In this document: one piece after another, positions 1 to 64,000 of the stretch | Position numbering within the stretch: the first letter of the stretch is position 1 | Layout: each line of letters starts with the position of its first letter | Origin: Phallusia mammillata | Lineage: Eukaryota | DNA: 64,000 bases | Assembly (NCBI GenBank): GCA_965637545.1 | Contig: OZ281499.1 | Location: 14,322,001 to 14,386,000, forward strand | Direction: 5' to 3' | Translations under genes and position numbers: made by a program | The notes under the pieces: model-generated | Database searches by the model: none | What the model was told of the DNA's origin: nothing | Seen by the model: the letters and a program-made list of their open reading frames with translations, nothing else

Positions 1-714
1 CCCTTGGCCTCGCGCCCGTTGATTGCGTTTTGTCGACGCATTTGCACGGGTTCGGCTCGTCGGTGGGGCGGGTGGCGCCTGACGGTTGTCGTTAGTTCGC
101 CGGTCGGCTTGCTGCACCACGTTTCAGTATTTTGTTTCGCCAGTTTGCGCGGCTTTTGCGGTTCGATGCGCGCGTGGGTATTGGCAGGAGGCGAAATCGT
201 GCGGCGCACGTAAAGCCGAGCGCGCGGTGTTGCCGCTTTGTCCATCTTTTCCTATTTCTCTGGCTTGCGGCAGGTTATGACGCACTTGTGTTCCTTTTAA
301 TGGCTGTAAAATCGTTCGCGGTCTGGGGTTTTTCCCTCGGGCTACTGGTTGAGTTTCGGTTCGGCGAGGTCGGGTCGTTTTTTTTCCGAGTGGCAGCGGA
401 ACTGAACTGGGCTGGCAACGGCGCAGTTTTGGGGGCATTGAAAACAAACAGTGTTTGCCTGTCGACTCGACTCGCGAAAAAGCGGCTAGATCGAGGGTGG
501 TCCCAACGCTGAAGTGGCCAACACAAAAAGCAAAGTGCGCTTTGCCGTGGCGGCGGTACATTGTGCGCAACGACATTTTTTGGTTTTTGTTTTTTCTTGT
601 TGGCACGGAGCAAAATGAGAAGGGAAAAAAAAGCAAAAAAACAGAAACGACAAGAAAGTCGGCAAAGCAGGCCTTTCGGCGCTCGCGATTGATTCTCTCC
701 CTGAACGATCGGGT

Positions 715-730
715 GGCTCTGAAAAGAGCC
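715..730 (-). terminator. H2B histone 3' stem-loop (recurs in every unit at the listed offsets)
   Basis: GGCTCTTTTCAGAGCC-ACCC with purine-rich downstream GGGAGAGA (putative U7 HDE). Confidence 0.95.
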
Positions 731-811
731 GTTTTGGTTGGCGGCGGCGGCGGCGCTCGCTGAGGATGAGGCCCCCCGCGGCGGCGCTTGCTGCTGGTGG
801 TGGTGGCTTGC

Positions 812-1171
812 TTACTTGGAGCTGGTGTACTTGGTGACGGCCTTGGTGCCTTCGGACACCGCGTGCTTGGCCAATTCGCCGGGCAGGAGCAGACGGACCG
901 AGGTCTGGATCTCGCGGCTGCTGATGGTCGACCGCTTGTTGTAGAGCGACAGGCGCGACGCCTCGCCGGCGATGCGCTCGAACACGTCGTTGACGAACGA
1001 GTTCATGATGCCCATCGCCCGGCTCGAGATGCCGGTGTCGGGGTGCACCTGCTTCAACACCTTGTAAATGTAGATGCTGAAGGTCTCGCGTCTGCGCTTT
1101 CGCCGCTTCTTGGTCTTGTCGGCCGGCGCGGCCTTCTTCACTGCCTTCTTGGTGCCTTTGCTAGCTGCCAT
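812..1171 (-). CDS. H2B: Histone H2B (unit 1)
   Basis: MAASK...[22 protein letters not shown]...AVTKYTSSK; ATG at 1171, downstream of TATA. The ORF-track N-extension is not the real start. Confidence 0.97.
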
Positions 1172-1235
1172 GCTGCTGCTCACTGAATTTCTTTCGAAAG
1201 GAAACGAACTGAGCGGCTCTCCGGCCACCGCGGGC

Positions 1236-1258
1236 ATTTATAGGCGCTCCATGCAAAT
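1236..1258 (-). promoter_or_regulatory. H2B TATA box (1236-1242) and octamer element (1251-1258)
   Basis: The - strand reads CTC-ATTTGCAT-GGAGCGCC-TATAAAT; the octamer next to TATA is the known H2B-specific element. Confidence 0.8.
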
Positions 1259-1379
1259 GAGGCGTCCGTCCTCCCGACGAGCGGCGCTCCCGGGAGCAAA
1301 AGGAAACAATGGCCCCTTGTGGTCGAGTCGTGATCCGAGCGTGATCGGAGTGCGAGAGAATTTCGACAAAGGCGAGAGC

Positions 1380-1415
1380 TATAAAAGGAGAAGGGCGGCG
1401 AGTGGCAGGCATTCG
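1380..1415 (+). promoter_or_regulatory. H2A TATA box and cap-site motif
   Basis: TATAAAA at 1380-1386; GCATTCG about 30 nt downstream matches the histone PyCATTCPu cap consensus loosely. Confidence 0.7.
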
Positions 1416-1446
1416 ACCTTGTTTGGTTTGTCATTCGCTCAGCTAA

Positions 1447-1851
<405 letters not shown>

Positions 1852-1891
1852 ATCGTCGCCCCTGTCTCGTACGTGGTGCAAACCGAAAAAC

Positions 1892-1907
1892 GGCTCTTTT
1901 CAGAGCC
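1892..1907 (+). terminator. H2A histone 3' stem-loop (recurs in every unit)
   Basis: GGCTCTTTTCAGAGCC-ACCC; downstream CAAAAGAGA (putative HDE). Confidence 0.95.
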
Positions 1908-2391
1908 ACCCGAATTTTTCGCAAAAGAGATTTCAAGATGGCCGCCCCCCCCCCCCGCTGCGGCCCGGGACCGTGCATTGCTCGCCCCGAACGAATGTCT
2001 TCCTTGTAGCCTTTGCCCAATTTTTGCGATGGCAAACTATTTCGACCAATTGAAACCGCATTCCAATTTCACAACACAGCCCTACATGACGTCACTGTGC
2101 ACCCTGTTGCCTTTGTCGTCGAGTTCGACCAGGGCTCCGGCTCCGGGCGAAACGAGCCTTTAATGTGCGTCATTCATGCTCCAGCGAGCAACTGTCCTCG
2201 CGCAATTGAATTTCACCCAACGAAACGAAATGCCATTTCGAAACACGGCAAAAGAGACTAGCCGGCGGCGGCCATGTTCCTGTTTTTGCCGCGCACATCG
2301 CAGGCAAGCGTACTTACTTACGCCGTAAAAAAATGGCACGACGCGCCGGCCCCCGAAACAAGTCAAGTATCTCTTTCGCAAGGGTTTAGGT

Positions 2392-2407
2392 GGCTCTGAA
2401 AAGAGCC
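2392..2407 (-). terminator. H3 histone 3' stem-loop (recurs in every unit)
   Basis: GGCTCTTTTCAGAGCC-ACC; downstream GAAAGAGA. Confidence 0.95.
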
Positions 2408-2432
2408 GTTTTGGTTGTTGGTGTGCCGCTTC

Positions 2433-2970
<538 letters not shown>

Positions 2971-3114
2971 CAGCGCTTTGATCTCGCCGCACCGGCCAAG
3001 CGGCCGGCCGCGAAACGAGTGTATTTCTGCGCAAAAACGAGCGCCGCCAAGGCCCCGGGCCTGGCCTAGCCTAGCCGCCCCTTCTCGCAAAATTCTCTCC
3101 CGCCAAGTATGGGT

Positions 3115-3130
3115 GGCCCTGAAAAGGGCC
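3115..3130 (-). terminator. H4 histone 3' stem-loop (recurs in every unit)
   Basis: GGCCCTTTTCAGGGCC-ACCC; downstream GGGAGAGA. Confidence 0.95.
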
Positions 3131-3179
3131 GATTTTGTTGTTGTTGCCGCTTGTGACAAGTCCGAAAGGTGCTGGCAGC

Positions 3180-3644
<465 letters not shown>

Positions 3645-3717
3645 TCAGTTTCGAAAGGCTAAGTGCGACTGGCGCGCGCAAAACACGAGTTGTTTTTCCC
3701 TTTGCGAAAGTGTGGGT

Positions 3718-3733
3718 GGCCCTGAAAAGAGCC
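3718..3733 (-). terminator. H1 histone 3' stem-loop with one U-G wobble (recurs in every unit)
   Basis: GGCTCTTTTCAGGGCC-ACCC; downstream CAAAGGGAAAA. Confidence 0.92.
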
Positions 3734-3770
3734 GTTTTTGTTGCGCGCGGAAAATCTACCGCGCTCCGCT

Positions 3771-4367
3771 CTACTTCTTGGTCGCCTTCTTGGCGGCAGG
3801 CTTTTTGGCCTGCTTCTTGGCTGCCGGTTTCTTCGCCTTCACAGCCGTCTTCTTGGGTGACTTCTTAGCCGCCGCAGCCGGGGCCCTTTTCGCTTGCTTG
3901 GCCGCCTTCTTGGGTGACGACTTCTTGCCCGCCGCCGCCTTCTTGGCAGGCGCTTTTTTGGCGGCCGGCTTCTTTTTCGGGGACTTCTTCGCGTCCTTCT
4001 TGGCTGCGGCCGCCTTGGGCTTGTCCGCCTTCTTGCCGGCTGCTGCCTTGGGCTTCTTCTTCTTCTTGCCCTCGCCGGCCTGCGGCTTCACGAGCTTGAA
4101 GGAGCCGGACGCGCCGGTGCCCTTGGTGCGTGCCAACTGGCCCTTTTCGGCAAGGCGCCGCAGCGCCAGCTTGATATGGCTGTCGGCCGAGTCACCCACC
4201 TTGTAGTTGGCCTTGATGTACTTGGCGATCGCCTGGCGCGACGAGCCGCCCCTCTCCTTCAGCTGCGCGATGGCAGCGCTGATCATCTCCTGGTATGTGG
4301 GGTGCGCCTTGGGCGCGGCCGCCTTCTTGCTGGCCTGCTTCTTTCCTGCGCTCTTCGCGTCGGACAT
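3771..4367 (-). CDS. H1: Linker histone H1 (unit 1)
   Basis: Globular domain HPTYQEMI...GGSSRQAI...[10 protein letters not shown] followed by a K/A/P-rich tail with SPKK motifs; 198 aa. Confidence 0.97.
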
Positions 4368-5804
4368 TTTGATTTCTGCTAGTGACTGACTGACTGACTG
4401 ACAAAGAAATGACGTTTGCCGGTCGAGCGGCTTCGACGCGTATTTGTACGGCGTGTCCGCACTAACGCGAAACGACGTTTCGGAAAGCCCGCCGACGGTG
4501 CGGGTGCTACTTGCTGTTTGTGCTTGAATCGCCTAAACGCGGGCCTGCCCAAGTGCGGCCCCAGGTCGCTCGGCGTCGGCCTGTGCCCTGTCGAGGAGCG
4601 TAGCGCTCAGGGCGCACGCCAGCGCAATTGCAGACCGGCACCGCGCCGCCGCGCTCCACGGGGGGCTCAGGAGCGAGGCGGCAAGGTGTGCGGTGCGCCC
4701 GGTCGAGTGCAGGCGTGGCCTTCACGCGGGCGTGGGCCCGGGTGGGACGGATTCAGGCGATTTCTCTTGTCGAAAACGCAAGTCCCAGGTGGCCCGGAGC
4801 TCGTGGCACCGGGCACTGTCCGGTGCGGTGGTGCGGGTCGAAGTGGTGGGGCCGCCAAGGCCGCGGGTTAGTACAGGTTGGGCCCGGCGCGTGCGCAGCA
4901 GGGGTCACGCCGCTGGTCGGGCCACCAGAGCGAAAGAGAGAGGGCCGAAAGTGAGACAGCACGCGTGTTTGGTTGTTTGGTTGTTTGCCTTGGCCCTTGG
5001 CCTCGCGCCCGTTGATTGCGTTTTGTCGACGCATTTGCACGGGTTCGGCTCGTCGGTGGGGCGGGTGGCGCCTGACGGTTGTCGTTAGTTCGCCGGTCGG
5101 CTTGCTGCACCACGTTTCAGTATTTTGTTTCGCCAGTTTGCGCGGCTTTTGCGGTTCGATGCGCGCGTGGGTATTGGCAGGAGGCGAAATCGTGCGGCGC
5201 ACGTAAAGCCGAGCGCGCGGTGTTGCCGCTTTGTCCATCTTTTCCTATTTCTCTGGCTTGCGGCAGGTTATGACGCACTTGTGTTCCTTTTAATGGCTGT
5301 AAAATCGTTCGCGGTCTGGGGTTTTTCCCTCGGGCTACTGGTTGAGTTTCGGTTCGGCGAGGTCGGGTCGTTTTTTTTCCGAGTGGCAGCGGAACTGAAC
5401 TGGGCTGGCAACGGCGCAGTTTTGGGGGCATTGAAAACAAACAGTGTTTGCCTGTCGACTCGACTCGCGAAAAAGCGGCTAGATCGAGGGTGGTCCCAAC
5501 GCTGAAGTGGCCAACACAAAAAGCAAAGTGCGCTTTGCCGTGGCGGCGGTACATTGTGCGCAACGACATTTTTTGGTTTTTGTTTTTTCTTGTTGGCACG
5601 GAGCAAAATGAGAAGGGAAAAAAAAGCAAAAAAACAGAAACGACAAGAAAGTCGGCAAAGCAGGCCTTTCGGCGCTCGCGATTGATTCTCTCCCTGAACG
5701 ATCGGGTGGCTCTGAAAAGAGCCGTTTTGGTTGGCGGCGGCGGCGGCGCTCGCTGAGGATGAGGCCCCCCGCGGCGGCGCTTGCTGCTGGTGGTGGTGGC
5801 TTGC

Positions 5805-6164
5805 TTACTTGGAGCTGGTGTACTTGGTGACGGCCTTGGTGCCTTCGGACACCGCGTGCTTGGCCAATTCGCCGGGCAGGAGCAGACGGACCGAGGTCTG
5901 GATCTCGCGGCTGCTGATGGTCGACCGCTTGTTGTAGAGCGACAGGCGCGACGCCTCGCCGGCGATGCGCTCGAACACGTCGTTGACGAACGAGTTCATG
6001 ATGCCCATCGCCCGGCTCGAGATGCCGGTGTCGGGGTGCACCTGCTTCAACACCTTGTAAATGTAGATGCTGAAGGTCTCGCGTCTGCGCTTTCGCCGCT
6101 TCTTGGTCTTGTCGGCCGGCGCGGCCTTCTTCACTGCCTTCTTGGTGCCTTTGCTAGCTGCCAT
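5805..6164 (-). CDS. H2B: Histone H2B (unit 2)
   Basis: Same protein as unit 1, offset +4993. Confidence 0.97.
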
Positions 6165-6439
6165 GCTGCTGCTCACTGAATTTCTTTCGAAAGGAAACGA
6201 ACTGAGCGGCTCTCCGGCCACCGCGGGCATTTATAGGCGCTCCATGCAAATGAGGCGTCCGTCCTCCCGACGAGCGGCGCTCCCGGGAGCAAAAGGAAAC
6301 AATGGCCCCTTGTGGTCGAGTCGTGATCCGAGCGTGATCGGAGTGCGAGAGAATTTCGACAAAGGCGAGAGCTATAAAAGGAGAAGGGCGGCGAGTGGCA
6401 GGCATTCGACCTTGTTTGGTTTGTCATTCGCTCAGCTAA

Positions 6440-6844
<405 letters not shown>

Positions 6845-7425
6845 ATCGTCGCCCCTGTCTCGTACGTGGTGCAAACCGAAAAACGGCTCTTTTCAGAGCC
6901 ACCCGAATTTTTCGCAAAAGAGATTTCAAGATGGCCGCCCCCCCCCCCCGCTGCGGCCCGGGACCGTGCATTGCTCGCCCCGAACGAATGTCTTCCTTGT
7001 AGCCTTTGCCCAATTTTTGCGATGGCAAACTATTTCGACCAATTGAAACCGCATTCCAATTTCACAACACAGCCCTACATGACGTCACTGTGCACCCTGT
7101 TGCCTTTGTCGTCGAGTTCGACCAGGGCTCCGGCTCCGGGCGAAACGAGCCTTTAATGTGCGTCATTCATGCTCCAGCGAGCAACTGTCCTCGCGCAATT
7201 GAATTTCACCCAACGAAACGAAATGCCATTTCGAAACACGGCAAAAGAGACTAGCCGGCGGCGGCCATGTTCCTGTTTTTGCCGCGCACATCGCAGGCAA
7301 GCGTACTTACTTACGCCGTAAAAAAATGGCACGACGCGCCGGCCCCCGAAACAAGTCAAGTATCTCTTTCGCAAGGGTTTAGGTGGCTCTGAAAAGAGCC
7401 GTTTTGGTTGTTGGTGTGCCGCTTC

Positions 7426-7962
<537 letters not shown>

Positions 7963-8172
7963 TCAGCGCTTTGATCTCGCCGCACCGGCCAAGCGGCCGG
8001 CCGCGAAACGAGTGTATTTCTGCGCAAAAACGAGCGCCGCCAAGGCCCCGGGCCTGGCCTAGCCTAGCCGCCCCTTCTCGCAAAATTCTCTCCCGCCAAG
8101 TATGGGTGGCCCTGAAAAGGGCCGATTTTGTTGTTGTTGCCGCTTGTGACAAGTCCGAAAGGTGCTGGCAGC

Positions 8173-8637
<465 letters not shown>

Positions 8638-8763
8638 TCAGTTTCGAAAGGCTAAGTGCGACTGGCGCGCGCAAAACACGAGTTGTTTTTCCCTTTGCGA
8701 AAGTGTGGGTGGCCCTGAAAAGAGCCGTTTTTGTTGCGCGCGGAAAATCTACCGCGCTCCGCT

Positions 8764-9360
8764 CTACTTCTTGGTCGCCTTCTTGGCGGCAGGCTTTTTG
8801 GCCTGCTTCTTGGCTGCCGGTTTCTTCGCCTTCACAGCCGTCTTCTTGGGTGACTTCTTAGCCGCCGCAGCCGGGGCCCTTTTCGCTTGCTTGGCCGCCT
8901 TCTTGGGTGACGACTTCTTGCCCGCCGCCGCCTTCTTGGCAGGCGCTTTTTTGGCGGCCGGCTTCTTTTTCGGGGACTTCTTCGCGTCCTTCTTGGCTGC
9001 GGCCGCCTTGGGCTTGTCCGCCTTCTTGCCGGCTGCTGCCTTGGGCTTCTTCTTCTTCTTGCCCTCGCCGGCCTGCGGCTTCACGAGCTTGAAGGAGCCG
9101 GACGCGCCGGTGCCCTTGGTGCGTGCCAACTGGCCCTTTTCGGCAAGGCGCCGCAGCGCCAGCTTGATATGGCTGTCGGCCGAGTCACCCACCTTGTAGT
9201 TGGCCTTGATGTACTTGGCGATCGCCTGGCGCGACGAGCCGCCCCTCTCCTTCAGCTGCGCGATGGCAGCGCTGATCATCTCCTGGTATGTGGGGTGCGC
9301 CTTGGGCGCGGCCGCCTTCTTGCTGGCCTGCTTCTTTCCTGCGCTCTTCGCGTCGGACAT
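8764..9360 (-). CDS. H1: Histone H1 (unit 2)
   Basis: Same protein as unit 1. Confidence 0.97.
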
Positions 9361-10797
9361 TTTGATTTCTGCTAGTGACTGACTGACTGACTGACAAAGA
9401 AATGACGTTTGCCGGTCGAGCGGCTTCGACGCGTATTTGTACGGCGTGTCCGCACTAACGCGAAACGACGTTTCGGAAAGCCCGCCGACGGTGCGGGTGC
9501 TACTTGCTGTTTGTGCTTGAATCGCCTAAACGCGGGCCTGCCCAAGCGCGGCCCCAGGTCGCTCGGCGTCGGCCTGTGCCCTGTCGAGGAGCGTAGCGCT
9601 CAGGGCGCACGCCAGCGCAATTGCAGACCGGCACCGCGCCGCCGCGCTCCACGGGGGGCTCAGGAGCGAGGCGGCAAGGTGTGCGGTGCGCCCGGTCGAG
9701 TGCAGGCGTGGCCTTCACGCGGGCGTGGGCCCGGGTGGGACGGATTCAGGCGATTTCTCTTGTCGAAAACGCAAGTCCCAGGTGGCCCGGAGCTCGTGGC
9801 ACCGGGCACTGTCCGGTGCGGTGGTGCGGGTCGAAGTGGTGGGGCCGCCAAGGCCGCGGGTTAGTACAGGTTGGGCCCGGCGCGTGCGCAGCAGGGGTCA
9901 CGCCGCTGGTCGGGCCACCAGAGCGAAAGAGAGAGGGCCGAAAGTGAGACAGCACGCGTGTTTGGTTGTTTGGTTGTTTGCCTTGGCCCTTGGCCTCGCG
10001 CCCGTTGATTGCGTTTTGTCGACGCATTTGCACGGGTTCGGCTCGTCGGTGGGGCGGGTGGCGCCTGACGGTTGTCGTTAGTTCGCCGGTCGGCTTGCTG
10101 CACCACGTTTCAGTATTTTGTTTCGCCAGTTTGCGCGGCTTTTGCGGTTCGATGCGCGCGTGGGTATTGGCAGGAGGCGAAATCGTGCGGCGCACGTAAA
10201 GCCGAGCGCGCGGTGTTGCCGCTTTGTCCATCTTTTCCTATTTCTCTGGCTTGCGGCAGGTTATGACGCACTTGTGTTCCTTTTAATGGCTGTAAAATCG
10301 TTCGCGGTCTGGGGTTTTTCCCTCGGGCTACTGGTTGAGTTTCGGTTCGGCGAGGTCGGGTCGTTTTTTTTCCGAGTGGCAGCGGAACTGAACTGGGCTG
10401 GCAACGGCGCAGTTTTGGGGGCATTGAAAACAAACAGTGTTTGCCTGTCGACTCGACTCGCGAAAAAGCGGCTAGATCGAGGGTGGTCCCAACGCTGAAG
10501 TGGCCAACACAAAAAGCAAAGTGCGCTTTGCCGTGGCGGCGGTACATTGTGCGCAACGACATTTTTTGGTTTTTGTTTTTTCTTGTTGGCACGGAGCAAA
10601 ATGAGAAGGGAAAAAAAAGCAAAAAAACAGAAACGACAAGAAAGTCGGCAAAGCAGGCCTTTCGGCGCTCGCGATTGATTCTCTCCCTGAACGATCGGGT
10701 GGCTCTGAAAAGAGCCGTTTTGGTTGGCGGCGGCGGCGGCGCTCGCTGAGGATGAGGCCCCCCGCGGCGGCGCTTGCTGCTGGTGGTGGTGGCTTGC

Positions 10798-11157
10798 TTA
10801 CTTGGAGCTGGTGTACTTGGTGACGGCCTTGGTGCCTTCGGACACCGCGTGCTTGGCCAATTCGCCGGGCAGGAGCAGACGGACCGAGGTCTGGATCTCG
10901 CGGCTGCTGATGGTCGACCGCTTGTTGTAGAGCGACAGGCGCGACGCCTCGCCGGCGATGCGCTCGAACACGTCGTTGACGAACGAGTTCATGATGCCCA
11001 TCGCCCGGCTCGAGATGCCGGTGTCGGGGTGCACCTGCTTCAACACCTTGTAAATGTAGATGCTGAAGGTCTCGCGTCTGCGCTTTCGCCGCTTCTTGGT
11101 CTTGTCGGCCGGCGCGGCCTTCTTCACTGCCTTCTTGGTGCCTTTGCTAGCTGCCAT
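10798..11157 (-). CDS. H2B: Histone H2B (unit 3)
   Basis: Same protein, offset +9986. Confidence 0.97.
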
Positions 11158-11432
11158 GCTGCTGCTCACTGAATTTCTTTCGAAAGGAAACGAACTGAGC
11201 GGCTCTCCGGCCACCGCGGGCATTTATAGGCGCTCCATGCAAATGAGGCGTCCGTCCTCCCGACGAGCGGCGCTCCCGGGAGCAAAAGGAAACAATGGCC
11301 CCTTGTGGTCGAGTCGTGATCCGAGCGTGATCGGAGTGCGAGAGAATTTCGACAAAGGCGAGAGCTATAAAAGGAGAAGGGCGGCGAGTGGCAGGCATTC
11401 GACCTTGTTTGGTTTGTCATTCGCTCAGCTAA

Positions 11433-11837
<405 letters not shown>

Positions 11838-12418
11838 ATCGTCGCCCCTGTCTCGTACGTGGTGCAAACCGAAAAACGGCTCTTTTCAGAGCCACCCGAA
11901 TTTTTCGCAAAAGAGATTTCAAGATGGCCGCCCCCCCCCCCCGCTGCGGCCCGGGACCGTGCATTGCTCGCCCCGAACGAATGTCTTCCTTGTAGCCTTT
12001 GCCCAATTTTTGCGATGGCAAACTATTTCGACCAATTGAAACCGCATTCCAATTTCACAACACAGCCCTACATGACGTCACTGTGCACCCTGTTGCCTTT
12101 GTCGTCGAGTTCGACCAGGGCTCCGGCTCCGGGCGAAACGAGCCTTTAATGTGCGTCATTCATGCTCCAGCGAGCAACTGTCCTCGCGCAATTGAATTTC
12201 ACCCAACGAAACGAAATGCCATTTCGAAACACGGCAAAAGAGACTAGCCGGCGGCGGCCATGTTCCTGTTTTTGCCGCGCACATCGCAGGCAAGCGTACT
12301 TACTTACGCCGTAAAAAAATGGCACGACGCGCCGGCCCCCGAAACAAGTCAAGTATCTCTTTCGCAAGGGTTTAGGTGGCTCTGAAAAGAGCCGTTTTGG
12401 TTGTTGGTGTGCCGCTTC

Positions 12419-12955
<537 letters not shown>

Positions 12956-13165
12956 TCAGCGCTTTGATCTCGCCGCACCGGCCAAGCGGCCGGCCGCGAA
13001 ACGAGTGTATTTCTGCGCAAAAACGAGCGCCGCCAAGGCCCCGGGCCTGGCCTAGCCTAGCCGCCCCTTCTCGCAAAATTCTCTCCCGCCAAGTATGGGT
13101 GGCCCTGAAAAGGGCCGATTTTGTTGTTGTTGCCGCTTGTGACAAGTCCGAAAGGTGCTGGCAGC

Positions 13166-13630
<465 letters not shown>

Positions 13631-13756
13631 TCAGTTTCGAAAGGCTAAGTGCGACTGGCGCGCGCAAAACACGAGTTGTTTTTCCCTTTGCGAAAGTGTG
13701 GGTGGCCCTGAAAAGAGCCGTTTTTGTTGCGCGCGGAAAATCTACCGCGCTCCGCT

Positions 13757-14353
13757 CTACTTCTTGGTCGCCTTCTTGGCGGCAGGCTTTTTGGCCTGCT
13801 TCTTGGCTGCCGGTTTCTTCGCCTTCACAGCCGTCTTCTTGGGTGACTTCTTAGCCGCCGCAGCCGGGGCCCTTTTCGCTTGCTTGGCCGCCTTCTTGGG
13901 TGACGACTTCTTGCCCGCCGCCGCCTTCTTGGCAGGCGCTTTTTTGGCGGCCGGCTTCTTTTTCGGGGACTTCTTCGCGTCCTTCTTGGCTGCGGCCGCC
14001 TTGGGCTTGTCCGCCTTCTTGCCGGCTGCTGCCTTGGGCTTCTTCTTCTTCTTGCCCTCGCCGGCCTGCGGCTTCACGAGCTTGAAGGAGCCGGACGCGC
14101 CGGTGCCCTTGGTGCGTGCCAACTGGCCCTTTTCGGCAAGGCGCCGCAGCGCCAGCTTGATATGGCTGTCGGCCGAGTCACCCACCTTGTAGTTGGCCTT
14201 GATGTACTTGGCGATCGCCTGGCGCGACGAGCCGCCCCTCTCCTTCAGCTGCGCGATGGCAGCGCTGATCATCTCCTGGTATGTGGGGTGCGCCTTGGGC
14301 GCGGCCGCCTTCTTGCTGGCCTGCTTCTTTCCTGCGCTCTTCGCGTCGGACAT
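13757..14353 (-). CDS. H1: Histone H1 (unit 3)
   Basis: Same protein as unit 1. Confidence 0.97.
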
Positions 14354-15790
14354 TTTGATTTCTGCTAGTGACTGACTGACTGACTGACAAAGAAATGACG
14401 TTTGCCGGTCGAGCGGCTTCGACGCGTATTTGTACGGCGTGTCCGCACTAACGCGAAACGACGTTTCGGAAAGCCCGCCGACGGTGCGGGTGCAACTTGC
14501 TGTTTGTGCTTGAATCGCCTAAACGCGGGCCTGCCCAAGCGCGGCCCCAGGTCGCTCGGCGTCGGCCTGTGCCCTGTCGAGGAGCGTAGCGCTCAGGGCG
14601 CACGCCAGCGCAATTGCAGACCGGCACCGCGCCGCCGCGCTCCACGGGGGGCTCAGGAGCGAGGCGGCAAGGTGTGCGGTGCGCCCGGTCGAGTGCAGGC
14701 GTGGCCTTCACGCGGGCGTGGGCCCGGGTGGGACGGATTCAGGCGATTTCTCTTGTCGAAAACGCAAGTCCCAGGTGGCCCGGAGCTCGTGGCACCGGGC
14801 ACTGTCCGGTGCGGTGGTGCGGGTCGAAGTGGTGGGGCCGCCAAGGCCGCGGGTTAGTACAGGTTGGGCCCGGCGCGTGCGCAGCAGGGGTCACGCCGCT
14901 GGTCGGGCCACCAGAGCGAAAGAGAGAGGGCCGAAAGTGAGACAGCACGCGTGTTTGGTTGTTTGGTTGTTTGCCTTGGCCCTTGGCCTCGCGCCCGTTG
15001 ATTGCGTTTTGTCGACGCATTTGCACGGGTTCGGCTCGTCGGTGGGGCGGGTGGCGCCTGACGGTTGTCGTTAGTTCGCCGGTCGGCTTGCTGCACCACG
15101 TTTCAGTATTTTGTTTCGCCAGTTTGCGCGGCTTTTGCGGTTCGATGCGCGCGTGGGTATTGGCAGGAGGCGAAATCGTGCGGCGCACGTAAAGCCGAGC
15201 GCGCGGTGTTGCCGCTTTGTCCATCTTTTCCTATTTCTCTGGCTTGCGGCAGGTTATGACGCACTTGTGTTCCTTTTAATGGCTGTAAAATCGTTCGCGG
15301 TCTGGGGTTTTTCCCTCGGGCTACTGGTTGAGTTTCGGTTCGGCGAGGTCGGGTCGTTTTTTTTCCGAGTGGCAGCGGAACTGAACTGGGCTGGCAACGG
15401 CGCAGTTTTGGGGGCATTGAAAACAAACAGTGTTTGCCTGTCGACTCGACTCGCGAAAAAGCGGCTAGATCGAGGGTGGTCCCAACGCTGAAGTGGCCAA
15501 CACAAAAAGCAAAGTGCGCTTTGCCGTGGCGGCGGTACATTGTGCGCAACGACATTTTTTGGTTTTTGTTTTTTCTTGTTGGCACGGAGCAAAATGAGAA
15601 GGGAAAAAAAAGCAAAAAAACAGAAACGACAAGAAAGTCGGCAAAGCAGGCCTTTCGGCGCTCGCGATTGATTCTCTCCCTGAACGATCGGGTGGCTCTG
15701 AAAAGAGCCGTTTTGGTTGGCGGCGGCGGCGGCGCTCGCTGAGGATGAGGCCCCCCGCGGCGGCGCTTGCTGCTGGTGGTGGTGGCTTGC

Positions 15791-16150
15791 TTACTTGGAG
15801 CTGGTGTACTTGGTGACGGCCTTGGTGCCTTCGGACACCGCGTGCTTGGCCAATTCGCCGGGCAGGAGCAGACGGACCGAGGTCTGGATCTCGCGGCTGC
15901 TGATGGTCGACCGCTTGTTGTAGAGCGACAGGCGCGACGCCTCGCCGGCGATGCGCTCGAACACGTCGTTGACGAACGAGTTCATGATGCCCATCGCCCG
16001 GCTCGAGATGCCGGTGTCGGGGTGCACCTGCTTCAACACCTTGTAAATGTAGATGCTGAAGGTCTCGCGTCTGCGCTTTCGCCGCTTCTTGGTCTTGTCG
16101 GCCGGCGCGGCCTTCTTCACTGCCTTCTTGGTGCCTTTGCTAGCTGCCAT
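15791..16150 (-). CDS. H2B: Histone H2B (unit 4)
   Basis: Same protein, offset +14979. Confidence 0.97.
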
Positions 16151-16425
16151 GCTGCTGCTCACTGAATTTCTTTCGAAAGGAAACGAACTGAGCGGCTCTC
16201 CGGCCACCGCGGGCATTTATAGGCGCTCCATGCAAATGAGGCGTCCGTCCTCCCGACGAGCGGCGCTCCCGGGAGCAAAAGGAAACAATGGCCCCTTGTG
16301 GTCGAGTCGTGATCCGAGCGTGATCGGAGTGCGAGAGAATTTCGACAAAGGCGAGAGCTATAAAAGGAGAAGGGCGGCGAGTGGCAGGCATTCGACCTTG
16401 TTTGGTTTGTCATTCGCTCAGCTAA

Positions 16426-16830
<405 letters not shown>

Positions 16831-17411
16831 ATCGTCGCCCCTGTCTCGTACGTGGTGCAAACCGAAAAACGGCTCTTTTCAGAGCCACCCGAATTTTTCG
16901 CAAAAGAGATTTCAAGATGGCCGCCCCCCCCCCCCGCTGCGGCCCGGGACCGTGCATTGCTCGCCCCGAACGAATGTCTTCCTTGTAGCCTTTGCCCAAT
17001 TTTTGCGATGGCAAACTATTTCGACCAATTGAAACCGCATTCCAATTTCACAACACAGCCCTACATGACGTCACTGTGCACCCTGTTGCCTTTGTCGTCG
17101 AGTTCGACCAGGGCTCCGGCTCCGGGCGAAACGAGCCTTTAATGTGCGTCATTCATGCTCCAGCGAGCAACTGTCCTCGCGCAATTGAATTTCACCCAAC
17201 GAAACGAAATGCCATTTCGAAACACGGCAAAAGAGACTAGCCGGCGGCGGCCATGTTCCTGTTTTTGCCGCGCACATCGCAGGCAAGCGTACTTACTTAC
17301 GCCGTAAAAAAATGGCACGACGCGCCGGCCCCCGAAACAAGTCAAGTATCTCTTTCGCAAGGGTTTAGGTGGCTCTGAAAAGAGCCGTTTTGGTTGTTGG
17401 TGTGCCGCTTC

Positions 17412-17948
<537 letters not shown>

Positions 17949-18158
17949 TCAGCGCTTTGATCTCGCCGCACCGGCCAAGCGGCCGGCCGCGAAACGAGTG
18001 TATTTCTGCGCAAAAACGAGCGCCGCCAAGGCCCCGGGCCTGGCCTAGCCTAGCCGCCCCTTCTCGCAAAATTCTCTCCCGCCAAGTATGGGTGGCCCTG
18101 AAAAGGGCCGATTTTGTTGTTGTTGCCGCTTGTGACAAGTCCGAAAGGTGCTGGCAGC

Positions 18159-18623
<465 letters not shown>

Positions 18624-18749
18624 TCAGTTTCGAAAGGCTAAGTGCGACTGGCGCGCGCAAAACACGAGTTGTTTTTCCCTTTGCGAAAGTGTGGGTGGCC
18701 CTGAAAAGAGCCGTTTTTGTTGCGCGCGGAAAATCTACCGCGCTCCGCT

Positions 18750-19346
18750 CTACTTCTTGGTCGCCTTCTTGGCGGCAGGCTTTTTGGCCTGCTTCTTGGC
18801 TGCCGGTTTCTTCGCCTTCACAGCCGTCTTCTTGGGTGACTTCTTAGCCGCCGCAGCCGGGGCCCTTTTCGCTTGCTTGGCCGCCTTCTTGGGTGACGAC
18901 TTCTTGCCCGCCGCCGCCTTCTTGGCAGGCGCTTTTTTGGCGGCCGGCTTCTTTTTCGGGGACTTCTTCGCGTCCTTCTTGGCTGCGGCCGCCTTGGGCT
19001 TGTCCGCCTTCTTGCCGGCTGCTGCCTTGGGCTTCTTCTTCTTCTTGCCCTCGCCGGCCTGCGGCTTCACGAGCTTGAAGGAGCCGGACGCGCCGGTGCC
19101 CTTGGTGCGTGCCAACTGGCCCTTTTCGGCAAGGCGCCGCAGCGCCAGCTTGATATGGCTGTCGGCCGAGTCACCCACCTTGTAGTTGGCCTTGATGTAC
19201 TTGGCGATCGCCTGGCGCGACGAGCCGCCCCTCTCCTTCAGCTGCGCGATGGCAGCGCTGATCATCTCCTGGTATGTGGGGTGCGCCTTGGGCGCGGCCG
19301 CCTTCTTGCTGGCCTGCTTCTTTCCTGCGCTCTTCGCGTCGGACAT
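18750..19346 (-). CDS. H1: Histone H1 (unit 4)
   Basis: Same protein as unit 1. Confidence 0.97.
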
Positions 19347-20783
19347 TTTGATTTCTGCTAGTGACTGACTGACTGACTGACAAAGAAATGACGTTTGCCG
19401 GTCGAGCGGCTTCGACGCGTATTTGTACGGCGTGTCCGCACTAACGCGAAACGACGTTTCGGAAAGCCCGCCGACGGTGCGGGTGCTACTTGCTGTTTGT
19501 GCTTGAATCGCCTAAACGCGGGCCTGCCCAAGCGCGGCCCCAGGTCGCTCGGCGTCGGCCTGTGCCCTGTCGAGGAGCGTAGCGCTCAGGGCGCACGCCA
19601 GCGCAATTGCAGACCGGCACCGCGCCGCCGCGCTCCACGGGGGGCTCAGGAGCGAGGCGGCAAGGTGTGCGGTGCGCCCGGTCGAGTGCAGGCGTGGCCT
19701 TCACGCGGGCGTGGGCCCGGGTGGGACGGATTCAGGCGATTTCTCTTGTCGAAAACGCAAGTCCCAGGTGGCCCGGAGCTCGTGGCACCGGGCACTGTCC
19801 GGTGCGGTGGTGCGGGTCGAAGTGGTGGGGCCGCCAAGGCCGCGGGTTAGTACAGGTTGGGCCCGGCGCGTGCGCAGCAGGGGTCACGCCGCTGGTCGGG
19901 CCACCAGAGCGAAAGAGAGAGGGCCGAAAGTGAGACAGCACGCGTGTTTGGTTGTTTGGTTGTTTGCCTTGGCCCTTGGCCTCGCGCCCGTTGATTGCGT
20001 TTTGTCGACGCATTTGCACGGGTTCGGCTCGTCGGTGGGGCGGGTGGCGCCTGACGGTTGTCGTTAGTTCGCCGGTCGGCTTGCTGCACCACGTTTCAGT
20101 ATTTTGTTTCGCCAGTTTGCGCGGCTTTTGCGGTTCGATGCGCGCGTGGGTATTGGCAGGAGGCGAAATCGTGCGGCGCACGTAAAGCCGAGCGCGCGGT
20201 GTTGCCGCTTTGTCCATCTTTTCCTATTTCTCTGGCTTGCGGCAGGTTATGACGCACTTGTGTTCCTTTTAATGGCTGTAAAATCGTTCGCGGTCTGGGG
20301 TTTTTCCCTCGGGCTACTGGTTGAGTTTCGGTTCGGCGAGGTCGGGTCGTTTTTTTTCCGAGTGGCAGCGGAACTGAACTGGGCTGGCAACGGCGCAGTT
20401 TTGGGGGCATTGAAAACAAACAGTGTTTGCCTGTCGACTCGACTCGCGAAAAAGCGGCTAGATCGAGGGTGGTCCCAACGCTGAAGTGGCCAACACAAAA
20501 AGCAAAGTGCGCTTTGCCGTGGCGGCGGTACATTGTGCGCAACGACATTTTTTGGTTTTTGTTTTTTCTTGTTGGCACGGAGCAAAATGAGAAGGGAAAA
20601 AAAAGCAAAAAAACAGAAACGACAAGAAAGTCGGCAAAGCAGGCCTTTCGGCGCTCGCGATTGATTCTCTCCCTGAACGATCGGGTGGCTCTGAAAAGAG
20701 CCGTTTTGGTTGGCGGCGGCGGCGGCGCTCGCTGAGGATGAGGCCCCCCGCGGCGGCGCTTGCTGCTGGTGGTGGTGGCTTGC

Positions 20784-21143
20784 TTACTTGGAGCTGGTGT
20801 ACTTGGTGACGGCCTTGGTGCCTTCGGACACCGCGTGCTTGGCCAATTCGCCGGGCAGGAGCAGACGGACCGAGGTCTGGATCTCGCGGCTGCTGATGGT
20901 CGACCGCTTGTTGTAGAGCGACAGGCGCGACGCCTCGCCGGCGATGCGCTCGAACACGTCGTTGACGAACGAGTTCATGATGCCCATCGCCCGGCTCGAG
21001 ATGCCGGTGTCGGGGTGCACCTGCTTCAACACCTTGTAAATGTAGATGCTGAAGGTCTCGCGTCTGCGCTTTCGCCGCTTCTTGGTCTTGTCGGCCGGCG
21101 CGGCCTTCTTCACTGCCTTCTTGGTGCCTTTGCTAGCTGCCAT
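20784..21143 (-). CDS. H2B: Histone H2B (unit 5)
   Basis: Same protein, offset +19972. Confidence 0.97.
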
Positions 21144-21418
21144 GCTGCTGCTCACTGAATTTCTTTCGAAAGGAAACGAACTGAGCGGCTCTCCGGCCAC
21201 CGCGGGCATTTATAGGCGCTCCATGCAAATGAGGCGTCCGTCCTCCCGACGAGCGGCGCTCCCGGGAGCAAAAGGAAACAATGGCCCCTTGTGGTCGAGT
21301 CGTGATCCGAGCGTGATCGGAGTGCGAGAGAATTTCGACAAAGGCGAGAGCTATAAAAGGAGAAGGGCGGCGAGTGGCAGGCATTCGACCTTGTTTGGTT
21401 TGTCATTCGCTCAGCTAA

Positions 21419-21823
<405 letters not shown>

Positions 21824-22404
21824 ATCGTCGCCCCTGTCTCGTACGTGGTGCAAACCGAAAAACGGCTCTTTTCAGAGCCACCCGAATTTTTCGCAAAAGA
21901 GATTTCAAGATGGCCGCCCCCCCCCCCCGCTGCGGCCCGGGACCGTGCATTGCTCGCCCCGAACGAATGTCTTCCTTGTAGCCTTTGCCCAATTTTTGCG
22001 ATGGCAAACTATTTCGACCAATTGAAACCGCATTCCAATTTCACAACACAGCCCTACATGACGTCACTGTGCACCCTGTTGCCTTTGTCGTCGAGTTCGA
22101 CCAGGGCTCCGGCTCCGGGCGAAACGAGCCTTTAATGTGCGTCATTCATGCTCCAGCGAGCAACTGTCCTCGCGCAATTGAATTTCACCCAACGAAACGA
22201 AATGCCATTTCGAAACACGGCAAAAGAGACTAGCCGGCGGCGGCCATGTTCCTGTTTTTGCCGCGCACATCGCAGGCAAGCGTACTTACTTACGCCGTAA
22301 AAAAATGGCACGACGCGCCGGCCCCCGAAACAAGTCAAGTATCTCTTTCGCAAGGGTTTAGGTGGCTCTGAAAAGAGCCGTTTTGGTTGTTGGTGTGCCG
22401 CTTC

Positions 22405-22941
<537 letters not shown>

Positions 22942-23151
22942 TCAGCGCTTTGATCTCGCCGCACCGGCCAAGCGGCCGGCCGCGAAACGAGTGTATTTCT
23001 GCGCAAAAACGAGCGCCGCCAAGGCCCCGGGCCTGGCCTAGCCTAGCCGCCCCTTCTCGCAAAATTCTCTCCCGCCAAGTATGGGTGGCCCTGAAAAGGG
23101 CCGATTTTGTTGTTGTTGCCGCTTGTGACAAGTCCGAAAGGTGCTGGCAGC

Positions 23152-23616
<465 letters not shown>

Positions 23617-23742
23617 TCAGTTTCGAAAGGCTAAGTGCGACTGGCGCGCGCAAAACACGAGTTGTTTTTCCCTTTGCGAAAGTGTGGGTGGCCCTGAAAA
23701 GAGCCGTTTTTGTTGCGCGCGGAAAATCTACCGCGCTCCGCT

Positions 23743-24339
23743 CTACTTCTTGGTCGCCTTCTTGGCGGCAGGCTTTTTGGCCTGCTTCTTGGCTGCCGGT
23801 TTCTTCGCCTTCACAGCCGTCTTCTTGGGTGACTTCTTAGCCGCCGCAGCCGGGGCCCTTTTCGCTTGCTTGGCCGCCTTCTTGGGTGACGACTTCTTGC
23901 CCGCCGCCGCCTTCTTGGCAGGCGCTTTTTTGGCGGCCGGCTTCTTTTTCGGGGACTTCTTCGCGTCCTTCTTGGCTGCGGCCGCCTTGGGCTTGTCCGC
24001 CTTCTTGCCGGCTGCTGCCTTGGGCTTCTTCTTCTTCTTGCCCTCGCCGGCCTGCGGCTTCACGAGCTTGAAGGAGCCGGACGCGCCGGTGCCCTTGGTG
24101 CGTGCCAACTGGCCCTTTTCGGCAAGGCGCCGCAGCGCCAGCTTGATATGGCTGTCGGCCGAGTCACCCACCTTGTAGTTGGCCTTGATGTACTTGGCGA
24201 TCGCCTGGCGCGACGAGCCGCCCCTCTCCTTCAGCTGCGCGATGGCAGCGCTGATCATCTCCTGGTATGTGGGGTGCGCCTTGGGCGCGGCCGCCTTCTT
24301 GCTGGCCTGCTTCTTTCCTGCGCTCTTCGCGTCGGACAT
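23743..24339 (-). CDS. H1: Histone H1 (unit 5)
   Basis: Same protein as unit 1. Confidence 0.97.
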
Positions 24340-25776
24340 TTTGATTTCTGCTAGTGACTGACTGACTGACTGACAAAGAAATGACGTTTGCCGGTCGAGC
24401 GGCTTCGACGCGTATTTGTACGGCGTGTCCGCACTAACGCGAAACGACGTTTCGGAAAGCCCGCCGACGGTGCGGGTGCTACTTGCTGTTTGTGCTTGAA
24501 TCGCCTAAACGCGGGCCTGCCCAAGTGCGGCCCCAGGTCGCTCGGCGTCGGCCTGTGCCCTGTCGAGGAGCGTAGCGCTCAGGGCGCACGCCAGCGCAAT
24601 TGCAGACCGGCACCGCGCCGCCGCGCTCCACGGGGGGCTCAGGAGCGAGGCGGCAAGGTGTGCGGTGCGCCCGGTCGAGTGCAGGCGTGGCCTTCACGCG
24701 GGCGTGGGCCCGGGTGGGACGGATTCAGGCGATTTCTCTTGTCGAAAACGCAAGTCCCAGGTGGCCCGGAGCTCGTGGCACCGGGCACTGTCCGGTGCGG
24801 TGGTGCGGGTCGAAGTGGTGGGGCCGCCAAGGCCGCGGGTTAGTACAGGTTGGGCCCGGCGCGTGCGCAGCAGGGGTCACGCCGCTGGTCGGGCCACCAG
24901 AGCGAAAGAGAGAGGGCCGAAAGTGAGACAGCACGCGTGTTTGGTTGTTTGGTTGTTTGCCTTGGCCCTTGGCCTCGCGCCCGTTGATTGCGTTTTGTCG
25001 ACGCATTTGCACGGGTTCGGCTCGTCGGTGGGGCGGGTGGCGCCTGACGGTTGTCGTTAGTTCGCCGGTCGGCTTGCTGCACCACGTTTCAGTATTTTGT
25101 TTCGCCAGTTTGCGCGGCTTTTGCGGTTCGATGCGCGCGTGGGTATTGGCAGGAGGCGAAATCGTGCGGCGCACGTAAAGCCGAGCGCGCGGTGTTGCCG
25201 CTTTGTCCATCTTTTCCTATTTCTCTGGCTTGCGGCAGGTTATGACGCACTTGTGTTCCTTTTAATGGCTGTAAAATCGTTCGCGGTCTGGGGTTTTTCC
25301 CTCGGGCTACTGGTTGAGTTTCGGTTCGGCGAGGTCGGGTCGTTTTTTTTCCGAGTGGCAGCGGAACTGAACTGGGCTGGCAACGGCGCAGTTTTGGGGG
25401 CATTGAAAACAAACAGTGTTTGCCTGTCGACTCGACTCGCGAAAAAGCGGCTAGATCGAGGGTGGTCCCAACGCTGAAGTGGCCAACACAAAAAGCAAAG
25501 TGCGCTTTGCCGTGGCGGCGGTACATTGTGCGCAACGACATTTTTTGGTTTTTGTTTTTTCTTGTTGGCACGGAGCAAAATGAGAAGGGAAAAAAAAGCA
25601 AAAAAACAGAAACGACAAGAAAGTCGGCAAAGCAGGCCTTTCGGCGCTCGCGATTGATTCTCTCCCTGAACGATCGGGTGGCTCTGAAAAGAGCCGTTTT
25701 GGTTGGCGGCGGCGGCGGCGCTCGCTGAGGATGAGGCCCCCCGCGGCGGCGCTTGCTGCTGGTGGTGGTGGCTTGC

Positions 25777-26136
25777 TTACTTGGAGCTGGTGTACTTGGT
25801 GACGGCCTTGGTGCCTTCGGACACCGCGTGCTTGGCCAATTCGCCGGGCAGGAGCAGACGGACCGAGGTCTGGATCTCGCGGCTGCTGATGGTCGACCGC
25901 TTGTTGTAGAGCGACAGGCGCGACGCCTCGCCGGCGATGCGCTCGAACACGTCGTTGACGAACGAGTTCATGATGCCCATCGCCCGGCTCGAGATGCCGG
26001 TGTCGGGGTGCACCTGCTTCAACACCTTGTAAATGTAGATGCTGAAGGTCTCGCGTCTGCGCTTTCGCCGCTTCTTGGTCTTGTCGGCCGGCGCGGCCTT
26101 CTTCACTGCCTTCTTGGTGCCTTTGCTAGCTGCCAT
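25777..26136 (-). CDS. H2B: Histone H2B (unit 6)
   Basis: Same protein, offset +24965. Confidence 0.97.
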
Positions 26137-26411
26137 GCTGCTGCTCACTGAATTTCTTTCGAAAGGAAACGAACTGAGCGGCTCTCCGGCCACCGCGGGC
26201 ATTTATAGGCGCTCCATGCAAATGAGGCGTCCGTCCTCCCGACGAGCGGCGCTCCCGGGAGCAAAAGGAAACAATGGCCCCTTGTGGTCGAGTCGTGATC
26301 CGAGCGTGATCGGAGTGCGAGAGAATTTCGACAAAGGCGAGAGCTATAAAAGGAGAAGGGCGGCGAGTGGCAGGCATTCGACCTTGTTTGGTTTGTCATT
26401 CGCTCAGCTAA

Positions 26412-26816
<405 letters not shown>

Positions 26817-27397
26817 ATCGTCGCCCCTGTCTCGTACGTGGTGCAAACCGAAAAACGGCTCTTTTCAGAGCCACCCGAATTTTTCGCAAAAGAGATTTCA
26901 AGATGGCCGCCCCCCCCCCCCGCTGCGGCCCGGGACCGTGCATTGCTCGCCCCGAACGAATGTCTTCCTTGTAGCCTTTGCCCAATTTTTGCGATGGCAA
27001 ACTATTTCGACCAATTGAAACCGCATTCCAATTTCACAACACAGCCCTACATGACGTCACTGTGCACCCTGTTGCCTTTGTCGTCGAGTTCGACCAGGGC
27101 TCCGGCTCCGGGCGAAACGAGCCTTTAATGTGCGTCATTCATGCTCCAGCGAGCAACTGTCCTCGCGCAATTGAATTTCACCCAACGAAACGAAATGCCA
27201 TTTCGAAACACGGCAAAAGAGACTAGCCGGCGGCGGCCATGTTCCTGTTTTTGCCGCGCACATCGCAGGCAAGCGTACTTACTTACGCCGTAAAAAAATG
27301 GCACGACGCGCCGGCCCCCGAAACAAGTCAAGTATCTCTTTCGCAAGGGTTTAGGTGGCTCTGAAAAGAGCCGTTTTGGTTGTTGGTGTGCCGCTTC

Positions 27398-27934
<537 letters not shown>

Positions 27935-28144
27935 TCAGCGCTTTGATCTCGCCGCACCGGCCAAGCGGCCGGCCGCGAAACGAGTGTATTTCTGCGCAAA
28001 AACGAGCGCCGCCAAGGCCCCGGGCCTGGCCTAGCCTAGCCGCCCCTTCTCGCAAAATTCTCTCCCGCCAAGTATGGGTGGCCCTGAAAAGGGCCGATTT
28101 TGTTGTTGTTGCCGCTTGTGACAAGTCCGAAAGGTGCTGGCAGC

Positions 28145-28567
<423 letters not shown>

Positions 28568-28690
28568 TTACAAGGGTGGGTGGGTACAATAGGTGGGTGT
28601 TTAGCGTATCTTTCTGTATAGATTAAGAAGGGTATAAATTAGAATAGTGTGCGCGCGTAGTGTAACTTGAGGGGAATAAAGGAAAAAAAA

Positions 28691-28744
28691 ATAATAATAA
28701 TAATAAATAAATAAATAAATGAATAAATAAATAAATAAATAAAA
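28691..28744. repeat. (TAA)n/(TAAA)n microsatellite in copy 1 3' UTR
   Basis: ataataataataataaataaataaataaatgaataaataaataaataaataaaa. Confidence 0.9.
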
Positions 28745-28790
28745 GATACGAAGAAAGGTCAGATACATGGAAGTCGTACACACAGCAACG

Positions 28791-29140
28791 AAGTAAACAA
28801 AGACGATAGAAAAATAAAGAAAGGGGGAATTTTAAAGCTAGAAATAGTAGTAGCGGCGTAAAGTAAACAAAGACAATAGAAAACATACGAGGGGAAATTT
28901 AAGGATAGAAATAGTGGCTACGGCGTAAAGTAAACAAAGACAATAGAAAACTTACGAGGGGAATTTTAAAGATAGAACTAGTGGATACAGCGAAAGGTAA
29001 ACAACGACAATAGAAAACATACGATGAGATTTTAAATATAGAGATAGTAAATAGGGCGAAAAGTAAACAAACACAATAGAGATCATACAAGGGGATTTTT
29101 TTACGCAAAGAGGAATGTAAACAAAGGCGGTAGAATTCTA
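28791..29140. repeat. Imperfect ~67-bp tandem repeat (5-6 units) in copy 1 3' UTR
   Basis: Core AAGTAAACAAAGACAATAGAAAACATACGAGGGG recurs at about 28791, 28861, 28928, 28995, 29061 and, degenerate, at 29115. Confidence 0.8.
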
Positions 29141-29568
29141 ACGAAAATACGGGGATATTTTTTTAATTTAACACGAAAGGAAGAAACACAGAGGCAGTAC
29201 ATAACGAGGCTGTTTTACGTGTGCAAACAGGAGAAAAAACACATTCAATCGCAGAGAAGTGCCCAAAGGCGCAAAAATACACAAAGGCGCAAAACAACTA
29301 CACAAAGTGGAGATAGGCGTAGCATAATTTCTTGTTATACAAAGTGTTACACGCAATAGAAGGGATAAGTCTTGTTTTTATCTAAATGGGAGGACAAAAA
29401 GCCGTATGGTATATTTACACGCGGATTTGCAAAAACACGTAAAGAATAGATTTATGCAAAATGAATTTTTGGGATACGCAATATAAATACAATAAATAGT
29501 GCGTGAAACTCGTGTTGAAGCACAGTAAAGGTTCTGGGGCTTGGCGCGACAGCTAATTCTTTATTATT

Positions 29569-32500
29569 TTATATTTTTATCAAATTGATAGCTTTAACGG
29601 CGTTGGCCATGACCTCCAAGTGGATAGAGTTTGGCCTGTTCCGCTGGATAGAAAGTTTAGAGTGTAAAGAGCGGATTAGGGATCGGGCTAGGTCTTTGTC
29701 AAGTGTGGGGCTGATGGAGTGGGTTTCGGCTTTTATTTTGTTACGGGTTTTCCATATCGCATGGGAGAGGGTTGAATTCAGTAGGGATATAAGTGTGTGT
29801 TCGGATGCTGAAGGGTGGTCGGGTTTAATAAATTCATAGTGGGAGGGGGTGTCAAAGTAGGTGGTTGGATTTCCGGTTGTTTTGGTGAAGATTTTTTTTG
29901 CAAGGGTGAGGAGGCTTTGTATTTGGGGGCAGGTGTGGAAAAGGTGGTCGTAGGTTTCGAAATGGGTGTTGCAAAGGTAGCAGTTTGTGTCCTTGTCAAG
30001 AAAGAATATGGTGAATTTACAGTGTAGGGGTAGGGTTTTTTGTTTGAGTCGGTAGTTGAAGGTTTTAATGTAGTTGGGGTGAATTGGGTGGTGGATGAGG
30101 GACCAATCGGTGGGATTCGTGGGGTCGGGGTCAGGGTTGACTAATCTAGTGTAGAGTGGTTTGGATTTTGGGGATAACAGTTCGGATTGTGTTGGGTTCA
30201 GTTTTGCAAGTAGCGACAAGGTGGTCTGGTAAAAGGGGGAAGGTTTGTTTGAGTGGGGAAGGTAGTTTCTGGTGCGGAGGTTAAAAAGTCTGGAGATGGG
30301 GTGTCCAACGTGGTACTCGAGTAGGGAAAGCTGGGGTGTTGTCGGGGTATCAAAAATTCTGTGCAAGAGGTATTTCCGTAGGGGTGCAAGAAAAAAAATG
30401 TCTGTGTATAAGGGAATGTTGGCGACGTCGTAACCACCAAGGTCACGACGTGCGGATAGGGTTTTTATTGGGAGGGGAGGATTTGGGTAGGCTGAAATGA
30501 AGTCTACCACAATGCCATCGACTGTTTCTCGCTGCGTGGGTGGAAGTGGGTAGGTTCGTGCCAGGTATGAGAGTTTGGGGAGAAGCAGGGTTTTGGTTAA
30601 AATGCTCTTGGCGTCGTAGGTGAGGAAAGGGTGTTTGAGGGACGTGGAGGTTTCTTTAAGGGAGCAGATGGCGTTTCTCCATGCTGCGGTGATGGATTTG
30701 GGGTGGCCGATGGGAATGTTGAGAGGGGTGATTACAGTCGGGTTCCAGTTGATATCGGGGAGGTTTGGAGAGTTTGGGGGGCAGAGGGTAGCAATCGCCT
30801 GGGTTTTGGTGGGGTTTAGGGCTAAGCCGGTAATCAGGGTGAAACGGGATATTAATTGAAAGGATGTTTCTAGGGAATGGGAGCCGGCCACCGCAAGGGT
30901 GACGTCGTCCGCAAAGGCGATTGCTTTTGGTGTGTTTCGACAAGGGGCTGGGACAGGTGATATCGGAGGGTGGTTTTGGATGGCAGCGAGTAATGGGTCG
31001 ATGGCAATCAGGAAGAGGGTCAAGCTCAGCGGGTCGCCTTGCCGGACACCTCTCCTGATCGGGAAGCCCGTTGTGGCAAAACCATTGAGGAGGGTGTGTG
31101 AGTAAGCGGTGGTCTGCAGAGAAAGAATGTAATTGACAAAGGTAGGGGGAAAACGTTTTCGGGTAAGTTGTAATTTTAACCAGGTGTAGGAAATGGAGTC
31201 AAAGGCTTTTTGGAAGTCGAGCGAAACAAAAAAGGAATCAGAGGAACGGGATGTGGCTTCATGAAATAGGTCGCGGAGGAGGGTTGTGGCGTCGGAGGTG
31301 GTCGAATTGGGTTGTGCAAATTGGTTTTGGGAAACTATCTGGGAAAGGAAGGGTTTGATGCGGAGGTTTAGGGTTTTTTGTAGTATTTTTAGGTCGGCGT
31401 TCAGGAGGGATATGGGGCGGTAGTTTGTGAGGAGGGATGGGTTGTTCTTCTTGTGGATTAGGGTGAGGTGTCCAAGGTTGAATTCTAAAGGGGTATAGGC
31501 GTTGAGGTACGCGTAGTCCAGGGCTTGGGTGAGGTCAGCCCCGATTAGGTCCCAGTAGAGCGAGTAAAACTCGATACTGAGACCGTCGGGACCCGGGGTT
31601 TTGCCGTTTGGGAAAAGGGATATGGTATTTTTTATTTCGCTTTTCGATAATGGTTGGGATAGGGATTGGGTTTGGTCTTCCGGTATGGGGTTGAGTGGTT
31701 GTTTCAAAAAGATATTGTCCGGGGGTGGGATAGGTTTGTTTTGGTCCGAGTAGAGGTCTGTGAAAAAGCGGTGAGTATGGGAAAGCATTTCCTTGGGTGT
31801 GGTTAGGGGAAGTCCAAGGTCGTTTTCCAGTTCGGTTATCGGGGGGTGTCGTTTGGAGGGGAGGAGTTGTGAGTAAAGGGTTTTGTCTGCCATGTGTTTG
31901 AAATGGGGGTCAGAAGCGAGGGATTTAATTAGATGGGATCGGGCGGTGTCGAGGTGGAGAGTTGCGAGGGATTTTTTTACAGCAAGGAAGGTTTTGTAGT
32001 TTTCAGAGGAAGGGTCGTCGTTGAGGGTTTGCCGAAGGGTGTTAAGTTGGGTCTGGAGGTTGTGGGTATGGGTACGCTGTTCTTGGGCAATTCGTTTTGA
32101 GTGGGTTTGGATAAGTTTTTTGAATTTTACTTTAAGGGTCAACCAGAAGTCCAAGGGATTGGGGTGGAATGGGGCAAGGGTTTTCCATACGGGGTAAAGT
32201 TGTCGGAGGTGTTTTTGGAAGTGAGGATCGTGAAGGGTGTTGACGTTGTTTTTCCAAGTGCCTCTGCCCCTGGGTGGGGCAGAGACTAGGTTCAGGGTAA
32301 GGATTACAAGGTCGTGGTCTGAAAGGGATGTTGGGAGGAAGGTGTGTTGTTTTGGGGTGAGGGCTGGAGATATGTAAATGCGGTCGATTCGGGATTGGGT
32401 GTTAGGTGCTCGACGGGTGAATTGGCGTAGGGTGGGGTGGAGTAACCGAAAAGAGTCCTGCAGGTGAAAGGTTGCTAGAAGGTTCTGTAGTGTTTTATTA

Positions 32501-33009
32501 GGAGGGTGGGTATGGCTGGGGGGATATCTGTCAAGAGAGGGGTTTTCTACACAGTTGAAGTCGCCGGTTAGGATGATAGGGTGGGGTGAATTAATGTAAG
32601 GGTATAGTGAGTCGAAAAAGGTGTTGCGGGCTTGATGACTTTTACTGCCGGAGGGTGCATAAATGTTTACGATATGGATGGTGTGGGTTCGGGTAGATAT
32701 GTCGGTCGTAATAATACGACCGGTGGAGTCAGAAATAGAATTTAGAATGGAAATACTAGAGGAGTTTAGAAGAACTGCGACACCGCCGCTGGCTGAGCCT
32801 TTGTGCGGTGCCGAGTTTAAGAGGATGGGGCCGGAAGTCCATTCGGACTTCCACAGGGATTCGGTTTGGGGGGTAGAGTGGGTTTCTTGGAGGCAAAAAA
32901 GGTCAAAGTTTAAAGAGGACAGATGACGGAACAGGGCGTGGCGTTTGGAGGCCTGGCCTATGCCGTTTACATTCAGCGTACAGATTTTTAGATAACTGGT
33001 CGGCGCCAT
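29569..33009 (-). CDS. ORF2 of copy 1: AP-like endonuclease, reverse transcriptase and C-terminal CCHC zinc finger (1146 aa from ATG)
   Basis: APE motifs TLNVNG, LQETH, NIYAP, GDFN, RIDR, SDH. RT motifs KTPGPDGL, YRPISLLN, DFQKAFD, GVRQGDPLS, FADD. Zinc finger CYLC...HLFHTC. First ATG (MAPTSYLK) at 33009. Confidence 0.96.
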   Translation of the reverse strand: MAPTSYLKICTLNVNGIGQASKRHALFRHLSSLNFDLFCLQETHSTPQTESLWKSEWTSGPILLNSAPHKGSASGGVAVLLNSSSISILNSISDSTGRIITTDISTRTHTIHIVNIYAPSGSKSHQARNTFFDSLYPYINSPHPIILTGDFNCVENPSLDRYPPSHTHPPNKTLQNLLATFHLQDSFRLLHPTLRQFTRRAPNTQSRIDRIYISPALTPKQHTFLPTSLSDHDLVILTLNLVSAPPRGRGTWKNNVNTLHDPHFQKHLRQLYPVWKTLAPFHPNPLDFWLTLKVKFKKLIQTHSKRIAQEQRTHTHNLQTQLNTLRQTLNDDPSSENYKTFLAVKKSLATLHLDTARSHLIKSLASDPHFKHMADKTLYSQLLPSKRHPPITELENDLGLPLTTPKEMLSHTHRFFTDLYSDQNKPIPPPDNIFLKQPLNPIPEDQTQSLSQPLSKSEIKNTISLFPNGKTPGPDGLSIEFYSLYWDLIGADLTQALDYAYLNAYTPLEFNLGHLTLIHKKNNPSLLTNYRPISLLNADLKILQKTLNLRIKPFLSQIVSQNQFAQPNSTTSDATTLLRDLFHEATSRSSDSFFVSLDFQKAFDSISYTWLKLQLTRKRFPPTFVNYILSLQTTAYSHTLLNGFATTGFPIRRGVRQGDPLSLTLFLIAIDPLLAAIQNHPPISPVPAPCRNTPKAIAFADDVTLAVAGSHSLETSFQLISRFTLITGLALNPTKTQAIATLCPPNSPNLPDINWNPTVITPLNIPIGHPKSITAAWRNAICSLKETSTSLKHPFLTYDAKSILTKTLLLPKLSYLARTYPLPPTQRETVDGIVVDFISAYPNPPLPIKTLSARRDLGGYDVANIPLYTDIFFLAPLRKYLLHRIFDTPTTPQLSLLEYHVGHPISRLFNLRTRNYLPHSNKPSPFYQTTLSLLAKLNPTQSELLSPKSKPLYTRLVNPDPDPTNPTDWSLIHHPIHPNYIKTFNYRLKQKTLPLHCKFTIFFLDKDTNCYLCNTHFETYDHLFHTCPQIQSLLTLAKKIFTKTTGNPTTYFDTPSHYEFIKPDHPSASEHTLISLLNSTLSHAIWKTRNKIKAETHSISPTLDKDLARSLIRSLHSKLSIQRNRPNSIHLEVMANAVKAINLIKI

Positions 33010-33056
33010 TTTAACGTTTGAATGAAAAGGGGAACAATAAGGTAACACAGTTTTTT

Positions 33057-34658
33057 TTAAAAAAAGGTGGCGTTAAAATCTGACGGTATGCGAGCTTTGC
33101 ATGAGCAGAGAATTCGTTCATCGCGCGCTAAATTGTAACAATTTCCGCAAGTGCATTGTATTAGTAGTCTTTTACACTTTTTATTGGTACACTGCGATGG
33201 GCTTTTATAGTTCTGTTCTGTGGCGAAAGTGCCACATTTGCACTTAATGTGCATTGTGCCGCACAAACAACGCATGTTTCTACCTTCGTATGCTGTAAGG
33301 CAGCAATTTGTCCGGTTCTTCGGCGGTGTCGCTGCTGGTCGTTTCCTCCTCCGGACGATCTTGTATCCTTCCTCCTGTGGGGTGATGATCTCCTCTGGAA
33401 GCGATGTGTTCGGAAGGGGGACGACCCCTTCCTCATTTTCTTGGGTAATCCTGGGTGTTGAGGTCGTGGGCGCACTTGGCGCAGGCCCAGGAGAACCGGC
33501 TTGCTCAACCATATTTGGGAGCTTCGACCGCGGACTCCTGGGGTTGGTAGTTGGACCACCGACTCGCTCGACCTTTTCAGGGAGCACCTGTCGCGAGGTC
33601 AATGGAGGGGCCGACGTTGTTGTCTCCTCCTCGTCGTTGTTCTTCTTCTGACCACCGACTCGCTCGACCTGATCAGGGAGCACCTGTCGCGAGGTCTGGG
33701 GAGGGGATGTTGTTGCGATCTCCTCCGTATCCTTCTTCTGACCACCGACTCGCTCGACCTGATCAGGGAGCACCTGTCGCGAGGTCTGGGGAGGGGATGT
33801 TGTTGCGATCTCCTCCGTATCCTTCTTCTGACCACCGACTCGCTCGACCTGATCAGGGAGCACCTGTCGCGAGGTCTGGGGAGGGGATGTTGTTGCGATC
33901 TCCTCCGTTTCCGTGGCTAGACCACCGACTCGCTCAACCTGACCAGGGAGCACCTGTCGCGAGGTCTGGGGAGGGGATGTTGTTCCGATCTCCTCCGGTG
34001 CTTCAGCTGGAACATCAGGCTGTTCTTGGGTTTGCTGGGCCTGACGCTCCAGCAGCGACGGGCATTCCTCCTTCTTATGGCCTACGATCTGACAATAGGC
34101 ACAAGCCCGTGGTTGGCCAGTGTAGAACATTAACACTGACCACTTTCCTAGAAAGATGCTTTCTGGGATGGGGCTTTCCGCGAGAACGGATCTCTTCATA
34201 AAGAAAGCCCGTTTCCCCAGAGACTTGCTCATCGGGTCTTTAACTCTGTAAGAACGCTCGACTGGAGCGTACGTTCTGTCCAGATAATCCACGATTTCTC
34301 GCATATCAATCCCTGGGGGACAGCGAGACATGACAACCTTCACTAGATTGTCAGCGTAGGCTGTGGCGTAATCCGCCCTTTGGCTGTTGGTCAGGGCGAC
34401 CGCTAGATCTTTGGCCTTCGTCTCCGTGCTACAATAAAAAGTAACTCGGCCCTTCGGCAGTTGAATGATGCCGTCCAAGTCGGCTCGAAAATTGAACCTG
34501 ATAGCCCGTAAAACTTCGTAAATCTCCTGTCTTTTCAGGCCAGGGTTAAAGCGGGCTTCCACCTCGACATTTCGGTCGAAAGCGAAAGGCTCTTGACCTT
34601 CATTTGCAGTGGTGGCTGTGGGAGCCAAACTCTTCTTTGTGGCGGCAGCGTAGGACAT
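33057..34658 (-). CDS. ORF1 of copy 1: gag-like nucleic-acid-binding protein (533 aa from ATG)
   Basis: Zinc knuckle CAYCQIVGHKKEEC (CX2CX4HX4C, 34062-34103), 30-aa repeats, basic RRRKRP, Cys-rich C-terminus; 47 bp upstream of ORF2. ATG (MSYAAA) at 34658. Confidence 0.9.
   Translation of the reverse strand: MSYAAATKKSLAPTATTANEGQEPFAFDRNVEVEARFNPGLKRQEIYEVLRAIRFNFRADLDGIIQLPKGRVTFYCSTETKAKDLAVALTNSQRADYATAYADNLVKVVMSRCPPGIDMREIVDYLDRTYAPVERSYRVKDPMSKSLGKRAFFMKRSVLAESPIPESIFLGKWSVLMFYTGQPRACAYCQIVGHKKEECPSLLERQAQQTQEQPDVPAEAPEEIGTTSPPQTSRQVLPGQVERVGGLATETEEIATTSPPQTSRQVLPDQVERVGGQKKDTEEIATTSPPQTSRQVLPDQVERVGGQKKDTEEIATTSPPQTSRQVLPDQVERVGGQKKNNDEEETTTSAPPLTSRQVLPEKVERVGGPTTNPRSPRSKLPNMVEQAGSPGPAPSAPTTSTPRITQENEEGVVPLPNTSLPEEIITPQEEGYKIVRRRKRPAATPPKNRTNCCLTAYEGRNMRCLCGTMHIKCKCGTFATEQNYKSPSQCTNKKCKRLLIQCTCGNCYNLARDERILCSCKARIPSDFNATFF
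33552..33995 (-). repeat. 90-bp (30-aa) coding tandem repeat in ORF1 copy 1, 4 units plus 1 degenerate
   Basis: EEIATTSPPQTSRQVLPDQVERVGGQKKDT; exact 90-bp period at 33661/33751/33841. Confidence 0.95.
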
Positions 34659-34916
34659 ACTGGGCTGCTGTAAAAGCCACAACAAGAACTAGCCTCAAAC
34701 AAAGAAAAGGCTGCACCAACCGGTGTCAAGTTGCACGAACCCGTGTGAAAGCGGGAAACAGCAACAAGCGGCTTCTCTAAACAAAGAAAACCTTCCTCGA
34801 ACCGCTTGCAAGCGGACAAGAACAATGAAATTTCTGGGAAAACTTGTAAACAAGTTACCCACATGAAAATAACAAAAGCTGCCTCAAATCCAAAACTGAA
34901 AACAAGGCTGCAGGGT

Positions 34917-34932
34917 AGTCCTGAAAAGGACT
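34917..34932 (-). other. Histone 3' stem-loop-like hairpin in copy 1 5' UTR
   Basis: Element strand AAAG-AGTCCT-TTTC-AGGACT-ACCC versus host AAAC-GGCTCT-TTTC-AGAGCC-ACCC. Confidence 0.6.
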
Positions 34933-35124
34933 CTTTATGTGTGTTCAATTCACCCAGAAAAAAGTGAAGAGAACGGACTATCTAAACAAAAATGTTACAA
35001 GAACAAACTCGTCTGGTTAGTAAAAGAATCGAAATCTATCAATAGCCTTTACTGTATCCTGATGATCTGTTCGACGATAACGTTGTTGTTTCCCTTGTGG
35101 TGCGTCTCCAGGCCCGCCTCCGGC

Positions 35125-35131
35125 TTATAAA
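35125..35131 (-). promoter_or_regulatory. H4 TATA box now directly upstream of retrotransposon copy 1
   Basis: TTTATAA on - strand, equivalent to 3547-3553 of unit 1. Confidence 0.75.
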
Positions 35132-35348
35132 GTATGAAAACGAACGTAAGCGAAGCGAATATGCACAATATGTCCGCATTCGGCGCAGCGGAGCCATGGC
35201 TCGGCAACGAATGGTAGGAATTTCAGTTTCGAAAGGCTAAGTGCGACTGGCGCGCGCAAAACACGAGTTGTTTTTCCCTTTGCGAAAGTGTGGGTGGCCC
35301 TGAAAAGAGCCGTTTTTGTTGCGCGCGGAAAATCTACCGCGCTCCGCT

Positions 35349-35945
35349 CTACTTCTTGGTCGCCTTCTTGGCGGCAGGCTTTTTGGCCTGCTTCTTGGCT
35401 GCCGGTTTCTTCGCCTTCACAGCCGTCTTCTTGGGTGACTTCTTAGCCGCCGCAGCCGGGGCCCTTTTCGCTTGCTTGGCCGCCTTCTTGGGTGACGACT
35501 TCTTGCCCGCCGCCGCCTTCTTGGCAGGCGCTTTTTTGGCGGCCGGCTTCTTTTTCGGGGACTTCTTCGCGTCCTTCTTGGCTGCGGCCGCCTTGGGCTT
35601 GTCCGCCTTCTTGCCGGCTGCTGCCTTGGGCTTCTTCTTCTTCTTGCCCTCGCCGGCCTGCGGCTTCACGAGCTTGAAGGAGCCGGACGCGCCGGTGCCC
35701 TTGGTGCGTGCCAACTGGCCCTTTTCGGCAAGGCGCCGCAGCGCCAGCTTGATATGGCTGTCGGCCGAGTCACCCACCTTGTAGTTGGCCTTGATGTACT
35801 TGGCGATCGCCTGGCGCGACGAGCCGCCCCTCTCCTTCAGCTGCGCGATGGCAGCGCTGATCATCTCCTGGTATGTGGGGTGCGCCTTGGGCGCGGCCGC
35901 CTTCTTGCTGGCCTGCTTCTTTCCTGCGCTCTTCGCGTCGGACAT
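35349..35945 (-). CDS. H1: Histone H1 (unit 6)
   Basis: Same protein, offset +31578. Confidence 0.97.
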
Positions 35946-37382
35946 TTTGATTTCTGCTAGTGACTGACTGACTGACTGACAAAGAAATGACGTTTGCCGG
36001 TCGAGCGGCTTCGACGCGTATTTGTACGGCGTGTCCGCACTAACGCGAAACGACGTTTCGGAAAGCCCGCCGACGGTGCGGGTGCTACTTGCTGTTTGTG
36101 CTTGAATCGCCTAAACGCGGGCCTGCCCAAGCGCGGCCCCAGGTCGCTCGGCGTCGGCCTGTGCCCTGTCGAGGAGCGTAGCGCTCAGGGCGCACGCCAG
36201 CGCAATTGCAGACCGGCACCGCGCCGCCGCGCTCCACGGGGGGCTCAGGAGCGAGGCGGCAAGGTGTGCGGTGCGCCCGGTCGAGTGCAGGCGTGGCCTT
36301 CACGCGGGCGTGGGCCCGGGTGGGACGGATTCAGGCGATTTCTCTTGTCGAAAACGCAAGTCCCAGGTGGCCCGGAGCTCGTGGCACCGGGCACTGTCCG
36401 GTGCGGTGGTGCGGGTCGAAGTGGTGGGGCCGCCAAGGCCGCGGGTTAGTACAGGTTGGGCCCGGCGCGTGCGCAGCAGGGGTCACGCCGCTGGTCGGGC
36501 CACCAGAGCGAAAGAGAGAGGGCCGAAAGTGAGACAGCACGCGTGTTTGGTTGTTTGGTTGTTTGCCTTGGCCCTTGGCCTCGCGCCCGTTGATTGCGTT
36601 TTGTCGACGCATTTGCACGGGTTCGGCTCGTCGGTGGGGCGGGTGGCGCCTGACGGTTGTCGTTAGTTCGCCGGTCGGCTTGCTGCACCACGTTTCAGTA
36701 TTTTGTTTCGCCAGTTTGCGCGGCTTTTGCGGTTCGATGCGCGCGTGGGTATTGGCAGGAGGCGAAATCGTGCGGCGCACGTAAAGCCGAGCGCGCGGTG
36801 TTGCCGCTTTGTCCATCTTTTCCTATTTCTCTGGCTTGCGGCAGGTTATGACGCACTTGTGTTCCTTTTAATGGCTGTAAAATCGTTCGCGGTCTGGGGT
36901 TTTTCCCTCGGGCTACTGGTTGAGTTTCGGTTCGGCGAGGTCGGGTCGTTTTTTTTCCGAGTGGCAGCGGAACTGAACTGGGCTGGCAACGGCGCAGTTT
37001 TGGGGGCATTGAAAACAAACAGTGTTTGCCTGTCGACTCGACTCGCGAAAAAGCGGCTAGATCGAGGGTGGTCCCAACGCTGAAGTGGCCAACACAAAAA
37101 GCAAAGTGCGCTTTGCCGTGGCGGCGGTACATTGTGCGCAACGACATTTTTTGGTTTTTGTTTTTTCTTGTTGGCACGGAGCAAAATGAGAAGGGAAAAA
37201 AAAGCAAAAAAACAGAAACGACAAGAAAGTCGGCAAAGCAGGCCTTTCGGCGCTCGCGATTGATTCTCTCCCTGAACGATCGGGTGGCTCTGAAAAGAGC
37301 CGTTTTGGTTGGCGGCGGCGGCGGCGCTCGCTGAGGATGAGGCCCCCCGCGGCGGCGCTTGCTGCTGGTGGTGGTGGCTTGC

Positions 37383-37742
37383 TTACTTGGAGCTGGTGTA
37401 CTTGGTGACGGCCTTGGTGCCTTCGGACACCGCGTGCTTGGCCAATTCGCCGGGCAGGAGCAGACGGACCGAGGTCTGGATCTCGCGGCTGCTGATGGTC
37501 GACCGCTTGTTGTAGAGCGACAGGCGCGACGCCTCGCCGGCGATGCGCTCGAACACGTCGTTGACGAACGAGTTCATGATGCCCATCGCCCGGCTCGAGA
37601 TGCCGGTGTCGGGGTGCACCTGCTTCAACACCTTGTAAATGTAGATGCTGAAGGTCTCGCGTCTGCGCTTTCGCCGCTTCTTGGTCTTGTCGGCCGGCGC
37701 GGCCTTCTTCACTGCCTTCTTGGTGCCTTTGCTAGCTGCCAT
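37383..37742 (-). CDS. H2B: Histone H2B (unit 7)
   Basis: Same protein, offset +36571. Confidence 0.97.
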
Positions 37743-38017
37743 GCTGCTGCTCACTGAATTTCTTTCGAAAGGAAACGAACTGAGCGGCTCTCCGGCCACC
37801 GCGGGCATTTATAGGCGCTCCATGCAAATGAGGCGTCCGTCCTCCCGACGAGCGGCGCTCCCGGGAGCAAAAGGAAACAATGGCCCCTTGTGGTCGAGTC
37901 GTGATCCGAGCGTGATCGGAGTGCGAGAGAATTTCGACAAAGGCGAGAGCTATAAAAGGAGAAGGGCGGCGAGTGGCAGGCATTCGACCTTGTTTGGTTT
38001 GTCATTCGCTCAGCTAA

Positions 38018-38422
<405 letters not shown>

Positions 38423-39003
38423 ATCGTCGCCCCTGTCTCGTACGTGGTGCAAACCGAAAAACGGCTCTTTTCAGAGCCACCCGAATTTTTCGCAAAAGAG
38501 ATTTCAAGATGGCCGCCCCCCCCCCCCGCTGCGGCCCGGGACCGTGCATTGCTCGCCCCGAACGAATGTCTTCCTTGTAGCCTTTGCCCAATTTTTGCGA
38601 TGGCAAACTATTTCGACCAATTGAAACCGCATTCCAATTTCACAACACAGCCCTACATGACGTCACTGTGCACCCTGTTGCCTTTGTCGTCGAGTTCGAC
38701 CAGGGCTCCGGCTCCGGGCGAAACGAGCCTTTAATGTGCGTCATTCATGCTCCAGCGAGCAACTGTCCTCGCGCAATTGAATTTCACCCAACGAAACGAA
38801 ATGCCATTTCGAAACACGGCAAAAGAGACTAGCCGGCGGCGGCCATGTTCCTGTTTTTGCCGCGCACATCGCAGGCAAGCGTACTTACTTACGCCGTAAA
38901 AAAATGGCACGACGCGCCGGCCCCCGAAACAAGTCAAGTATCTCTTTCGCAAGGGTTTAGGTGGCTCTGAAAAGAGCCGTTTTGGTTGTTGGTGTGCCGC
39001 TTC

Positions 39004-39540
<537 letters not shown>

Positions 39541-39750
39541 TCAGCGCTTTGATCTCGCCGCACCGGCCAAGCGGCCGGCCGCGAAACGAGTGTATTTCTG
39601 CGCAAAAACGAGCGCCGCCAAGGCCCCGGGCCTGGCCTAGCCTAGCCGCCCCTTCTCGCAAAATTCTCTCCCGCCAAGTATGGGTGGCCCTGAAAAGGGC
39701 CGATTTTGTTGTTGTTGCCGCTTGTGACAAGTCCGAAAGGTGCTGGCAGC

Positions 39751-40215
<465 letters not shown>

Positions 40216-40341
40216 TCAGTTTCGAAAGGCTAAGTGCGACTGGCGCGCGCAAAACACGAGTTGTTTTTCCCTTTGCGAAAGTGTGGGTGGCCCTGAAAAG
40301 AGCCGTTTTTGTTGCGCGCGGAAAATCTACCGCGCTCCGCT

Positions 40342-40938
40342 CTACTTCTTGGTCGCCTTCTTGGCGGCAGGCTTTTTGGCCTGCTTCTTGGCTGCCGGTT
40401 TCTTCGCCTTCACAGCCGTCTTCTTGGGTGACTTCTTAGCCGCCGCAGCCGGGGCCCTTTTCGCTTGCTTGGCCGCCTTCTTGGGTGACGACTTCTTGCC
40501 CGCCGCCGCCTTCTTGGCAGGCGCTTTTTTGGCGGCCGGCTTCTTTTTCGGGGACTTCTTCGCGTCCTTCTTGGCTGCGGCCGCCTTGGGCTTGTCCGCC
40601 TTCTTGCCGGCTGCTGCCTTGGGCTTCTTCTTCTTCTTGCCCTCGCCGGCCTGCGGCTTCACGAGCTTGAAGGAGCCGGACGCGCCGGTGCCCTTGGTGC
40701 GTGCCAACTGGCCCTTTTCGGCAAGGCGCCGCAGCGCCAGCTTGATATGGCTGTCGGCCGAGTCACCCACCTTGTAGTTGGCCTTGATGTACTTGGCGAT
40801 CGCCTGGCGCGACGAGCCGCCCCTCTCCTTCAGCTGCGCGATGGCAGCGCTGATCATCTCCTGGTATGTGGGGTGCGCCTTGGGCGCGGCCGCCTTCTTG
40901 CTGGCCTGCTTCTTTCCTGCGCTCTTCGCGTCGGACAT
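40342..40938 (-). CDS. H1: Histone H1 (unit 7)
   Basis: Same protein as unit 1. Confidence 0.97.
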
Positions 40939-42375
40939 TTTGATTTCTGCTAGTGACTGACTGACTGACTGACAAAGAAATGACGTTTGCCGGTCGAGCG
41001 GCTTCGACGCGTATTTGTACGGCGTGTCCGCACTAACGCGAAACGACGTTTCGGAAAGCCCGCCGACGGTGCGGGTGCTACTTGCTGTTTGTGCTTGAAT
41101 CGCCTAAACGCGGGCCTGCCCAAGCGCGGCCCCAGGTCGCTCGGCGTCGGCCTGTGCCCTGTCGAGGAGCGTAGCGCTCAGGGCGCACGCCAGCGCAATT
41201 GCAGACCGGCACCGCGCCGCCGCGCTCCACGGGGGGCTCAGGAGCGAGGCGGCAAGGTGTGCGGTGCGCCCGGTCGAGTGCAGGCGTGGCCTTCACGCGG
41301 GCGTGGGCCCGGGTGGGACGGATTCAGGCGATTTCTCTTGTCGAAAACGCAAGTCCCAGGTGGCCCGGAGCTCGTGGCACCGGGCACTGTCCGGTGCGGT
41401 GGTGCGGGTCGAAGTGGTGGGGCCGCCAAGGCCGCGGGTTAGTACAGGTTGGGCCCGGCGCGTGCGCAGCAGGGGTCACGCCGCTGGTCGGGCCACCAGA
41501 GCGAAAGAGAGAGGGCCGAAAGTGAGACAGCACGCGTGTTTGGTTGTTTGGTTGTTTGCCTTGGCCCTTGGCCTCGCGCCCGTTGATTGCGTTTTGTCGA
41601 CGCATTTGCACGGGTTCGGCTCGTCGGTGGGGCGGGTGGCGCCTGACGGTTGTCGTTAGTTCGCCGGTCGGCTTGCTGCACCACGTTTCAGTATTTTGTT
41701 TCGCCAGTTTGCGCGGCTTTTGCGGTTCGATGCGCGCGTGGGTATTGGCAGGAGGCGAAATCGTGCGGCGCACGTAAAGCCGAGCGCGCGGTGTTGCCGC
41801 TTTGTCCATCTTTTCCTATTTCTCTGGCTTGCGGCAGGTTATGACGCACTTGTGTTCCTTTTAATGGCTGTAAAATCGTTCGCGGTCTGGGGTTTTTCCC
41901 TCGGGCTACTGGTTGAGTTTCGGTTCGGCGAGGTCGGGTCGTTTTTTTTCCGAGTGGCAGCGGAACTGAACTGGGCTGGCAACGGCGCAGTTTTGGGGGC
42001 ATTGAAAACAAACAGTGTTTGCCTGTCGACTCGACTCGCGAAAAAGCGGCTAGATCGAGGGTGGTCCCAACGCTGAAGTGGCCAACACAAAAAGCAAAGT
42101 GCGCTTTGCCGTGGCGGCGGTACATTGTGCGCAACGACATTTTTTGGTTTTTGTTTTTTCTTGTTGGCACGGAGCAAAATGAGAAGGGAAAAAAAAGCAA
42201 AAAAACAGAAACGACAAGAAAGTCGGCAAAGCAGGCCTTTCGGCGCTCGCGATTGATTCTCTCCCTGAACGATCGGGTGGCTCTGAAAAGAGCCGTTTTG
42301 GTTGGCGGCGGCGGCGGCGCTCGCTGAGGATGAGGCCCCCCGCGGCGGCGCTTGCTGCTGGTGGTGGTGGCTTGC

Positions 42376-42735
42376 TTACTTGGAGCTGGTGTACTTGGTG
42401 ACGGCCTTGGTGCCTTCGGACACCGCGTGCTTGGCCAATTCGCCGGGCAGGAGCAGACGGACCGAGGTCTGGATCTCGCGGCTGCTGATGGTCGACCGCT
42501 TGTTGTAGAGCGACAGGCGCGACGCCTCGCCGGCGATGCGCTCGAACACGTCGTTGACGAACGAGTTCATGATGCCCATCGCCCGGCTCGAGATGCCGGT
42601 GTCGGGGTGCACCTGCTTCAACACCTTGTAAATGTAGATGCTGAAGGTCTCGCGTCTGCGCTTTCGCCGCTTCTTGGTCTTGTCGGCCGGCGCGGCCTTC
42701 TTCACTGCCTTCTTGGTGCCTTTGCTAGCTGCCAT
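42376..42735 (-). CDS. H2B: Histone H2B (unit 8)
   Basis: Same protein, offset +41564. Confidence 0.97.
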
Positions 42736-43010
42736 GCTGCTGCTCACTGAATTTCTTTCGAAAGGAAACGAACTGAGCGGCTCTCCGGCCACCGCGGGCA
42801 TTTATAGGCGCTCCATGCAAATGAGGCGTCCGTCCTCCCGACGAGCGGCGCTCCCGGGAGCAAAAGGAAACAATGGCCCCTTGTGGTCGAGTCGTGATCC
42901 GAGCGTGATCGGAGTGCGAGAGAATTTCGACAAAGGCGAGAGCTATAAAAGGAGAAGGGCGGCGAGTGGCAGGCATTCGACCTTGTTTGGTTTGTCATTC
43001 GCTCAGCTAA

Positions 43011-43415
<405 letters not shown>

Positions 43416-43996
43416 ATCGTCGCCCCTGTCTCGTACGTGGTGCAAACCGAAAAACGGCTCTTTTCAGAGCCACCCGAATTTTTCGCAAAAGAGATTTCAA
43501 GATGGCCGCCCCCCCCCCCCGCTGCGGCCCGGGACCGTGCATTGCTCGCCCCGAACGAATGTCTTCCTTGTAGCCTTTGCCCAATTTTTGCGATGGCAAA
43601 CTATTTCGACCAATTGAAACCGCATTCCAATTTCACAACACAGCCCTACATGACGTCACTGTGCACCCTGTTGCCTTTGTCGTCGAGTTCGACCAGGGCT
43701 CCGGCTCCGGGCGAAACGAGCCTTTAATGTGCGTCATTCATGCTCCAGCGAGCAACTGTCCTCGCGCAATTGAATTTCACCCAACGAAACGAAATGCCAT
43801 TTCGAAACACGGCAAAAGAGACTAGCCGGCGGCGGCCATGTTCCTGTTTTTGCCGCGCACATCGCAGGCAAGCGTACTTACTTACGCCGTAAAAAAATGG
43901 CACGACGCGCCGGCCCCCGAAACAAGTCAAGTATCTCTTTCGCAAGGGTTTAGGTGGCTCTGAAAAGAGCCGTTTTGGTTGTTGGTGTGCCGCTTC

Positions 43997-44533
<537 letters not shown>

Positions 44534-44743
44534 TCAGCGCTTTGATCTCGCCGCACCGGCCAAGCGGCCGGCCGCGAAACGAGTGTATTTCTGCGCAAAA
44601 ACGAGCGCCGCCAAGGCCCCGGGCCTGGCCTAGCCTAGCCGCCCCTTCTCGCAAAATTCTCTCCCGCCAAGTATGGGTGGCCCTGAAAAGGGCCGATTTT
44701 GTTGTTGTTGCCGCTTGTGACAAGTCCGAAAGGTGCTGGCAGC

Positions 44744-45208
<465 letters not shown>

Positions 45209-45334
45209 TCAGTTTCGAAAGGCTAAGTGCGACTGGCGCGCGCAAAACACGAGTTGTTTTTCCCTTTGCGAAAGTGTGGGTGGCCCTGAAAAGAGCCGTT
45301 TTTGTTGCGCGCGGAAAATCTACCGCGCTCCGCT

Positions 45335-45931
45335 CTACTTCTTGGTCGCCTTCTTGGCGGCAGGCTTTTTGGCCTGCTTCTTGGCTGCCGGTTTCTTCGC
45401 CTTCACAGCCGTCTTCTTGGGTGACTTCTTAGCCGCCGCAGCCGGGGCCCTTTTCGCTTGCTTGGCCGCCTTCTTGGGTGACGACTTCTTGCCCGCCGCC
45501 GCCTTCTTGGCAGGCGCTTTTTTGGCGGCCGGCTTCTTTTTCGGGGACTTCTTCGCGTCCTTCTTGGCTGCGGCCGCCTTGGGCTTGTCCGCCTTCTTGC
45601 CGGCTGCTGCCTTGGGCTTCTTCTTCTTCTTGCCCTCGCCGGCCTGCGGCTTCACGAGCTTGAAGGAGCCGGACGCGCCGGTGCCCTTGGTGCGTGCCAA
45701 CTGGCCCTTTTCGGCAAGGCGCCGCAGCGCCAGCTTGATATGGCTGTCGGCCGAGTCACCCACCTTGTAGTTGGCCTTGATGTACTTGGCGATCGCCTGG
45801 CGCGACGAGCCGCCCCTCTCCTTCAGCTGCGCGATGGCAGCGCTGATCATCTCCTGGTATGTGGGGTGCGCCTTGGGCGCGGCCGCCTTCTTGCTGGCCT
45901 GCTTCTTTCCTGCGCTCTTCGCGTCGGACAT
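45335..45931 (-). CDS. H1: Histone H1 (unit 8)
   Basis: Same protein as unit 1. Confidence 0.97.
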
Positions 45932-60533: not shown

Positions 60534-62042
60534 TTAAAAAAAGGTGGCGTTAAAATCTGACGGTATGCGAGCTTTGCATGAGCAGAGAATTCGTTCATCG
60601 CGCGCTAAATTGTAACAATTTCCGCAAGTGCATTGTATTAGTAGTCTTTTACACTTTTTATTAGTACACTGCGATGGGCTTTTATAGTTCTGTTCTGTGG
60701 CGTAAGTGCCACATTTGCACTTAATGTGCATTGTGCCGCACAAACAACGCATGTTTCTACCTTCGTATGCTGTAAGGCAGCAATTTGTCCGGTTCTTCGG
60801 CGGTGTCGCTGCTGGTCGTTTCCTCCTCCGGACGATCTTGTATCCTTCCTCCTGTGGGGTGATGATCTCCTCTGGAAGCGATGTGTCCGGAAGGGGGACG
60901 ACCCCTTCCTCATTTTCTTGGGTAATCCTGGGTGTTGAGGTCGTGGGCGCACTTGGCGCAGGCCCAGGAGAACCGGCTTGCTCAACCATATTTGGGAGCT
61001 TCGACCGCGGACTCCTGGGGTTGGTAGTTGGACCACCGACTCGCTCGACCTTTTCAGGGAGCACCTGTCGCGAGGTCAATGGAGGGGCCGACGTTGTTGT
61101 CTCCTCCTCGTTGTTCTTCTTCTGACCACCGACTCGCTCGACCTGATCAGGGAGCACCTGTCGCGAGGTCTGGGGAGGGGATGTTGTTGCGATCTCCTCC
61201 GTATCCTTCTTCTGACCACCGACTCGCTCGACCTGATCAGGGAGCACCTGTCGCGAGGTCTGGGGAGGGGATGTTGTTGCGATCTCCTCCGTATCCTTCT
61301 TCTGACCACCGACTCGCTCAACCTGACCAGGGAGCACCTGTCGCGAGGTCTGGGGAGGGGATGTTGTTCCGATCTCCTCCGGTGCTTCAGCTGGAACATC
61401 AGGCTGTTCTTGGGTTTGCTGGGCCTGACGCTCCAGCAGCGACGGGCATTCCTCCTTCTTATGGCCTACGATCTGACAATAGGCACAAGCCCGTGGTTGG
61501 CCAGTGTAGAACATTAACACTGACCACTTTCCTAGAAAGATGCTTTCTGGGATGGGGCTTTCCGCGAGAACGGATCTCTTCATAAAGAAAGCCCGTTTCC
61601 CCAGAGACTTGCTCATCGGGTCTTTAACTCTGTAAGAACGCTCGACTGGAGCGTACGTTCTGTCCAGATAATCCACGATTTCTCGCATATCAATCCCTGG
61701 GGGACAGCGAGACATGACAACCTTCACTAGATTGTCAGCGTAGGCTGTGGCGTAATCCGCCCTTTGGCTGTTGGTCAGGGCGACCGCTAGATCTTTGGCC
61801 TTCGCCTCCGTGCTACAATAAAAAGTAACTCGGCCCTTCGGCAGTTGAATGATGCCGTCCAAGTCGGCTCGAAAATTGAACCTGATAGCCCGTAAAACTT
61901 CGTAAATCTCCTGTCTTTTCAGGCCAGGGTTAAAGCGGGCTTCCACCTCGACATTTCGGTCGAAAGCGAAAGGCTCTTGACCTTCATTTGCAGTGGTGGC
62001 TGTGGGAGCCAAACTCTTCTTTGTGGCGGCAGCGTAGGACAT
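60534..62042 (-). CDS. ORF1 of copy 2 (502 aa from ATG)
   Basis: Same architecture as copy 1; 31 aa shorter (one 30-aa repeat plus one residue). Confidence 0.9.
   Translation of the reverse strand: MSYAAATKKSLAPTATTANEGQEPFAFDRNVEVEARFNPGLKRQEIYEVLRAIRFNFRADLDGIIQLPKGRVTFYCSTEAKAKDLAVALTNSQRADYATAYADNLVKVVMSRCPPGIDMREIVDYLDRTYAPVERSYRVKDPMSKSLGKRAFFMKRSVLAESPIPESIFLGKWSVLMFYTGQPRACAYCQIVGHKKEECPSLLERQAQQTQEQPDVPAEAPEEIGTTSPPQTSRQVLPGQVERVGGQKKDTEEIATTSPPQTSRQVLPDQVERVGGQKKDTEEIATTSPPQTSRQVLPDQVERVGGQKKNNEEETTTSAPPLTSRQVLPEKVERVGGPTTNPRSPRSKLPNMVEQAGSPGPAPSAPTTSTPRITQENEEGVVPLPDTSLPEEIITPQEEGYKIVRRRKRPAATPPKNRTNCCLTAYEGRNMRCLCGTMHIKCKCGTYATEQNYKSPSQCTNKKCKRLLIQCTCGNCYNLARDERILCSCKARIPSDFNATFF
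61029..61379 (-). repeat. 90-bp coding tandem repeat in ORF1 copy 2, 3 units plus 1 degenerate
   Basis: Same repeat as copy 1, one unit fewer. Confidence 0.95.
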
Positions 62043-62283
62043 ACTGGGCTGCTGTAAAAGCCACAACAAGAACTAGCCTCAAACAAAGAAAAGGCTGCAC
62101 CAACCGGTGTCAAGTTGCACGAACCCGTGTGAAAGCGGGAAACAGCAACAAGCGGCTTCTCTAAACAAAGAAAACCTTCCTCGAACCGCTTGCAAGCGGA
62201 CAAGAACAATGAAATTTCTGGGAAAACTTGTAAACAAGTTACCCACATGAAAATAACAAAAGCTGCCTCAAATCCAAAACTGA

Positions 62284-62865
<582 letters not shown>

Positions 62866-63443
62866 ATCGTCGCCCCTGTCTCGTACGTGGTGCAAACCGA
62901 AAAACGGCTCTTTTCAGAGCCACCCGAATTTTTCGCAAAAGAGATTTCAAGATGGCCGCCCCCCCCCGCTGCGGCCCGGGACCGTGCATTGCTCGCCCCG
63001 AACGAATGTCTTCCTTGTAGCCTTTGCCCAATTTTTGCGATGGCAAACTATTTCGACCAATTGAAACCGCATTCCAATTTCACAACACAGCCCTACATGA
63101 CGTCACTGTGCACCCTGTTGCCTTTGTCGTCGAGTTCGACCAGGGCTCCGGCTCCGGGCGAAACGAGCCTTTAATGTGCGTCATTCATGCTCCAGCGAGC
63201 AACTGTCCTCGCGCAATTGAATTTCACCCAACGAAACGAAATGCCATTTCGAAACACGGCAAAAGAGACTAGCCGGCGGCGGCCATGTTCCTGTTTTTGC
63301 CGCGCACATCGCAGGCAAGCGTACTTACTTACGCCGTAAAAAAATGGCACGACGCGCCGGCCCCCGAAACAAGTCAAGTATCTCTTTCGCAAGGGTTTAG
63401 GTGGCTCTGAAAAGAGCCGTTTTGGTTGTTGGTGTGCCGCTTC

Positions 63444-63980
<537 letters not shown>

Positions 63981-64000
63981 TCAGCGCTTTGATCTCGCCG

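Follow-up and report, generated by a model that had tools for sequence, protein, structure and literature searches.

Two copies of an L1-type LINE inserted in a histone gene array carry at their 5' end a worn piece of the H4 gene that one of them interrupts, comprising an H4-like leader and a 21-nt stretch (here called the fossil) that appears to be the remains of the H4 start region with its ATG deleted. The history proposed here is that an ancestor of the element captured the start of H4, was transcribed from the H4 promoter and carried the captured head from jump to jump in its RNA, leaving a fossil without an AUG. We give this history as a whole a probability of about 0.75; it is drawn from two copies, and its counterpoint is a single old master locus with one daughter.

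The histone array and its two LINE copies

The window, by which we mean the whole 64-kb stretch of DNA analysed, is an array of tandem histone units of 4993 bp, each with one gene for H2B, H2A, H3, H4 and H1 (Table 1). The identity between units is 99.98%, which bears out the initial annotation in its view that the host array has been homogenised. Nine intact H4 genes lie in the window, all of which read ATCATGTCAGGACGCGGCAAAGG after the leader. The two LINE copies are 6.6 kb long and both lie on the minus strand. Each consists of a 443-nt 5' UTR, an ORF1 of 533 aa (counted from the first ATG), an ORF2, a 1.1-kb 3' UTR and a poly(A), with pure A runs of 37 in copy 1 and 24 in copy 2 (counts that include 3 and 2 host A, respectively).

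The product of ORF2 shows Pfam matches to an apurinic-like endonuclease (Exo_endo_phos, residues 23-245, 1.8e-18) placed N-terminal to a reverse transcriptase (RVT_1, residues 531-752, 2.4e-31), which is followed by a C-terminal zinc motif (zf-RVT, residues 978-1043, 2.2e-07, above the curated cut-off). Its best solved relative is human L1 ORF2p (1e-61 over residues 3-868). Together with a poly(A) at an A-rich nick site, the endonuclease, reverse transcriptase and zinc motif are the features of an APE-type LINE of the L1 superfamily (L1/Tx1). In a look-up for further copies in the same genome, the ORF2 of the window was not on record. A search with ORF1 returned a single weak match, a protein of Clavelina lepadiformis. 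ORF1 also contains tandem repeats of about 30 aa with a TSPPQTSRQVLP-type motif (33554-33997 and 33846-33935), and copy 2 is without one 90-nt repeat unit.

The 3' junction of copy 1 passes from the poly(A) into H4 at the AAAGG of codons 6-7 (GGC/AAAGG, codon 5/6), and on the 5' side the array picks up again at the last base of the H4 leader. In copy 2, the poly(A) is joined to H1 after codon 4 (GACGCG/AAGAG), 12 nt past the H1 ATG, and the 5' end, oriented opposite to H2A, adjoins the two bases preceding the ATG of that gene; 2109 bp of the array have been lost. The window contains a single insertion at codon 5/6 of H4, and a single 3' junction at a similar-looking site in H1 (codon 4/5). The latter (55904-55930; unit 4353-4367) resembles the H4 site GACGCGGC/AAAGG, which lies 15 nt past the H4 ATG, and the H1 nick of copy 2 looks, from its letters, like off-target use of an H4-like site. 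At the 5' join of copy 2 (62484-62495), H2A has the same SGRGKGG-coding target as H4, and the break at this far end may likewise not be random. A separate observation concerns 28145-28537 on the minus strand, where the end of the 3' UTR and the poly(A) stand in frame with the remaining H4 as a lysine run; this frame is without any opening ATG.

Table 1. Positions of the histone genes, the two LINE copies, the parts of their 5' ends and the heads of related elements. Numbers refer to the window except where the 4993-bp histone unit or a relative locus is named.
Feature	Position	Strand	Remark
H2B	unit 812-1171	minus	
H2A	unit 1474-1851	plus	
H3	unit 2433-2843	minus	
H4	unit 3180-3491	minus	
H1	unit 3771-4367	minus	
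Intact host H4 counterpart of the fossil	unit 3472-3494	minus	Reference copy, read 3494 to 3472; nine identical copies in the window
Host H4 TATA box TATAAG upstream of copy 1, its first T 28 nt ahead of the element-borne leader	35124-35129	minus	
LINE copy 1, whole	28442-35101	minus	Interrupts H4
LINE copy 1, body	28442-35045	minus	5' UTR, ORF1, ORF2, 3' UTR, poly(A)
H4-leader-like 29 nt, copy 1	35073-35101	minus	Continuous with host H4 promoter; one private change at 35094
6-nt insert, copy 1	35067-35072	minus	GAACAG, between leader and fossil
H4 start fossil, copy 1	35046-35066	minus	21 nt, ATG lost; reads ATCATCAGGATACAGTAAAGG from 35066 to 35046
Sole remaining upstream ATG of the 443-nt 5' UTR	34862-34864	minus	Weak context, T at -3 and +4
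ORF1, copy 1	ATG 34658, stop codon ending at 33057	minus	
ORF2, copy 1	33009-29569	minus	
Host H4 AAAGG directly 3' of copy 1 poly(A)	28437-28441	minus	Same 5 nt end the fossil; candidate 5-bp target-site duplication
LINE copy 2, whole	55906-62485	minus	Flanks are H1 and H2A
LINE copy 2, body	55906-62429	minus	3' junction within H1 codon 4/5; 2109 bp of array missing
H4-leader-like 29 nt, copy 2	62457-62485	minus	5' end of copy; 2 changes from host leader
6-nt insert, copy 2	62451-62456	minus	GAACAC, last base differs from copy 1
H4 start fossil, copy 2	62430-62450	minus	Identical to copy 1; reads ATCATCAGGATACAGTAAAGG from 62450 to 62430
Spliced-leader heads of relatives	L003:5604-5670, L004:6431-6500, L005:111-175, L007:2527-2590, L008:7480-7545		

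The fossil and its descent from H4

On the element strand of both copies, the H4-leader-like 29 nt are followed by the 6-nt insert, then by ATCATCAGGATACAGTAAAGG and the rest of the 5' UTR. Compared with the 23 nt of H4 that run from the end of the leader to the insertion point, the fossil shows 17 identities out of 21, four transitions (C>T, G>A, G>A, C>T) and one 2-nt gap (TG or GT) that takes out the H4 ATG. These positions, letters and alignment, together with the insert after the leader, had been described in the initial annotation and were found as reported in both copies. The homology takes in the whole of the 23-nt H4 probe, with AAAGG as its last bases. Three of the four transitions fall at two CpGs of H4; CpG decay as their source found no clear support in the CpG content of the element (observed/expected 0.93, and 0.67 in the 5' UTR).

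The significance of the match, for which the same annotation had proposed a shuffling control, was assessed as the best local alignment score of the H4 23-mer within the 40 nt that follow the leader. The match scores 10, a value attained in 0.27% of cases when the target is dinucleotide-shuffled, in 0.84% when the probe is shuffled, and in none of 2614 real 40-nt windows taken from the element body. The H4-start 23-mer also ties for the top score among all 9986 23-mers on both strands of the histone unit; 13 of them attain it, the other 12 being overlapping frames of one site. Taken alone, the 21-nt match has a P of about 0.001-0.008, which is significant but not overwhelming. As to the choice between histone starts, the H2A start agrees with the fossil at 15 of 21 positions (by eye) and H4 at 17, and since the leader is that of H4, H2A was rejected as the source, if weakly.

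The match is short and one other site in the histone unit scores as well, as would be expected if the element carried the H4 leader only and the next 21 nt were unrelated sequence of its own. Such a chance resemblance is very unlikely, because the P value was obtained with a probe fixed beforehand by biology, and because the match runs end to end, is collinear with the leader and stops at the insertion site. In addition, every mismatch is a transition, for which a random match has a chance of about (1/3)^4, and the same letters are present in copy 2 outside H4. On these grounds we take the 21 nt to be a true remnant of H4 from the leader end to the insertion point. The AAAGG at the end of the fossil is also the first host sequence after the poly(A) of copy 1, so the homologous stretch coincides exactly with the part of H4 that would be present in a read-through transcript if the element were inserted in H4, and AAAGG has the appearance of a target-site duplication left by the founding insertion.

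Young copies with an old head

Over 6.55 kb, 20 substitutions separate the two copies (0.3%), with none between 35066 and 34422, and ORF1 and ORF2 are open in both. This similarity, the intact reading frames and the pure poly(A) runs mark both copies as recent insertions. The fossil, by comparison, is 19% diverged from H4 and has two indels, with every change common to both copies, and it is identical in copy 2 even though neither flank of that copy is H4. The combination of young copies and a shared, 19%-diverged fossil indicates that the wear predates both insertions and travelled in the RNA template.

Alternatively, the fossil could have decayed in place at one old master locus, where H4 bases beside a long-resident insertion escaped homogenisation and copy 2 is its single daughter, with no carriage of the head through repeated jumps. 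Only two copies are seen, copy 1 does lie in H4 between host-identical flanks, and conversion tracts would presumably be unable to cross the insertion without deleting it. However, a locus old enough for 19% decay and two indels in the fossil should also have a worn tail, and copy 1 has a pure run of 37 A, intact ORFs and a body 99.7% identical to that of copy 2. Since every change of the fossil is, moreover, already common to both copies, decay at a master locus is unlikely, and inheritance of the worn head through RNA is preferred. The initial annotation had held that the lineage captured its own target site long ago. The 5' end of the element does consist of a diverged stretch of H4, from the leader through the start region to the insertion point, also in the copy outside H4, which upholds the capture; "long ago" is a date that two copies cannot give.

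Differences at the 5' end and a possible hairpin

Inherited carriage of the head accounts less well for the distribution of the differences between the copies. Four of them fall in the first 35 nt, that is, in the leader-like part and the insert (35067-35101 against 62451-62485), followed by none in the next 645 nt and 16 in the remaining ~5,900 aligned nt, where divergence is also higher in the final ~130 nt ahead of the poly(A). The excess in the leader part is unpredicted by a simple model of our preferred explanation. If the host leader had replaced that of the element in patches, three of the four differing sites would be accounted for, but not the one in the insert, and the 6-nt insert itself is without explanation in the proposed history.

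The H4 likeness might instead have been kept by selection, either as homology for 5' joining at H4 and H2A targets or as one arm of a 5' hairpin. The first 202 nt fold with z=-3.4, and leader, insert and fossil pair with 35026-34984 as a long imperfect hairpin (34984-35091, minus strand; pair list from a 127-nt fold). Of three positions in the stem at which the copies differ, two retain pairing (A-U/G-U), and the inverted similarity of the arms at the DNA level has P=0.005. The duplex energy of the arms is nevertheless ordinary (P about 0.08-0.11 against shuffles), being equalled by 20 of 322 real windows, and the fossil, with its non-synonymous changes and its indels, would guide homology less well than the leader. 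Maintenance by selection is therefore quite unlikely, and we continue with a captured head that has been free to wear.

Promoter use and proposed history

The leader of copy 2 begins with an A which, in the intact unit, lies 28 nt downstream of the first T of the H4 TATAAG. Such spacing from the TATA box is typical of Pol II start sites. The 5' end of copy 2, which sits outside H4, would thus coincide with the +1 position of the transcript of the target gene, and the LINE is probably transcribed from the H4 promoter. When 34400-35400 was scanned against Rfam (E<=1), no self-cleaving ribozyme was returned, only the genuine histone stem-loop of H1 and two weak chance matches; with no ribozyme family in the 5' UTR, there is nothing to trim the H4 head off. 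At the other side of the cycle, work on R2 cited in PMC4494074 suggests that co-transcribed target sequence can help integration and 5' joining. Copy 1 has one leader only, and the 18 nt of the host from ATC ATG to GGC are absent, with the worn version in their place. This arrangement is what would be expected if the 5' junction was formed by new cDNA pairing with the host leader.

The following sequence of events would account for these features. An ancestral L1-type LINE inserted in H4 between codons 5 and 6 (GGC/AAAGG), in the orientation of the gene, where the H4 promoter would drive it and yield an RNA that begins at the H4 cap site and has the leader and the initial 20 coding bases of H4 ahead of the element sequence. 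This read-through RNA would serve as the template for later jumps, by which the H4 piece would become the element's own 5' end, free to mutate while the host genes stay homogenised. Copying into another H4 gene would then place the new 5' junction in the well-matched leader, so that the worn version replaces the 18 nt of the host with their ATG, as in copy 1, and landing elsewhere would bring the entire head along, as in copy 2.

Loss of the start codon

The lost H4 AUG had a strong context (A at -3) and lay ~35 nt from the cap. After its loss, the first AUG is found 237 nt downstream (34864), and the AUG of ORF1 (34658) has an A at -3. If the H4 AUG were restored, its frame would run 8 codons into the element and stop at TGA, so that the cost of keeping it would be a short uORF and no histone fusion. 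This bears on the earlier suggestion that loss of the AUG stopped ribosomes from initiating in the histone frame and pointed to long residence in H4: the ATG is indeed gone, but the frame would be only 8 codons long and the weak upstream AUG at 34864 is still there, and selection for the loss enters only as a conjecture.

By base composition, AUG is the most under-represented triplet of the element's 5' UTR (1 seen, 7.5 expected), a deficit that is not significant against dinucleotide shuffles of this 5' UTR (1 seen, 3.2 expected, P=0.12). When the LINE of the window was pooled with five relatives, from the +1 of the head to the AUG of ORF1, 7 AUGs were seen and 20.5 expected (P=0.0003), a figure to be read with the six elements being relatives and so not fully independent, and with 5 of the 7 AUGs lying in one decayed copy. 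AUG-poor leaders are a feature of this LINE group, which makes selection against the captured H4 AUG plausible. Its loss may thus have been adaptive and improved translation of ORF1; neutral decay would equally give a 2-nt deletion beside four substitutions and a 6-nt insertion.

Related elements with spliced-leader heads

The closest ORF2 relatives in the protein collection, from ENA assemblies, are 35-38% identical to that of the window. Eight of their loci were examined, of which five have the 5' end (L003, L004, L005, L007 and L008). None of the eight contains a histone gene or an H4 or H2A start motif. In the five loci with 5' ends, mutual homology has its start precisely at base 1 of the tunicate spliced leader (SL) ATTCTATTTGAATAAG, the +1 of the SL RNA gene, and takes in GTAAGT and part of the intron of that gene, with unrelated sequence upstream. 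The presence of the intron part indicates that these heads are derived from the SL RNA gene and not from trans-splicing. Wear is seen in two of them. Both L003 and L004 show A>T at base 1; in L003 the donor is changed as well (GT>AT), and in L004 the leader contains 5 inserted nt and ends with a G>A change. L008, from the same assembly as both, has kept the canonical leader. The flanks of L003 and L008 are too complex to define target sites, and the L003 LINE lies at the centre of a 1.8-kb inverted repeat, 96-99% identical (L003:3355-5130 and 11087-12886).

The initial annotation would have seen its reading contradicted by sister families without an H4-like terminus. In the letter this is the case at all eight loci, but not in spirit, as the relatives carry decaying heads of the SL RNA gene which likewise begin at +1. 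These heads support the view that a target-derived head is a trait of this LINE group. A quick ORF2 tree places the LINE of the window inside a well-supported clade, between two clades with SL heads (clade support 100, inner forks 81-97; midpoint root, unnamed relatives only, a careful search being unfinished), which, read with the heads, suggests a switch of target from the SL RNA gene to histone genes.

It is tempting to see in both kinds of head a general rule for this group of tunicate LINEs, by which the 5' transcribed part of a new multicopy Pol II target would become the leader, the promoter would be regained at each return and the diverting signal (the start codon in H4, the trans-splice donor in SL) would then be lost. 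Such capture and disarming is a possible rule, though a doubtful one; if true, the AUG-less H4 fossil would be the first case of a disarmed head from a protein-coding target. The fossil has a use of its own as a record of the founding insertion site and a mark of what the element's RNA contained, and hence as a marker for the history of the family and, given more copies or species, possibly as a clock. It also offers a testable case of a retrotransposon adapting a captured mRNA 5' end.

Comparison with known systems

Promoter-borrowing, site-specific LINEs are known from rRNA, snRNA and spliced-leader genes, and R2 and similar elements are known to use the target promoter and to carry target sequence in the RNA (PMC4494074). 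Full-text searches of the literature turned up no LINE described as targeting histone genes, which is not proof of absence. What is new here is the protein-coding target and the captured start region with its AUG gone. A protein-coding target poses an extra problem, as the borrowed leader ends in a strong start codon.

The closest parallel in transcription is given by SLACS, CZAR and CRE of trypanosomatids, in which the element lies a few bases into a multicopy Pol II gene and the head of its RNA is host-gene sequence. In SLACS, transcription is reported to start at +1 of the interrupted SL RNA gene and to run into the element (PMC3447711). However, these elements have a restriction-like endonuclease and a non-coding target, whereas the LINE of the window is an APE-type relative of L1 with a protein-coding histone target, and its captured head, unlike theirs, held a start codon that is now gone. 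Similarly, R2 (and R1) insert site-specifically in the 28S rDNA and, lacking a promoter of their own, depend on co-transcription with their target. R2 trims the 28S part with an HDV-like ribozyme, whereas the LINE of the window is without a ribozyme family and has kept its head in the copy outside the target.

In architecture, the LINE resembles the Tx1 clade (Keno in U2 snRNA genes, Mutsu in 5S rDNA, Kibi and Koshi), which combines APE, reverse transcriptase and a C-terminal zinc motif with a preference for multicopy genes (PMC4494074, PMC4640811). A histone target is absent from the lists in these two papers. Finally, 5' transduction by L1 and SVA (e.g. the MAST2-SVA subfamily) also carries upstream sequence transcribed from a host promoter to new loci, where it becomes part of a subfamily (PMC4494074). 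Those transductions are accidents at dispersed sites, whereas the piece captured by the LINE of the window would be its own preferred target, so that each return would restore the same promoter.
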